Shown here: positions 1 to 64,000 of the stretch, one piece after another
How positions within the stretch are numbered: position 1 is the first letter of the stretch
Layout of the letters: each line of letters begins with the position of its first letter
NCBI GenBank assembly: GCA_038247415.1
Contig: JBBRUX010000002.1
Location: 64,001 to 128,000 of the forward strand
Reading direction: 5' to 3'
Source: Chitinivibrionales bacterium
Lineage (GTDB): Bacteria; Fibrobacterota; Chitinivibrionia; Chitinivibrionales; WJKA01
DNA length: 64,000 nucleotides
Position numbers and translations under genes: made by a program
Notes under the pieces: generated by a model
Database searches by the model: none
Seen by the model: only the letters and a program-made list of their open reading frames with translations
What the model was told of the DNA's origin: nothing

Positions 1-46
1 CGTATTACTCTCAAACTCTTATTCCTCATCTTGTGGAGCAACAATA

Positions 47-1447
47 ATGCCGTTTCACCAATACCTCTCTCTTCCTACGGCAGTTGAACTCGAGAGCACC
101 GATAAAATTTCTGCCATTAGTGAACTTATCTCAATCCTTTGCAAAGCAGAGGGCATCAAACGCCCAAAATCTATTGTTGCAGAGGTTCTTAAACGTGAAG
201 AATCATCGTCTACCTTTATAGGAATGGGCATTGCAATTCCACATACGCGCGGTGCAATTAAAGATGATTTTGCCATTCTCATTGGGCGAAGTATCGAGGG
301 CGTTAATTTCGATGCAGCTCGGGGAGCATTAGCTCATATCATTGTTCTGGTAATAGGCAACCAAGACGAAACAGATTATAGCAAACAAATTCTTTTGCTC
401 TCCGAAATTGCCTCATGTTTTAAATCCGAAATTGTGCGCGATCAAATATTAAGCCATAAAGTTCCCGCAGATGTTAAGGCGATTATATCATCCTTCATGC
501 TTTCGAGTAGTACATTCGATCTGCGTGGCATAAGTAAATCTACTTCAAAGATATCCGATCCTGTTCTTTCGGCCGCATCGGGACTTGCAAAAGATATCAA
601 AGCTGCTGCAATTTTTATTTTTGCCGATGCTGTTTTAGAAAACGATTTTATCGATAAGCTTCGCGTTAAGCAAAATATTGTTGTAGTCTCTAGTGTTAAA
701 ACGCGATTCGATCCAGAAGACAAACGAATAAAAGCATGCATACAGGCCCCGCCATTTCTTTCTTCTCGCACCGGGCAATTAAAAATTGGTGTCCTTTTAG
801 CACTCTCACGCAATCTGATTTCCAAAGAAGATCGTATAGTTTGCATCAGTGGTAACTCTAAAAGTGGTGAACTCGATACAATTGTTGCCATCGATATTGC
901 GCGTGAATACGAATTCTACTTTACAACACCACAAACGGTTTTGCCTCCCGATGTAGAACCTGGTGTTCTAGAACGCATTCTTGGACTTGCAGGTGAAATA
1001 GCAGTGGAAGGCCGTGAAGGTAGACCTACAGGGACAATTTTTGTGGTGGGTGATACCAACACGGTTAATTCTCATGTACGGCAGCTCATTATTAATCCTT
1101 TTAGAGGCTATTCAGAGGCCGAGCGCAATATTATGGATCCCGGCCTCGACGAAACCATCAAAGAATTCGCCTCTATAGATGGTGCCTTTATTATCACCGG
1201 AGATGGTATTGTTCTCTCTGCTGGCAGCTATCTACGCCCTCTGGCCGACATTGACAACCTCCCGAGTGGTTTGGGCACACGGCACACCGCTGCCGCTGGA
1301 ATAACCGCCTGCAGCAATGCTTTGGCCATAGCAGTTTCGGAATCTACCGGTGCCATTACCCTCTTTAAAAATGGGGCGGTTTTATTATCTCTTTCTAAGC
1401 CTGTTATGTATGGCAAAGGAGTTCTTCCTCGAATAAACATGCAATAG
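47..1447 (+). CDS. PTS EIIA (Ntr/Fru-type) domain fused to DacZ/CdaZ-like diadenylate cyclase (DisA_N domain)
   Basis: N-terminal RE..SST.IG.GIAIPH EIIA motif; C-terminal EGREG..GTIF, IDGA and GTRHTAA DAC motifs. Confidence 0.88.
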   Translation: MPFHQYLSLPTAVELESTDKISAISELISILCKAEGIKRPKSIVAEVLKREESSSTFIGMGIAIPHTRGAIKDDFAILIGRSIEGVNFDAARGALAHIIVLVIGNQDETDYSKQILLLSEIASCFKSEIVRDQILSHKVPADVKAIISSFMLSSSTFDLRGISKSTSKISDPVLSAASGLAKDIKAAAIFIFADAVLENDFIDKLRVKQNIVVVSSVKTRFDPEDKRIKACIQAPPFLSSRTGQLKIGVLLALSRNLISKEDRIVCISGNSKSGELDTIVAIDIAREYEFYFTTPQTVLPPDVEPGVLERILGLAGEIAVEGREGRPTGTIFVVGDTNTVNSHVRQLIINPFRGYSEAERNIMDPGLDETIKEFASIDGAFIITGDGIVLSAGSYLRPLADIDNLPSGLGTRHTAAAGITACSNALAIAVSESTGAITLFKNGAVLLSLSKPVMYGKGVLPRINMQ

Positions 1448-1513
1448 ATTGATTTTTAAAAAGTTACAATCCTATTTTACTAAATTTTACTACAATTATC
1501 AAAGGAATAGTTC

Positions 1514-2863
1514 ATGGCACAGGCTCGTATTACCTTCGACGACAAAACCCTCTCCTCTGTCATTCAACCTTCTGAAATTGCTGCATTTGCCGAATCTATT
1601 GCAGCCGCAGAAAAAATGCTTGCAGATAAAACGGGCCTTGGTTCAGATTTTCTTGGCTGGCTTAATCTTCCTCGAGAAACAACCGACGCTACACTCGAGG
1701 CAATCTCTGCCAAGGCTGCCGACCTTCGCGCAAAAGGCGATATCATGATTTGTATTGGGATTGGTGGTTCGTATCTTGGATCTAAAGCTGCGCTGGAATT
1801 TCTTGGATCTACTTTCGACGACCAACGTAAACCTCGGGTTATCTTTGCTGGTCACAATCTCAATTCCGATTATCTTGCCGATTTATCAGATCTTATTGCA
1901 ACCCGCGATGTTGTTGTAAACGTTATTTCAAAATCGGGAACAACCACCGAACCGGGTGTTGTATTTCGTATTATTCGCTCGTGGATGGAAAAAAAATATG
2001 GGCGCAAAGGTGCTGCAGAACGAATTGTTGCAACAACCGACCCTGCAAAAGGCGCTCTTCGTAAACTTGCAACCGAAGAAAGTTATGCCACGTTTCCTAT
2101 TCCTTCTGATGTGGGGGGAAGATTTTCGGTTCTAACTGCAGTTGGTTTGCTTCCTATCGCCTATGCGGGAATCGACATTAAAAAACTCATTAAAGGTGCA
2201 CAAGAAGCACAATCTTTTTGTAGCGGATCCGACCTTACTAAAAATATTGCTGCACGCTATGCAGTAACGCGTAATATTCTTTTGCGTCGGGGTAAAGTTA
2301 TCGAAATGATGGCAACCTTTCAACCTCAGCTTCATTTTATTGGCGAATGGTACAAGCAGCTCGCTGGCGAATCCGAAGGTAAAAACGAAACAGGTATTTT
2401 TCCTTCAGTTCTCGATTATACTACCGACCTCCATTCTCTTGGACAATGGATGCAGCAAGGTATTCGTAATGTTTTCGAAACCTTTATTCGCATTAAGAAA
2501 ACTCGTTCTACTCTTGTTGTTCCTCGCTTCGACCAAGATGATGATGGACTTAACTATCTTCACAACGTAAGCATCGAGGAAATTAACGAAAACGCTTACA
2601 AAGGAACACTGCTTGCGCATATGGATGGTGGCGTTCCTGCTGCAACCATTATTTGCGACGACAGAAGCGAAGAAACACTGGGTCAGCTGTTTTACTTTTT
2701 CGAAAAAACCATCGCTCTTTCTGGTTATATTCTTCGAGTCAATCCATTCGACCAACCTGGGGTAGAAGCATACAAAGAAAACATGTTTGCATTGCTGTCT
2801 AAAAAAGGTTTCGAAGCACAAGGTGAAATTCTTAAAGGCCGCCTCGCTAAATTAGGACAATAA
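1514..2863 (+). CDS. pgi: Glucose-6-phosphate isomerase
   Basis: [28 protein letters not shown] and NPFDQPGVE motifs. Confidence 0.97.
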
Positions 2864-2868
2864 TACCT

Positions 2869-3285
2869 ATGAAGTCATTTCGGGAAACACTCGAATTTAC
2901 TATTTCTACCCGGCGCGATTATATCAATATCACGCCGCGTGTAGAAGAAATACTTGCTAAAAGCGGTATTCAAGAAGGTTTATGCCTTGTCAATGCCATG
3001 CACATTACTGCAAGCGTCTACATTAATGATGATGAACCTGGTTTACTCAAAGACTACGACGATTGGCTCGAACACTTGGCTCCACATGCCCCGGTAAGCC
3101 ACTATCGCCACAATGGCTTCGAAGATAATGGCGACGCTCATTTAAAACGTCAAATTATGGGCAGAGAGGTTGTTGTAGCTGTTACAAAAGGGAACCTTGA
3201 TCTGGGCCCCTGGGAACAGATTTTTTACGGGGAGTTCGATGGTCGCAGGCCGAAACGCGTTTTAGTAAAAATTATCGGCGAATAA
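2869..3285 (+). CDS. yjbQ: YjbQ/UPF0047 family protein (secondary thiamine-phosphate synthase)
   Basis: HITAS..INDDE, NGDAHLK and [14 protein letters not shown] motifs. Confidence 0.93.
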
Positions 3286-3297
3286 AGGAGTTGCTCG

Positions 3298-4077
3298 ATG
3301 TCTCCTACGCTACGATTTATTCTCGAAGAGAGCAATTCTCCTGCATTCAATATGGCTGCCGATTCTTGGCTCTTTACCACGGCACACAAGCGAGAAGAAA
3401 TTGTTATCCGTTTTTATGGCTGGGATCCCGCTTCTATTTCTTTGGGGTATATGCAAAACCCAACACTGGATCTTGACCTTTCTGCACTGCGCACGCAAAA
3501 AATTGGTTTTGTCAAGCGCATTACCGGGGGAAGAGCCATATACCACGATACCGATCTCACCTATTCGGTGTCATTTTCCACGGCCCATGCAATGCTAGGA
3601 TCCACTATTCGCCAAACATACAAACTCATTGCGCAATGCCTTTGCAACGGACTTGCTCTTGGGGGATTAGAAACTAATTTTCATACCAAAGAAATCGATC
3701 CACGCGCAGTACGATCCAATACAAAATTGCCCTGTTTTTTGGCTCCTAACCGTGATGAAGTAATGGTTGACAATAAAAAGCTTATCGGTTCAGCTCAAAA
3801 ACGAGGAAGTCCTGGTGTTTTGCAGCACGGGTCTATTCCCCTTTCAATGGCTTTCGCGCAACTTCCCGATTTTCTTTCGATATCAAACGAAGAGCGCACT
3901 GCGCAAAAAAAACTTCTAATTTCATCCTGTACCTGCATTCACGCGTCTGCACCATCTTTAACAAAAGATAAACTCGTTTCACTGCTGTGTACGGGATTTG
4001 CAGAAACTCTTGCGTTGCCTGCAGAATATGTCGGCTGGACTCAACAAGAAAAAGATGCCATTAATGCCTGCGGGTAA
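3298..4077 (+). CDS. Lipoate-protein ligase A / octanoyltransferase (LipM-like) family
   Basis: NMAAD, RITGGRAIYH, KKLIGSAQ and LQHGSI motifs. Confidence 0.88.
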   Translation: MSPTLRFILEESNSPAFNMAADSWLFTTAHKREEIVIRFYGWDPASISLGYMQNPTLDLDLSALRTQKIGFVKRITGGRAIYHDTDLTYSVSFSTAHAMLGSTIRQTYKLIAQCLCNGLALGGLETNFHTKEIDPRAVRSNTKLPCFLAPNRDEVMVDNKKLIGSAQKRGSPGVLQHGSIPLSMAFAQLPDFLSISNEERTAQKKLLISSCTCIHASAPSLTKDKLVSLLCTGFAETLALPAEYVGWTQQEKDAINACG

Positions 4078-5236
4078 TTTCAATATTTTATCGGCAGTTC
4101 CATCCTACTCTCTCTATCTTCATATTCCTTTTTGCTCCTCGTTTTGTACCTATTGTGATTTTTACTCCATATCCTATAATGAAACTCTTATTGACACCTT
4201 TATACAGTCACTGATAACCGAATTTTCTTATTATGAAAATCTTTATGATCTTAGTGCCATTCCGGTTTCAAGCATTTTTATAGGCGGGGGGACTCCCACA
4301 ACTTTATCGCCAAAAGCTTTTAAACAATTAGATGCCGCTCTCTTTTCAAAGCTTAACCGCGGGCCAGGTTTCGAATGGACCATAGAATGCAATCCCGAAA
4401 GCTTTACCAACGAGCATGCAGAATGTTTTTTGGAAATGGGTGTAACCCGTTTAACGTTTGGCATGCAAACACTTATTCCCCAAGAACAAAAACATATTGG
4501 GCGAATATATAATGAATCACTGATTGCAATTCTTATGCATAATCCTATCCTCCAAAAATTTACATCGATTGGGGTGGATATCATTTTTGGATTACCTACT
4601 CAAACACTATCGACGCTAGAGTATACCCTTGACAGATTGCTTTCTTTTCCACGCATTAATCATCTCAGCGCATACGAACTAGATCTTCATCCTTCTACTC
4701 CCCTCTTTGATCAAAAAGACCGCCTCCCTTTTCCCGATGAAGACACGATTTCGAATATGTACGATCTTATTGTAACAAAAACATCAGCACAAAAACTTCA
4801 TCGTTATGAGATATCAAATTATGCACTGCAAGGGTTTGAATCTATCCACAATAATGCCTACTGGAATCATCTTCCCTACATAGGACTTGGTCCATCTGCG
4901 CACTCCTTTTTTAATGGCAACCGCTACGCAAATTATTCTGATATCTCTTTATATATCAATGCATTAAAGGATTTGAAGAGCGCTACAGAATTCCGCGAAG
5001 TTTTAACGCCCACAATGATTTCGGATGAAATGATTTTTTTAAATTTGAGAACAACCAAAGGTCTGAATGAAAATGATTTTTTCTTAAAAACTGGATGTGT
5101 TTTTTATGAGGGAAAAAGAATAAAGAGCCTTGATCGTTTCATCACCCAACGGCTCGTGCTTCATGAAAATGAATACTTTAAGCTGTCAGACCGAGGAATG
5201 AAAATTGCGGATGCTATTATTAGAGAGTTGGTATAA
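4055..5236 (+). CDS. hemW: Radical SAM heme chaperone HemW (HemN-like)
   Basis: LYLHIPFCSSFCTYCDF (CxxxCxxC), GGGTPT, YEISNY, HNNAYW; start at ATG 4055 or 4064 rather than 3998. Confidence 0.9.
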   Translation: MPLMPAGNFNILSAVPSYSLYLHIPFCSSFCTYCDFYSISYNETLIDTFIQSLITEFSYYENLYDLSAIPVSSIFIGGGTPTTLSPKAFKQLDAALFSKLNRGPGFEWTIECNPESFTNEHAECFLEMGVTRLTFGMQTLIPQEQKHIGRIYNESLIAILMHNPILQKFTSIGVDIIFGLPTQTLSTLEYTLDRLLSFPRINHLSAYELDLHPSTPLFDQKDRLPFPDEDTISNMYDLIVTKTSAQKLHRYEISNYALQGFESIHNNAYWNHLPYIGLGPSAHSFFNGNRYANYSDISLYINALKDLKSATEFREVLTPTMISDEMIFLNLRTTKGLNENDFFLKTGCVFYEGKRIKSLDRFITQRLVLHENEYFKLSDRGMKIADAIIRELV

Positions 5237-5250
5237 TTCCAATTTTACAA

Positions 5251-5373
5251 TTATTTGACTATCTCATTAAACAAGGCATTTAAGTACTTCCTCTCTGTTT
5301 TTTGTTCTATTCCTTGTTCCCGCCCCATTTGAATCAGGGATTCTTCATGTTTTTTTACTGCAGTTTCCCACAT
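5251..5373 (-). CDS. Putative 40-aa RpnS-like small protein (C-terminal part of the Rpn relic)
   Basis: Perfect GGAGGT (5386-5381) 7 nt before ATG 5373; MWETAVKKHEESLIQMGREQGIEQKTERKYLNALFNEIVK. Confidence 0.5.
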   Translation of the reverse strand: MWETAVKKHEESLIQMGREQGIEQKTERKYLNALFNEIVK

Positions 5374-5608
5374 TGTAGATACCTCCATTAAGTCTTGTAT
5401 ATTCTTTATAGGTTTTGCTTTGAGCTTTATCTTTTGGGCAAGATTGCATCCATCGAACAATTGAGTCTACGAGTTCCAAGGTCGATCGCCGTTGTAGAGA
5501 AGAATCGGAAATACCGGCTGTAGCAATTCGCAAGGCCATGAAACGATCAACCGTTGATTGAAATTCAATCAATAAATAAATATAGGTAGCCCTTCCATCC
5601 AAACACAC
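5251..5608 (-). pseudogene. Decayed Rpn (YhgA-like, PD-(D/E)XK) nuclease/putative transposase remnant
   Basis: YIYLLIEFQSTVDRFMALRI in one frame; LQPVFPILLYNGDRPW followed by an in-frame TAG in another; C-terminal GREQGIEQK; internal deletions and a frameshift. Confidence 0.8.
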
Positions 5609-5706
5609 CCTCGTTACACGGTACTAATTTCGATGTACACATTTTTTTCCTCCTCTTCTCTTTTCTCGCCCTCCATTGTATACTCTATTTAATATCAACC
5701 ATTTAC

Positions 5707-7242
5707 ATGGAGTCGCTCATGCTTGATGCCCTCATCCTCGTTCTTATTTGTATACTTTCTTACTATTTAAAACGTTCCTATTTTAATCTTCCTCTCGATA
5801 GAGATTATGGCGGCCATGGTTATGTTGCTTATTCGTGGTTGCACAAGCGCGGGCTCATGTATCGGGATATCTACGAGAGTAAAACGCCCTTACTTAAAAT
5901 TATTTACATCATAATCTTTAAGATATACGGAATTACCCGCATTGGATTTAGAAAATTTTTAGCACAGTACACAACCCTTTCTATACTAACGCTTTATTGC
6001 GTTGGGCTCTTGCTTGACTCTTCGCATACGGGGCTCATTATGGCTGGCCTCTTTGGTCTCGCATCTTGTATTCCGTCATTATGGTGGCATTTTTCCAATA
6101 CCGAAAGCTACTACATTCTTCCAACCTCTCTAAGCTTTCTCTTTCTCGTACTCATGCTTACGCATCCACATAGCTCAATCACTCATTTGTATACTTTTTT
6201 AGCGGGGCTTTTTTGTGCCATTGCGTTTATGTTCAAACAGCCCGCTCTCATAAATACAGGGCTGCCTCAATTTATTTTTCTTTCCCTTCCCCCGGTTTTT
6301 TCTATTATTACAGTATCTATGTATCTTGCAGGATTTGCAATCCCCTTTGCACTTTTTTTTATATACTTTGTAATCATACACAAAACACCAATTACCGATA
6401 CTCCGTTTGGCATAAAGCTTCTTAAAATCATTCGTCAATATCATGCCTCCCCTCTTTTCAAAAAAAATCCAGCAACAACCCATTATCACAGAATCCGACT
6501 CAAAGGCATTTTTACCGATTGTATGTTACTCATCGTTTTTGGCATTATTGGATCATGGTGCGCATTTAATACAGGCACCCCGCAACACGCACTCATGCTC
6601 ATGTGGCTGGGCTGTGCAATCGTAAGTATCATCATTAGCCGAACATATCTTCCCTATCATTTCATTCCCCTCATTGCCCCCCTTTCGATATTAAGTGGAA
6701 TTGCTATTGCAAACCTTTTTGCGCATGCTTCTCACGTTCCCTTTTCGCAACTAAATTTTTATGGCATTGGAGCTCTTCTCGTACTCAGTTGCTTTTTTCT
6801 CTATCAGCTCATTAACGATCTCCTTGTAATGCCTCATGTACTTATCGGAAATTTTTATTCTGGCGAAGATGGCCTCTACACTTCCTGCGAAGATGCTGGC
6901 AACTATATAAAGGCACATAGCACCCCTGATGATTATGTCTATTCCTGGGGGCATGAAGCAACCATCTATCTCTGGTCCCAGCGACGATGCCCCTCGCGAA
7001 TGATATTCCCTCCTGTCATGAATCCAAGCATGTTTTCTAAAGATCAGGTCGCAGCAGAATATTCTTCACTCATACGTAATATGCCAAAATTTTTTGTAAT
7101 CACATCAACCTTCGATGGTTTTAAAGAATTCGAAATGCTCGTTTCGTATAATTATGTTTTAGATAAAAAATTTGAACCCGGCGTGTATGTTTTCAAACGA
7201 CGAGAACAAGCACAACCCATCGCACCAACGGTAGCTCCATGA
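5707..7242 (+). CDS. Multi-pass membrane glycosyltransferase (GT-C fold, ArnT/PMT-like)
   Basis: DRD acidic loop after TM1, YRDIYESKTP, about 11 hydrophobic segments, soluble C-terminal domain. Confidence 0.72.
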   Translation: MESLMLDALILVLICILSYYLKRSYFNLPLDRDYGGHGYVAYSWLHKRGLMYRDIYESKTPLLKIIYIIIFKIYGITRIGFRKFLAQYTTLSILTLYCVGLLLDSSHTGLIMAGLFGLASCIPSLWWHFSNTESYYILPTSLSFLFLVLMLTHPHSSITHLYTFLAGLFCAIAFMFKQPALINTGLPQFIFLSLPPVFSIITVSMYLAGFAIPFALFFIYFVIIHKTPITDTPFGIKLLKIIRQYHASPLFKKNPATTHYHRIRLKGIFTDCMLLIVFGIIGSWCAFNTGTPQHALMLMWLGCAIVSIIISRTYLPYHFIPLIAPLSILSGIAIANLFAHASHVPFSQLNFYGIGALLVLSCFFLYQLINDLLVMPHVLIGNFYSGEDGLYTSCEDAGNYIKAHSTPDDYVYSWGHEATIYLWSQRRCPSRMIFPPVMNPSMFSKDQVAAEYSSLIRNMPKFFVITSTFDGFKEFEMLVSYNYVLDKKFEPGVYVFKRREQAQPIAPTVAP

Positions 7243-8141
7243 TCACCGATTTCCACAAACGCAAAGAAGAAATTTGCGAGTTGGTTATGAAGCACTATCA
7301 GACCACCTTCTCTAAAATTTTCCCTCAAGGAACCGATTTTACTGCCTTAGCCCAGGAACTTCTTAGCGAGCAAAAGGCTTCCGATGAATTATTTCGCTTA
7401 GAAAAAACCATTGGTACCTCGTTAGCGCACAAAAAGGTTCTTGAAATTGGCAGCGGATATGGGATGGTTGTGTGTACAGGAATTAAAAACTTTCAGGCAG
7501 AAATGCACGGCATTGAACCGGGAGAACAATTTAGCGGAAGCTTTTCTTTATCTCAGGAAATATGTACTGCATACTCAATAGATCCCGCATGTATACAACG
7601 CGGCGTTGGTGAAGCCCTCCCTTATGCACCTAATACCTTTGATGTTGTGTATTCCTCAAACGTTCTCGAACACGTAAATGATCCTCAAAAGGTTCTTGCG
7701 GAGTCTATTCGTGTTTGTAAAGAAGATGGTTTTGTCGTATGCGTAGTACCAAATTATGGCTCTTTTTGGGAAGGGCACTACGGATTTTTCTTTTTGCCCC
7801 ACTCACCAAAATGGGCTCTTAAACTAATTGCCCGATTTTTAGGTCGAGACCCTTCTTTTATTGATACCTTGCAACTCGTAACATTTGGTAAACTTACAAA
7901 GTGGCTCGCATCAATACAAGAACCTTTTGAAATTATAGGATGGGGAGAAGATTTGTTTGCTCATAGATTACGCACTCTTGATATTGCTGCGTGGGCACTG
8001 CTATCTCGTGTTGTCGTTCTTGCAAAACTTCTTAAGAATTTAAAGATTACTGAACTTGCACTCTGGTTTTCTCGGATATTTCATTGGGAAACCCCTTTTG
8101 TTGTGGTTCTTAAAAAGGGCCGATCTAAAGGCTCCACATAA
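7239..8141 (+). CDS. Class I SAM-dependent methyltransferase
   Basis: VLEIGSGYG and FDVVYSSNVLEHV; ATGA overlap with the upstream gene. Confidence 0.88.
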   Translation: MITDFHKRKEEICELVMKHYQTTFSKIFPQGTDFTALAQELLSEQKASDELFRLEKTIGTSLAHKKVLEIGSGYGMVVCTGIKNFQAEMHGIEPGEQFSGSFSLSQEICTAYSIDPACIQRGVGEALPYAPNTFDVVYSSNVLEHVNDPQKVLAESIRVCKEDGFVVCVVPNYGSFWEGHYGFFFLPHSPKWALKLIARFLGRDPSFIDTLQLVTFGKLTKWLASIQEPFEIIGWGEDLFAHRLRTLDIAAWALLSRVVVLAKLLKNLKITELALWFSRIFHWETPFVVVLKKGRSKGST

Positions 8142-8167
8142 CCAAGAACTGTTCTCGCTTAAAGTAA

Positions 8168-8318
8168 TACATCGTGCAGGAACGCTGTTGGGGTGAAAAA
8201 TGGAATCATCAAAAAATACAATCTGTTGTTTCTTTTGAAAAGGTAAGCTGGTAAGATGATTTTCACAAAAGATATGAAAGATATCATTGAGCTTTTTGAA
8301 AAGCATACCGTTCAATAC
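8168..8318 (+). pseudogene. Possible remnant of a small-protein/nucleotidyltransferase (toxin-antitoxin-like) gene pair
   Basis: Stop-terminated fragment ...QERCWGEKWNHQKIQSVVSFEKVSW*, then ATG 8256 MIFTKDMKDIIELFEKHTVQY, which resembles the start of DUF6036-like NTases and is cut off at the convergent gene end. Confidence 0.4.
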
Positions 8319-9142
8319 ACCCGCCCCCCAAATTTCCACGAATTCCCGTTTCGTTTAATTATGTAGGTGCTTTTTAGATCAATCGCGGCTATACTTCCAA
8401 GCCATTTTTCAATGGCAGCCTTAGGAATATAGCGTGTTTGCGGTGTTACTAATTGATCAAAGGCAACATGATGAAAAAACGAAAACTCCCTTTGCACAAT
8501 CCACACAGCATATTCAAAGAGCGGCAATTTTTTAACAATCGGATTATTCTTAAATCGAGATACTATGTGAGCATATATAAAGAAGGGAATTACCAAAGGC
8601 AATGCTAGGCAATATTTTGAAATAAACCACGGAAGCCTGCTTGCAATCATTCTGACCGGGTCAACAAACATCCTGATCGTTGCGTTTCCTTCTTGAGCAT
8701 ATACCCAGCAATGAAATGCTCCACCAGCGGAAACATTGCGAACTACCGATTGAAATCCTTTAAAAGGGTCTTTGAGGTGATGTAATACTCCTATACAATA
8801 GACCACATCAAACCCTTTGCTTATATACTCTGTTAAGTCGGTTTGATAAATAGCATATTTTTGATCGACGTAATGAGACATGTTTTTATACGCAGATAAA
8901 ACCGAATCACCAAGATCAACACCTTCCAAATAGCGCGGTTTCCAACTCGCCATGTGTACCATAAGCGATGCATTTCCACAGCCTAATTCAAGTACCCGTT
9001 TATTTTCAACGTATTCTTTTGTCAAAGGGTACATCCACTCTTCAAACTGTGCAGCGGTATATACCGATCCCTGCGGCAAATTGTTCCAGGACGATGCAAA
9101 CCGATTGGCTGTTTCGTGATCGGTGGACTTTTGTTGCATCAT
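8312..9142 (-). CDS. Class I SAM-dependent methyltransferase
   Basis: VLELGCGNA and FDVVYCIGVLHHL; start set at ATG 9142, overlapping the upstream TGA. Confidence 0.88.
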   Translation of the reverse strand: MMQQKSTDHETANRFASSWNNLPQGSVYTAAQFEEWMYPLTKEYVENKRVLELGCGNASLMVHMASWKPRYLEGVDLGDSVLSAYKNMSHYVDQKYAIYQTDLTEYISKGFDVVYCIGVLHHLKDPFKGFQSVVRNVSAGGAFHCWVYAQEGNATIRMFVDPVRMIASRLPWFISKYCLALPLVIPFFIYAHIVSRFKNNPIVKKLPLFEYAVWIVQREFSFFHHVAFDQLVTPQTRYIPKAAIEKWLGSIAAIDLKSTYIIKRNGNSWKFGGRVY

Positions 9143-9852
9143 ACTTCTGCCCTTGGTTTTATTTTGCCAACTACAATAATAATGTCCCCAATACCAGGAA
9201 CACCACACCCAAGAATCCAATACGCTACATACCCTAAAAATTTTCTGAGGCCTGTCATAGGTTTAGAATCGGCTGCAATACCAGCCGAAAGGTTTCTATA
9301 CAAAGGCGAATAAATCGGCCACCCCCAATGCTTATATAGTACAATATCAAACCCCGATCCTTTGAGTTTATCGCAGAGCTCATTCTTTTTGTAGTTTCGC
9401 ACATGTCCTACATTTTTTTCAAATTCTCGCATTCGTCCTTCAAGGGTGGCTATTACTATGTATCCCGAACATGCTTTAGCCAAATTAGTAAATGCCTGTT
9501 GGTCTTCTTCGATGTGCTCTGCAACATCTACAAGGGTGATACAATCATAGGTTCCCTCTGGTGGTTTCGACACAACATCCGCAGCCCACAAAGTTGCAGC
9601 TGGGATGTTTTTTTTAGCCAGTTCTATTGCAGTATCCGAAATATCAACACCAAAGAATGAGCACGCAGGATACTTGGCTGCCGCTTGTCGTAAAAAGATT
9701 CCAGGCCCGCAACCTACATCTAAAAGCGTTTTAAATGAAAAACGAGAACATGCATTAAGCACAAGCCTACGAACATGGCGTGACATTGGACCATGAATTT
9801 TCATGTCTTCCCATTCACGCCAATGAGCATCGTATATTTTTTTTTCGTCCAT
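9139..9852 (-). CDS. Class I SAM-dependent methyltransferase
   Basis: LLDVGCGPG and DVAEHI; likely start MDEKK at 9852. Confidence 0.87.
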   Translation of the reverse strand: MDEKKIYDAHWREWEDMKIHGPMSRHVRRLVLNACSRFSFKTLLDVGCGPGIFLRQAAAKYPACSFFGVDISDTAIELAKKNIPAATLWAADVVSKPPEGTYDCITLVDVAEHIEEDQQAFTNLAKACSGYIVIATLEGRMREFEKNVGHVRNYKKNELCDKLKGSGFDIVLYKHWGWPIYSPLYRNLSAGIAADSKPMTGLRKFLGYVAYWILGCGVPGIGDIIIVVGKIKPRAEV

Positions 9853-9856
9853 TTTA

Positions 9857-10645
9857 TCAACTCTTTCGTTTAAAAACAAATTGATTACAACCCGTCGGAA
9901 CTGTTGCTTCAATAACCCTGATACATTCAAAATTGGCTTTTTTAAAAACAGCTTTACATTCATCGACAGTCATATATTCATACGGATACCCACCAACCCA
10001 ATCGACAACATCAAAATAAAAATCCATCCCGCGTGATTGCTTAAAAGGATCCTGTCGGGTAACAATAGCTTTTGCAATCATAATAACGGGGTATAAAAGT
10101 GCTACCAAAAACTTTTGTATACATTTTGGGCTTTTGCAATACGTCCATTTGATAATTCTCCATATCCAGCTTGTCCAGTGCGTATTATACAATGCAAGAA
10201 CACAATATCCTTCTTGTGTTACCAGAGACATTGCTGTCTCCAGCGCTTTTTTTAAATTTCCAGTATGATGCAGCACACCCCACGAATGCACAATATCAAA
10301 GCCCCGTTCATCGGGAGATTCTTTACGTACCAAATCGCACACCGAAGTATCTAAAATCGATCCCATACAAATGCGAATATCGGTCGTTGTTTTTAGAGCC
10401 TTAGCTGTTAATGCCAAAGCGTCTCTGCACGTTGGGTTAATATCATTTCCTACTACCTTAGCGCCATAATAACGCGCCAATAAAATACTAAGACCTTGAC
10501 CAAACCCTATGTCTAAAAATGTTTTACCCTTGAGAGGAACACCATCCAACAAATGCATAAAATCAGCTTTAGCCTGATCTATTTTAACCGATGTTAATGC
10601 TTCACGCGAAAAGGCTTTCCAGTTTTTTCCAAAATCAAATTGCAT
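9857..10645 (-). CDS. Class I SAM-dependent methyltransferase
   Basis: FDFGKNW, FLDIGFGQG, FDIVHSWGVLHHTG and DWVGGYPYEY motifs. Confidence 0.88.
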   Translation of the reverse strand: MQFDFGKNWKAFSREALTSVKIDQAKADFMHLLDGVPLKGKTFLDIGFGQGLSILLARYYGAKVVGNDINPTCRDALALTAKALKTTTDIRICMGSILDTSVCDLVRKESPDERGFDIVHSWGVLHHTGNLKKALETAMSLVTQEGYCVLALYNTHWTSWIWRIIKWTYCKSPKCIQKFLVALLYPVIMIAKAIVTRQDPFKQSRGMDFYFDVVDWVGGYPYEYMTVDECKAVFKKANFECIRVIEATVPTGCNQFVFKRKS

Positions 10646-10669
10646 GGTATCCTGTATCCTTTACGTACT

Positions 10670-11797
10670 TTAAGAAATTATGCGCTTTGCAGATGCGCTC
10701 CACGAAAACTCGGTTTCTGCAATACTTCGGGATTGTTTTCCCATTGTTTGCCAATCTGCATCAAACCACATATACCGAAACGCTTCTTGAAGCGCACTAG
10801 AATTAAGTAGTTCACTATATATTCCATTGACATTTTGAGTACACACTTCATTATTTCCAGAAACGTTACTAGTAATAAGCGGTAACCCACACGCCATGGC
10901 TTCGAGCATCGTGTTAGACATCCCTTCTTCTGAGGAGGGATTCACAAAACAAAAAGCTTGCTGATATAACTGTTTTAAAGTTTCCTTATCCTGCCATCCC
11001 ATAATCTTTACATACTGTTCTTGCGGGTCCAAAGCACGTGCTTCGTGCTGCAATTTTTTACCAAGAGGGCCATCGCCCACAAAAAGCATAAGTGCCTCTG
11101 CAGAGTTGTTCTTAGTAAAATGCATAAATGCGTTTAAAATTGCGCTGCAGTTTTTTTGAGGAACAAATCTTCCCACAAAGAGAAATGTTTTTTTGAAGCG
11201 CGAAATACTAGAGGGCATAAAAAATTGAGTGTCTACACCATTAGGAATTTTTTCCACTAAAACATTGTGTTGCGTAGCTGTTTTTTGAGCAAGATCTTTT
11301 AAACCAGTACTATTCGCAATAACACGACTCGCCTTTTTCCATATATATTTTGTAATTGGCGCAGTAAGCGTATGATACAGGTGTAATTCTTTGTTTAAAA
11401 ATCCTGGAACATCGCCACCACGTAAGAGAATGATATACGGTATTTTTCTGCAAACCTTCAACATACTGGCCACAATACCTGTAGGAAGTGCAAAAAAGGA
11501 AATGCACTGATCATACGATTCTCGTTTTTTTTGTATGTAAATGTATGCAAATGCGCAAAGCACATATTTTAACATTTCAAACAAGGTAGAAGATTCTTTG
11601 CGTTTACGACCTAGTGACAGCCTATAAATAATTTCACCATGTAAACCTTTTTCTTTGCAAGGATATCCTTTAAACCCTGTGGTAATTATCGATACCGTAT
11701 GACCTGCTTTCGCCCATTCTCGTGCCAAAAAGTACGTAGCATTACCAGCCCCGCCCCCCAAAGGAGGATATTCATAATTGAGAACCAATAAATTCAT
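10670..11797 (-). CDS. Glycosyltransferase family 4
   Basis: YEYPPLGGGAG, IPNGVD, FVGRF..QKN and EGMSNTMLEAMACGLP. Confidence 0.92.
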   Translation of the reverse strand: MNLLVLNYEYPPLGGGAGNATYFLAREWAKAGHTVSIITTGFKGYPCKEKGLHGEIIYRLSLGRKRKESSTLFEMLKYVLCAFAYIYIQKKRESYDQCISFFALPTGIVASMLKVCRKIPYIILLRGGDVPGFLNKELHLYHTLTAPITKYIWKKASRVIANSTGLKDLAQKTATQHNVLVEKIPNGVDTQFFMPSSISRFKKTFLFVGRFVPQKNCSAILNAFMHFTKNNSAEALMLFVGDGPLGKKLQHEARALDPQEQYVKIMGWQDKETLKQLYQQAFCFVNPSSEEGMSNTMLEAMACGLPLITSNVSGNNEVCTQNVNGIYSELLNSSALQEAFRYMWFDADWQTMGKQSRSIAETEFSWSASAKRIIS

Positions 11798-11986
11798 AGC
11801 ATACTTTTTAAGAAAAGATTTTTTAAAGGGCCACAGCTCGTCGTAACTCTAATAAATTCATTCTATAATAGCGCAATAAATTCTGCACGATAAATTTAAG
11901 TCCCTGCTTTTTGGGCAATGATTAAATAACAGTCAAATGTGCAGCAATGTATTTTTGATTCTCACCTGGGACTAAGGAGCAATGGT

Positions 11987-13420
11987 ATGGAACTCGAATC
12001 ACTTCATGAAGAATGCGGTGTATTTGGCGTATATAATAACCCCGACGCTGCTCGTTTAACCTATCTCGGGTTATATGCGCTTCAACATCGTGGACAAGAA
12101 AGCTCGGGGATCGTTGTATCCGATGGTTCTAACCTTACCCGCCATGTTGGTATGGGGCTTGTTAATCAAGTATTTAGGCACAAAGAAATCTTTCATAAAT
12201 TGCCTGGTATGCATGCCATTGGACACAATCGGTATTCTACCACCGGTTCTTCTACTATTGCAAACGCCCAACCAATTCTTATCGATTTTAAAGCAGGTCA
12301 ATTAGCAGGCGGCCATAACGGCAATCTTATTAATGCCGCTAGCCTTCGTAAAAAAATGGAATACGATGGTTCTATTTTTGTTTCAACAACCGATTCTGAA
12401 GTTATAATGCATTTAATTGCTCGTTCACGTCACGAATTAATAGATTCGATGATTCTCGATGCCCTATCCCGCGTAAAAGGTGCCTTTTCTATAGTTTTTC
12501 TCTCTAAGGATTGTTTGTATGGTGCACGTGATCCCCGTGGTGTAAGACCATTATTACTCGGAAAATTAAAAGATAGCTATTTTCTTTCCTCCGAAACATG
12601 TGCATTTGATCTTGTGGGTGCAGAAACTATTCGTGAAATTGAACCCGGAGAAATGGTTCGCATTAAGGATGGACAAGTACAAAGTTTTACCATTCCTGTT
12701 TTTGAAAAAGTAGAACGACCAGCGCATTGCGTTTTTGAATTCGTTTATTTTTCTCGCCCCGATAGCTTTGTTTTTGGTGCCAATGTCGACAAAGTTCGTA
12801 GACGCTTGGGGCGCCAACTTGCTAAAGAACATCCGGTTCCCGATGCTGATCTTGTTATGGGTGTACCCGATTCTGCAACAACCGCCGCTTTGGGCTTTGC
12901 ACAGGAATCTGGCGTGCGATTTGATATAGGTCTTATACGCAATCATTATGTTGGAAGAACCTTTATTCAACCTGCTCAGTCCGGACGCGATTTTGGCGTT
13001 AGAGTAAAATTTAATCCTGTCAAGGGTGTTCTTAAAGGTAAAAAAATTATTTTGGTCGACGACTCAATTGTGCGTGGCACCACAATGCGCAAAATTGTAC
13101 GCCTTATAAAAACAGCCGAGCCTGCAGAAATTCATTTACGTATTTCGTCGCCTCCTATTCTGTGTCCTTGCTTTTATGGAATCGATATGCCCACTAAAGA
13201 TGAGCTTGTAGCCTCGGCAAATACCACAGAACAAATTCGTCAATATCTCGAAGTCGATTCTCTAGGGTATCTCTCAATCGAGGGAATGCTTTCGGTTGTT
13301 CCACAACCAGCAGAGAATTACTGTGCAGCATGCTTCAATGGCAAATATCCTATGGATCCCGGAGACGAGCCAAAAGCCGAAATTGTTAAAAAAAATCCAA
13401 TTGAGGTAGAACTTTTTTAA
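11987..13420 (+). CDS. purF: Amidophosphoribosyltransferase
   Basis: EECGVFG, LQHRGQES, GHNRYST and VDDSIVRGTT; AAGGAG SD before ATG 11987. Confidence 0.97.
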   Translation: MELESLHEECGVFGVYNNPDAARLTYLGLYALQHRGQESSGIVVSDGSNLTRHVGMGLVNQVFRHKEIFHKLPGMHAIGHNRYSTTGSSTIANAQPILIDFKAGQLAGGHNGNLINAASLRKKMEYDGSIFVSTTDSEVIMHLIARSRHELIDSMILDALSRVKGAFSIVFLSKDCLYGARDPRGVRPLLLGKLKDSYFLSSETCAFDLVGAETIREIEPGEMVRIKDGQVQSFTIPVFEKVERPAHCVFEFVYFSRPDSFVFGANVDKVRRRLGRQLAKEHPVPDADLVMGVPDSATTAALGFAQESGVRFDIGLIRNHYVGRTFIQPAQSGRDFGVRVKFNPVKGVLKGKKIILVDDSIVRGTTMRKIVRLIKTAEPAEIHLRISSPPILCPCFYGIDMPTKDELVASANTTEQIRQYLEVDSLGYLSIEGMLSVVPQPAENYCAACFNGKYPMDPGDEPKAEIVKKNPIEVELF

Positions 13421-13438
13421 ATAGCTGTGCGCAGTGCT

Positions 13439-14236
13439 ATGAACATTACTTTTCTAGGAACTGGTACATCGCACGGCGTTCCCACCATCGATTGTACGAT
13501 TGCCTCAAAACGTCACCACGCAGCCTGCGTTTGTGCAAAAGCACATTCGAATCCTCGCTATAAACGCACTCGCTGTTCTCTTTTAATTTCTTTAGATTCA
13601 CATACGATACTTATCGACGTATCCCTAGATTTTAGAGAACAAATGCTAGCGCATACGGTTCGATCCATTGATACGGTACTCATAACACATGCACATGCAG
13701 ATCATATTGGGGGCATGCCCGATATACGCTCGTATACTCACGATGCCACACATCCTCTCCCCGTTTATGGTTCATTCGAAACCCTCACGCGCGTTAAGGA
13801 AACCTTTGGATATATTTTCGATCCCGCAACCTTTGTTGGAGGCGGTATTCCTTATTTGTCACTTAATCCTATACATGCACCTTTTTTAATAAACTCATTC
13901 AAAATTACACCAATTCCCGTAACTCACGGAAATTTATTAGGCTGCTATGGCTTTCGCATCAATGGTCTTGTGTATATCCCCGACCTTAAATCCATGACCG
14001 AAGAATCCTATCTACTTTGTAAAGGTGCAGATGTTCTCATTATAAATTGTATGCGCATAGAGCGTGAGCATGTTTCACATTTAATTGTTTCCGAAAGCCT
14101 TGCGCTTGCTCGTAAAATTGGTGCCAAGCAAACGTTTTTTACGCACATGAGCCACGAGGTCGATTTTAGCATTCATTCTGCTCTGCTGGATCAATCTATG
14201 GCATTTGCATATGATGGTTTAACTTTTTCTTTATAA
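13439..14236 (+). CDS. MBL-fold metallo-hydrolase (PhnP-like)
   Basis: FLGTGTSHGVP, THAHADHIGG (HxHxDH), THMSH and AYDGL. Confidence 0.9.
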   Translation: MNITFLGTGTSHGVPTIDCTIASKRHHAACVCAKAHSNPRYKRTRCSLLISLDSHTILIDVSLDFREQMLAHTVRSIDTVLITHAHADHIGGMPDIRSYTHDATHPLPVYGSFETLTRVKETFGYIFDPATFVGGGIPYLSLNPIHAPFLINSFKITPIPVTHGNLLGCYGFRINGLVYIPDLKSMTEESYLLCKGADVLIINCMRIEREHVSHLIVSESLALARKIGAKQTFFTHMSHEVDFSIHSALLDQSMAFAYDGLTFSL

Positions 14237-14252
14237 TATATCTGGGAGTAGT

Positions 14253-14930
14253 ATGGAAAAATACAAAGAGGAATTTATCGAATTTATGGTGTCTGCAGGG
14301 GTTCTTACCTTTGGCGACTTTACAACAAAAAGCGGAAGAAAAACACCCTTTTTTATTAATACCGGTAATTATAAAACCGGTAAGCAGCTCTCCCTCTTGG
14401 GTGATTTTTACGCCGCAGCAATAGAGCATAATTTTCCAGAACCTCTCAATGCATTGTTTGGGCCTGCATATAAAGGAATTCCTTTGGCTACGGCTGCATC
14501 AATTTCTCTCTTTACAAAATTTAACAGAAACGTTGGGTCTTGTTTTAATCGTAAAGAAGCAAAAGATCATGGTGAAGGCGGTGTAATTGTGGGCTATAAA
14601 CCAACCGATAACGATCGTATTCTAATTATAGAAGATGTTACAACTGCAGGAACCTCCATTCGCGAAACAATTCCATTGCTTGCTAATTGTGGAAAAATTA
14701 CTATTGCAGGTCTTATTGTTTCGGTAGATCGTATGGAACGGGGAACGGGAATTAAAAGTGCCCTCACCGAAATTCAAAACTCGTTTGGCATTAAAACAGC
14801 CGCTATTGTAAACCTCGAAGAAATTGTTTCACATCTTTATAATAAGCCAATCAATGGCACTATTATTCTCACCGAAGAAATCTTTAGCCGTATTCTAGAC
14901 TATAAAAAACTATATGGTGCCCAAGTATGA
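14253..14930 (+). CDS. pyrE: Orotate phosphoribosyltransferase
   Basis: FGDFTTKSGR, GPAYKGIP, NRKEAKDHGEGG and IEDVTTAG. Confidence 0.97.
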   Translation: MEKYKEEFIEFMVSAGVLTFGDFTTKSGRKTPFFINTGNYKTGKQLSLLGDFYAAAIEHNFPEPLNALFGPAYKGIPLATAASISLFTKFNRNVGSCFNRKEAKDHGEGGVIVGYKPTDNDRILIIEDVTTAGTSIRETIPLLANCGKITIAGLIVSVDRMERGTGIKSALTEIQNSFGIKTAAIVNLEEIVSHLYNKPINGTIILTEEIFSRILDYKKLYGAQV

Positions 14931-15481
14931 AACGTGTAGACGAAAATCCACCCGATAGGTTTCCGCTACGGCCAATAGCAGAGCATGACAATCCCTGGTG
15001 GATCGCTAAAGTAAAGCCCCGCCAGGAAAAGGCGCTTGCTATCGATTTTATTGAAAAAAATGTCGAATACTATTTGCCTATGTTTACAAAAGTCACACGC
15101 CGTGCCGACAATAATAAGCCGCGCAAATCTGTTTTACCGCTCTTTCCAGGATATATTTGTTTTTGTGCTGAAAGAGGAACACAACGATCGATTTTTACAA
15201 CAGGAAGAGTAGTTTCAGTTCTTGAGGTTCGTCATCAAGCAAAACTAATTCGGGAACTCGATCAGATATATCGTGGGTTTTTAGCAGGATCGGAGCTTGA
15301 ACCACTCGATTATGGCATTCAGCCCGGCATGTCTGTTATGGTGCAATCGGGTTCTTTAAAAGGAATTACAGGAATTGTTTCACGTATCCATAATACCGAT
15401 AAACTTGTTTTGTCGGTGGAAGGGCTTGGATTAGCCGCCATGATTATAGATCTTGCTTTAGTAAAGCCAATACAAGTTTAA
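14927..15481 (+). CDS. Specialised NusG paralogue (UpxY/RfaH/LoaP-like antiterminator)
   Basis: NGN domain WWIAKVKPRQEK..YYLP..PLFPGY; KOW-like GSLKGITGIV. Confidence 0.85.
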   Translation: MKRVDENPPDRFPLRPIAEHDNPWWIAKVKPRQEKALAIDFIEKNVEYYLPMFTKVTRRADNNKPRKSVLPLFPGYICFCAERGTQRSIFTTGRVVSVLEVRHQAKLIRELDQIYRGFLAGSELEPLDYGIQPGMSVMVQSGSLKGITGIVSRIHNTDKLVLSVEGLGLAAMIIDLALVKPIQV

Positions 15482-15494
15482 GGTTTAATACCAA

Positions 15495-15580
15495 TCGGCC
15501 CAGAAGCCTTTGGCCCCTTGTCGATGGGTGCCCTTGCGTTTCGAGGTGCTCAACGATCGGCACAGGGGGTTTTCGGTCAA
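15495..15580. repeat. GC-rich palindromic REP-like element between convergent genes
   Basis: CCTTGTCGATG and TTCGAGGTGCTCAACGATC resemble the cores at 58.26-58.34 kb; flanked by GTGCC/GGCAC. Confidence 0.45.
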
Positions 15581-15587
15581 GCACTAT

Positions 15588-17840
15588 TTACTTAACATGA
15601 GCAATTTTTTGTGAAGCGAGAAGATTCCCCGATTTCGAGGTGATCGTTATAAAACTACACCCTCCTTCTGCTTTTTTTATTGCTGTATTTCCATCAAACA
15701 ATTGTAGTGTTGCTTGTGCAATGCATTGCCCTTTGCTTGTGTAAATGGCTATTTTATTGCCATCATGCCAGAGCGTTGCTGGCAGCAGCACCGCGCTTTT
15801 TCCTATTTCCAATTTACGCATCTGTGCTCTTTGAGTAGGAAGCATATGTGTAACGGGGCTTGTTTGAACTATAGAAAAAGCGACTGGAGACTGGTCATAA
15901 ATATCTGCATTTCCATACATGTAAACTTTAATCAGTGCGCTATTAGAGAGATACGATACATCTGATGGGATTATGAAAAAGGTATCTCTTTGCTCGGCAA
16001 CCTGCGCAAATGGAGCGCTAAATGGTTCTATCGAAAATGATTTGCCATTGTTTAGCGATAATGCAACTACCGCCGCTAAACCATTTCCATTAAGCAATTT
16101 CCAGCATACTTTTACCGTATCACCAAATGCATATTGGTTTGCTGTAATAGGATTAAGAAGCACTACCGATGGCCGGGCAATCCCGCTAAAGAGCACCGAC
16201 TTTGGTATACCTTTTTTAACAAATGCTGCCGATGAATACATAACATCGAGCTGTTCTGGACCCGTGGCATCAAAATATACTACTCTTATATCATGGTACC
16301 CGCTTGAGAGTCCTATCGAACCGCTTTTTTCTTGAAGCGTATGAATACCGTCATTATTAACAACAAGAGAATCATCGATATAGAGCATCGATCCTTCATC
16401 GGAATTAAGATAAAATTTATAATTATCATCAGCCGGAATAGAAATATATCCATTGAAACAAAAAGCGAAATAGTTTCCACCATTACGGCTCGAAATATCA
16501 AAAGAATCTATAGCACCAGAATCGAGTACCGTCGTGTTAGTATATTCTTTTGTTGTAGCATATTGGCCCTCATAATATGTATACGTTAATCCTTGTTGTA
16601 CATTTGTCACACTTGATGCTGGTTTCAATTTTCCAAAAATGTACCTTTTTTCGGATATATTTGATGAGAGCATTCCTTGCTTGAATCCCCGAGTTCGAAC
16701 GAGCGTTGATGCGACTATATTGAGTGGTTGCGTATAGAGTGCAGAAGTTGACAATGGGTCGGAGCCATCGAGTGTATATCGAATTGATGCTGCACTTGTC
16801 GTGCATGCAAGAGTCACCGAGAGCGTTCCTGTAAAAGCGGTAACATCGGGTGAAATTTTTGGCAGATCAACATTTCCGTGTACCGTTTTTCCAACCCACA
16901 AATCTGGCCAATACATACTATCGCCTAAAAAGATATTTTCTTTTGTGGATACTTTTCTAATCCATGCATAAGCCACCGTTGTTCCACCCGTTGTTGGTAC
17001 GGTTACTATCCTATCTCCATTATGCACAAGAAATTGTGTTGTATTAGACCATCGCATTCCGCACATGCCCGAGTTATTGACAGGCGCGATTTTATCGAGT
17101 TGTGTTAGATTAAAATCCATTATTGGTGCTGGTTGTGTGTGGCTTCCATAATTAAAAATTACCACGCCGGTGCTATCAGGTCTCAATCGCACCGTACACC
17201 CATCTCCTGATCGTGGAACGAGATCACGAACCACGCCCGTAGCAAGATTCTTTACACAAGGACGATGATACCCTCCTGTGGCGGTATTTCCCCCGATATC
17301 AACATACCCAAGATAATTTCCACATTTTTCTACTGAGGCATAGCCTTTTTGCACAGGAGTTGAAATAAGGGTTGTTGTTAGCCCCGCCGAATTATCTGCA
17401 TGAATTTGCGTTTTTACAATTGTTGCATATGTACTATATACCACGGCACTATCGCCATCCCAACTGTGTGCTATAAGATCCCAATTAATAGATCCTTGCC
17501 AAATCACCTTTTGAGCCGATCCATCGGCATTCATTACAATAAGCTGCTGATTATTTTGTACCGCAATTCGGGTTCCATCGGGAGAAAATTTATACGAGGC
17601 AATTAAGCCCCACTGGGTGTTTGCAAGTGCGAATGCAGCAAGAGCTATTTTAAGTCCAGTTTCAAGGTCTAGCACCCAAACTTTATTTGCATTACCGTAT
17701 ACAACCTTGCCGCCTTGATTTTCAGAAAGGAAAGACCACGCACTTACAATTTGGGATGGTGTTTGAGCGGAAAGCATTACACTGAAGGATAAAAGAGAGA
17801 TCAAAGCCAACTTATTTAAGCGCTTAAACTCAGCCACCAT
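15588..17840 (-). CDS. Secreted multidomain protein: TolB-like propeller, FN3-associated/chitobiase-C repeat, PA14 domain, T9SS-like C-terminal domain
   Basis: Signal peptide; FSPDGTRIA; IRYTLDGSDP; FYLNSDEGS..NNDGIH; terminal IYTSKGQCI segment; GGAGGA SD before ATG 17840. Confidence 0.75.
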   Translation of the reverse strand: MVAEFKRLNKLALISLLSFSVMLSAQTPSQIVSAWSFLSENQGGKVVYGNANKVWVLDLETGLKIALAAFALANTQWGLIASYKFSPDGTRIAVQNNQQLIVMNADGSAQKVIWQGSINWDLIAHSWDGDSAVVYSTYATIVKTQIHADNSAGLTTTLISTPVQKGYASVEKCGNYLGYVDIGGNTATGGYHRPCVKNLATGVVRDLVPRSGDGCTVRLRPDSTGVVIFNYGSHTQPAPIMDFNLTQLDKIAPVNNSGMCGMRWSNTTQFLVHNGDRIVTVPTTGGTTVAYAWIRKVSTKENIFLGDSMYWPDLWVGKTVHGNVDLPKISPDVTAFTGTLSVTLACTTSAASIRYTLDGSDPLSTSALYTQPLNIVASTLVRTRGFKQGMLSSNISEKRYIFGKLKPASSVTNVQQGLTYTYYEGQYATTKEYTNTTVLDSGAIDSFDISSRNGGNYFAFCFNGYISIPADDNYKFYLNSDEGSMLYIDDSLVVNNDGIHTLQEKSGSIGLSSGYHDIRVVYFDATGPEQLDVMYSSAAFVKKGIPKSVLFSGIARPSVVLLNPITANQYAFGDTVKVCWKLLNGNGLAAVVALSLNNGKSFSIEPFSAPFAQVAEQRDTFFIIPSDVSYLSNSALIKVYMYGNADIYDQSPVAFSIVQTSPVTHMLPTQRAQMRKLEIGKSAVLLPATLWHDGNKIAIYTSKGQCIAQATLQLFDGNTAIKKAEGGCSFITITSKSGNLLASQKIAHVK

Positions 17841-18140
17841 CTTAATCCTCCATACCATTGCAGCAAAAATGAGGTATCGTCCGAAAGCGTTATTCTGTAA
17901 TAGAAGCCCTGTTTCGTCATGCGCCGCGCATTTTTGAGCCATTTTTCAGATATTCTGGTAATTCCCTTGAGTAGTTCGTGAATCCGCTTGCGCAGCTCGC
18001 CGGGCTATCCAAAGAAGAAATGCCTGAAATTGGTCGATTGGTCAAAAACACACGTTTGTTCGCATGAGAAACAGAGCCATTATTAATATAACAACAATTT
18101 CATGTTTTTCGTAGTGTTTTTATCAAAATTGAAATTTTAT

Positions 18141-18488
18141 TTAGCTTTCTTTAGATCGGGCTGCCATGGTGCAATTTCCGCTAAAATATGCGCCTTCACT
18201 AATAATGAGTTCTTTGGCTTTCAAATCTCCCTCAAGAGATGCATGTGATTCAAGTTCAACGCGATCTTCTACACTTAAATTGCCAACAATTCTCCCACCA
18301 ACCATAGCGCTCTTAGCGGTAATCTCGGCCTCAACATACCCTGTTGCCCCAATGGTTAGCATTTCCACTGTTTTAAGTATGCCTTTAAGCGTTCCATCGA
18401 TACGAATAGGGTGGGGTACTGCGATAGTACCTTCAATCACGGTTCCTTCACCAATGAGAGTATATGCGCCTTTGCCGTGCTTATCCAT
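18141..18488 (-). CDS. Bactofilin (polymer-forming cytoskeletal protein)
   Basis: TLIGEGTVIEG..RIDG..EGA.F.G.C beta-helix pattern. Confidence 0.92.
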   Translation of the reverse strand: MDKHGKGAYTLIGEGTVIEGTIAVPHPIRIDGTLKGILKTVEMLTIGATGYVEAEITAKSAMVGGRIVGNLSVEDRVELESHASLEGDLKAKELIISEGAYFSGNCTMAARSKES

Positions 18489-18500
18489 AAGAGCCTCCGG

Positions 18501-19349
18501 TTATTCTTTAGATCCTACAAGTATATATATCATTGGATCAACATTTTTACCATCTTTTACTACTTCATAATGAACATGTGGTGCTGTGGATCGCCCTGAG
18601 TTTCCACACAGTGCAATTGTTTGCCCACGTTTGATGTCGTCGCCTTTTTTAACAAGAATTTGCGAACAATGACCATATCGAGTGACAAAACCAAATTTAT
18701 GCTTAATAATCACAAGCATTCCCAAAAATTGATCATTGACAACATCCAACACATATCCCGGTGCAGTTGCCCGAATAGGCGTTCCAATAGAAGCTGCAAT
18801 ATCAATACCACAATGCGTTTCGTCAGATGCTTTATTAGATATCTGGAATAATCGAGTTGTCCATCCGTCAATTGGTCGAATATTGGGGGTTGTTGCCCAA
18901 TAAGAATTAAATGATTCGTCTTGATGTGCCGAAACCGTTTTTGTGTTTTGTTTGGATCCTTGCACCGGCTGTTGAGCATTTTCGGCAAGGGTATCGCTGA
19001 TATTGGCTGCAATTACTGCAGGTTTATACATTGCGCGGGGATTTGTTTCGGTAGCAATTTTTTCCAGATAGCGCGAGAGCTCTTCAAGTTTCGTACTATT
19101 TTGAAGCCCTGCAATAAGTCGGGCTTTTTCCTGCGTTAATCGCTCTTTATCTTTTCGTAAAGCATCAACGAGTTGCAGGCGTAATCCAATATGGCCAAAA
19201 TAAAGGACAAAAACAACAACAGCAAGTGATACTGACGCAGCAAATAAAATAAGTGTATGAATAATATTCTTATGTAATCGTATCGAGAACGGCTTAGAAT
19301 TGTCGTCCGATACGAACATAATCGTATAATATCGTTTCACTCGACGCAT
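18501..19349 (-). CDS. M23 family metallopeptidase
   Basis: N-terminal TM and coiled coil; HCGID (HxxxD), YGHC and GRSTAPHVHYEV. Confidence 0.92.
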   Translation of the reverse strand: MRRVKRYYTIMFVSDDNSKPFSIRLHKNIIHTLILFAASVSLAVVVFVLYFGHIGLRLQLVDALRKDKERLTQEKARLIAGLQNSTKLEELSRYLEKIATETNPRAMYKPAVIAANISDTLAENAQQPVQGSKQNTKTVSAHQDESFNSYWATTPNIRPIDGWTTRLFQISNKASDETHCGIDIAASIGTPIRATAPGYVLDVVNDQFLGMLVIIKHKFGFVTRYGHCSQILVKKGDDIKRGQTIALCGNSGRSTAPHVHYEVVKDGKNVDPMIYILVGSKE

Positions 19350-19367
19350 AAAAGCCTTTTTATTACC

Positions 19368-20261
19368 TTATCGAGATATATGATTCATAAGCAGATCGTA
19401 TATGCGATTAAAATCATCTTTACTGAAATAATTAATTTCTATTTTTCCTTTATCTTTTGCTGCTGGCTTAATTACAATAGGGGAACCAAATCGATATTGC
19501 AATTGCTCAATAACTGCGGCTAAATCTGGGTCTCGTGGTGCAATTGTTTCATGAGCTTTTTTATGGGATTCTTTTGGCTTTTTATCTTTACCTACCGTTG
19601 CCAAAGCTTCTACATCGCGCACGGTTAAACCATCTGCAATAATGCGCTCTGCGAGAGCTAATTGTTTTTGTTCATCGTCAAGCGCCACAAGGCTTCGTGC
19701 ATGCCCCGCGGTAAGCTTGTTTTGAGAAAGCATATCTTGAATTACCTGCGGTAATTTTAATAAGCGCAAAGCATTAGTAATAACACTTCGACTTTTGCCA
19801 ACTCTTAAAGAAAGCTCTTCGTGAGACAATCCACATTCAAGCAAAAGCTTTTGATACGCATACGCCTTTTCAAGCTCATTGAGGTCTTCGCGCTGGATAT
19901 TTTCTACAAGCGCCATCTCCATCATTTCACGATCGGTAATAGATGGTTTCACAATGGCAGGAACTTGATCATTACCTAAAAAGCCCATTGCCCGAAACCG
20001 TCGTTCACCCGATATTATTTCATATCCATCGTGCTTTTTACGTAGAACTATTGGCTGTAATAATCCTTGATTTTTAATACTTTCTGCAAGACCATGAATT
20101 TCTTCTTCGTTAAAAACAGTTCGAGGCTGAAATGGGTTAGGCCGAATTGCATTGATATCAACAAAGACTACTTCGTTGCCACTGCCCAATTCTTCGGTAT
20201 CTTGTGGAATTAAATTTGTAAGGCCACGCCCGAGAGCGCGACGAGCTAAGGGCTTAGCCAT
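19368..20261 (-). CDS. parB: Chromosome partitioning protein ParB
   Basis: LGRGL..LI, NPFQPR, GERRFRA and ENIQREDL. Confidence 0.96.
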   Translation of the reverse strand: MAKPLARRALGRGLTNLIPQDTEELGSGNEVVFVDINAIRPNPFQPRTVFNEEEIHGLAESIKNQGLLQPIVLRKKHDGYEIISGERRFRAMGFLGNDQVPAIVKPSITDREMMEMALVENIQREDLNELEKAYAYQKLLLECGLSHEELSLRVGKSRSVITNALRLLKLPQVIQDMLSQNKLTAGHARSLVALDDEQKQLALAERIIADGLTVRDVEALATVGKDKKPKESHKKAHETIAPRDPDLAAVIEQLQYRFGSPIVIKPAAKDKGKIEINYFSKDDFNRIYDLLMNHISR

Positions 20262-21036
20262 GATTAACAATTTCCTTTGCAAGCTTCAAATAATTTTCTG
20301 AGCCACTCGACATAATATCGTACAAAATAATTGGTTTACCAAATGAGGGAGATTCCGACAATTTAACATTACGCGTAATAACAGCATCAAAAACTTTGCC
20401 CGAAAAATAGGAACGAACTTCTTCCGACACCTGGCGGCATAAATTTAATCGTCCGTCGTACATGGTAAGCAATGCGCCTTCGATGGTAAGTTTAGTATTA
20501 AGCGTTTTTTGCACCAAGCGAATAGTATTGAGCAATTCTGCCAAACCTTCAAGCGCGTAATATTCACACTGAATTGGAATAAGTACCGAATCTGCCGCAG
20601 TTAAAATATTAATCGTTAACAATCCAAGGGATGGGGGAGAATCGATAATAATATATTCGTATTCATCTCGAATGCTCTCCAGCGCCATTGATAGTTGTTT
20701 TTCACGAGCAAGAACATTTACCAGCTCAATTTCTGCAGCTGCTAAATCGGGTGTTGCTGGAACAATTGATAAAAAGGCAATATCTTGGCTCTTAATAACA
20801 ACATCAGCAATGGCGGTTTGCAGAGCACCATGACGACGATGTGTTAACACATCATAAATAGATTGTTGTATCGTGCTTTTATCAACACCAATTCCTGTTG
20901 TTGCATTTGCTTGGGGATCCATATCAATTAAAAGTGTTTTATGTTCTGCAGCAGCCAAACAAGAAGCAAGATTAACTGAGGTTGTTGTTTTACCAACCCC
21001 ACCTTTTTGATTACAAACTGCTATTACTTTACCCAC
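20254..21036 (-). CDS. parA: Chromosome partitioning ATPase ParA/Soj
   Basis: NQKGGVGKTTT, DMDPQANAT, DSPPSLG and QCEYYALEG. Confidence 0.96.
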   Translation of the reverse strand: MGKVIAVCNQKGGVGKTTTSVNLASCLAAAEHKTLLIDMDPQANATTGIGVDKSTIQQSIYDVLTHRRHGALQTAIADVVIKSQDIAFLSIVPATPDLAAAEIELVNVLAREKQLSMALESIRDEYEYIIIDSPPSLGLLTINILTAADSVLIPIQCEYYALEGLAELLNTIRLVQKTLNTKLTIEGALLTMYDGRLNLCRQVSEEVRSYFSGKVFDAVITRNVKLSESPSFGKPIILYDIMSSGSENYLKLAKEIVNHG

Positions 21037-21061
21037 AAGCTACCCACCCATTGTTCATATG

Positions 21062-21203
21062 TTATCAACATTATACTAACACACTCATTAAACTGTTACT
21101 CTTTGGTAATATCCTAAATATTTCCTATATATATCATACTCTTATGATACTTTTTGTTTGTTGATAATCTTATTTCATATCCAGATATATAAAGTTTTCC
21201 ACA
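21062..21203. promoter_or_regulatory. DnaA-box-like sites in the AT-rich rsmG-parA spacer
   Basis: TTATCAACA 21062-21070, its reverse complement 21159-21167, TTTTCCACA 21195-21203. Confidence 0.5.
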
Positions 21204-21249
21204 TCAATTTCGCTTAAAGAAACACACACATCATGCACGTTACATTTCA

Positions 21250-21936
21250 TTATATGGGCAGCAATTCTAAGGAAACCAATTTTAATCCAAAAATCTGTTT
21301 TCCAAGATCGTATTCTGCAATTTCTGAAATGCGAGCATGTGATGCTTTAGTAGATGTGATGTTTTCTAATTCTGTGGCAAAATCTTTTCCTTTAAAAGTA
21401 TAAATCCTACCATCGGGTTGCGAAAGAAATGGTTTGGCCATATCTGCTATTTCTGCAAATGTACCAACACCCCGGCTTACTACATAATCAAACGGCTTAG
21501 TTTCTGGATCAAGCGCTTCCACTCGCCCCGGAAAAACAAATACATTTTCTAACACTAATTCTTCAACAATTTCACTTAAAAACTTTGCCTTCTTTTTATT
21601 TGATTCGGCTAAAACGATATCCAGGTCAGGGCGAAAAATCCGTGTAGGTATTGATGGAAAACCACCTCCAGCGCCAACATCCAAAATTCGGGCATTCTTT
21701 TTAAATCCAAATAAAAGTAGCGGTTGTAACGAATCGCAAAAGTGACGAATAAATAAATTTCCTTCATCCTTTTTTGAAACCAAAGATGCTAAATCATTCC
21801 ACTTAAGCAAAAGTGCCATGAAGCGCAAAATATAATCTCGCTGAACCAAGTCGGGTGTTAAACCAAGTCGTTCAAGCTCTTTCAACTCATACAATTCTTT
21901 GGCCTTTTCCATAAACTGAGCGGGAATCTTATTCAT
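21250..21936 (-). CDS. rsmG: 16S rRNA m7G527 methyltransferase
   Basis: RHFCDSL, LDVGAGGGFPSI and GRVE; position between mnmG and parA. Confidence 0.92.
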   Translation of the reverse strand: MNKIPAQFMEKAKELYELKELERLGLTPDLVQRDYILRFMALLLKWNDLASLVSKKDEGNLFIRHFCDSLQPLLLFGFKKNARILDVGAGGGFPSIPTRIFRPDLDIVLAESNKKKAKFLSEIVEELVLENVFVFPGRVEALDPETKPFDYVVSRGVGTFAEIADMAKPFLSQPDGRIYTFKGKDFATELENITSTKASHARISEIAEYDLGKQIFGLKLVSLELLPI

Positions 21937-21955
21937 AGATGAACATCTCCACTAT

Positions 21956-21971
21956 TGTTTCACGTGAAACA
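21956..21971. promoter_or_regulatory. parS centromere-like site
   Basis: Perfect palindrome TGTTTCACGTGAAACA. Confidence 0.95.
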
Positions 21972-21974
21972 TAT

Positions 21975-23810
21975 TTATTGTTGCGCTACATACACCATGA
22001 GGATAGAAACATCAGCGGGGGTAACCCCAGAAATCCGGGCAGCCTGCCCGAGGGTGGCTGGTTTTATTGCAGAAAGCTTTATACGAGACTCTGTTAATAA
22101 ACCTGGAATTGTTTGATAATTGATTGATTGTGGAATTGCGATAGTATCAATTTTTGCCATACGCTCAACATTTTGATTCTCACGAGCAACAAAGCCACTA
22201 TACTTAACATCAGCTTCTACTCCACAAATAAGCTCTCTATCAATAACATTTAAATTTAAAAATGAAAGAATATTTGTGAGAGAAACTTCCGGACGTTTAA
22301 GCACTTCGTAAGCCTTTGCTTGGGATGTAATTAAAGTATTACTAAAACGGTCGTTCCAAGAATTATGATTAATCGTTGTAATTTTCAACGCACCAACCAG
22401 CTCTTTTTTTCCTTCCCAAAACTTTCTGCGCGCCCCAATTGTGTTTGCATCAACAAGATTAAGTGAATGAGCAATTTCCATAAGACGAAAATCTGCTGTA
22501 TCTTGTCGCAATAATAATCGATGCTCAGCTCGAGAAGTAAACATACGATAGGGTTCTTGTGTACCCCTAGAAACCAGATCATCTATTAACACACCAATAT
22601 ATGCTGCATCTCGCTTAAGAACTAATGGTGGAAGCCCAAGGACCTTCTGCGCTGCATTAACACCAGCAATTAAACCCTGGCCGCCAGCCTCTTCATATCC
22701 GGATGTTCCATTTATCTGCCCGGCAAAAAACAAACCCTCAACAACACGCGATTCTAGCGATGGATGCAATTGCGTTGGGTGAAAAAAATCGTATTCAATC
22801 CCATACCCTGGTCGAATTATTTTGGCCGATTTTAAACCAGGAATACTTTGTACTAATTGAACTTGAACTTGAAATGGCAAACTCGTTGATAAACCATTCA
22901 AATACATTTCATGAGTATGTAAACCCTCAGGTTCTAAAAATAATGCATGGCCATCCCTCTCTCCAAACCTAACCACTTTATCTTCAATAGATGGACAATA
23001 ACGAGGACCAACGCTTTGAATTTTACCAGTATAGAGGGGTGAGAAATTCAGATTATTTAAGATGATCGAATGAGTATCCGCGCATGTTCGGGTTGCATAA
23101 CAAACTACCTTATTGGTTGGTATTTCTTGCGTGCTAAACGAAAATGCCCAAGGAAAATCATCCCCGGGTTGCTTTTCCATTTTAGAAAAATCTACAGAAC
23201 GACCATCTATTCGGGGAGAGGTGCCTGTTTTTAACCGACCACTTTTTATACCTAATTCTGCCAACGACTCTGTAAGTCCACACGATGCCGGCTCGCCGGT
23301 GCGCCCCCCAGGAAAAGAAGTGAGCCCCATATGAATAGTGCCTGATAAAAATGTTCCGTTAGCCAAAACAATTGCTGTACATTCTATTACTTCGCTAGAA
23401 TCCATAAGCACTGAAAAGGCCTTATTACTAACAGGATTTATTTTTTTAACCATCCCCTGCAAAAAAGAAATCCCCATAACGGATTCAAGAAGCTCTCGAC
23501 AATATGATCGATATGCATGCTTATCTGCTTGGGCCCTGTTACCCCAAACAGCCATACCTTTTGCGGTATTTAACATCTTAAAATGAATACCGGTTTTATC
23601 AATTATTTTCCCCATGAGCCCACCCATGGCATCGATCTCCCGGACAATGTTCCCCTTGGCAATCCCACCAATAGCGGGATTGCACGACATGTGACCAATA
23701 AGATCGATGTGTGAAGTAATCATAAGCACACTAACACCGCGGTTTGCTGCAGCGTTTGCTGCTTCAACACCGGCGTGTCCCCCTCCAATTACTACAACAT
23801 CAAATTTCAT
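21975..23810 (-). CDS. mnmG: tRNA uridine-5-carboxymethylaminomethyl modification enzyme MnmG
   Basis: GGGHAG.EAA, MSCNPAIGG, GPRYCPSIEDK, AGQINGTSGYEEA and YRMFTSRAE. Confidence 0.97.
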   Translation of the reverse strand: MKFDVVVIGGGHAGVEAANAAANRGVSVLMITSHIDLIGHMSCNPAIGGIAKGNIVREIDAMGGLMGKIIDKTGIHFKMLNTAKGMAVWGNRAQADKHAYRSYCRELLESVMGISFLQGMVKKINPVSNKAFSVLMDSSEVIECTAIVLANGTFLSGTIHMGLTSFPGGRTGEPASCGLTESLAELGIKSGRLKTGTSPRIDGRSVDFSKMEKQPGDDFPWAFSFSTQEIPTNKVVCYATRTCADTHSIILNNLNFSPLYTGKIQSVGPRYCPSIEDKVVRFGERDGHALFLEPEGLHTHEMYLNGLSTSLPFQVQVQLVQSIPGLKSAKIIRPGYGIEYDFFHPTQLHPSLESRVVEGLFFAGQINGTSGYEEAGGQGLIAGVNAAQKVLGLPPLVLKRDAAYIGVLIDDLVSRGTQEPYRMFTSRAEHRLLLRQDTADFRLMEIAHSLNLVDANTIGARRKFWEGKKELVGALKITTINHNSWNDRFSNTLITSQAKAYEVLKRPEVSLTNILSFLNLNVIDRELICGVEADVKYSGFVARENQNVERMAKIDTIAIPQSINYQTIPGLLTESRIKLSAIKPATLGQAARISGVTPADVSILMVYVAQQ

Positions 23811-23821
23811 ACTTTTTCCAA

Positions 23822-23837
23822 TGTTTCACGTGAAACA
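23822..23837. promoter_or_regulatory. parS centromere-like site
   Basis: Perfect palindrome TGTTTCACGTGAAACA. Confidence 0.95.
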
Positions 23838-23871
23838 TCTTATGTTAAAATTGAGGCCATCAAAAGGGCTG

Positions 23872-23887
23872 TGTTTCACGTGAAACA
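23872..23887. promoter_or_regulatory. parS centromere-like site
   Basis: Perfect palindrome TGTTTCACGTGAAACA. Confidence 0.95.
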
Positions 23888-23888
23888 T

Positions 23889-25262
23889 TTATTTTCCAAT
23901 ACAAAATTTAGAGAATATCTCATTAATAACCTCTTCGCTGGTTGTTCTGCCAAAAAACTCATCAAACAGCAAAAGTGCCTTGGTAATACTTTGTGCATAA
24001 ACGTCTTCGCCAAATTGTGCAACAGAATCTGCATAGGTAAGCGATTCAACCAACCTAGTTCCCAGATCTTCGTGACGTGAATTTAACATAACGGAGTGAT
24101 CCATACAATCTAAATAATTTTCTTTTACCCAGCTTCCAACATAGCAAATGAGTTGCTCTCGAGATTCTGAATCAAACGAAGATATAGATAGAATTGGAAT
24201 ATTATTGTTTTTAAAAAACAATTCCTTGTTCGAATCTGTTGATAAGTCTATTTTGTTGATAACAGACCAAATCTTGCCCGCTACACCCTTATTCAAAATA
24301 TCTGTTTCGTTGGCAATAAAGGGTTGGTTAGCTGGAGTTATCCACAACACTAGGTGTGCATGTGAACAAACATCCCAACTCCTATCAATTCCAATTTGCT
24401 CAACGGGGTTATCAGAATTGCCAATACCTGCAGTATCAATAAGACATACTAAACTATTTTCAATTTCTAACGATTCTGATACTAAATCTCGGGTGGTTCC
24501 TTCTGTTTCATGAACGATAGATCGATCACCACCTACAAGTATATTAAAAATAGTAGACTTACCTGCATTTTTAGGACCAAATAAAACAATTGTTAGCCCT
24601 TTTTCTAGGGTTTTTAATCGATCTCTGATGCATAATTCAGCTTCTATATCAGTCTTCAGTACGGATAACTTCTCCAATATAGAGTTAAATTGTTCTGGAT
24701 TTGGGGTTTCTTCTGGAAACTCTAGGCCAGATTCTAATAAAGAAAGCGCTGAAACGATTTCTTGTTTCCACTGCATAATTTTTTTTGCAGATCCACCATG
24801 ATACATTTCTAACGCTATTTTATGTTGAAGCGGGGTGTGTGCTTCGATCAATCCATGAATCGATTCTGCTTTTAAAATATCTAATTTTCCATTTAAAAAT
24901 GCCCTGCGTGTAAACTCGCCTTTTCCAGCAAATCGCATACCCACAAAAACCAAGGTTTCAAGTATTGCTAATGGAACGAGTTTTCCCCCATGGCAGATAA
25001 CTTCAACCATATCCTCACCAGAAAAGGATCTTGGGGAACAATATTTTATTGCTGTAATTTCATCAATACAATTTTTAGTTGTGGGATGATAAATAGAATA
25101 AAGATGTATTGTGTTTGTGGTAGCTTTGAGAAAAAGGCTCCCCTTGGAGCCAAGACAAATAGCAAAAAGAACATGCGCATCTTTTCCGCTTATTCGCAGA
25201 ATTGCTAGAGCGCCAACGCCCGGTGGGGTAGCGAGGGCAACTATGGTTTTTTGATCGTCCAT
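23889..25262 (-). CDS. mnmE: tRNA modification GTPase MnmE
   Basis: GEFTRRAFLNGK, GPKNAGKST, GTTRD, DTAG and terminal FCIGK; likely start 25262. Confidence 0.96.
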   Translation of the reverse strand: MDDQKTIVALATPPGVGALAILRISGKDAHVLFAICLGSKGSLFLKATTNTIHLYSIYHPTTKNCIDEITAIKYCSPRSFSGEDMVEVICHGGKLVPLAILETLVFVGMRFAGKGEFTRRAFLNGKLDILKAESIHGLIEAHTPLQHKIALEMYHGGSAKKIMQWKQEIVSALSLLESGLEFPEETPNPEQFNSILEKLSVLKTDIEAELCIRDRLKTLEKGLTIVLFGPKNAGKSTIFNILVGGDRSIVHETEGTTRDLVSESLEIENSLVCLIDTAGIGNSDNPVEQIGIDRSWDVCSHAHLVLWITPANQPFIANETDILNKGVAGKIWSVINKIDLSTDSNKELFFKNNNIPILSISSFDSESREQLICYVGSWVKENYLDCMDHSVMLNSRHEDLGTRLVESLTYADSVAQFGEDVYAQSITKALLLFDEFFGRTTSEEVINEIFSKFCIGK

Positions 25263-25278
25263 ATGCCCCGCCTTTGTT

Positions 25279-27162
25279 TTAGCGCTTATGTGGTGCTGTT
25301 TTTGAAATGGTTCCAACCGTTACCGCAGATGCCCTAGCTGCTGTTTGTTTATCAATAATAAATTGCTGTAAAATTCCTAATGCGCTTTGAAATGTCCAAT
25401 ATATGACCAATCCCGACGAAAAACTATTAAACATAAAAAGGAAAAGAAGCGGCATTAAATAGATCATCATTTTTTGATTTGGATCTTTAATGGTCATCTT
25501 ATTTTGAAAATAAGTAAGAATAGCCATGACAATAGGAAGTAGCCCAATGGTAGTACCATACATTGGAATACCACCGGGAAGAATTTTTTGAAACAGCGGT
25601 GTAATAACCGGCAACGCCTCTGCTTGAGCTAAGTCGGTAATCCAGGGTACAACAGAGGTTGTTGCGCCCCTAATCTCTATTGATTTTTTTAGCACTACAA
25701 ACAAGGCAAAAAACACGGGGATCTGTAAAAACATGGGCAAACAACCCGGATTGAAAGGATTAACACCCTCTATTTTATAAAGAGCCATTATTTCTTCGTT
25801 CATCTTTTTGGGATTAGCAGAATAGCGTTTCCTAAGATCTGTAATTTTTGGCTGCAAATCTTTCATTCTGCTCATCGATTTCATACTGCTTTGTGTCAGC
25901 GGATAGGTTGCAATCTTTAAAATTATGGTTATAAAAATGATGGCGATACCATAATCTTTAACAATATGCTGTAATTGAATTAAGAGCCATAAAACAAACT
26001 CTGCTACATAAGGAAACCACAAATCGGCTCTTAAAAGCCACTTCCATCCACTAAATAAGACCTTTTCGAATTTTAAAGAATATGGTGTTAAATAGTCTAA
26101 TTTTGTTGGACCAGCATAAATCCAATATGACTCAGTTGGACTTTCGGAATATCGCTTTATTGAAATTCCGTAATTAATTATTGGTGCACCTCTATTTTCA
26201 GGTGGTGCATAAGGATTTATTTCAGTAAAAGAAGAAACTGTGATTTCTGCATCTTTTACGGTATCAGCAACAAGCGCAATTAAAAAATATTTGGACGAAA
26301 TACCAGTCCAAGAATAGAACCCCGTATATTGTTCCTTCTCAACTTTTTTAGCAATAAAATGCTCCACGTTTTTTCCATCATAAACATGGGCTTTTTTAGG
26401 ATCAAAATTGGCGCTTCCAACTGGTCCCAAATCTTCAGATTCATTAATTCCACATTCCCAACCTACTGCTACGTTTTTCCCTGAAAGTGCGCCAGATATC
26501 ACAGAATAACCAATTTTGTACGTAGACCCATTAAACAAGAATTGCTTTTGAATGCCATTTTGAGCAGTAAACTTGACTCTTGCGGTATCTTTTTTAGAAA
26601 GAATTATTTGTTTCTTTTTATAGTGCGCATCTACAAAAAACAGTTGACTATCGTAGTTTACACCATTAATGGAAAGGTTTGCCCCACCTTTTCCGTTTTG
26701 AGGCAACAGTTCAATAAAATTTTTAGAATCATGTGTGTAAACAACCTTTTTACCCTTCACTATATATTCATATTCTTTCGTCTTAATCGAAGCAATCAAC
26801 CCACCTTTTTCGGCTATTTTACATATATATTTATCTGTTTCAATAGTAATTGTATCAGCATTTGAATACGTAGAATCGGTGGAGGTAAAAGCACTAATGG
26901 CTGACACTGGGACTGTTTGCGGTGGCACATTTGCTATATTTGTTATACCCTTTTCAGGCGCTTCGGATAATGATGCGGGTTTATTAGGAGAAACCATTGC
27001 TGGTTTTGTATCTTGTGTTTGTTGCCGCGTAACCTTAAGTTTTTCCTCGGCAATTTCCTGAGGGGATCTCTTGCCCCATATAGTATGATAATAAAAAGGA
27101 CTTTGAAAAAACCAAATAGCGCCTATAATAACTAAAAATCCGAAAATACTATTACGGTTCAC
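25279..27162 (-). CDS. yidC: Membrane protein insertase YidC
   Basis: N-terminal TM, large periplasmic domain, YGIAII, GCLPMFLQIP and GLVIYW. Confidence 0.95.
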   Translation of the reverse strand: MNRNSIFGFLVIIGAIWFFQSPFYYHTIWGKRSPQEIAEEKLKVTRQQTQDTKPAMVSPNKPASLSEAPEKGITNIANVPPQTVPVSAISAFTSTDSTYSNADTITIETDKYICKIAEKGGLIASIKTKEYEYIVKGKKVVYTHDSKNFIELLPQNGKGGANLSINGVNYDSQLFFVDAHYKKKQIILSKKDTARVKFTAQNGIQKQFLFNGSTYKIGYSVISGALSGKNVAVGWECGINESEDLGPVGSANFDPKKAHVYDGKNVEHFIAKKVEKEQYTGFYSWTGISSKYFLIALVADTVKDAEITVSSFTEINPYAPPENRGAPIINYGISIKRYSESPTESYWIYAGPTKLDYLTPYSLKFEKVLFSGWKWLLRADLWFPYVAEFVLWLLIQLQHIVKDYGIAIIFITIILKIATYPLTQSSMKSMSRMKDLQPKITDLRKRYSANPKKMNEEIMALYKIEGVNPFNPGCLPMFLQIPVFFALFVVLKKSIEIRGATTSVVPWITDLAQAEALPVITPLFQKILPGGIPMYGTTIGLLPIVMAILTYFQNKMTIKDPNQKMMIYLMPLLFLFMFNSFSSGLVIYWTFQSALGILQQFIIDKQTAARASAVTVGTISKTAPHKR

Positions 27163-27407
27163 AATACTGTCCTTTCAGGTTTTACAGGATCATACCCACC
27201 ACGAGAGAGTGGATTACACTTAAGAAAACGATATACAATTTTTGGTAAGGCAACATGCAACGGTAGTACTTTAATAGCTTCTATTGCATATGCGCTACAA
27301 GACGGCTCATATTTGCATACGCCATCTGAGAACGGCACAACCAATTTAAAAAATCTAATAAAGATAGAAAAAATTATGGTTTTGATCTTTGAATACATTT
27401 CTGCCAT
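27159..27407 (-). CDS. yidD: Membrane protein insertion efficiency factor YidD
   Basis: CKYEPSCSAYA and KCNPLSRGGYDPV. Confidence 0.92.
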   Translation of the reverse strand: MAEMYSKIKTIIFSIFIRFFKLVVPFSDGVCKYEPSCSAYAIEAIKVLPLHVALPKIVYRFLKCNPLSRGGYDPVKPERTVL

Positions 27408-27727
27408 GAATCAAATGATCCTACCTGTTTTTCGAATGAAAAATTCTGATGTGAAAGAGGCTTAATGAGAAGATTATAAAAAGGAGGACCGCTTCTTATA
27501 CGTGATCTAAAAATCTCCCGACAAACACGTTTTATATAATTTCTTTCGACTGAACTACCAAGTTTTCTAGAAACTAAAACAGCCAGTCTATCAAATTTTT
27601 GGTTGTTTATACAAGAAATATAAACAACTCCATTACTACAAACCCATTGTTTTCCAGAACGCACAAGAACAGATATTTCGCTTTTTCTATATATCCGTTC
27701 TTGTTTGGAAAAAGAATTGTTTTTCAA
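27374..27727 (-). CDS. rnpA: Ribonuclease P protein component
   Basis: VSRKLG.SV.RNYIKR..RE motif; canonical position; TTG start. Confidence 0.88.
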   Translation of the reverse strand: MKNNSFSKQERIYRKSEISVLVRSGKQWVCSNGVVYISCINNQKFDRLAVLVSRKLGSSVERNYIKRVCREIFRSRIRSGPPFYNLLIKPLSHQNFSFEKQVGSFDSWQKCIQRSKP

Positions 27728-27886
27728 TTAAAGCCTGATTGAACGCTCTTCCGAAACAGTAAGCTTTTTGCGTCCTTTAGCACGACGTCTCTTTAAAACA
27801 ATTTGTCCGTTTTTTGTTGCCATACGTGCACGAAAACCATGTTTATTAACACGTTTACGCTTAGATGGCTGAAATGTAGGCCCCAT
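27728..27886 (-). CDS. rpmH: 50S ribosomal protein L34 (52 aa, below the ORF-track cutoff)
   Basis: Manual translation [60 protein letters not shown]. Confidence 0.97.
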
Positions 27887-28216
27887 GAAAAACTCCTTTA
27901 ACTCAAATTAGTGTTGACTCAAACCGAATAAAAATGCTTTATCTTAAAAGGTATGTCAATTTTTTCTCTTTAAAATATGAACTAAAATCAACAACTACAT
28001 TATTTAGTATTTAAATAGACAAATTTAACTACATATAGAGATCATTTGCTATTCCATGCGGGAAAAGAACAAACGTTAATAGAATTAGTAAAAATAATAA
28101 ATTTGCTAGAGTATTTATTAATAAAAATTGCTCGATTTCAAAACTTCTATAATAAGGCCAGATAGTATATTAATCGTAGTTAAATTATTACCCGCTTATA
28201 AAAAAGATTAGATTAC

Positions 28217-29557
28217 ATGCATGAAATACTTTGGAAATCTATTCGTGACGATTTAGAAAAAAATATAGATCGTTCTCGTTTTGAAACATGGGTTGCTCCA
28301 TTATCGGTATCTTCCAACTCCGATGCTACAAAACTAATATTATGTGCTCCTAATCAATTTATTTGTGATTTTTTATCAACAAACTACAAAGATAGTTTTT
28401 TATCGATATCAAAAAAATTATCTCTTTCTGTTAATGAAGTAGATTTTAAAGTAGAAAATAATCTTGTTGCCCAAATCCACGAACAAGAAATTCAAGTTGC
28501 AACCAATACTAGTTCATCTCCACAAAAAAATCTTTATCCACTCTTAAATAAGCGATTTTCTTTTGATTCCTTTATTGTTGGTTCTGGTAATGAATTTGCC
28601 AAAAGCGCAGCTTTAGCTGTTGCAGAAGCACCAGGAAAAACAAAATTTAATCCATTGCTCTTTTATGGTGGCGTAGGCTTAGGAAAAACGCATCTTTTGC
28701 AAGCTATAGGAAATTTTATACTCTCTCTTGGTAAAAACTATAAAGTTTCATATGTAACCTCAGAAGAGTTTTATTTAGAATTTATAGATGCAATTAAAAC
28801 TAATACAACAAAAAAATTCACTGAGAAATATCGTACATCTGATATCCTCCTTGTAGATGATCTTCAGTTTTTTGCCGGTAAAGAATCTACTCAAGAAGAA
28901 TTCTTTTACGTTTTTAATACGTTATATCAAAATGGCAAACAACTCGTATTAACATCAGATTTGCCTCCAAGCGCTCTACAAGGTCTGCAAGATAGACTTG
29001 TATCACGATTTCAATGGGGTTTATGCATTGATATACAACCACCTAATTTAGAAACTCGTGTAGCTATTCTAAAAAAGAAAGCTGAAGAAGATAGCTTAAA
29101 TATACCAGAAACTGTTCTCTACTACATAGCTGAACATGTCTCTTCTAATATTAGAGAGCTAGAAGGTGTAGTAATAAGACTGCTTGCATATGCGTCTATC
29201 ACGAAAACAGATATAACTATAGATCTCGTAACAAGTGTTCTAAAAAAATCTTATGATAAGGGAAATTCAAGAATTAGTATTGAAGAAGTCATTGAAAAAG
29301 TTGCAAATTATTATAAGGTTCCAATAAATAATATTAGAGAAAAGAATCGCAGAAAAGAAGTAGCAATTTGTCGACAAATAGCAATGTATATTACTAAATC
29401 AATAACAAATCATTCACTTAAAACAATAGGTCTCAATTTTGGTGGTAGAGACCATAGTACTGTAATTCATGCTGTTCAAACCACCGAAAAATTAAAGAAA
29501 ACAGATGAAACATTATTACGTGATATCAATTACATTATATCTATGCTTAAAAATTAA
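28217..29557 (+). CDS. dnaA: Chromosomal replication initiator DnaA
   Basis: NPLLFYGGVGLGKTHLL, DDLQF, SNIRELEG and GGRDHSTVIHA. Confidence 0.98.
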   Translation: MHEILWKSIRDDLEKNIDRSRFETWVAPLSVSSNSDATKLILCAPNQFICDFLSTNYKDSFLSISKKLSLSVNEVDFKVENNLVAQIHEQEIQVATNTSSSPQKNLYPLLNKRFSFDSFIVGSGNEFAKSAALAVAEAPGKTKFNPLLFYGGVGLGKTHLLQAIGNFILSLGKNYKVSYVTSEEFYLEFIDAIKTNTTKKFTEKYRTSDILLVDDLQFFAGKESTQEEFFYVFNTLYQNGKQLVLTSDLPPSALQGLQDRLVSRFQWGLCIDIQPPNLETRVAILKKKAEEDSLNIPETVLYYIAEHVSSNIRELEGVVIRLLAYASITKTDITIDLVTSVLKKSYDKGNSRISIEEVIEKVANYYKVPINNIREKNRRKEVAICRQIAMYITKSITNHSLKTIGLNFGGRDHSTVIHAVQTTEKLKKTDETLLRDINYIISMLKN

Positions 29558-29808
29558 CAATTACATGCTCATAACCTGTTAATAAGTTATTAATATATTA
29601 TTTTTAAAAGTAATAATAGCTTATCAACACAATCATAGTACGAGATATCAACAATTAAAAATTATATAAATCAATAGGTTATAACAAATTAATACTTATC
29701 AACACCTCTTATATTATATCTAATTTTAATATAAAGGTAAGAATAAGAAGATACTATGTTAATAATAAACAGTTGTGATCGTTATAAGTTTTTTAAACGG
29801 AGTTAGCT
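29558..29808. other. Probable replication origin oriC
   Basis: Very AT-rich dnaA-dnaN spacer; TTATCAACA at 29621 and 29696, ATATCAACA at 29645, TGTTAATAA at 29577 and 29757. Confidence 0.8.
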
Positions 29809-30954
29809 ATGAAAATTTTGACCTCAAAAAAAGACCTTCTTGGAATAATGCAAAAAGCATTTCCTGTGATACCATCAAAAAGTACTATGCAGGCCCTTTC
29901 TAATTTCAAGATGTCATATTCGGGAAATTATTTAGAAATAACCGCTACCGATCTAGACCATTCTATAAAAGTAAAGCAAGCAGCATCTGGTGCTGGAGAA
30001 TTTGATATTCTTGTAAATGCAAAAAAAATATTCGAAATAGTTCGAGAATTGCCAGAGGGGAATGAAACGATTGCGGTTGATGAGAATATTTTTATTATTG
30101 AAAGCGAAAAAGGATTTTCTTGTCGCATAGCAGGAACAGACACTTCAGATTTTCCTTCTTTTCCTGTGATAGAAGAAAAAACATCATTTGATATTAGAAT
30201 ATCGCAATTGTCAAGTATGATTGCAAAGTCCAGTTTTGCCGTTTCAAAAGATGAATCTCGCATGTGCTTATGCGGCATATTGTGGGAAATAGAAGAAAAC
30301 AGAATGGGAATGGTTGCAACAGACGGTCACCGTTTGGGTAATAGTGTTATTATTGGAAATTTTAATGTTTCTAGTAAAATATCCGTTATTGTTTCACCAA
30401 AAAGTCTCCTTCACATTGTAAGAATAATGGGTGCCGATGCTGCTCCCGATGCAGTGATACATGTATCTGTTGGTGATAAATATGTTTTATTTAGTAATGA
30501 TTCGGTGCAGATATGTTCTAAATTAATAGACGGACCTTATCCTGATTATAAAAAAGTTATACCGGTAGAAAATCCCAAAAAAGCGCTCTTACAAAGAACT
30601 GTATTAGCTGATGCCGTTAGACGTGTTGGCGTGTTATCGAATCAAAAGACTAATTTAATTAAATGCATTTTTAGGGAACAAGAGCTTGAGCTTGTTGTGC
30701 TTAATAGAGATATTGGTGGTGAAGCACGTGAATTAATTCCGGTCGATTATAATGGCGAAGAACATGCTATTGGATTTAATGGACAATATTTATCTGAAAT
30801 ATTAAATATTCTTTCTTTTGTTCCAACAGTTCGTATTGAAATGTCAACACAAATTGGAGCGTGCTTAATATTTCCAGAATTCGAAGATCCATCGAAAAAA
30901 GAGAGTGATGATTTATTTCTTATTATGCCTTTGAAAATCATGGAAGAAATGTAA
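29809..30954 (+). CDS. dnaN: DNA polymerase III beta sliding clamp
   Basis: ATDLD, VATDGHRL, LIDGPYPDY, GFNGQYL and LIMPL. Confidence 0.97.
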   Translation: MKILTSKKDLLGIMQKAFPVIPSKSTMQALSNFKMSYSGNYLEITATDLDHSIKVKQAASGAGEFDILVNAKKIFEIVRELPEGNETIAVDENIFIIESEKGFSCRIAGTDTSDFPSFPVIEEKTSFDIRISQLSSMIAKSSFAVSKDESRMCLCGILWEIEENRMGMVATDGHRLGNSVIIGNFNVSSKISVIVSPKSLLHIVRIMGADAAPDAVIHVSVGDKYVLFSNDSVQICSKLIDGPYPDYKKVIPVENPKKALLQRTVLADAVRRVGVLSNQKTNLIKCIFREQELELVVLNRDIGGEARELIPVDYNGEEHAIGFNGQYLSEILNILSFVPTVRIEMSTQIGACLIFPEFEDPSKKESDDLFLIMPLKIMEEM

Positions 30955-31021
30955 TTTTAAAAAGTAAACAAATACATTTTAGGATTAATAAACCAATAAT
31001 TTTTTAAACCAAGGAGTACAT

Positions 31022-31663
31022 ATGAAAAAAGTACGAAATGCAGTATTAGCTGTATGTGCAGTATGTTTGTGTGCTGTTCCTGTTTTTGCTTTAAGAGGAT
31101 TACTCGAAAAACCACTCTTTTTTGTTAATGCAAATGGGAAAATAGAAAAACAGGGTTACTGGATGATTAACCTTGGTAAATATGATGTAACGCTCAATAG
31201 AAAATTTGCTGGAGAGGAAATGAAAGCAATTGAAACATCAATTGACCTCTTTATGACATCATCTGGCTATATCCAGGCAAGTGGATATTCGGAAAAAGGT
31301 AAAATTGAATGTAGTGCTCTGATGATGGTAAAAACACCGAGTGGTGATCGAAAAATTGAGGTTGGAGAAATTGATTGTTTAACGGATAATGGAACAAAAG
31401 TGAAATTGACAGATTCTACAACGGGTGATTTAGTGTTGGATATTGAAAAAAATCAGATGCTTATTAAAAAAATGCAAGTTAGAGTATATAAGTTTCAAGC
31501 AGATGAATATGGCGAAAATGTATTAAAAGAACAAACATCTAATACAGACATTCCGATAACCGCATGGGCATTTTCTGCTGCAAGTTTAAAAACCGCATTA
31601 AATTTACCTGCAAATACGACAGTTATAGATACCGATCCTCCTGCTAAAAAAGGAAAAAAATAA
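31022..31663 (+). CDS. Hypothetical secreted protein
   Basis: Signal peptide ending VFA; AAGGAG SD; Lys-rich tail; no family recognised. Confidence 0.7.
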   Translation: MKKVRNAVLAVCAVCLCAVPVFALRGLLEKPLFFVNANGKIEKQGYWMINLGKYDVTLNRKFAGEEMKAIETSIDLFMTSSGYIQASGYSEKGKIECSALMMVKTPSGDRKIEVGEIDCLTDNGTKVKLTDSTTGDLVLDIEKNQMLIKKMQVRVYKFQADEYGENVLKEQTSNTDIPITAWAFSAASLKTALNLPANTTVIDTDPPAKKGKK

Positions 31664-31686
31664 GAGCTGGATAAAAGGATAGTAGC

Positions 31687-32859
31687 ATGCTTTTTAGGCC
31701 TATTATTTATAGTTTATCGATAATAGTGAGTCTAATTGGATTAATTGAGGCGTTGCCTTTATATGGGAGTTCAAGTAAACGTGGGCTCCCATTTTTATTG
31801 TACCAAAATGCAGCATTACTAGCGAATCAAAATGGCACAACAGGTGGATTGTCTTTACTTCTTAATAATACCGAAGTAGAAAAAATGCAGATAGGAATAT
31901 CTTCACAACAAGGAACTAATGGTTTTGGGTTAGGTTATATATTTTCTGATTCTACAAAACATTGTATATCAACGGGATTTGGAAAACAACTAGTAGCGTT
32001 TTTTTATGGTGGAGCATTAAGTGTTATTATTGACAAAAGTAATATAGGATCATCTATAGATGCGTATGGTACCGCCATAATAGGAGAAAAAAACTATTTA
32101 GCAGGATCGCTAAAAAATATTCTCCCCTTTGATACAAGTATAACAAAACATCCTTCAGAGATTGGCATTTCTTCGTTTGGAATTATTGGCGAAATTCTTG
32201 ACTTGGGATATCTATTTACTATTAGAGGGATAGCATACGATTTTCCTACAAAACAATTTGGTTTTGGGATCTCTGCAGAAATGGATCGAGAATTTTTAAA
32301 AAATCCAACAATTGCAATAAATATTGGTGGTGAATTAGAGTATACGGCAAAAAAAGAAATGGATGTAACTCTTTTTGGAGGGATTCTTCTTTCTGTAAGC
32401 GCAGGATCGACGAGAAGTTCTTTGGCCGCAGGAACAGTATATGATCCCGTGGTAATGAAACAAAAAACGTTTGGGGGAATTTCTTTTTCACCCAATAGTA
32501 TAACAAAAGAATCATTACCAAAACTAGAAATCAAAATTTCAAAAAAAATATTTTCGCCTAACGGCGATGGAACAGATGACAATATAGGAATAAACATTCT
32601 TATTAATAAAATCGATCGAAAACAAGAATTATCGTCTTGGACTATTCTTATTTCTTCAGACCCCGATGATCCACAAAAAGTAATCAAAATTTTTTCCGGC
32701 GGATCTTTACCCCCAGCAACTATTTGGTGGGATGGTCGCAATTCAAAAAATTTGCTGCAAAATCCAGGACAATATTTTATTCGTCTTGTATGTTTGGATA
32801 AAAAAGGCGATTCGTGCATGACACCATGGGAACAAGTTATTATGACAGGAAATCAATGA
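31687..32859 (+). CDS. Putative outer-membrane/exported protein with a C-terminal FlgD-Ig/CHU_C-like domain
   Basis: Signal peptide; Gly/aromatic amphipathic strands; FSPNGDG and WDGRN...GQYFIRL. Confidence 0.6.
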   Translation: MLFRPIIYSLSIIVSLIGLIEALPLYGSSSKRGLPFLLYQNAALLANQNGTTGGLSLLLNNTEVEKMQIGISSQQGTNGFGLGYIFSDSTKHCISTGFGKQLVAFFYGGALSVIIDKSNIGSSIDAYGTAIIGEKNYLAGSLKNILPFDTSITKHPSEIGISSFGIIGEILDLGYLFTIRGIAYDFPTKQFGFGISAEMDREFLKNPTIAINIGGELEYTAKKEMDVTLFGGILLSVSAGSTRSSLAAGTVYDPVVMKQKTFGGISFSPNSITKESLPKLEIKISKKIFSPNGDGTDDNIGINILINKIDRKQELSSWTILISSDPDDPQKVIKIFSGGSLPPATIWWDGRNSKNLLQNPGQYFIRLVCLDKKGDSCMTPWEQVIMTGNQ

Positions 32860-33013
32860 CCCCCCCCAAAAAAACGCTATTCATTAAGGGCAATATTAAT
32901 TTATAGAGTTCTTAAATACCTTTTGTATAATTATTATATATCTAACGTTAATGCATAAAACAACTCCAGAAAATGCGGTCCTTCTATAAAACAAAAACCG
33001 TTGAGGAATAAAC

Positions 33014-33592
33014 ATGCATCAATTTGAAAAGGGAACACTGCTAGAAAAAAGAAATTTTCAAGTGGAACCATTGCCATTAAAAGAATATTCAGATTTCATT
33101 TTTAAAGATTGCGATTTTTCAAATGCGCAATTTTCTAATATAATTTTTGAAGATTGCGTATTTATTGGATGTAACATGAGTTTAGCAAAAATTACTATGA
33201 GCTCATTTAGGGGATCGACATTTAAAGATTGCAAAATGCTTGGGTTGCGGTTTGATACGTGCAGTGAATTTGGTCTGGTATTCTGTTTTGAAAAATGTAT
33301 TCTCAATCATTCTTCATTTTTTAGAACAGCAATCAAAAAGACATCATTTAAGCACTGCTCCCTTAAAGAGGTTGATTTTACAGAGTGCATATTATCGGGA
33401 AGCTGCTTTGATGATTGTGATTTAATGAGAGCTGTTTTTGAACGATCGGCAATAGATTTTGTTGATTTTAGAACAGCCTACAACTATTCTATAAATTTGC
33501 AGCAGAATAAAAATAAAAAAGCGAAATTTGGACTATCGAGAATACGGGGTCTTTTGAATACGTATGATATCGAAATTGATCCCGCTTTTTAA
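33014..33592 (+). CDS. Pentapeptide repeat protein (McbG/Qnr-like fold)
   Basis: Tandem pentapeptides such as CDFSN-AQFSN, VDFTE-CILSG and VDFRT. Confidence 0.88.
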   Translation: MHQFEKGTLLEKRNFQVEPLPLKEYSDFIFKDCDFSNAQFSNIIFEDCVFIGCNMSLAKITMSSFRGSTFKDCKMLGLRFDTCSEFGLVFCFEKCILNHSSFFRTAIKKTSFKHCSLKEVDFTECILSGSCFDDCDLMRAVFERSAIDFVDFRTAYNYSINLQQNKNKKAKFGLSRIRGLLNTYDIEIDPAF

Positions 33593-33694
33593 TTCCAAAA
33601 CTTTCTGGTTACCGTAATAAAAAATGCATTAACAATACGTGCTTGAGGTATTTTAAGGGTATCGTAGGAATATGTTTCTCTCTATCCGAGTTAA

Positions 33695-35125
33695 ATGGAT
33701 TTTTTTATGCATGATGAAATTATCGAACATTTGCGAATAGAGCCACTCACCTCACGAGAAATTGCAGAAAAATTTTTACGGTTTAAGAATCCACCCCAAG
33801 CATTAGCACATGCGGCGGTATGTGGTATTTTACAAAAAGATTCACGCTGTTTTGTAAATGATTTGGGTTTATGGGAAGCACAACAAACCAAAGAGACCCA
33901 AACGGGTCAGCGCTTAGGAGTGGTCCCATTTGTTATTGTTAATCTAACAAGCGATCCTGGTAATGCGCGTCGGATCGTACATATTTCTATATGGAAAATT
34001 TCTCCAGAAATAGAGTGCCTTCTTAGTGCGTGGTTATCCGATCCATCACTTCTTCCTCTTGACGAACAAGATTTAGCTCGTGACGGGTTGGATCGTGTAT
34101 GGAATCCTGACGCCAGCGACCAAACATACTCGGATAGTGCAGAAATTCTGGTTGCATATGTTCCTATTTTTATCGGCGCAACGCAGCAAGCACAGTTCGC
34201 ATGGATATGTGCAGAGCGGGGTGAAATAATCAATGACACCGGATGGCTCTTATCTCATTTCTTGCGGTGCTGTACTATTTCGGTTCCCCGGCCCATTACG
34301 CTTGACGAATGCTATAAGACCGTTTTTGGAAGATTTCCCCGCGCGACGTCGGTTGCACGCAAGGGTGAGCAAGCCGCCGAAATAATTGCAGAGGGAATTC
34401 GCCTCCTTGCGTTTCGCGCAATTGAGACACTCCAGGATTTTATTGCTGCACAGGAAAAAATTCCGATCAGCATAGATTTTTCTGCCAAAGCTTTTTCTCT
34501 TGAGGATATTAAGAATGTTCCTCGGCTGCCGGGGGTGTACGCATTTTTAGATACGGCATCTACCTATATCTACATTGGAAAATCTAAAAATTTAAGAGCG
34601 AGAGTGTTGGGATATTTTGCCGATTCCGACGAATCGCCGGTGAAACTGCAGCGTCTACGGGAAGAGTCGCATTCATTTAAAACCCATGTTTGTGGATCTG
34701 ATTTAGAGAGCATTATTACCGAATTTCGTCTTATTCAAAAGCATGCGCCAACACTCAATAAGCAAGCAACGGTTAATGAACGTCGGGGGCAATTTACTCC
34801 TATTGACGATTGCATTGTGGTATTACCGTGCACCGATTCGGCCAAGTGTTTGGGGCTGTGGTATCGAAAAAACCAAAAGATTAAAATCAGATACGTACAG
34901 GGTGATGAAAGCGATAGTGAAGATGTTTGTAAAGAACTTGAAGAGTTTTTTTTATTAGATAAATTACCGGCAGCCAGTACTGACTTTTCTTTGCAGGAGC
35001 TTGTAACGCGATACATAAAACGGCATGCACAGGATCTGGAAATTATTCCGGTGCATAGAATGGCAGATGCAAAAGAAATGTATGAGGCCACGATGATCTC
35101 CTATAAAGAAGCCAGTGGCGAGTAG
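33695..35125 (+). CDS. UvrC/Cho-type GIY-YIG endonuclease with a long N-terminal extension
   Basis: PGVYAF..YIYIGKSKNLRARVLGYF..E..LI..P..N. Confidence 0.8.
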   Translation: MDFFMHDEIIEHLRIEPLTSREIAEKFLRFKNPPQALAHAAVCGILQKDSRCFVNDLGLWEAQQTKETQTGQRLGVVPFVIVNLTSDPGNARRIVHISIWKISPEIECLLSAWLSDPSLLPLDEQDLARDGLDRVWNPDASDQTYSDSAEILVAYVPIFIGATQQAQFAWICAERGEIINDTGWLLSHFLRCCTISVPRPITLDECYKTVFGRFPRATSVARKGEQAAEIIAEGIRLLAFRAIETLQDFIAAQEKIPISIDFSAKAFSLEDIKNVPRLPGVYAFLDTASTYIYIGKSKNLRARVLGYFADSDESPVKLQRLREESHSFKTHVCGSDLESIITEFRLIQKHAPTLNKQATVNERRGQFTPIDDCIVVLPCTDSAKCLGLWYRKNQKIKIRYVQGDESDSEDVCKELEEFFLLDKLPAASTDFSLQELVTRYIKRHAQDLEIIPVHRMADAKEMYEATMISYKEASGE

Positions 35126-35131
35126 TAAAAC

Positions 35132-36514
35132 TTACAGGATTAAATTGGCAAGGTCTGCGATGTTTTTGCACATGACAAGCACTGTGCCTTCTGGTGCGGC
35201 TGTCCAATCGGCTTTTTTTTGAGGTTTGGGAACAATGCATCGTTTAATGCCCAAATGAGCGCATTCGCGAATACGGGCAAGCATATTATTGACAGGACGC
35301 ACTTCTCCGCCAAGGCCAATTTCTCCAATAAAAGCAGTGCCAAGTTCAAGTGGCCGGTTGCGAAAAGAAGAAAGCACCGCAGCACAGATTCCTAAATCAA
35401 TAGCAGGTTCCGAGACTGATAATCCACCAGCAATATTAAAGAAAATATCATGATCACCCATCATGATTCCGCCATATCGTTCTAGCACTGCAATAAGTAA
35501 CGAAAGCTTTTTTGGCGCAATTCCCGAAGCAACACGTTGCGGCAAACCAAAATGGGATTTATTGACTAACGATTGAAGCTCAACGACTAACACACGCGTT
35601 CCTTCAAGAACTGGAGTTATGGCTGTACCTACTTGTGGAATACTTCTATTATGAAGAAATAATTCTGATGGGTTGACTACTTCCTGTAAACCAATATCGG
35701 ACATGGCAAAAATAGCAATTTCTCCCGATGGCCCAAAACGGTTTTTTACGGCCCGAACAATACGATACTGATAATGAGATTCGCCTTCGAAATAAAGCAC
35801 CGTATCAACCAGATGTTCGAGGAGTCGAGGGCCTGCAATAGCTCCATCTTTGGTAACATGTCCAACAAGAATTATGGCACAGCCATTTTGTTTGGCAAAT
35901 TGCAAAAGAACCGAAGCGCTTTCGCGAACTTGACCAACCGAACCCGGGGTTGATTCGAGTCCTTCGCAAAACATGGTCTGAATGGAATCTACAACAACGA
36001 CATCGGGGTGTATATCGTGAAGTTTTCCCACAATTGCATCTATTGACGTTTCGGCAAGAACCAGGAGATGAGGCGCACTAATATGCATTCGTTGCGCGCG
36101 AAGCGAAACCTGCTGTAAAGATTCCTCACCCGTAATATAAACAGCCTTTAAAGCATTTTGAGCGAAGGTTCCCATGAGTTGAAGCAGGAGTGTTGATTTA
36201 CCAATACCCGGATCTCCACCAAGGAGCACAAGAGAACCCGAAACCAAACCGCCGCCTAAAACGCGATCCATTTCGGGGAAGGTACTTTTTAATCGAGAAT
36301 ATGATTGAGGGGCACATTCGGAAAGAGGCGTTGCTATTGCCCCACTGGAGATAGAAGAAAATGCAGAAACGGTACGCGAACTCTTAGTAGAACCGATGCG
36401 AAACTCGGTTATACAATTCCAAGCTCCGCATCCATCACATTTACCTTGCCAACGGCCATATTCCTGACCGCATTGGTTGCAAACATAGGCAGTTTTTGCT
36501 TTTTTTGAATTCAC
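35132..36514 (-). CDS. radA: DNA repair protein RadA/Sms
   Basis: C4 zinc finger, GGDPGIGKST, KNRFG and a Lon-like C-terminal domain. Confidence 0.97.
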   Translation of the reverse strand: MNSKKAKTAYVCNQCGQEYGRWQGKCDGCGAWNCITEFRIGSTKSSRTVSAFSSISSGAIATPLSECAPQSYSRLKSTFPEMDRVLGGGLVSGSLVLLGGDPGIGKSTLLLQLMGTFAQNALKAVYITGEESLQQVSLRAQRMHISAPHLLVLAETSIDAIVGKLHDIHPDVVVVDSIQTMFCEGLESTPGSVGQVRESASVLLQFAKQNGCAIILVGHVTKDGAIAGPRLLEHLVDTVLYFEGESHYQYRIVRAVKNRFGPSGEIAIFAMSDIGLQEVVNPSELFLHNRSIPQVGTAITPVLEGTRVLVVELQSLVNKSHFGLPQRVASGIAPKKLSLLIAVLERYGGIMMGDHDIFFNIAGGLSVSEPAIDLGICAAVLSSFRNRPLELGTAFIGEIGLGGEVRPVNNMLARIRECAHLGIKRCIVPKPQKKADWTAAPEGTVLVMCKNIADLANLIL

Positions 36515-38008
36515 TTATCGTCTTTCGAAACCCTTTGATGGACCTTTGTCCCGTGATACGCTTCTTTTCTTAAAATATGAGGAAGCACCGCCGCTGCTAC
36601 TACGTTCACCACTTCGTTCTCCTCCGCGGTCGCTTCGACCAGGACGATCGGCAGATCTAACGTATCCTGAAGAGGCTCGTGGTGGTGGAGCTGGTCGTTC
36701 GGTTCTTACTTCAACAGGTGGAATTGGCGCATGCATTTTAAGCAGCGCTGCAGCAATATCCATTGGTGTGTGAGCATCGCCACAGATTTGATCGACCATA
36801 TCGATATAGGGTGTAAGATGACCAAGTTTAATCGTGTCACGAATTTTGTCAAAGAGCCGAGTGGATGTCATATTATGAACATCGGTTTGTGTTGGCACTT
36901 TTTGGCGATGAACCGTTGTTCGGGCAAAGCGTTCGATGCTTTTGAGTTTGTAAATATCGCGGCCGCACACAAGTGAAATTGCTAAACCATCTTTTCCTGC
37001 TCTGCCGGTGCGACCAATACGGTGCACATAATCTTCTTCGTCTTGTGGTAAGTCGTAGTTAAAAACGACATCGATATTTTCTACATCGATACCTCTTCCT
37101 GCAACATCTGAGGCTGCAAGCAATTGAACACCACCCGCGCGAAATGAGTTCATAACTCTGTCACGCAGTGCTTGACGCATGTCTCCATGAAGGCCATCTA
37201 CAGCATATCCGCGCGCTTGCAACTGGGTAACTAATTCGTCTACCATGCGGCGAGTATTGCAGAATATGATACCGCGCTTGACAGAGTATAAATCGATGCA
37301 CCGACACAAAATATCCGTTTTAAGACGGTATTCGATATCGAAATACATTTGACGAACCGAAGAAACAGTCATTTCGCTGCTGGCAATAGTGACTGTTTGT
37401 GGATCATTCATGAATTTATTGATCATGGTGCGAATATAAGCTGGAAGCGTGGCCGAGAAGAAAGCCTTAACCGGAGAGCTCTCCAAGTGTGTCATGATAT
37501 TGACAATATCGTCGGAAAATCCCATGTCAAGCATTTCATCGGCTTCATCGAGAACAAGGCTTGTTACACCTGCAAGCGAAAGTGTTTTGCGCTCGAGATG
37601 GTCGAGTATGCGTCCGGGAGTTCCAATAACAATATGAACACCACGGCGAAGCATATCGATTTGTCGTTCGATGGGTTGTCCACCATACACAGGAAGAACA
37701 TGTATTTGTTTACGATACTGAAGAAGTCGGGCGCACTCTCCTGCTACTTGCACCGCAAGTTCGCGCGTTGGACAAAGAACAAGCGCCTGAACGCCTTTCT
37801 TTTTAGGATCGATGCGTTCGATAAGTGGAATGGCAAATGCTGCGGTTTTTCCCGAGCCCGTTTCAGATTGAGCAACAACATCCTTGCCTGCCATAAAAAG
37901 CGGAATAACACCAGCTTGGATGGGGGTAGCTTTTTCGAATCCCATATCAGCAACTGCGCGTTTGATGTCGGTTGAAATTGGCATGTCAGAAAAGAGAATT
38001 TGAGACAT
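36515..38008 (-). CDS. DEAD-box RNA helicase (DeaD/CshA-like)
   Basis: TGSGKT, PTRELA, TPGR, DEAD, SAT and HRIGRTGR; R/G/S-rich tail. Confidence 0.95.
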   Translation of the reverse strand: MSQILFSDMPISTDIKRAVADMGFEKATPIQAGVIPLFMAGKDVVAQSETGSGKTAAFAIPLIERIDPKKKGVQALVLCPTRELAVQVAGECARLLQYRKQIHVLPVYGGQPIERQIDMLRRGVHIVIGTPGRILDHLERKTLSLAGVTSLVLDEADEMLDMGFSDDIVNIMTHLESSPVKAFFSATLPAYIRTMINKFMNDPQTVTIASSEMTVSSVRQMYFDIEYRLKTDILCRCIDLYSVKRGIIFCNTRRMVDELVTQLQARGYAVDGLHGDMRQALRDRVMNSFRAGGVQLLAASDVAGRGIDVENIDVVFNYDLPQDEEDYVHRIGRTGRAGKDGLAISLVCGRDIYKLKSIERFARTTVHRQKVPTQTDVHNMTSTRLFDKIRDTIKLGHLTPYIDMVDQICGDAHTPMDIAAALLKMHAPIPPVEVRTERPAPPPRASSGYVRSADRPGRSDRGGERSGERSSSGGASSYFKKRSVSRDKGPSKGFERR

Positions 38009-38262
38009 AGTATCCTTCACAGAAAAAATTAATAGATATAGATCGTACTAATTATACATCATTTCTGGTAAAGTGCCTAAAAATACCAATATATATATTA
38101 AGCCGCAATGGGGAACAAAAAATTTAAAATACAAAAAGCATCATGAAACAGAAGTAAGGATACTGCTAAAATCGACTTAAAGTATACTAATATTCTGGTG
38201 AGGTCGAAAAAGCATTGTATTCACAATTGAGATTATCAAAAATGGTAATTGCAGAGCGCGGG

Positions 38263-38991
38263 CTAGTAGTTAACCCGTTGATTTCCTGTAAAATGCAAAG
38301 AAAATCCCAGATAAAAATCAAGTCGGTCGAGATTAAGTGGGCTAATGAGATCTGCCTCAAATTCATTATACGCAACCTTTGTTGTGTGCGCACTATAAAA
38401 GCGAGCTCCCGTCTCAATCGAAAAAATAGATGAAAGCATATAATCTATTGATAGTCCAAAACTTACACAAGGCATGAGAGCACGGTATTCATTTAATGAA
38501 AATCGTTGAATTGATTGACTAAAAAAGAAAAGGAAGCCAATTCCAATATCCGGATAGAACACAAACTGAGTATTTCGAGGGGCAATGCGTGCGCTTAAAA
38601 AACTACCTAAAAAATAAAGCCCGGTAAATTGAGAAAAATATCCAGAAAAAGTATCTATGGGGGAACGCGAAGTATCGATATAGGTGGAACTATAATTTTT
38701 TATGCCTGTGGAAAATTTGCAAAAAAGAAGTTCTGCTCCAAGGGGAAGGGCCTGGCCATAGAGTGCATAGGATGCAAGGAGTGCATTTCCACCAGAACTT
38801 TGCTTAAAGAATGAAGTACCAGTGGCAACAGAAAGCTTTTGATGTGTTGATTGCTCATAAGAAATTACCCTAATTGAGCTCGAATCTATAAGGGTGTCGT
38901 TGCGGATTGATTCAATATGGTTTTCGAAATCTGCAGAACCGGGGTAGTGCAGGGTAGCACATAAAAAAAAGATTCGAAGTTGATAATTCAT
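38263..38991 (-). CDS. Hypothetical protein, possible small outer-membrane beta-barrel
   Basis: Alternating aromatic/Gly strands; C-terminal FYLGFSLHF. Confidence 0.55.
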   Translation of the reverse strand: MNYQLRIFFLCATLHYPGSADFENHIESIRNDTLIDSSSIRVISYEQSTHQKLSVATGTSFFKQSSGGNALLASYALYGQALPLGAELLFCKFSTGIKNYSSTYIDTSRSPIDTFSGYFSQFTGLYFLGSFLSARIAPRNTQFVFYPDIGIGFLFFFSQSIQRFSLNEYRALMPCVSFGLSIDYMLSSIFSIETGARFYSAHTTKVAYNEFEADLISPLNLDRLDFYLGFSLHFTGNQRVNY

Positions 38992-39271
38992 GGTAGATGC
39001 TGCACTTTTAATGAGTTATGCACATAAAAAAGGTAAAAAGAGAGCCCATTTTTTAATATACACATTAAAGATCAAAAAGAATAAGTATAACCTTTTGAAA
39101 GTCTTGTAACTGCATAAATAATGAAATCTAAAGATTACAAGTAATGTAGAACAATAAGGTAGGGTAAAAGCACAAAAAATTCTGTATAATAATCTGTACA
39201 GCGTTAAGTATAAGGATTCTTTTAAGCCATGGAAAGTGTGGCACTTAAAATCCCGACAAAAAAGGAACACA

Positions 39272-41452
39272 ATGAAATCAATAATTGTCATTATGTGCAT
39301 GGTGATCGTTGCTATGAGCGTTTCGGGAAATGAGGTGATTCCTCGATGTATTGGCAATTTTGTTGTGGATACGAACCTTAAAGATGTATCTCTACCGGAA
39401 TTTTTGCGCATGCACAAGAAGCATGTAAACGATGCTGCAAAACCAATTCGTGTTTTGGCACTTATTGATGCTAGATTTAATGCAGTAGATCTCGCGGCGT
39501 ATGGCTGGCAGGAGTGTAATCGCATGGGGGATATTGCGGTTCTTATGGGAAACCCAGCCACGGCTGATTATCTTGTGTCAATACCCGGAATTAGAACCAT
39601 AAAAAAACCATCTAGGATTTATCCCTGTATGGATTCTGCGAGGGTACAATGCTCGATAAATGAGGTAGTAACTTATTCTGATAAAACAGGGTTGCCTAAA
39701 GCATTTTCTGGCAAGGGTGTACTGCTTGGCATGATGGATACCGAATTTGATACGCAGATTCCGGCATTTCTTGACTCTTTAGGAAAAACCAGATTTGTTG
39801 CAGTATGGGATCAGAATGATACAACCAAGGGATTTCCTAATAAATATGGGTATGGGGTTATTAAACGCGGTGCGGAACTTACGGCTAATCCCTGGTTTGG
39901 TACCACGGGGTCTGTTCATGGAACCATGATGACAAGTTATGCGGCTGGAAGCGAACCCACAGTGCCATACGGTGGCGTGGCGCCTAAAGTGACGATTGCC
40001 GGCATGCAGTATACGCAAGATGACAATGATCTAATTACGGGGATGCAATGGCTTTTTGCTCTTGCCGATTCTTTGAAAATGCCGTGTGTTGTCAATATGA
40101 GTATCGGTTCTGCATCCGGACCTCATGATGGAACATCGCTTATAGACAAAGCCATTGATACTTTGGCACAAGCTGGTCATATTGTTGTGGGTGCAATGGG
40201 AAATGATGGCGCGGGCAAAATTCATGTTTCTTTTCCTGTGAGTCGAACCGATTCGGTTGGTAGCTGGTTTGTGAGTGAAGTGTCGGTAACAAATGGAATA
40301 ACCAAAGGATATAGTGCGGTTGATTTATGGGGAGAAGCAGAAAAATCATTTTCTGCAACCTGGTATATAGTTAATGCTCAAACGAAACAATACCAGAAAG
40401 CCCGAAATGCGATTTCAACGCAAATAGCGGGTCAGTATAAGCCTCAAACAATAGTCTTTGGAACCGATTCGGTTGTTTTAGAAATTGCAGCCGAAAGAAC
40501 CAGTATTCTTAATAGAAAACCCCATATGCAAGCTGCACTTACAACACATAAAGCCGATATCTATCTTGGATGCATCATTGTGGGTTTATCAACAACTACA
40601 ACTACCGTGAATGGTTGGAATGTCATGAAAAAGCCATGCATAAGTCTTGATATTGCAGGATTCAAAAATGGAGATAGTATATCAAGCGTAGCTGAAATTG
40701 GCGGAACGGGAAAAAAGACGATTTCGGTAAGTTCATATACGAGTAAATCAAATTACACGCTATGGAATGGAACCCCAGGAGGGAATGCGAGTCCGTATCA
40801 TGGTCTGGTTGGTTTTGGCGGATATGGGCCAACACTTGACGGTCGCATTAAACCGGATATTGTGGCGCCTGGAGCGTGGGTAACCGGAGCACTCGGAAGA
40901 AAATACACCGATCAAACATATATTGTAATGTGGAATAATTATCCCGACATTCTTTCTCGCTATGCTGTCAATGGAGGAACCTCTATATCTGCTCCTATCG
41001 TTTCTGGGGCTGTTGCTCTTATGCTGGAAGCTAAGCCCGATCTAACGCCCGATCAGGTGCGAACAATTCTTATACAAACAGCGCATACCGACGAATTTAC
41101 AGGTACAATAAGCACCCCCAATAACGCATGGGGTGGAGGAAAGTTAAATGTTTTGGGAGCGCTTCAAAAACTCGTGGGACAACCGGTTTATGCTGACAAA
41201 GGGATAGAACGAGTCAACATTGTTAAGGGCGTATTTCTTCAAAAGTTATCGGCAAACACCTTTCGTATTGTGGGTTCAGAAATGGTACTTAAAAATGCGC
41301 ATGTTGATATGTATTCTGCAGATGGACGAATGCTAAAACAGTATCAAAGATTAGGTGCGAAAGCGTTACTGGTATGCGACAAAAAGGGTGTAGTATTTAT
41401 TCGCGTGCAGAGTGGGGCTTTTAGGGAAGTTTTCAAAAGAGAACTATTGTAG
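39272..41452 (+). CDS. Secreted S8 subtilisin-like serine peptidase with a T9SS-like C-terminal domain
   Basis: Triad MMDTE / HGT / GTSISAP, KPDIVAPG, WGGGKLN; terminal MYSADGR..GVVFIRV. Confidence 0.88.
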   Translation: MKSIIVIMCMVIVAMSVSGNEVIPRCIGNFVVDTNLKDVSLPEFLRMHKKHVNDAAKPIRVLALIDARFNAVDLAAYGWQECNRMGDIAVLMGNPATADYLVSIPGIRTIKKPSRIYPCMDSARVQCSINEVVTYSDKTGLPKAFSGKGVLLGMMDTEFDTQIPAFLDSLGKTRFVAVWDQNDTTKGFPNKYGYGVIKRGAELTANPWFGTTGSVHGTMMTSYAAGSEPTVPYGGVAPKVTIAGMQYTQDDNDLITGMQWLFALADSLKMPCVVNMSIGSASGPHDGTSLIDKAIDTLAQAGHIVVGAMGNDGAGKIHVSFPVSRTDSVGSWFVSEVSVTNGITKGYSAVDLWGEAEKSFSATWYIVNAQTKQYQKARNAISTQIAGQYKPQTIVFGTDSVVLEIAAERTSILNRKPHMQAALTTHKADIYLGCIIVGLSTTTTTVNGWNVMKKPCISLDIAGFKNGDSISSVAEIGGTGKKTISVSSYTSKSNYTLWNGTPGGNASPYHGLVGFGGYGPTLDGRIKPDIVAPGAWVTGALGRKYTDQTYIVMWNNYPDILSRYAVNGGTSISAPIVSGAVALMLEAKPDLTPDQVRTILIQTAHTDEFTGTISTPNNAWGGGKLNVLGALQKLVGQPVYADKGIERVNIVKGVFLQKLSANTFRIVGSEMVLKNAHVDMYSADGRMLKQYQRLGAKALLVCDKKGVVFIRVQSGAFREVFKRELL

Positions 41453-41460
41453 GAATAGGG

Positions 41461-43356
41461 TTATTCGGAAATAGCAAAAACATCTTTGAGGGTGCGTGTT
41501 GCTGCCGAAGCAACAAAGGGATCACGAAAGGGATGCGATGCGATATTTTTTAAAAGAGGAATTGCTTTACGAGCACGCAGTTTACCAAGTTCGTTAATAG
41601 CAGCAATGCGAGTACCAAACGAAGCAGCATATGCTACATCGAGCATATATACCTGCGCCATATCAACTCCCGCATGAGCGGCGATCTTAATATGAACCCC
41701 ATTCCAGCGTTTGTTATAGTCTTTATTGTAAACCCATGAACTAATCATGGGGTTACGGGCGCACCGCAAATAAGATGCATACACATTCACACATTCATCG
41801 GGAATAAGAGATCGAGTATAGCGCATAATGCAATCATCTGCTATGACTCGATGTACTTCGGCTAAGCGTGACTTTCCACCAAAACATGTTTGAGCATTTT
41901 CAAAAAGCTTGTTGGCATTGGAACAATCATCTTTTTTGAGGGCAATCCAGGCTAAAAGAATATTCCCATACGCCTCGGTATTTTTAGCTTCGATAAGCGT
42001 TGTCGCGAGATTTTTTGCATCATCAAATTTTTGATTGATGATAAGAAGCGATCCTGCATTGAAAAGTTTTTTTAGAGGCCATCGATGCGCATATTCTTCT
42101 GGGGCTTGAGCAGCAATATAGGCATCATCAAAAGAAACGGTGGTGGTGATGTAATCGTAGAACTGCATAAGTGCCGCGAAAAGAACTACGAGTGCACAAC
42201 AAATTCCAGCAATGCGTACCCATGGTTTGCGAAGTTCTCGAAAAAAAGAAGAGGTATGCGTTGAAATGATTCCCATGCTCTTAGTAATAGTGGCCGCCCA
42301 TTGGGCTCTCTGGTGTCGCAAAAGAGGAACTTTTTGGCTACCAAGACTTTGTATAATAATGGAAATACCTTTAATGCCATACGATACAACGGTTTTAGAG
42401 GTATTCGCTAATTTTGAAAATCTTTGACTAAACAAAGCTAGATCATCGTGTATAGTACCTTCCGAAGAAGACCCAGATGCTTGCGATTGAGGTGAAGGTT
42501 TAACATCGAGAAGCTGTGAAAAAGCTTCTATACAATCGGTGGCGGTTTGTATGCGTTGTTTACGGTTTGATATCAGCATTGCGTTAACAAGAGATTCGAT
42601 TTCTGGCGAAATACCCTCGCACAGCGTTGATAATTTTGGTTGGTCGCCTTTTATGGTAGCAAAGGCGGTTGCAGCAATAGTATCCCTAAGAAATGGATGG
42701 TGCCCAGAAAGCATTTCGTAAAGAACAACACCTAAACTAAAAATATCGGCTCGAGAATCTGCAATGTATCCGTCAAGTTGTTCCGGAGCCATATATCCAG
42801 GAGAGCCAACAACCGAACCATCGCTGGTATGCATGGCAAATGGCGCTTTTGCCACGCCAAAATCGGTAAGTTTTGCTCTACCGCTGTGAGAATCGATAAG
42901 AATATTGGCTGGCTTTACATCGCGGTGTACTATTTCCCGTGAATGCGCGTGATGTAAGGCAGAGGCAATATCTAAGGTAATGGTAAGAGCTTGCTGAGGA
43001 GAAAGCTTTTTAAGGCGTTTGAGGAGAGCATAGAGGGATTCGCCCTCAACAAATTCAAAAGCGATCCAGGGTATACCATTCTCTTCACCAGCATCAAAAA
43101 TACTTACAATAGTTTGTAGATGAAGCTTGGCAACCGATTTAGCTTCGGATTGAAAGCGTTTAAGAAATTCTTCTTTTTTTTCGGGATCCAGATGAGGATC
43201 GAGCCGAATTACTTTGAGTGCGACATTACGCTGTAAAACAGGATCGAGCGCAAGATAAACACTTCCCATACCGCCTTCGCCCAAAAGCGAGATTGTAGAA
43301 TATCGCCCAAAGGTTGTCGAGGGTAAAGCAGATGGAAGAGGTGGTTTCGTTTTCAT
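41461..43356 (-). CDS. Membrane Ser/Thr protein kinase with C-terminal TPR/HEAT-like helices
   Basis: LGEGGMG.VY, VALK, HRDVKPANIL, DFG and GSPGYMAPE; one TM segment; likely start 43356. Confidence 0.92.
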   Translation of the reverse strand: MKTKPPLPSALPSTTFGRYSTISLLGEGGMGSVYLALDPVLQRNVALKVIRLDPHLDPEKKEEFLKRFQSEAKSVAKLHLQTIVSIFDAGEENGIPWIAFEFVEGESLYALLKRLKKLSPQQALTITLDIASALHHAHSREIVHRDVKPANILIDSHSGRAKLTDFGVAKAPFAMHTSDGSVVGSPGYMAPEQLDGYIADSRADIFSLGVVLYEMLSGHHPFLRDTIAATAFATIKGDQPKLSTLCEGISPEIESLVNAMLISNRKQRIQTATDCIEAFSQLLDVKPSPQSQASGSSSEGTIHDDLALFSQRFSKLANTSKTVVSYGIKGISIIIQSLGSQKVPLLRHQRAQWAATITKSMGIISTHTSSFFRELRKPWVRIAGICCALVVLFAALMQFYDYITTTVSFDDAYIAAQAPEEYAHRWPLKKLFNAGSLLIINQKFDDAKNLATTLIEAKNTEAYGNILLAWIALKKDDCSNANKLFENAQTCFGGKSRLAEVHRVIADDCIMRYTRSLIPDECVNVYASYLRCARNPMISSWVYNKDYNKRWNGVHIKIAAHAGVDMAQVYMLDVAYAASFGTRIAAINELGKLRARKAIPLLKNIASHPFRDPFVASAATRTLKDVFAISE

Positions 43357-43427
43357 GACATTGGCAATTCTTAACTCAACAAAAATATTTTTTTTGCAAA
43401 AGCACAGTAAGCAGACATCACTAACTG

Positions 43428-43847
43428 CTATTTCGAAAGAATACTGAGATCTTGTTGCGCCCAAAAATTACTTGCTGTTTTATAGTGAAGACGAATCCGA
43501 TACTGTGTTGCATTCATAGCGCCAAAACCATTACGGGAAACGACGGGGCCCCAGATAAGATAGGTGCAATTTCCTTTGTAAAGAAGCCCAGCAGATGAAT
43601 CACGAACAAAGAGTGCGGATTTGGGATTTTGAAGATTTTTAGCAACCAAAGATTCAGCATGCGCAATTGCTAGAGTAGTATCTGTACAGATTTGCGCTAC
43701 ATTTGAGGGAATCTTTTTTTTAGTGCTTACAATAAGACCAATAAGAATAGTGAGGCCTACAAAACACGCCAGAACAAAGAGCATTATTCCTAAAATATCA
43801 AAGTGTCGCGTGGCTGATTTTTTAGGAGTTTTTTTGGCGTCTGGCAT
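43428..43847 (-). CDS. Hypothetical single-pass membrane protein
   Basis: One TM helix, then L.NP.SA.F ... RNGFGA; likely start 43847. Confidence 0.65.
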   Translation of the reverse strand: MPDAKKTPKKSATRHFDILGIMLFVLACFVGLTILIGLIVSTKKKIPSNVAQICTDTTLAIAHAESLVAKNLQNPKSALFVRDSSAGLLYKGNCTYLIWGPVVSRNGFGAMNATQYRIRLHYKTASNFWAQQDLSILSK

Positions 43848-43939
43848 GACAAAATCCTTCGATGAGAACGGATTGAATGTATATTGATCGTAAAAATAGA
43901 TCATGCAGAAAATATGCAGCTTTTTTACGAGGTGAAAGT

Positions 43940-44761
43940 ATGTCTAAGGATAAAAAAGCAAAGGTGCAAGTTCCCCCTAAAAAGAGAAGTGATCCAGGTG
44001 TTGCGCGTCATGAGCTCGTGGCGTTTCTTGATGAATTTTTGGGTACTACCAAAATAGCAGACTCTTCGTGCAATGGATTACAAGTTGAAGGAGCGGCAAT
44101 TGTTAAAAAAGTAGGCGTTGCAGTTGATGCATGCATCGAGACTTATACTAAGGCATGTGAACAAAAGTGCCAGATGCTTATTGTGCATCATGGTTTAATT
44201 TGGTCTGGAATAACGACGGTCCAAGGAAGAGTTCGTAATCATTTAAAGTATATGCTCGAGCACGAACTTAACCTGTATGCATCTCATTTGCCGCTTGATG
44301 CTCATAAAGTTGTTGGAAATAATATGCAACTTGCTCATATTATAGGACTTACAGACATAGAGCCTGCATTCTCGTACCGGGCGGAAATTATCGGCGTTAA
44401 AGGAAACCTTCCTAAAAAACAGGATTGTAGAAGTATCGCGAAAATGCTTCAAAAAGGAATTGGTGGTCAACCGCAAGTGCTTGATTTTAATAAGAAAAGT
44501 ATTGAAACTGTTGGAATTGTGTCGGGAGGTGGGGCATCGGATCTTGGTCAGGCGGTTGCAATGGGGCTCGATTGTTTTATCACAGGGGAATCATCACATA
44601 GCGCATACCACATTGCGCTCGAAGCGGGCATTAGCGTTATTTATGGTGGTCATTATTTTACAGAAACTGTGGGAGTTCGGGCACTAGGGCACATACTACA
44701 AAAGCAGTTTAGCCTGGACGTAGAATTTATTGACGTCCCAGTACAACAAGTTTATTTATAA
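43940..44761 (+). CDS. Nif3-like dinuclear metal centre protein (YbgI)
   Basis: NGLQVEG, IVHHGL, YASHLPLDAH and GHYFTE. Confidence 0.93.
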   Translation: MSKDKKAKVQVPPKKRSDPGVARHELVAFLDEFLGTTKIADSSCNGLQVEGAAIVKKVGVAVDACIETYTKACEQKCQMLIVHHGLIWSGITTVQGRVRNHLKYMLEHELNLYASHLPLDAHKVVGNNMQLAHIIGLTDIEPAFSYRAEIIGVKGNLPKKQDCRSIAKMLQKGIGGQPQVLDFNKKSIETVGIVSGGGASDLGQAVAMGLDCFITGESSHSAYHIALEAGISVIYGGHYFTETVGVRALGHILQKQFSLDVEFIDVPVQQVYL

Positions 44762-44837
44762 AGAGTTAGAACAATAATATATAATTTTTGTGTATGCTAT
44801 AGGACCTCTCACCGCGTACAATTCCCCAAACCTGGCG

Positions 44838-45272
44838 CTAAATATCATAGGTAGAGGACACAGCATGCGTATCCATTTCTACGGCATCTGCAAGAGTAAT
44901 TGATGAAAGCAGCTTTGTTTCAGTATCATGAAGTTTTTTCCAAATTTGTTGAGCTGCGCAGCCATGAATCCTTGTACACGTCTCGGGTTTTTCGATGCAA
45001 TCTACAGGAGCAATCGAACCTTCGAGCGCGTTGACGATTTCGAGAATGGTAATAGTACTAGCTGATCTGGCCAGAATAAATCCACCATGGGCGCCCCGAG
45101 AGGTGTTTATGATACCAGCGTTTTTGAGAGCAATAAGAATATTTTCAAGATAGCCGTGCGAGATATTTTGGGCAAGCGCAATATCTTTGCGTTTTACAGC
45201 TAAACTTGAATGACGTTTTCCTATTTCGATTAATGCGCGCAAGCCGTAACGGCATTTAGTTGAAAGTTTCAT
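44838..45272 (-). CDS. Rrf2 family transcriptional regulator (IscR/CymR-like, three Cys)
   Basis: MKLSTKCRYGLRAL, YLENIL..L, SRGAHGGF.L and C-x6-C-x5-C. Confidence 0.93.
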   Translation of the reverse strand: MKLSTKCRYGLRALIEIGKRHSSLAVKRKDIALAQNISHGYLENILIALKNAGIINTSRGAHGGFILARSASTITILEIVNALEGSIAPVDCIEKPETCTRIHGCAAQQIWKKLHDTETKLLSSITLADAVEMDTHAVSSTYDI

Positions 45273-45430
45273 AAGAGGTTCACACTTTAATAATTGTTTA
45301 GATAACCAGTTTTGTTAATAAACTCACTAAAGATAAAATATATTAACGCGCACAGGGCCTTAAGGCCAGATTAGTTATTGTAAGGGCGATGGGGTTTTGT
45401 TTTGATCAATTAACAAAAAAAGAATAAAAA

Positions 45431-45641
45431 TCTGAGCATTCCGACTTCGCCGGCGCCCCCACCCCTTCGGGCGCCCAAAGGAAGTACCCTTGGGGTATTT
45501 TCCGATGCGTCTTCGTTAATGGGCTCTTGCTTCGCAAGCCGGCCTTTCATGCCATGCGGCACTACGTGCCTGAGGCATTCAAGACTGAAAGCTTTACTCC
45601 GTTTTGCTTTCACCCCTCTCTGCGTCGGAGAGGGGTGAGGC
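45431..45641. repeat. GC-rich cluster of short hairpins (unclassified)
   Basis: Stems at 45452-45475, 45474-45494, 45526-45538, 45558-45570 and an 11-bp perfect stem at 45610-45638. Confidence 0.55.
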
Positions 45642-45671
45642 TTAAATGTCAATAAATCCCATAGTTCTTCT

Positions 45672-45845
45672 TCAGGGTAGCCCCGTTGCCTTTTGCGACA
45701 GGCAGGACTGGAGTGTGATGGATGAACAGCGGGAATCCATTAGTCTGGAGAGACCTCGGTGCAACGCACCGCAGGGTTTGACAGACCGGCTCACGAAGTG
45801 AGAGCACGTAAGGGGGGCAAACGGTGAAACCGGGTCGCCCGGATC
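45672..45845 (+). ncRNA. Candidate structured ncRNA of about 175 nt (unclassified)
   Basis: The 5' and 3' ends pair as a long stem with several G-U pairs; three internal hairpins; tandem G-A pairs. Confidence 0.45.
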
Positions 45846-46098
45846 AAAATCTACATTTTAAATGCAAATACAACGACTTATTCTAAAGGCTACTAGTAGA
45901 AAATAATGCCACACTAAAGATATCTACAGGTTATAGCCCTTTTGGGGTAAGTATCTCGCCATAATCGTTGGTGATTTTCTCGGCACGTAGTATTTTTGCA
46001 AAGGTCTTTTTGTTTGATCAAGACAGCTTAAAGCCTTTGGATTTTCAAAATTCAAAATCCTAGAGAAACCATCCAAACGAACCAAGGAGTGCATACCG

Positions 46099-46887
46099 GT
46101 GAATATCGTAGTCTGCATTAAGCAAGTCCCCGGCTCTACACAGGTAAAAATTAATCCCGAAACGGGAACACTTATCCGGGATAGTGTTGAAGCGATTGTT
46201 AATCCATTTGATGAGTATGCAATCGAGGAAGCTTTGCGCATTAAGGAAATTAATGGCGCAACCGTAAAGGTTATAACGATGGGGCCACCCCAAGCTACCG
46301 ATGCATTACGAAGTGCAATTGCCATGGGTGCCGACGAAGCCTTTTTGGTATCGGATCGGGCATTTGCAGGTTCCGATACATGGGCGACATCGTATACATT
46401 ATCTCGCGGCATAAAGTCTCTTGGTGTCGTGGATCTTATTATTTGCGGAAAGCAAGCAATCGATGGCGATACCGCACAAGTAGGTCCAGGTGTTGCCGAA
46501 ATGCTTAATATTCCCTACGTTGCGTGGGTTCGCAAAATAGAAGAAATTACAGAAAACCGCATTCGTGTTCAACGGCTTATGGAAGATGGCTACGATGTGG
46601 TAGAAATGCCATTGCCCGGGCTTATTACGGTTATCAAAGAAATTAATCAACCACGCCTTGCTTCACTTAAAGGTAAAATGCGTGCGAAGAAGATAGAAAT
46701 TCCAACGCTTACTGCCGAAATGCTTGGGGTAGATCTTAACAAAACAGGATTAAAGGGTAGCCCAACACAAGTGTTTCGGTCTTTTGTTCCACAAAAAAGA
46801 GGCGGTGGAGAAAAAATAAGTGGCGATACTGCAACGCTTGTTGAAAAGATAACATCAACTATCCTTGAAATGAAGGTAATTAAATAA
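46099..46887 (+). CDS. etfB: Electron transfer flavoprotein beta subunit
   Basis: VCIKQVP, NPFDEYAIE, DRAFAGSDTWAT and GKQAIDGDTAQVG. Confidence 0.96.
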   Translation: MNIVVCIKQVPGSTQVKINPETGTLIRDSVEAIVNPFDEYAIEEALRIKEINGATVKVITMGPPQATDALRSAIAMGADEAFLVSDRAFAGSDTWATSYTLSRGIKSLGVVDLIICGKQAIDGDTAQVGPGVAEMLNIPYVAWVRKIEEITENRIRVQRLMEDGYDVVEMPLPGLITVIKEINQPRLASLKGKMRAKKIEIPTLTAEMLGVDLNKTGLKGSPTQVFRSFVPQKRGGGEKISGDTATLVEKITSTILEMKVIK

Positions 46888-46900
46888 AGAGGGGATCGTA

Positions 46901-48103
46901 ATGGGAATTAGCGTAAGTCTAGAAAAATGCATTGGATGTGGTTTGTGTGTGCGCTCCTGTGCTCCAAAAGCAATTTCACTGGTTGATAAAAAAGCAGTTA
47001 TAGATCTTTCGGCATGTACCATGTGTGGAGCATGCGTTGACGCCTGCAAACGTTACGAAGCAATAACCATCGCTAAAGAAAATGTAGGTGGTTGTGATGT
47101 TTCGTTGTATGCGAATGTCGCAGTATTTATCGAACAGGGCGACGGCCATATCCATGGTGTATCATACGAAGTTTTGGGCGAAGGCCGTAAGCTCGCTACT
47201 GCATTACAAGAAAAGCTCATTGCAGTGGTGCTAGGGCACGATATGAAAGCAACCGCAGAAGAGCTTATTAAATATGGTGCCGACAAGGTCGTGTATTTTG
47301 ATGGCCCCGATTGCAAAAGCTTTCGCGACGATACCTATGCGGCGCTTGTTACCCGATTTATCGAAGAAGAAAAACCCGCTATTGTTCTGGCTGGTGGGAC
47401 AGCTATAGGACGTTCTTTTCTGCCCAAAGTTGCTGCCCGAGTATATGGTGGCTTAACAGCCGACTGCACCACGCTTGAAGTTGACCCAGAGAAAAAGTTG
47501 CTCTTGGGGACACGTCCGGCTTTTGGTGGAAACCTCATGGCTACCATTATTGCGCCACATCATCGGCCGCAGCTTGCTACTGTGCGACACAAAGTAATGA
47601 AGCCAGCTGTTTTTGATGCTTCCCGAACTGGCGAAATGGTTATTCATACTGTTGCAAACGGAGCGGTGCAAGAGCGCACAACCATTGTGGATATTGTTAA
47701 GGAAATAGAATCTACAATAAATATAGCCGAGGCCGATATTGTTGTTGCCGGTGGACGAGGTATGCAAAGCGCAGAGAATATGAAGCTATTGCGCGACCTT
47801 GCAGAATCTTTGGGTGGCGCAGTTGGTGCAAGTAGAGCTGCCGTAGATAATGGCTGGATAGCATATAGCCATCAGGTTGGACAAACAGGAAAAACGGTGT
47901 GCCCAAAGCTCTATATTGCGTGTGGTATTTCCGGGTCTGTTCAACATATGGCCGGAATGTCTTCATCAGAGTTTATTATTGCCATCAATTCCGATTCTAA
48001 TGCAGATATTTTCCAAATTGCAAATCTTGGGATTGTAGGAAACGCGCTCGAAATAGTTCCTGCGCTTACTGCAGCGTTTAAGAAAGCTCGATCGGTAGCG
48101 TAA
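46901..48103 (+). CDS. etfA: Electron transfer flavoprotein alpha subunit with an N-terminal 2x[4Fe-4S] ferredoxin
   Basis: CIGCGLC...C and CTMCGAC...C; GLTADCT, RPAFGGN and QVGQTGKTV. Confidence 0.95.
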   Translation: MGISVSLEKCIGCGLCVRSCAPKAISLVDKKAVIDLSACTMCGACVDACKRYEAITIAKENVGGCDVSLYANVAVFIEQGDGHIHGVSYEVLGEGRKLATALQEKLIAVVLGHDMKATAEELIKYGADKVVYFDGPDCKSFRDDTYAALVTRFIEEEKPAIVLAGGTAIGRSFLPKVAARVYGGLTADCTTLEVDPEKKLLLGTRPAFGGNLMATIIAPHHRPQLATVRHKVMKPAVFDASRTGEMVIHTVANGAVQERTTIVDIVKEIESTINIAEADIVVAGGRGMQSAENMKLLRDLAESLGGAVGASRAAVDNGWIAYSHQVGQTGKTVCPKLYIACGISGSVQHMAGMSSSEFIIAINSDSNADIFQIANLGIVGNALEIVPALTAAFKKARSVA

Positions 48104-48191
48104 GTACAAATTACGCGTGTGTTCTTGTTTGATTCTGTTTAGGTACCCACTGCACTCGAATGCATGGGTACCTTTTTTGTAAGGAGGGTGC

Positions 48192-48956
48192 TTGGAATTT
48201 TCTATAACAGATCTGTCGTATTCATATGCAGCCGGCATACCGCCAAGTCTTGATGGTATATCCACGGCCATGAACTCTGCAGAAATAACGGGCCTCGCGG
48301 GTGCAAACGGAAGCGGAAAAACAACGCTTATTCGCATTCTGCTCGGTCAATTGGTTGATTTTAAAGGCACCTATTCTATAAATAAAAAAACAATATCAGA
48401 TGTCACGGGTTCGGTGTGTGCCAAGTATGCAATAGGTTATTCTCCCGATACCCCCATTCTCGATGAAGTCTTGACACCACACGAAATTGCATCTATGGTG
48501 GCACTCATGCATGAGACACCAAAAAATGTATTTGATAGCGATATTGCTTTCTTTAAAGAAACACTAGACATTGGTGATTGGTGGCATCGCAAAACATGCC
48601 AGCAGCTTTCGCATGGCATGCGAAAAAAAGTATCAATTGCGTTAGCCTATTTGGCAAACCCGGCATTTGTCATTTTAGATGAACCGGTAAATGGATTAGA
48701 TCCTGTTGCCGTGGCAGGATTGCGAAGACTCGTTGTTGCCAAAAAGAACAGTGGTATTGGGGCTCTTGTTGTGTCACATATTCTTGACTTTATAGAAAAA
48801 TGTGCCGACACCGTAGTTCTCTTATGCTACAGCAAACTTATCTTTAGTGGATCACTCTCTTTGCTTAAATCAGAACATCCATCGAAGGCAACGCTCGAAG
48901 AAATTTATCTTTCGCTTTTTGGATTGCAATCGCAGATAGAACCCCCGGTACATTAA
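48192..48956 (+). CDS. ABC transporter ATP-binding protein
   Basis: GANGSGKTT, LSHGM, ILDEP..GLD and SH; AAGGAGG SD before TTG. Confidence 0.92.
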   Translation: MEFSITDLSYSYAAGIPPSLDGISTAMNSAEITGLAGANGSGKTTLIRILLGQLVDFKGTYSINKKTISDVTGSVCAKYAIGYSPDTPILDEVLTPHEIASMVALMHETPKNVFDSDIAFFKETLDIGDWWHRKTCQQLSHGMRKKVSIALAYLANPAFVILDEPVNGLDPVAVAGLRRLVVAKKNSGIGALVVSHILDFIEKCADTVVLLCYSKLIFSGSLSLLKSEHPSKATLEEIYLSLFGLQSQIEPPVH

Positions 48957-48962
48957 TTTTCT

Positions 48963-50141
48963 ATGGAAACATTTTCCCCACGACGCCCGGTTACTATAGC
49001 TTCTTCGTTATTTGGCTATAGAAGTTCTATGCTCCCGCTTTTTATTGCGGGATGCGTTTTAGGGATGCTTGGTGGGAAAATTCCCGAAGCAGAGTTTGCG
49101 CTTTTTTTTCCCATACCCGGTTTTTATTTGTATGTTGTTGCACGCGTTTTTCGTTTTGTTCGATACCCGCGCGAAGACACATGGGCATTTGTGCTCTTGC
49201 TCACGTATCCAAAGCGTAAACAACTGGCTGTCCACTTTTTAAATGGCATGAGTAAAGATTGTATCCTCTTAACCATAACAGCCCTTGTTTTGTTTGCTAG
49301 CGCGCGCTTTTCATCGGGAGTACAAGCACCCAGTGTGAGCTCGGCGCTTTCAACAATGCTCTTTATTGCATTGCAAATTCCAATCTTTCATTTTGTTTTG
49401 CGTGGTGGCATTGCGGTTGGATTTTTTGGGCCAGTTCGCCACGATTCTCGACCGTTTTTTGTTTTTACTGTAGGATCAGCATCGTTTTGGGAAAAAGTTG
49501 CTTCTGCAAGAATTGCTGTTGCCACAGCGCTTGGGTCGTGGACATCTAATCCGGTCCGTTTTCATCTCACAAGAATACTACTGTATATTATACGACAAGA
49601 TCTCTTTGGGTTTTTGCTGTCGTATGTATTTGCACTAACCCTATCAGTTCTTTTTAGTATACTTCTGGGAAAAAATAATGGTGCTGCAATAGGATTATGC
49701 TTTTGCGCAGGAATCTTATTTGTATGTACCCGATTAACAGAATTACTACGCACGGCGCACACGACACTCTTGACATGTGAGTACTATCGCGCTACGGGAG
49801 AAGGGTTAAACAAGGCATACAGTATACTGGCGAGCATCTTAATAGTTCCCTTGTGTGTTCTGTATCCTCTTGTATATCTTTGGCTCACACATGGTTCTGT
49901 ATGGTATGCACTGGTTACTATCATAACCTTTTTTGTTGCAGCTGCAACGTGTTTACTGTATACTGTGTCGTCGTGGAAACTTTTGGCGTCCGATGGCATA
50001 ACCGTTGGCAATTTTGGAACACTAATCTTGTGCCTCTTAATAGGACTCTCCATCCCCTGGTATGGTGGAGCATTTATCCTCTTTTCAGCAGTGGCGATAC
50101 GCTTTACAATGCAACGTTCATTAAGACTTCCAAAAAAATAA
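48963..50141 (+). CDS. Multi-pass membrane protein, probable ABC exporter permease
   Basis: About 10 hydrophobic segments; directly follows the ABC ATPase. Confidence 0.7.
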   Translation: METFSPRRPVTIASSLFGYRSSMLPLFIAGCVLGMLGGKIPEAEFALFFPIPGFYLYVVARVFRFVRYPREDTWAFVLLLTYPKRKQLAVHFLNGMSKDCILLTITALVLFASARFSSGVQAPSVSSALSTMLFIALQIPIFHFVLRGGIAVGFFGPVRHDSRPFFVFTVGSASFWEKVASARIAVATALGSWTSNPVRFHLTRILLYIIRQDLFGFLLSYVFALTLSVLFSILLGKNNGAAIGLCFCAGILFVCTRLTELLRTAHTTLLTCEYYRATGEGLNKAYSILASILIVPLCVLYPLVYLWLTHGSVWYALVTIITFFVAAATCLLYTVSSWKLLASDGITVGNFGTLILCLLIGLSIPWYGGAFILFSAVAIRFTMQRSLRLPKK

Positions 50142-51656
50142 ATGCGGTTTTCTTGAAACGTGTGCCAGAAATCGAGAGGGCTTAGTTTTTTGCAGTTTGT
50201 CAAAAAACAATCTCTTTTTACAGGTGATACAAAAAAGATGCGTTTGGGCTCGAGTTACGCCAACATAAAAGAGGCGTTTTTCTTCAGCCAGATTTTCGGG
50301 AGATATGGGTGCTGGGGTGTGAGTAAAAAGAGCTTTTAAAAAATCTTGTATCGAATGAATAGCCCGCTTTTTGGGTAGTCTATAATAGGGTAACCCACCT
50401 TCATCACAATCGCATAAGAATACAACCGGCCACTCAAGCCCTTTGGCTGCATGAATAGTAATGCATTGTGGCACTGCATGCATTTCGCCTTTTTCAACAA
50501 GCGTGGTAAATCTTTTTTTAAGGTACTCGGCAGCGAAGTTAGTTCGTACCAAGAAAACAATATCAATAAGAGGAATATTGCTTTTTAAAAGTGCTGCCAG
50601 GCGCACAGAAAAACCAGCAAACATTGTGGCTGGATCTTGATACGTAAGAATTTGCGGACGGCGTTGCAGTGTTGAAATACGAAAATGTTTTTTGCTTTTT
50701 GCTGCTATAAGTATTTTGCGAAAGCGTAACTCTTTGGTGGAAAAAATCTTATTAGCAACGGTTAAAATGGGAGCGACAGAACGATAATTTATTTCGAGTT
50801 TAATAATTTTTGTGGATCCAAAGGTATCTTCAAATTGATTGATAATCGAAGGATCTGCACCTAAAAATCCATAAATAGCCTGATCATCATCGCCAACAGC
50901 AAAAAGCGGTGCAACAGGGTTGCGAAGAAGTTTTAGGAGGTCTATTTGTAAAGGATTAGTATCTTGAAATTCATCAACCAGTATCGATTTAAAATATGTT
51001 TGATAATAGTTTTTAATACTAGGATTGCTTACAAGCACGGTACGTGCATTTTGAATCATGTCTGAAAAATCCCATTGTCCCATGTGTTTTTTATAGCGCA
51101 GAGTTCTGTCTATAAGCGTATCTAAAAGAGTCGAGTTCTCTTTCGAAAGAAGAGTAGTATGGTTTGGGTTAACCGATTGTTTTTGAATAAGAGCATCTAA
51201 TCCCAAAAGATCTGTTTTAAAAATTTCTCTTTCGGCAGGGCTCGATATGCAAGAAATCATGCTCAGTCGTTCTTTGGCGGTTATAAGTGTTGGTGTTTTT
51301 AAATAGCCTAAAATCTTGTAGGGTGTTTGACCCGACACCGGGGTGGAAATAATTCTGAAACAGAGGGCATGAAAAGTGAGTATAGAAGGGGCTTTATAAT
51401 CGATAGTGTCTTTAAGCAAGGCCTCAACTCGAGTTTTCATTTCGAGTGCAGCTTTTTTTGTAAATGTTAGAGCAAGAATGTGTTCCGGTTTACAAAAAGT
51501 TGCAGCGCAAAAGGCAATTCTTTTTGATAATACAGTTGTTTTTCCGCACCCTGCACCAGCAAGGACAAGAATGCTGTTTTCAAACGGTGCAAACACAGCT
51601 TCGTGCTGGCAAGGGTTGAGGCCATCGGAAAGGCAAACGTGTAAAGATTCGAGCAT
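50121..51656 (-). CDS. UvrD/Rep/PcrA-family SF1A helicase (short form)
   Basis: AGAGCGKT, TFTKKAA, VDEFQD, VGDDDQAIYGF, NYRS, TIHAAKGLE and YVGVTRA. Confidence 0.9.
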   Translation of the reverse strand: MLESLHVCLSDGLNPCQHEAVFAPFENSILVLAGAGCGKTTVLSKRIAFCAATFCKPEHILALTFTKKAALEMKTRVEALLKDTIDYKAPSILTFHALCFRIISTPVSGQTPYKILGYLKTPTLITAKERLSMISCISSPAEREIFKTDLLGLDALIQKQSVNPNHTTLLSKENSTLLDTLIDRTLRYKKHMGQWDFSDMIQNARTVLVSNPSIKNYYQTYFKSILVDEFQDTNPLQIDLLKLLRNPVAPLFAVGDDDQAIYGFLGADPSIINQFEDTFGSTKIIKLEINYRSVAPILTVANKIFSTKELRFRKILIAAKSKKHFRISTLQRRPQILTYQDPATMFAGFSVRLAALLKSNIPLIDIVFLVRTNFAAEYLKKRFTTLVEKGEMHAVPQCITIHAAKGLEWPVVFLCDCDEGGLPYYRLPKKRAIHSIQDFLKALFTHTPAPISPENLAEEKRLFYVGVTRAQTHLFCITCKKRLFFDKLQKTKPSRFLAHVSRKPHLFFWKS

Positions 51657-51693
51657 GCAAAGAAAATAACTTGTGTGTCATCAATCAAGGAAT

Positions 51694-51729
51694 AAAAAAA
51701 GGCCTGTTCCGGAGAACAAGGCCTTTTTT
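51694..51729. terminator. Intrinsic terminator, potentially bidirectional, downstream of the DGC gene
   Basis: A7-GGCCTGTTC-CGGA-GAACAAGGCC-T6. Confidence 0.8.
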
Positions 51730-51757
51730 GATGTTGCAAAAAGCAAACCTTAGCCCA

Positions 51758-53521
51758 TTAAACCATCGTAACTTTATTTCGGCCTGTATCCTTAGAACGA
51801 TACATTGCCTTATCTGCTTTTTGAATGAGTTGGTCCGACATGGTTGCGTGCTCTTTATACATTGCAATGCCAAAGCTCATGGTAACATGAATTTCTTCGC
51901 CGTGCGGAGTGCGGTACGATTTTGCCGCAATATTAGAACGAATACGCTCGGTTGTTTCGAGGGCATGGGTTTTATCGGTCTTTACTAACACGAGCGAAAA
52001 TTCTTCTCCACCATATCGGCATGCCAAATCAACGCCGTCCCGAATACTTTCTGCGAGCGTTTTGGCAATACCTGCTAATACGATATCCCCAAATTGATGT
52101 CCATAATTGTCGTTAAGCTTTTTAAAGAAGTCGATATCGCATAACACAAGCGCAAAGGGGTCATCGTAGCGACTCGCACGGGTCATTTCATCTGTCAAGA
52201 GCTTTTGAAATTGACGGTGATTATAAAGGCCCGTTAGGCCATCGTGTGTTGCAAGGTTTCTGGCAGTCTCAAGAACCTGAATTTTTTCGATTGCAAGGCT
52301 GGCCGAGGTAACAAGCCTCAGAAGCAGCTCCCGATTATTATCGGAAAAGGCATTAGGAGAAAAGGATTCCAGCAAAATCCCACCCTTGCATTTGTCAACA
52401 CCTACAGGAACCGCTAAAAAGGACTTGAATTCCCCTTCATGTTTTTCGGTAGCGCTGTACCGAACTTCATAATGATCATTTGAAAAATCGCGATAATAGC
52501 ATATGTTTTTAGAATATAAAAGCCCCATGAGCGTCTTATCGTTTACATTAAAGTGTAATTGACTAAATGCGTCGGTATGGAATCCGTATACCCGTTTGAT
52601 ACTGGCGGTTGTGCTTTCTTCGGTTTTAAGACTTATCGTAAGCCGATCGCAGGCAAGTGCAAAAGGAATAATTTCAATCATTTTATCGAGCACCGATTCA
52701 ACGTCATGTTTTTGAAAAAAGTATTTCTCAGTAGTGCTCATGGCGCTTAAGCGTTGGTATTTAAGTTTGTATTCGTTATTTAAATACGTATGATACACAG
52801 CATTCCCAAGTACCGCGGCAAGAGCCGTTAAATAATCATGATCTGCATCGGTAAAGTGAGTTGGCTCGGTAGAATCTACAACAATCACGCCTCGTTCTAC
52901 TCCTGCCACAAGAATTGGGGTGGCCATAAGAGATCTGATTTTTGCATCTTTAGAGTAATAATAGAGGGTCATGGAATCTGAAATTATATCGCGTAAATTG
53001 AGTTGTTTCAAGCCATCCTTAAGAAAGCTTCCAATAATGCCAACACCCGGATAAATTATTGCATCGCGATTTAAAAATTCCGATTGAGAAAAGGCTTTAC
53101 GTATACGATATCCACCATCGCTTGTGGGAAAAAACACCGCCGCAGAATGAACGGTCATATGGATGCGAATTAAAGAAATACAGTTCTCTATAAGGTCGTC
53201 TATTATTAATTCTATTTCTTGACGTTGTGTTTTAGAGTAACCCGTTCCTAGAACTGCATATTCCAGAGATGTAGTGGTATCGGAGGTTTGTTGTTCGATG
53301 CTTGTTATCAGGGGGTTTTGCGTGCTTGTGAGAGAATGCGTTGGCTTTTCGTGCCGTTGACGAATTCGGCTGGTTATAAAGCATGCGAGGGCCGCAAAAA
53401 GAGATACCGGAAAGATAATCGGTTTAATGGCGTCATAGCCGAAATGTAATGCAATCCCACAGATAAGAATTGCGCTGCCAACAAGATTTAACCGGTTTTT
53501 AAATCGGTTCTGCTGTTTCAT
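51758..53521 (-). CDS. Membrane-anchored GAF-GAF-GGDEF diguanylate cyclase
   Basis: Two N-terminal TMs, two GAF-like domains, DGLTGLYN, DIDFFK..ND.YGH..GD and RYGGEEF. Confidence 0.93.
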   Translation of the reverse strand: MKQQNRFKNRLNLVGSAILICGIALHFGYDAIKPIIFPVSLFAALACFITSRIRQRHEKPTHSLTSTQNPLITSIEQQTSDTTTSLEYAVLGTGYSKTQRQEIELIIDDLIENCISLIRIHMTVHSAAVFFPTSDGGYRIRKAFSQSEFLNRDAIIYPGVGIIGSFLKDGLKQLNLRDIISDSMTLYYYSKDAKIRSLMATPILVAGVERGVIVVDSTEPTHFTDADHDYLTALAAVLGNAVYHTYLNNEYKLKYQRLSAMSTTEKYFFQKHDVESVLDKMIEIIPFALACDRLTISLKTEESTTASIKRVYGFHTDAFSQLHFNVNDKTLMGLLYSKNICYYRDFSNDHYEVRYSATEKHEGEFKSFLAVPVGVDKCKGGILLESFSPNAFSDNNRELLLRLVTSASLAIEKIQVLETARNLATHDGLTGLYNHRQFQKLLTDEMTRASRYDDPFALVLCDIDFFKKLNDNYGHQFGDIVLAGIAKTLAESIRDGVDLACRYGGEEFSLVLVKTDKTHALETTERIRSNIAAKSYRTPHGEEIHVTMSFGIAMYKEHATMSDQLIQKADKAMYRSKDTGRNKVTMV

Positions 53522-53895
53522 GGAGTTGATCCAAGAATAGTGCTCGCAACGCGTAAAATATCTTCTCGTACAAAAGGTTTTCCAATTACATCTGCAAAAC
53601 CTAAATTGAGCAAACTTTTAACTGGATTAGATTCTACAAAAGAAGTAATGGCTACCACCGGGATGGTTGCAGTAAGTGCATTTTTGCGAAGATTATTAAT
53701 AAAATTAATACCATTCATAACAGGCATCATGATGTCGGTCATGATAAGATCGGGTACCGTTTCTTGTGCGCGGCTTATGCCATCAAACCCATTGAGCGCT
53801 GTTACAATAGTATAGGTGCCACTTAAGATTATTTCCAAAAAATCAAGCGTGTCGTGGTCATCGTCTATCAACAAAATAACTTTTTCGTATTTCAT
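53518..53895 (-). CDS. Single-domain response regulator (CheY-like)
   Basis: IDDD, DIMMPVMNG, T and KP motifs. Confidence 0.93.
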   Translation of the reverse strand: MKYEKVILLIDDDHDTLDFLEIILSGTYTIVTALNGFDGISRAQETVPDLIMTDIMMPVMNGINFINNLRKNALTATIPVVAITSFVESNPVKSLLNLGFADVIGKPFVREDILRVASTILGSTP

Positions 53896-56459
53896 TTATC
53901 AGCCTTTCCGTAAAGGAATAATCCAATGCTTAAGAATAAAATATTCCCAAGCCATGCTGCAAAAAGCGGGGAAAGCCGACCATCTTTACCAAACGTAATA
54001 GCCGTTTGTGAGAGAATCCAGTAAGCGAAACAGATAAGAATACCCGAACCTAAAAGTACCGCAGACCCGCTTCTTCCGGTGCGGGCTGAAATTGCAATGC
54101 CTAAGAGAATCACAATAAAATTCATGAAAGGATACGCAACTTTATAATGTAAATCGGCAAGAAACGACGTTACCTTTTCTCCCCGGCGCGCAGAATTTTC
54201 TATGTGCGTTTCGAGTTCTTGATAGCTCATTTCTTCTATTTTTTTAGATCGGGTTACCATAGTACTCGGAGAAACCTTAAGAATTGTGTCAACGAGCGTG
54301 GAGAATCGAGACACTACCGTGGAGTCCCCATAAAAGGATCGTTTAGTAACATTGTGGAGAATCCAGGATTTGTTTTCGTAGGTGGCCTCGGCTGCGGTAA
54401 TGCGTTCTATGATTGCCCCCTCCATAAACCGCTCTCGCCACAAATTGGTTGCGAGCGTGGGCGATGTGCGAAAGTCTTCGAAACGGTAGAGCGTGTGTGT
54501 ATTGGCAAAATAATAAAGGCCCCGGTAATAGTCGCGCGGAGGGCGGTAGGTGCCCGATGCAGAAGCGCGTTTTTCGCGCATATGATCGGTGAGCTCACTG
54601 CGCAGCTGATTGGCAACCGGCAGCACTCGTTCTCCAAAGTAAAACATCCCCAAAGAAAAGAGCGCACCAAAAATCAAAAGCGGTAGTGTAACCCGGCGTA
54701 GCGATCGTCCCGCAGCTTTCATGGCGATAAGCTCGCTTTTTGCAGCAAGTTTCCCTAGTGTAAACATGGTGCTTAAAAGAAGCACAATGGGTGTTACCAT
54801 CTGGATTATCCAGGGTAAATAATACCAATAAAAAAGAGCGCTGTCGGCTATCGATGCATCGCTAAATCGGCCTGCATTAGAAACGTAATCGATAACTACA
54901 AAAACAACAAGGAGCGAAGAGAGTACCCCTAAAAAGTATCCTAAAAAAATGCGCATCACATACGCTTGCAAGGTGCCACTTGCTTTTTTGGCAATCCAAA
55001 AGGGGATCGACAATATCGAGGGCGCGCCAACTGCCGTACCTTCTTTGGGAACACGTTTAGAAAACCGTGCTTTTAGAGATGATGCTAATTTTCCCAGAGC
55101 ATCGAGGGGAGAGAAGGGTGATTCGCGAACCATACGAAAAATAAGGAAAATTCCGCAAAGTCCAATAATAATGTTTGCCGACCACATTGCCCAAAAGGGA
55201 GCAATAATAAGACGATCTGCTAAAAATTCCCCCTCAATAAGGCACGCCCAATACACAATAAAAAAGAAAATACTATAGCTCGCGCCTATACCAATACCAC
55301 CTCGTTTGGCCATAATTCCTAAGGGAGCACCCACTAAAATAAACACAATGCACGCTACGGGCATTGCATACTTTTTGTAAATCTCTACGGTATACTGTGC
55401 AATCGACATCTCCTGATCCCGAACGCGCTGCATAATATGCTGTGTAAAGGAAATGGTATTGGAGATGGCAGATTGAGCGGCGCCTCTAGAGGGGGCTTTA
55501 TCGCGTAGCATTGCGAATGTTGTGCATGCAGTAAAGAGAGAATCCCGAGAAGTTTTAGAGAGTGGGGTATCGGGATAGGTTGCATACGCATGAATTGTCG
55601 CCCACAAAGTATCCAGGGTAGTATTATAATCGGTCAGATAGGAATTTTTTGTTGCTGTAAACGAGGCAACCGCTTTGTTCATCATGGCAACCCCTTGCTC
55701 CCGATCTCCTCTATAGCTCGATGACGTTCTTTTAAGCTCTGAGTCTACATTGGGGATAAGCACTTTTTGTTCTTCGAAACGGGCAACAAAATATTGCTTG
55801 GGCGTTTGCCGGGGTATGCTGTGGGTTTCCCCGTGATAAAGGGTAAGCTCGATATAATCGCCCGAAGGAGTTTGGCGAACGAGCCCAGAATCGGCAATGG
55901 TCGATAAAAAATCTTCGCCCGGGACATCGGAAAAAATCTTGACAGATTTAATTTTTCCTTCACGCGCATTTACTTCGCTTACGTGCATGGTGTAATGCTC
56001 GAAGTCGCGAATAAGCACATTGGGTTCGATAAGTGCAGCAGGTCGCTTGCGTGCAATATCGGACATTAGGTTGGCAACGCGATGATTTGCATCGGGTAAA
56101 ATAAGGTCGTTAAAATAAATATTGATTACGCAAACCACTACCGAAGCAGCAATCACAGGGGTCAAAAGGGAGTACATGTTGACGCCAGCAGCCTTGATCG
56201 CAACAATTTCATTGTCTGCCGACATAGAGCCAAAAGCCATGAGAGTAGCACATAAAATCGCCCCAGGAATGGCCAGGGCAATAATCCAACCAAGATTGAT
56301 AAGAAAAATTTCCAGCACAATCCCAACATCAAGTCCCCGAGAGAGGATTTGATCCAGAATTTGAATTGCATACTGGGTTACAAATAAAAAAACCAGAATG
56401 CCAAGCGAATAGAGTAACGGCGCAAGGTGCCGGCGGATAATATACCTGTAGAGGATCAT
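53892..56459 (-). CDS. Fused LptF-LptG LPS export permease
   Basis: Two tandem YjgP/YjgQ units (EIVAIKAAG and ELIAMKAAG); likely start 56459. Confidence 0.9.
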   Translation of the reverse strand: MILYRYIIRRHLAPLLYSLGILVFLFVTQYAIQILDQILSRGLDVGIVLEIFLINLGWIIALAIPGAILCATLMAFGSMSADNEIVAIKAAGVNMYSLLTPVIAASVVVCVINIYFNDLILPDANHRVANLMSDIARKRPAALIEPNVLIRDFEHYTMHVSEVNAREGKIKSVKIFSDVPGEDFLSTIADSGLVRQTPSGDYIELTLYHGETHSIPRQTPKQYFVARFEEQKVLIPNVDSELKRTSSSYRGDREQGVAMMNKAVASFTATKNSYLTDYNTTLDTLWATIHAYATYPDTPLSKTSRDSLFTACTTFAMLRDKAPSRGAAQSAISNTISFTQHIMQRVRDQEMSIAQYTVEIYKKYAMPVACIVFILVGAPLGIMAKRGGIGIGASYSIFFFIVYWACLIEGEFLADRLIIAPFWAMWSANIIIGLCGIFLIFRMVRESPFSPLDALGKLASSLKARFSKRVPKEGTAVGAPSILSIPFWIAKKASGTLQAYVMRIFLGYFLGVLSSLLVVFVVIDYVSNAGRFSDASIADSALFYWYYLPWIIQMVTPIVLLLSTMFTLGKLAAKSELIAMKAAGRSLRRVTLPLLIFGALFSLGMFYFGERVLPVANQLRSELTDHMREKRASASGTYRPPRDYYRGLYYFANTHTLYRFEDFRTSPTLATNLWRERFMEGAIIERITAAEATYENKSWILHNVTKRSFYGDSTVVSRFSTLVDTILKVSPSTMVTRSKKIEEMSYQELETHIENSARRGEKVTSFLADLHYKVAYPFMNFIVILLGIAISARTGRSGSAVLLGSGILICFAYWILSQTAITFGKDGRLSPLFAAWLGNILFLSIGLFLYGKADK

Positions 56460-56492
56460 AGCGTTGCTATAATATAGATAAAGAAAATAGCG

Positions 56493-56511
56493 GGCGGGGC
56501 GTAAACCCGCC
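56493..56511 (-). terminator. Possible terminator hairpin after guaB
   Basis: GGCGGG/CCCGCC stem; T-rich tract a few nt downstream on the minus strand. Confidence 0.4.
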
Positions 56512-56545
56512 ACAGGAGATTTTTTAAAGAGAAAAGAAGAACGTA

Positions 56546-58051
56546 TTAAACATCGTAGCTGACTTCTTTATCGATTCTAACAACGTTGGATGTTCCGCCT
56601 TCTATAAAGGTTTGCTCGGAAATACGTGTTAAAATTGCATTGTCTTTAAACTCTCCCAGTGATAGAGCACCGCAATTACACATCGTCGATTTAAGTTTTG
56701 CCAAGGATACTTCAAGAACGTCTTTTACCGATCCAGCAATGGGCACATACCCATCAATTCCTTCTTCGAATTTAAGGCCTTTATCATCGCCTTGATTATA
56801 GCGCTCCCAATTGCGAGCACGATTAGAGCCTTCTCCCCAATAGGGTTTGTACATTCGGCTATTGATAGAAACCCGCGGAGTAGGGCTTTCATTTGTCATA
56901 GCGAAATAGCGACCCATCATTACAAAATCGGTACCCATGGCTAATGCGAGTATGATCTGAGTATCATTGGCCAAACCACCATCAGAACAGAGCGGTATAT
57001 AGGTCCCCGTCTCGTGAAAATACCGATCCCGCTCGGCAACAACTTCCAAAAGCGCCGACGCTTGACCGCGTCCAATTCCTTTTTGCTCTCGGGTAATGCA
57101 AATAGATCCGCCGCCAATACCAACCTTTACAAAGTCGAGCTGCGCTTCGGTAACAAGATACCGAAAGGCTTCGGCACTCACCACGTTGCCACCACCAATA
57201 ATAACAGAATCGCCATATTTTTCTCGGGCCCACAGTGCTGCGTCACGTTGATATTCGGAATATCCATCGGACGAATCAAATGCCATAATGTCAACACCTG
57301 CATCAACCAGAGCAGGAATACGGTCTTTATAATCGTGGGTATTAATGCCTGCAGCAACGGCTAATCTTTTTTTAGTGTCGAGTAATTCGAGCGGATTATT
57401 GCGATGATCAACGTAATCTTTTTTAAAGACCAAGGCATTGAGTCTGCCCATGGCATCTAATATAGGAAGGCATTCTTTCTTGCTTTTTCGCAAAAGTAAA
57501 TTAGCTTCGTGTAAAGTGATGCCAGCGTTTCCGTGTATCACCTGTTCTAGTGGTGTCATAAAACGGCTCACCGGTTCAGAGAGAGCATCTTCGTATTCCC
57601 AAAAGTCTTTATCGGTAATAATGCCTAAAAATTTTCCTGTTTTAGAGCCATCTTCGGTAACCGGCATGGTAGAGTGTTTTGTTTTTTGCGACAGGGTAAT
57701 TGCGTAACCCAAGGTATCGGTTGGCTTTAAATTAGAATCACTTTCAACAAACCCGGCCTTATGGGACTTGACTTTTGCAACCATGGCGGCTTGTGAATCG
57801 ATGGATTGGGAGCAATATAAAAAAGCAACGCCACCGGTACGCGCCAAAGAAATCGCCATATCAACGCCACTCACCGATTGCATAGAGGCTGCAACAAAAG
57901 GAATATTAAGAGAAAATCGGGGAGAACCTGCAAAACGGCCTATCGGCGTTGTAAGAGAAACAGCAGAAGGGATATGGGGCGTCTTGGTGAGTCTGGGCAG
58001 CAACAAGTATTCCGAAAAAGTTCGGGAAACATCATTAATAATATGTGCCAT
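56546..58051 (-). CDS. guaB: IMP dehydrogenase with CBS domains
   Basis: KVGIGGGSICITRE, SDGG, MMGRYFA and YWGEGS; GGAGG SD before ATG 58051. Confidence 0.95.
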   Translation of the reverse strand: MAHIINDVSRTFSEYLLLPRLTKTPHIPSAVSLTTPIGRFAGSPRFSLNIPFVAASMQSVSGVDMAISLARTGGVAFLYCSQSIDSQAAMVAKVKSHKAGFVESDSNLKPTDTLGYAITLSQKTKHSTMPVTEDGSKTGKFLGIITDKDFWEYEDALSEPVSRFMTPLEQVIHGNAGITLHEANLLLRKSKKECLPILDAMGRLNALVFKKDYVDHRNNPLELLDTKKRLAVAAGINTHDYKDRIPALVDAGVDIMAFDSSDGYSEYQRDAALWAREKYGDSVIIGGGNVVSAEAFRYLVTEAQLDFVKVGIGGGSICITREQKGIGRGQASALLEVVAERDRYFHETGTYIPLCSDGGLANDTQIILALAMGTDFVMMGRYFAMTNESPTPRVSINSRMYKPYWGEGSNRARNWERYNQGDDKGLKFEEGIDGYVPIAGSVKDVLEVSLAKLKSTMCNCGALSLGEFKDNAILTRISEQTFIEGGTSNVVRIDKEVSYDV

Positions 58052-58241
58052 ACACCCTCCCCAAAAAAAGGAAAACAATCTAAAAGAGCAACGTAAAAAA
58101 CCGTGTGGCTAAAAATACACTCCGACCATAAAAAAAAGAAGAGCTAAAAGCTATCCGCCTAAAAATCACATTTTTCAATCGCCCAAGGGGATCAAATAAT
58201 GTATACTAAAAATCGGCACTTAAACTCCGTTCTGTGACCGC

Positions 58242-58360
58242 ATTTCAAACAAGCAGCACTTCGAGAGCCTCAGTGACCGCTTGTTTGAAATAAGAATCCC
58301 GAAACCGGCCCCTGAAACCGGTCCCTGACCTTGTCGATGTGCCGGGTTCGGGGCCGGTTT
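58242..58360. repeat. Two inverted copies of a 22-nt REP-like core, each enclosed in its own long stem
   Basis: 13-bp stem 58242-58291 around CACTTCGAGAGCCTCAGTGACC; 11-bp stem 58301-58360 around GGTCCCTGACCTTGTCGATGTG. Confidence 0.7.
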
Positions 58361-58415
58361 CAGACTCATAAAGTCCCTAAATCGTTCATTTTTAATCAAT
58401 TGCCTGGGAAACCAC

Positions 58416-58769
58416 ATGAATGAAGCAGATCGAAGAAAACATGCCCGAATTTTCCTTACGGTAGCTGTTACCCTCCAAGTAGATGGTAAGGTTATTCGTG
58501 GAACCGAAAGTCGCAATATTAGTATTAGCGGGATGTTTGTGGCAACCGAGGTGTATGTCGAAAAAGGATCTAAAGGTACTATCTCCCTTTCAAAAAAATG
58601 CGGGAATGATATCATTAGTTTCACTGCAACATTTGAGGTTGTTCGATCGGGATATCTTAAGGAATCTGGTGGAGGATACGGCGTTGGTCTCAATTTTTTG
58701 GAAATAGATCCGGCCTACATTCAAAATCTTCAAAAAATTGTCGCGTTTCAAAGCTCTTTAGCAGCATAG
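58416..58769 (+). CDS. Stand-alone PilZ domain protein (c-di-GMP receptor)
   Basis: RRKHAR (RxxxR) and NISISGM (D/NxSxxG). Confidence 0.9.
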   Translation: MNEADRRKHARIFLTVAVTLQVDGKVIRGTESRNISISGMFVATEVYVEKGSKGTISLSKKCGNDIISFTATFEVVRSGYLKESGGGYGVGLNFLEIDPAYIQNLQKIVAFQSSLAA

Positions 58770-59094
58770 GCCTTCTATCCAACTTTTTACATAGTGGTTT
58801 TGCCCAAAAACCCAAACTGATTCCATTCTTAAACGAGGGTTGCAAGAGTTTCATATTTGGGCATATATATATTGTTGTAACTCCCCAATTTTTGTTTGAA
58901 TTCAATGGGTTATTTGTTTAATTTAACTTTACGGTTATTTATTGCAGAGCATTCACATCAATGCAATGTGCCGATGTCCCACAATATATGTTTCCCGACC
59001 AATCGACAGTATCGTAGTACCGCCGACGGGAGCAAGGTGTATCTAAACTGCAAACTTGAACCGCAATTACAACTCGTTTACATGTGGAGCATTC

Positions 59095-60039
59095 ATGGCT
59101 AAAAATTTTGCAATAACGGGTGTTGCGGGCTACATTGCACCCCGGCATCTCAAGGCAATTCGCGAAACAGGTAATACCCTTATTGCCGCGTGTGATCCTC
59201 ACGATTCTGTGGGGCTTTTAGATAGTTTTTCTTATGAAGTGAGTTACTTTAAAGAATTTGAGCGATTCGACCGGCATGCAGAAAAATTGCGCCGTAAATC
59301 GGAAGCAGAACGAATTCAGTATGTTTCAATCTGTTCTCCCAATTATTTACACGATGCGCATATCCGTTTTGCGTTACGTATTGGGGCTCATGCAATATGC
59401 GAAAAACCCCTCGTGCTTAACCCTTGGAATCTCGATGCCTTGGCCGATCTTGCACAAGAATACGATAGAAAAATCTTTACTATATTGCAGCTTCGGGTGC
59501 ATCCAGCTCTTGCTAAGCTTCGGGAAAGTATTCTGGCTTCAAACATCGACAGCGTTTACGATATCAATTTAACCTACATTACATCTCGGGGAAAATGGTA
59601 TCTCGCATCATGGAAAGGAAACCCCGAACAGTCGGGTGGCCTGGCAACTAATATTGGTATTCATTTTTTCGATGTACTTATCTGGATTTTTGGTGAGGTG
59701 GTAACGTCCCAAGTTCATTATGCAGACCCTGCCCGTGTAAGTGGATATCTGGTTCTTAAACGCGCGCGTGTTAAGTGGTTTTTGTCTATCGATCGTAACG
59801 ATTTGCCCGATCAAGCAAAGGCTATCTCAAAAAGTACCTTCCGTTCCATTACAGTCAACGGACAAGAAATAGAATTTTCCGAAGGCTTTACCGACCTGCA
59901 TACTACCGTATATAAAACCGTGCTCGATGGTACTGCCTTTGGGCCTAAGGATGCAAAACCATCTGTTGAATTGGCGCATGCAATTCGTACTGCTGCGTGT
60001 GTTGGAATAACAAGAGATAGTCATGCCTTGCTTATATAA
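59095..60039 (+). CDS. wbpB: UDP-GlcNAcA 3-dehydrogenase, WbpB/WlbA-like (Gfo/Idh/MocA)
   Basis: GVAGYIAPRHLKAI, ICSPNYLHDAH, CEKPLVLNPWN, TNIGIHFFD and EFSEGFTDLH. Confidence 0.88.
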   Translation: MAKNFAITGVAGYIAPRHLKAIRETGNTLIAACDPHDSVGLLDSFSYEVSYFKEFERFDRHAEKLRRKSEAERIQYVSICSPNYLHDAHIRFALRIGAHAICEKPLVLNPWNLDALADLAQEYDRKIFTILQLRVHPALAKLRESILASNIDSVYDINLTYITSRGKWYLASWKGNPEQSGGLATNIGIHFFDVLIWIFGEVVTSQVHYADPARVSGYLVLKRARVKWFLSIDRNDLPDQAKAISKSTFRSITVNGQEIEFSEGFTDLHTTVYKTVLDGTAFGPKDAKPSVELAHAIRTAACVGITRDSHALLI

Positions 60040-60055
60040 TAGTAAGGCTAATTGC

Positions 60056-60100
60056 AAAACGCATCACGCGCGCCCTTCGACTCCGCTTCGCAACCGTTTT
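60056..60100. repeat. Degenerate REP-like core in an intra-operon spacer
   Basis: CCCTTCGACTCCGCTTCGCAACC flanked by AAAACG/CGTTTT. Confidence 0.45.
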
Positions 60101-60122
60101 CAGAGTTTGGAAATTTCTTCCT

Positions 60123-60788
60123 ATGTCTAACTTTTTTGTACATCCTTCTGCATATGTAGACCAACCCTGCAGCATAGGTGAAGGAACCAAAATCTGGCAT
60201 TTCTCCCATGTATTGCCCAATGCAACAGTAGGAAAAAATTGCATTGTAGGGCAGAACGTTTCCATTGCATCTGATGTGCACATTGGCAATAATGTTAAAA
60301 TTCAAAACAATGTATCTGTTTACACAGGAACAACAATCGAAGACGATGTGTTTTTAGGGCCATCATGCGTATTAACAAATGTTACTAACCCCCGCTCGCA
60401 AATTAACCGACATGCGCTCTACGAAAAAATTCTCATCAAACGAGGCGCAACAATCGGGGCCAACGCAACTATTGTATGCGGCGTAACAATTGGACGATAT
60501 GCTTTTATCGGAGCCGGTGCCGTGATAGCAACGGACGTTCCCGATTACGCACTTATGCTTGGTGTTCCTGCAAAACACAAAGGCTTCATGAGTCGGCACG
60601 GCCATAAGCTTACCACAAAAAATGCGCAGGGATTGTTTGTATGTCCCGAAAGTGGATTACGGTACGAACAAACAGGTCTCTATATAATCTCTTGTAAAGA
60701 TCTCCCCGAAGAATCTCCACTTCCCGAAACCATGAAAATCGGGATGGCACCGTACAATGAAATTAAAATCAACGCACACCATACCTAG
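60123..60788 (+). CDS. wbpD: Hexapeptide N-acetyltransferase, WbpD/WlbB-like
   Basis: GTKIWHFSHV, KIQNNVSVY, GPSCVLTNVTNPRS and GANATIVCG. Confidence 0.88.
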   Translation: MSNFFVHPSAYVDQPCSIGEGTKIWHFSHVLPNATVGKNCIVGQNVSIASDVHIGNNVKIQNNVSVYTGTTIEDDVFLGPSCVLTNVTNPRSQINRHALYEKILIKRGATIGANATIVCGVTIGRYAFIGAGAVIATDVPDYALMLGVPAKHKGFMSRHGHKLTTKNAQGLFVCPESGLRYEQTGLYIISCKDLPEESPLPETMKIGMAPYNEIKINAHHT

Positions 60789-61401
60789 TCTACTCTGTAA
60801 AAAAACTGACGGCTCAATTCGCATTAAGTGCATTGTGGCGCTTGCGGTTTCAGGGCTTTTGGTTGTCGGATGCATTACGGCTTTTAGAAGTTTGGGCTCG
60901 TGGCTCGTGATCCAGAGTACCCCACCTCAAAAGCTCGATGCAATCTTTACTTTTGGCGGTGAGGCTGCCCGCAATGTCTATTCCGAAATATTACATAAAC
61001 AATATCCAGAAGCTACCTGGATAATTAGTACCGATACTCCAAAAGATGCGCTGCGTAAACTTGTTCGGCATAGAGCAGATACAACTAACCTCCTTTTCGT
61101 GGATACCTGCAAAAACACTAAATCGGAAGTGGTATTTTGCAAACAATGGCTCGAAAAAGCGCTACAACACAAACAGAGTGTTACACTAGGGCTTGTGAGC
61201 GGCCCCTATCACATGCGGCGTATCAATATTCTTAAAAGTAAGCAATCGTTTCCTCCTGCTGCAAAAATCTATTATCTGCCCGTGCCTCTAAGCTACTACC
61301 GTGCCGGAGAAACAGACTACAAGAATTGGTGGAAAAACAAGGCACTGCGGGGCCTTGTATTACTAGAAGTAAAGAAGATTGTCGGGTCGATATTTTTGTG
61401 A
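60757..61401 (+). CDS. DUF218/YdcF (ElyC/SanA-like) protein
   Basis: N-terminal TM, DAIFTFGG, NTKSE and VSGPYHMRR. Confidence 0.8.
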   Translation: MKLKSTHTIPSLLCKKTDGSIRIKCIVALAVSGLLVVGCITAFRSLGSWLVIQSTPPQKLDAIFTFGGEAARNVYSEILHKQYPEATWIISTDTPKDALRKLVRHRADTTNLLFVDTCKNTKSEVVFCKQWLEKALQHKQSVTLGLVSGPYHMRRINILKSKQSFPPAAKIYYLPVPLSYYRAGETDYKNWWKNKALRGLVLLEVKKIVGSIFL

Positions 61402-62594
61402 ACGACCAAAAAAATAGTTCTATTTTAGTTCTGGTAAATTCCCACCCGCCCTGCAAAAATATCGTCGCCGCGCAGCGATGGTTCTATTTTAAAAAGTACC
61501 TGCCGCTGTATGGCATACAGGTCGATCTTATATGTCAAGACGAAAAACGCTCCGATTACGCTACAAGCAAAGATCGGGAACAATGTGTATATCGGGTTCC
61601 ATCTCCTGTTCATATAACTAAACCGCTTAATATAGCACCCTTATTCTGGTCTTTTGCAGTTCGAAACCTTTGCAAAAAGCTCATTGCTAAAAAACACTAT
61701 AAAGCAGTTGTACTTTCGGGCCCTCCTTTTTTTACCATGCTCAATGCACCATTTTTTTCCAAAATAAAACCAGATGTCCCCATAATTCTCGATTTTCGTG
61801 ATGGGTGGAGCACGTATCCTTTCTTTGATCGTCAACCGTGGCCCACACAAATTGCAGAACGCCTCTTTTTTATGCGGCAAGAAAAAAAGTGCGTTGCCGT
61901 AGCACAAGCCCTTATGTTTCCGGTAGAAGGCCTAAAAAAAGAATACGAGGCACTGTATCCGCAAAAAAAAGAAACTTCGTACTATATTCCCAATGGCTAC
62001 GACGACGAAGCATTTACAGGTTACAAGCCATCGCAATCAACAAACAAAGTATTTACCATTGCCTATTGCGGATCGCTCGATAGAACGCGCAGCCCGCAGC
62101 CACTGCTTAATGCAATTAAACACTGTGCAGATATCCCCATAAAACTGCTTGTCGTGGGTACTCATAAAAATCGCTGGCAGGCAGAAGTTCAAAAATTGGG
62201 CATAGCCCACATTCTTGACCACAAAGGAGTGCTTGAATCAAAAGAAATGGTTCAGGCTCTCTCGCAGGCAGAGCTGTTGTGTATTGTCCAGTCGTATCCC
62301 AAAAAGTCCCAAGAACTCTCTGCAGTTTCAAGCCGCACCTATGTATATCTGCGTCTTGGTAAACCAATTCTTTACATAGGACCACCAGGGGATAATCAGA
62401 CAGTTCTCGAACGCTATGCAACTAATGCATATTATTCCAGCAAAATGGAAATACAAGATTGCATTCGCGTTGCGTATGCCGAGTGGAAGAGTAATGTGCC
62501 AGTGCCGGAGTATAATCCAGAAGTAATTCGATTCTCGCGTCAAGCAATTGCTGGGGAATTTGCAAACCAAGTCCTTAATAAAATCGCATCGTGA
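61398..62594 (+). CDS. Glycosyltransferase family 4-like
   Basis: SGPPF, LDFRDGW, IPNGYD and YCGSL; GTG start overlapping the upstream TGA. Confidence 0.85.
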   Translation: MNDQKNSSILVLVNSHPPCKNIVAAQRWFYFKKYLPLYGIQVDLICQDEKRSDYATSKDREQCVYRVPSPVHITKPLNIAPLFWSFAVRNLCKKLIAKKHYKAVVLSGPPFFTMLNAPFFSKIKPDVPIILDFRDGWSTYPFFDRQPWPTQIAERLFFMRQEKKCVAVAQALMFPVEGLKKEYEALYPQKKETSYYIPNGYDDEAFTGYKPSQSTNKVFTIAYCGSLDRTRSPQPLLNAIKHCADIPIKLLVVGTHKNRWQAEVQKLGIAHILDHKGVLESKEMVQALSQAELLCIVQSYPKKSQELSAVSSRTYVYLRLGKPILYIGPPGDNQTVLERYATNAYYSSKMEIQDCIRVAYAEWKSNVPVPEYNPEVIRFSRQAIAGEFANQVLNKIAS

Positions 62595-62622
62595 TTTCAA
62601 TCAATAGTAGTAGGCATTTTTA

Positions 62623-63624
62623 ATGAAAAATTTAGAAAACAAAAAAGTTCTTGTCACAGGCGCTGGTGGCTTTATTGGATCTCATGTAGTAGAGTATCTC
62701 GTGTCACAAGGATGTATAGTTCGAGCGTTTGTTCATTATAATGGACAAAACAGATGGGGCTGGCTGGATACCCTTGGCGAAGAAATACTATCAAAAATAG
62801 AAATTATTCCCGGAGATATTTCCGATTCCAACAGGGTTTTTGAGGCTATGGAGGGGATAGACTGTGTGTTTCATCTCGCAGCTCTTATTGGAATACCCTA
62901 TTCGTATCATGCCCCAGATTCGTACGTGTCAACCAATATTTCAGGAACCCTTAATGTTTTGCAGGCAGCCAGAACCCACAAGACTTCCCGAATTCTTGTT
63001 ACATCTACCTCGGAAGTGTATGGCACTGCCCGCTATGTCCCTATCGATGAAATTCACCCCCGTCAACCGCAATCGCCCTATTCGGCAACAAAAATAGCAG
63101 CAGATGCTTTAACAGAATCTTTTTATCTCAGCTTCAATCTTCCGGTAACTATTGTTCGGCCTTTTAATACCTATGGCCCTCGACAATCAAACCGTGCTGT
63201 TATTCCAACAATAATCACACAGCTTGTTGCAGGAAAAAAAGAAATACATTTAGGATCCACCGATCCCACACGTGACCTTGTATTTGTAAAGGACACCGCA
63301 GAAGGGTTTGCCCGCATAGCCGCTTCTAACAATACTTTGGGTACCGATGTAAATATTGCAACCCAACAAGAAATCCAAATTGGAGAGCTCGCTCTTAAGC
63401 TTATTAACCTTATAAATCCTGGTGCACGTCTTATTACCGATGTAAACCGCTTGCGCCCCGCAGCAAGTGAGGTAGAACGCCTCTTGGGCAAAAATCAGAA
63501 GTTGCAAGAGTTAACAGGATGGAAACCATCAACAGATCTTGACGAGGGTCTAAAACAGACTATTGCCTGGTTTCGTAATCCATCTAATATGGCAAACTAT
63601 AAAACAAGCGCTTATTCGGTATGA
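62623..63624 (+). CDS. NAD-dependent nucleotide-sugar 4,6-dehydratase, LegB-like
   Basis: VTGAGGFIGSH, HLAALIGIPYSY, TSTSEVYG, YSATK and RPFNTYGPRQS. Confidence 0.88.
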   Translation: MKNLENKKVLVTGAGGFIGSHVVEYLVSQGCIVRAFVHYNGQNRWGWLDTLGEEILSKIEIIPGDISDSNRVFEAMEGIDCVFHLAALIGIPYSYHAPDSYVSTNISGTLNVLQAARTHKTSRILVTSTSEVYGTARYVPIDEIHPRQPQSPYSATKIAADALTESFYLSFNLPVTIVRPFNTYGPRQSNRAVIPTIITQLVAGKKEIHLGSTDPTRDLVFVKDTAEGFARIAASNNTLGTDVNIATQQEIQIGELALKLINLINPGARLITDVNRLRPAASEVERLLGKNQKLQELTGWKPSTDLDEGLKQTIAWFRNPSNMANYKTSAYSV

Positions 63625-64000
63625 AACAAAAATTGATAGCCTTGGGTGGTGGCGGGCACTTCAGATCATGTGTTGACGTAATAGATGCCCAGGGAATCTT
63701 TGAAATTGTTGGCGTTGTTGGCCCCCATAGTGGATCGGCGGCCGAGATTTTAGACTTTCCTTTTTTGGGAACCGACGCAGAACTTGCAGCTCTTATACCA
63801 ACCTATAAAAACATTCTTATTAGTATCGGTCATATGCCGCATTCGAGGCGGCGGGTAGAGCTGTATGTACAGTGCAAGGAGCTCAAGGCAAAATTTCCAG
63901 TAATCTGCTCTCCGCATGCAAGTGTTTCATCAAGGGCAGAAGTTGGTGAAGGAAGTGTGATCTTTCATGGCGCTCTTATCAATACGCAAGCAAAAGTAGG
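63621..64000 (+). CDS. NeuD/PglD/LegH-family sugar acetyltransferase (partial, runs off the window)
   Basis: Manual translation MKQKLIALGGGGHFRSCVDVI...LGTD...ISIG...SPHASVS...VGEGSVIFHGALIN; ATGA overlap with the upstream gene. Confidence 0.85.
   Translation, partial: MKQKLIALGGGGHFRSCVDVIDAQGIFEIVGVVGPHSGSAAEILDFPFLGTDAELAALIPTYKNILISIGHMPHSRRRVELYVQCKELKAKFPVICSPHASVSSRAEVGEGSVIFHGALINTQAKV

Follow-up and report, generated by a model that had tools for sequence, protein, structure and literature searches.

The intergenic element at about 45687-45845 on the + strand of the window, the whole 64,000-nucleotide stretch of Chitinivibrionales DNA analysed here, is an ordinary full-length member of a previously uncatalogued, order-specific family of structured interspersed repeats. 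Its members are about 155 nt long, number approximately 60 in their own genome, share an eight-helix fold on one strand and are confined to one uncultured order of Fibrobacterota. The initial annotation had proposed an RNA of a new kind at this site, acting as a locus-specific regulator. A real, structured and strand-specific element without a match in Rfam 15 is indeed present; the reading as a regulator particular to this locus does not hold, given the dispersed copies.

By Pfam, the element is flanked by a gene for an Rrf2-family regulator on the - strand (44838-45272) and by an ETF operon, with ETF beta (46099-46887) and ETF alpha (46901-48103), the latter bearing a 2x[4Fe-4S] domain at its N-terminus. 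The element and etfB lie on the same strand, and the ETF-beta start at 46099 is 254 nt past the element end, in agreement with the position between rrf2 and etfB, ending about 250 nt before the latter, that had been given for it. Covariance model R1, which has 158 positions and 41 pairs, aligns with the window copy from end to end (model positions 1-158, 156.6 bits), and the corresponding nhmmer match has E = 2.9e-39. A further, partial family member, inverted and covering model positions 27-124, is found at 45519-45616 on the - strand (nhmmer E = 5.6e-25), lying head-to-head with the full copy and 70 nt upstream of it. Joined to this inverted copy is an alternative 3' module at 45420-45518 (-), which own-genome similarity reveals to be repeated elsewhere; the stretch 45424-45618 matches contigs C10, C16, C68, C24, C3 and others at 83-90% identity. 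The two window copies are separated by a short GC-rich hairpin module at 45611-45637 (no strand assigned), read from the sequence as CACCCCUCUC-7 nt-GAGAGGGGUG, and hairpins resembling it (CCCCTCTCC...GGAGAGGGG) occur in the 5' flanks of the copies on C4, C90 and C63. The entire interval 45394-45858 is repeated sequence in this genome. A scan for promoters and terminators at the window copy found nothing adjacent, and apart from its place between the two genes nothing ties the copy specifically to rrf2 or etfB.

The genome that carries the window measures 3.84 Mb in 99 contigs and is 96% complete. BLASTN of 45660-45850 against it returned 38 matches, with 12 other places at E <= 1.4e-25 and 77-87% identity, and an nhmmer profile built from 19 copies returned 60 matches at E <= 0.01, 55 of them at E <= 1.4e-10. 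Many contigs end inside copies, with several BLASTN matches lying exactly at contig ends. In three DNA runs the contigs likewise break at the repeat, and in one of them (run X1) the summed depth over 45448-45825 reaches 36-526, against 14.8 in the flanks; this rise in depth indicates that the multiplicity resides in the data and is not an artefact of assembly. At least 10 copies, including the second copy of the window, are truncated or mosaic, and alternative 3' modules occur.

When genes are called crudely from ORFs, the copies lie in intergenic sequence, although a few reach as much as about 130 nt into the starts of long ORFs, possibly through over-extended start codons. The genes next to the copies are functionally unrelated to one another. 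Among 54 copies, the upstream gene has the same orientation as the element in 21 cases and the opposite orientation in 18, the downstream gene in 26 and 24, respectively, with the rest facing contig ends. Compared with the sign of the local GC skew, the element strand agrees in 19 of 49 copies, or in 16 of 39 when only those with |skew| above 0.02 are counted. The copies therefore show no orientation bias with respect to flanking genes or to GC skew, that is, to the replication strand. The initial annotation had inclined towards a new sRNA or cis-regulatory RNA with a possible link to redox/flavin or Fe-S status, and had named many dispersed copies among the findings that would refute it; 60 nhmmer matches are what we find. 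With about 60 scattered copies, the element is not a private regulator of etfB, and as none of six other genomes of the window's own family carries a copy, no conserved link to etfB is possible.

The repeat copies share a common eight-helix fold on one strand, which in the window is the + strand throughout. Helix P1 (GCGAC/GUCGC, 45695-45699 with 45834-45838) closes the structure, and P2 (GGC/GCA, 45701-45703 with 45817-45819, with one G-A mismatch in the window copy) and P4 (GUGU/GCAC, 45713-45716 with 45804-45807) lead through purine-rich internal loops to a three-way junction of P5, P6 and P7. In P1, both sides have changed in three of five pairs among the own-genome copies, with 91.3% paired, and in four of five among copies from other genomes, with 99.4% paired; its variants include GCGAC/GUCGC, GCAUU/AAUGC, GCGUA/UACGC, GCACG/CGUGC, GCGCA/UGCGC and GCGCC/GGCGC. 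GC, CG and UA pairs are exchanged among copies in P2, and at one column pair of P4 (28/123) 10 copies have GC and 6 have UA. P5 is a hairpin (GAUGGA/UCCAUU, 45717-45722 with 45736-45741) with both-side changes in four of six pairs in the own genome and in all six in other genomes, and with a conserved loop of the form AACnGnGnGA. P6 is a long arm with internal loops (45743-45786), with GUCUG/CAGAC at its base (45743-45747 with 45782-45786) and an inner stem capped as GGUGC-AAC-GCACC (45758-45762 with 45766-45770); 7 of the 14 pairs tested over the whole arm have changed on both sides. P7 is the hairpin CUCAC-GAA-GUGAG (45790-45794 with 45798-45802), whose column pair 109/117 varies among CG (9 copies), UA (8) and GC (5).

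Three of these features had been recognised beforehand; in DNA letters they read as the GATGGA/TCCATT hairpin (P5), the long arm capped by GGTGC-AAC-GCACC at 45758-45770 (P6) and CTCAC-GAA-GTGAG at 45790-45802 (P7). All are present in the sequence, and all are conserved and covarying. Beyond the junction lies P8, a variable hairpin (CGG-UGAAA-CCG, 45822-45824 with 45830-45832 in the window copy) whose length and sequence differ between subfamilies and whose stem reaches 12 bp in other genomes. The 3' strand of P1 follows, and directly after the closing helix comes an invariant 3' motif, with the family consensus CGCCCA; in the window, the P1 strand and its CCA/CCG tail span 45834-45841 (+). 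Three C residues are invariant in the 23 copies, and the CGCCCA motif is retained in most copies from other genomes. Junction and loop nucleotides are nearly invariant, while the stems covary.

The structure was tested as 41 pairs in 23 full copies from the own genome. Of the cells in these pairs, 91.5% are paired; shuffling the columns lowers this to 78.2%, and shifting the partners by 1-3 columns lowers it to 37.8-42.2%. Both-side changes occur in 20 of the 41 pairs (142 cells), and none of 500 shuffles reached the observed covariation score. Subfamilies within the genome differ at about 30% of positions and yet keep the same helices by compensatory changes. For 34 copies from other genomes, 94.8% of cells are paired, against 35.8-45.4% with slid partners, and 37 of 41 pairs show both-side changes, both figures being taken from an alignment fitted to the model, which favours the fold. 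The covariation check that had been recommended for the element thus speaks for it, with 20 of 41 pairs changing on both sides in the own genome and, in the model-fitted alignment, 37 of 41 in the others.

A finer view is provided by one other genome, G061, in which 18 copies hardly differ across a core with sharp boundaries, TTGACGTTGCG...CGCCCAGAAG. The few changes between them fall mostly in stems and compensate one another, leaving 19 broken cells of 1078, and in P8 Watson-Crick exchanges on both sides are seen in seven of eight variable stem pairs. Compensatory changes among copies so alike are as much in keeping with an RNA gene under host selection as with a selfish repeat.

The outermost part of the structure proposed in the initial annotation fared differently. 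An outer stem of about 20 bp, 45675-45697 with 45807-45840, is drawn by the minimum-free-energy fold of the window copy. Tested as 21 pairs in the 23 copies, it has 54.2% of cells paired, compared with 54.0% in shuffles and 34-45% with slid partners; the stem is peculiar to the window copy. The proposed start at 45672 also shifts, since the conserved core begins at 45688 and the conserved closing helix is only 5 bp long. A 6S-like rod shape had been suggested as well; it is unsupported because the outer stem behind it is not conserved. As a single sequence, the window copy is only modestly unusual in folding energy: its + strand folds at -65 kcal/mol (z = -1.96), a value that 7 of 200 shuffles reach, and its - strand has z = -1.67, reached by 13 of 200.

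The alignments distinguish the strands. G-U pairs outnumber A-C pairs by 59 to 17 in the own-genome alignment and by 43 to 14 in the cross-genome alignment. Since an A-C pair is a G-U pair on the other strand, the excess identifies the plus strand of the element as the folded one, as had been favoured from the window copy by itself. As single-stranded DNA can likewise form G-T wobbles, the excess by itself is no proof of RNA.

Comparison with catalogued RNAs gave no family to which the element could be assigned. No gathering-level match to Rfam 15 was obtained in the whole window; with the threshold relaxed to E <= 10, three chance-level matches appeared in 45250-46110, none of them on the element, and at 12 loci with copies in other genomes the sole match (E = 0.59) lay away from it. 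The absence of a known family, as the initial annotation had it, is thereby borne out for the window copy and for these 12 loci: no Rfam 15 family matches the element, be it 6S, glycine, c-di-GMP, FMN, SAM, SRP, HEARO, IS605-orfB or another. The HEARO and IS605-orfB motifs are among those that Rfam includes. A description of the family was not found in the portions of the literature that our search covered. Six short sequence features of the repeat were also considered and rejected, each being judged by eye not to be conserved across genomes: a CsrA-type GGA sponge, an ssoA CS-6-like TAGCGA, a d(GCGAAGC) DNA mini-hairpin, glycine-riboswitch-like vocabulary, a hammerhead-like CUGA core, and a Shine-Dalgarno sequence with a small ORF.

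Detecting the family outside its own genome took the covariance model; a BLASTN search of 60 relatives with the element gave E = 2e-4 at best. Of 81 genomes of the order searched with R1, 23 carry the family, distributed over 12 of 33 genera, and the other 58 lack it, among them all six other genomes of the window's own family that were searched. Copy numbers differ widely. At least 36 copies are present in two genomes and 32 were scored in two more, while G017 and G023 carry one and two copies, respectively, all intact; within a single genus, g22, the counts are 0, 3, 5, 7, 9, at least 36 and at least 36. The single intact copy of G017 is as compatible with a host-selected RNA gene as with a selfish repeat. 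In a sample of 151 genomes across the phylum, the 20 positive genomes all belong to the same order, and the sample's 79 genomes of other Fibrobacterota orders yielded no copies with R1.

Wider scans are in keeping with this distribution. In the genome_contigs collection, where each species is represented by one genome, a pattern scan picked out 61 stretches. R1 confirms three of them, all in records titled uncultured Fibrobacterota bacterium; the others are chance matches. The pattern scan of viral contigs gave nine stretches, none confirmed by R1. A stricter pattern applied to metagenome contigs gave three stretches, all three confirmed and intergenic where the context is visible.

In alignments the element begins with TTGACnTTGCG... 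and ends with ...CGCCCAGAAG, and unique sequence directly follows the sharply conserved 3' end of copies. No terminal inverted repeat spans the element ends, where only the 5-bp P1 is complementary. In G061, TTGACTTTG after the 3' end resembles the 5' end, a feature not seen in the window's genome. Neither the lack of terminal inverted repeats nor that of a candidate mobilising enzyme favours a selfish repeat; both count against such a reading.

Comparison of related genomes shows sites that differ in occupancy. At one syntenic site the element is present in one member of the pair G064/G052, its congener having about 29 unrelated bases instead; the flanks are too diverged to give a clean junction. 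When G061 was compared with G063 and G051 at filled and empty sites, the sites proved to be occupied by other repeat modules. In one genome, a 354-nt unit containing the element forms a recent tandem triplication with 98% identity. The core is surrounded by other short repeat modules that vary in order and orientation, and four 4.3-kb loci, when compared, resolve into a mosaic of separate short modules around a unit of 190-270 nt. Such intergenic mosaics around the copies are like BIMEs.

We consider it about as probable as a coin toss, at roughly 0.5, that the family is a selfish, non-autonomous repeat that depends on its single-stranded fold to propagate, the fold acting as RNA rather than as DNA at the replication fork. 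Such a repeat would multiply and be lost within lineages in a manner comparable to MITEs, REP/BIME elements and species-specific multicopy RNA motifs. Only copies that keep the fold would propagate, so that the folded single strand would be the substrate of the copying machinery. Transcription could come from neighbouring promoters or from a weak promoter of its own, and the mobilising enzyme would be encoded away from the repeat. Judged from the sequence comparisons, the fold most likely acts as RNA: G-U pairs are in excess, helices covary over long range, junctions are conserved and no replication-strand bias is seen.

A partner encoded next to the copies was sought in several ways. An all-against-all BLASTP of the ORFs around copies at 83 loci revealed no recurrent neighbour except spurious ORFs running across the element. 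Pfam assigned the 37 ORFs beside copies at contig ends to metabolic and housekeeping genes, with no transposase among them; the set comprised 38 ORFs, the 38th being a Y1_Tnp ORF added on purpose from a locus free of copies. RVT_1 is present in 43 genomes and missing from 11 of the 22 other element-bearing genomes. Taken over the own genome and the order-wide checks, the repeat is not accompanied by a transposase, TnpB, IS110 or a reverse transcriptase.

A possible, if rather less probable, alternative is that the host uses the repeats as a multicopy non-coding RNA family, each copy being kept for the benefit that the cell derives from the folded RNA. Such RNAs might affect their own transcript in cis, through stability, processing or insulation, or in trans as a scaffold, sponge or catalytic RNA. 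The near-invariance of junction and loop nucleotides alongside covarying stems is what functional RNAs display, and the G-U excess marks one strand; the copies of the low-copy genomes (one in G017, two in G023) are intact, near-identical copies have accumulated many independent compensatory changes, and no transposase partner was found. A family maintained by its hosts is difficult to reconcile, however, with absence from 58 of 81 genomes of the order, including all six others of the own family, or with a copy number that runs from 0 to at least 36 within one genus. The orientation and neighbourhood of the copies are random, and truncated or mosaic copies are common. Transcription signals are also wanting: there is no conserved promoter or terminator at the window copy, and inspection by eye of the 80 nt upstream of 27 copies in other genomes showed a T-rich run only and no shared promoter.

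The fold could instead belong to a single-stranded-DNA element moved by a Y1/HUH transposase, of the REP/BIME-RAYT or IS200/IS605-derivative type, with its hairpins read at replication forks. We regard this as improbable. The strand-specific, hairpin-built fold is of the expected kind, and the copies cluster with short GC-rich hairpin modules and form inverted pairs, as in BIMEs. The own genome does have one Y1_Tnp gene, at C19:51888-52208 and in an ORF of 359 aa, but no copy lies near it. Across the order, Y1_Tnp is present in 65 of 81 genomes irrespective of the element, and it is missing from three that bear the repeat, namely G023, G037 and G034, in the last of which 32 copies were scored. 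A Y1 mechanism is expected to leave a strong replication-strand orientation bias, as known from IS608 and ISDra2, and the agreement with GC skew (16 of 39) gives none. The covarying long-range helices P1, P2 and P4, together with the conserved junctions, also exceed the simple hairpins that such enzymes read.

We find it very unlikely that the repeat is a relic or orphan guide-type RNA, either a TnpB or IscB omega RNA or an IS110 bridge RNA. The idea draws on a multicopy, structured element of about 150-180 nt with unique sequence right after its conserved 3' end, and on the precedent of HEARO, a multicopy motif that later proved to be the IscB omega RNA. Yet the TnpB zinc-ribbon family PF07282 has no match in the own genome, under conditions in which control genomes respond, and the sole signal of the IS110 family (PF01548) there is sub-threshold and lies inside an unrelated ORF of 1121 aa. 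The 83 loci have no recurrent neighbouring ORF, Rfam offers no match, and the internal loops are conserved, not variable. That the element is a locus-specific sRNA or riboswitch-like leader controlling etfB/etfA by redox, flavin or Fe-S status is scarcely credible: its complex fold and the same-strand position 254 nt upstream of etfB would suit a leader, but the 60 copies stand beside unrelated genes in both orientations, none of the six other genomes of the own family has one, and no riboswitch family matches.

Alongside the selfish-repeat reading, which we prefer, we speculate by analogy that the repeat could be the RNA component of an unrecognised system, either as a self-processing, ribozyme-like RNA or as a scaffold for a trans-encoded protein that copies or moves it, although we would not expect this to be the case. 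If it were, the invariant junctions, the always-paired yet hypervariable P8 and the 3' CGCCCA would be functional parts and not accidents of a selfish repeat. The CGCCCA after the closing helix is reminiscent, by analogy, of an acceptor-like end with CCA. For the locus, the analysis removes a false lead, in that the intergenic RNA is not a regulator of ETF, redox or Fe-S functions. The family itself combines very strong covariation support and up to about 60 copies per genome with no protein partner in sight, and other orphan multicopy folds have previously been recognised as components of new mobile-element or RNA-guided systems. Short-read assemblies of these genomes are broken up by the repeat, which could be useful as a marker of lineage, and R1 could be used to annotate the family.

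Set against known systems, the repeat differs from riboswitches and other cis-regulatory leaders in having no co-oriented gene class downstream. Omega RNAs of TnpB and IscB sit at the end of an element beside a tnpB or iscB gene; here the own genome has no PF07282 match and the 83 loci share no recurrent neighbour. Bridge RNAs adjoin a DEDD/IS110 recombinase gene and have variable target and donor loops, whereas the internal loops of the repeat are conserved and PF01548 gives only the sub-threshold signal in the own genome. REP and BIME elements, which depend on RAYT transposases, are built from units that are imperfect palindromes of 20-40 nt, with the RAYT gene flanked by such units. Our repeat resembles them in its strand-specific hairpins, its inverted head-to-head pairs and its mosaic clusters with short hairpin modules. 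It departs from them in its core of about 155 nt with eight helices, in the lack of a RAYT-like gene flanked by copies, in its presence in genomes without a Y1_Tnp match, and in showing no replication-strand bias.

Small interspersed repeats with predicted RNA structure include ERIC, Correia/NEMIS, RUP, BOX and, in the Bacillus cereus group, bcr1. Bacterial MITEs and small interspersed repeats are the subject of a review (PMC3184786). The family described here has the traits of a classical MITE in being small, non-coding, dispersed in many copies and patchy among relatives. Like MITEs and ERIC-type repeats, it is 100-200 nt long and intergenic, occurs in tens of copies, includes truncated and mosaic members and breaks short-read assemblies. 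Classical MITEs have terminal inverted repeats of about 10 bp or more at both ends, whereas here the 5-bp P1 is all that is complementary. The search also turned up no autonomous IS related to the repeat, and its fold is multi-branched with invariant junctions instead of a foldback of two ends. The compensatory changes in helices on one strand by which structured RNAs are recognised are present.

Multicopy structured motifs of no known function include Chloroflexi-1, Dictyoglomi-1 and, until its role was established, HEARO. Clade-specific multicopy structured RNA motifs are among those reported from comparative genomics (PMC2864571, PMC5737381). Our family differs from the known multicopy motifs in its own closed eight-helix fold with a three-way junction and in its host, an uncultured order of Fibrobacterota. 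It resembles the clade-specific motifs in its many copies per genome, its narrow taxonomic range, its intergenic location, a fold backed by covariation, and the absence of a known partner or function.

Copies of the dispersed, ~155-nt structured element are bordered by several recurrent sequence modules. The full copy in the window (45688-45845, plus strand), between rrf2 and etfB, lies head-to-head with an inverted partial copy (45519-45616, minus strand). Attached to the partial copy, within the region 45420-45618, is an alternative 3' module at approximately 45420-45518. At least ten other contigs of the same genome hold this module at 80-90% identity, and at some of these sites it is present without the core.

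Within ~60 nt on the 5' side of the core, head-to-head pairs of the window's genome carry AATCA(T/A)G motifs, four to five in number and spaced at ~10 nt, as in the pairs at C65:16250-16655, C24:27135-27525 and C28:49514-49939 (contig:positions). In such pairs the two leaders meet directly, an arrangement that resembles a control region common to both copies, or else a group of putative protein-binding sites. In a related genome of the same order, G049, a 354-nt unit with one element copy is repeated 2.6 times in tandem at positions 1130-2033 of locus L069, the units being 98% identical.

In another genome of the order, G061, most copies (L145-L162) have a further conserved repeat, CCCCTCCCGCAACGCCCTC...GGTAGAAAACAC, located 100-200 nt upstream of the core and also seen at loci L179 and L180. 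At the corresponding syntenic position in G063 and G051 this module occurs alone and is inverted; G051 holds no copy of the structured core. Immediately after the 3' CGCCCAGAAG of the G061 cores, TTGACTTTG echoes the 5' start, TTGACGTTG, and is followed by a TTTGA-rich tail. Because this direct repeat was not found in the window's genome, it may either have arisen by duplication of the target site or belong to the unit itself.

Short GC-rich hairpin modules also adjoin element copies, at 45611-45637 in the window and in 5' flanks on contigs C4, C90, C63 and C13. They are of the types CCCCTCTCC-loop-GGAGAGGGG and ACACCC-loop-GGGTGT and, from sequence, appear to form a REP-like family of their own. 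The single Y1_Tnp gene of this genome (359 aa, C19:51888-52208) might be associated with them.

Among neighbouring genes, a minus-strand Zeta_toxin-domain ORF (C55:22869-23687; L170:3173-4003) adjoins a contig-end copy, and a Bro-N-domain ORF lies on C81 (L167:815-1393); both, assigned by Pfam annotation only, may be mobile or phage-related neighbours. In the window, the ETF alpha subunit (46901-48103; Pfam Fer4 families, ETF and ETF_alpha) has a fused N-terminal 2x[4Fe-4S] ferredoxin domain, a fusion linked with FixB-like or bifurcating ETFs.
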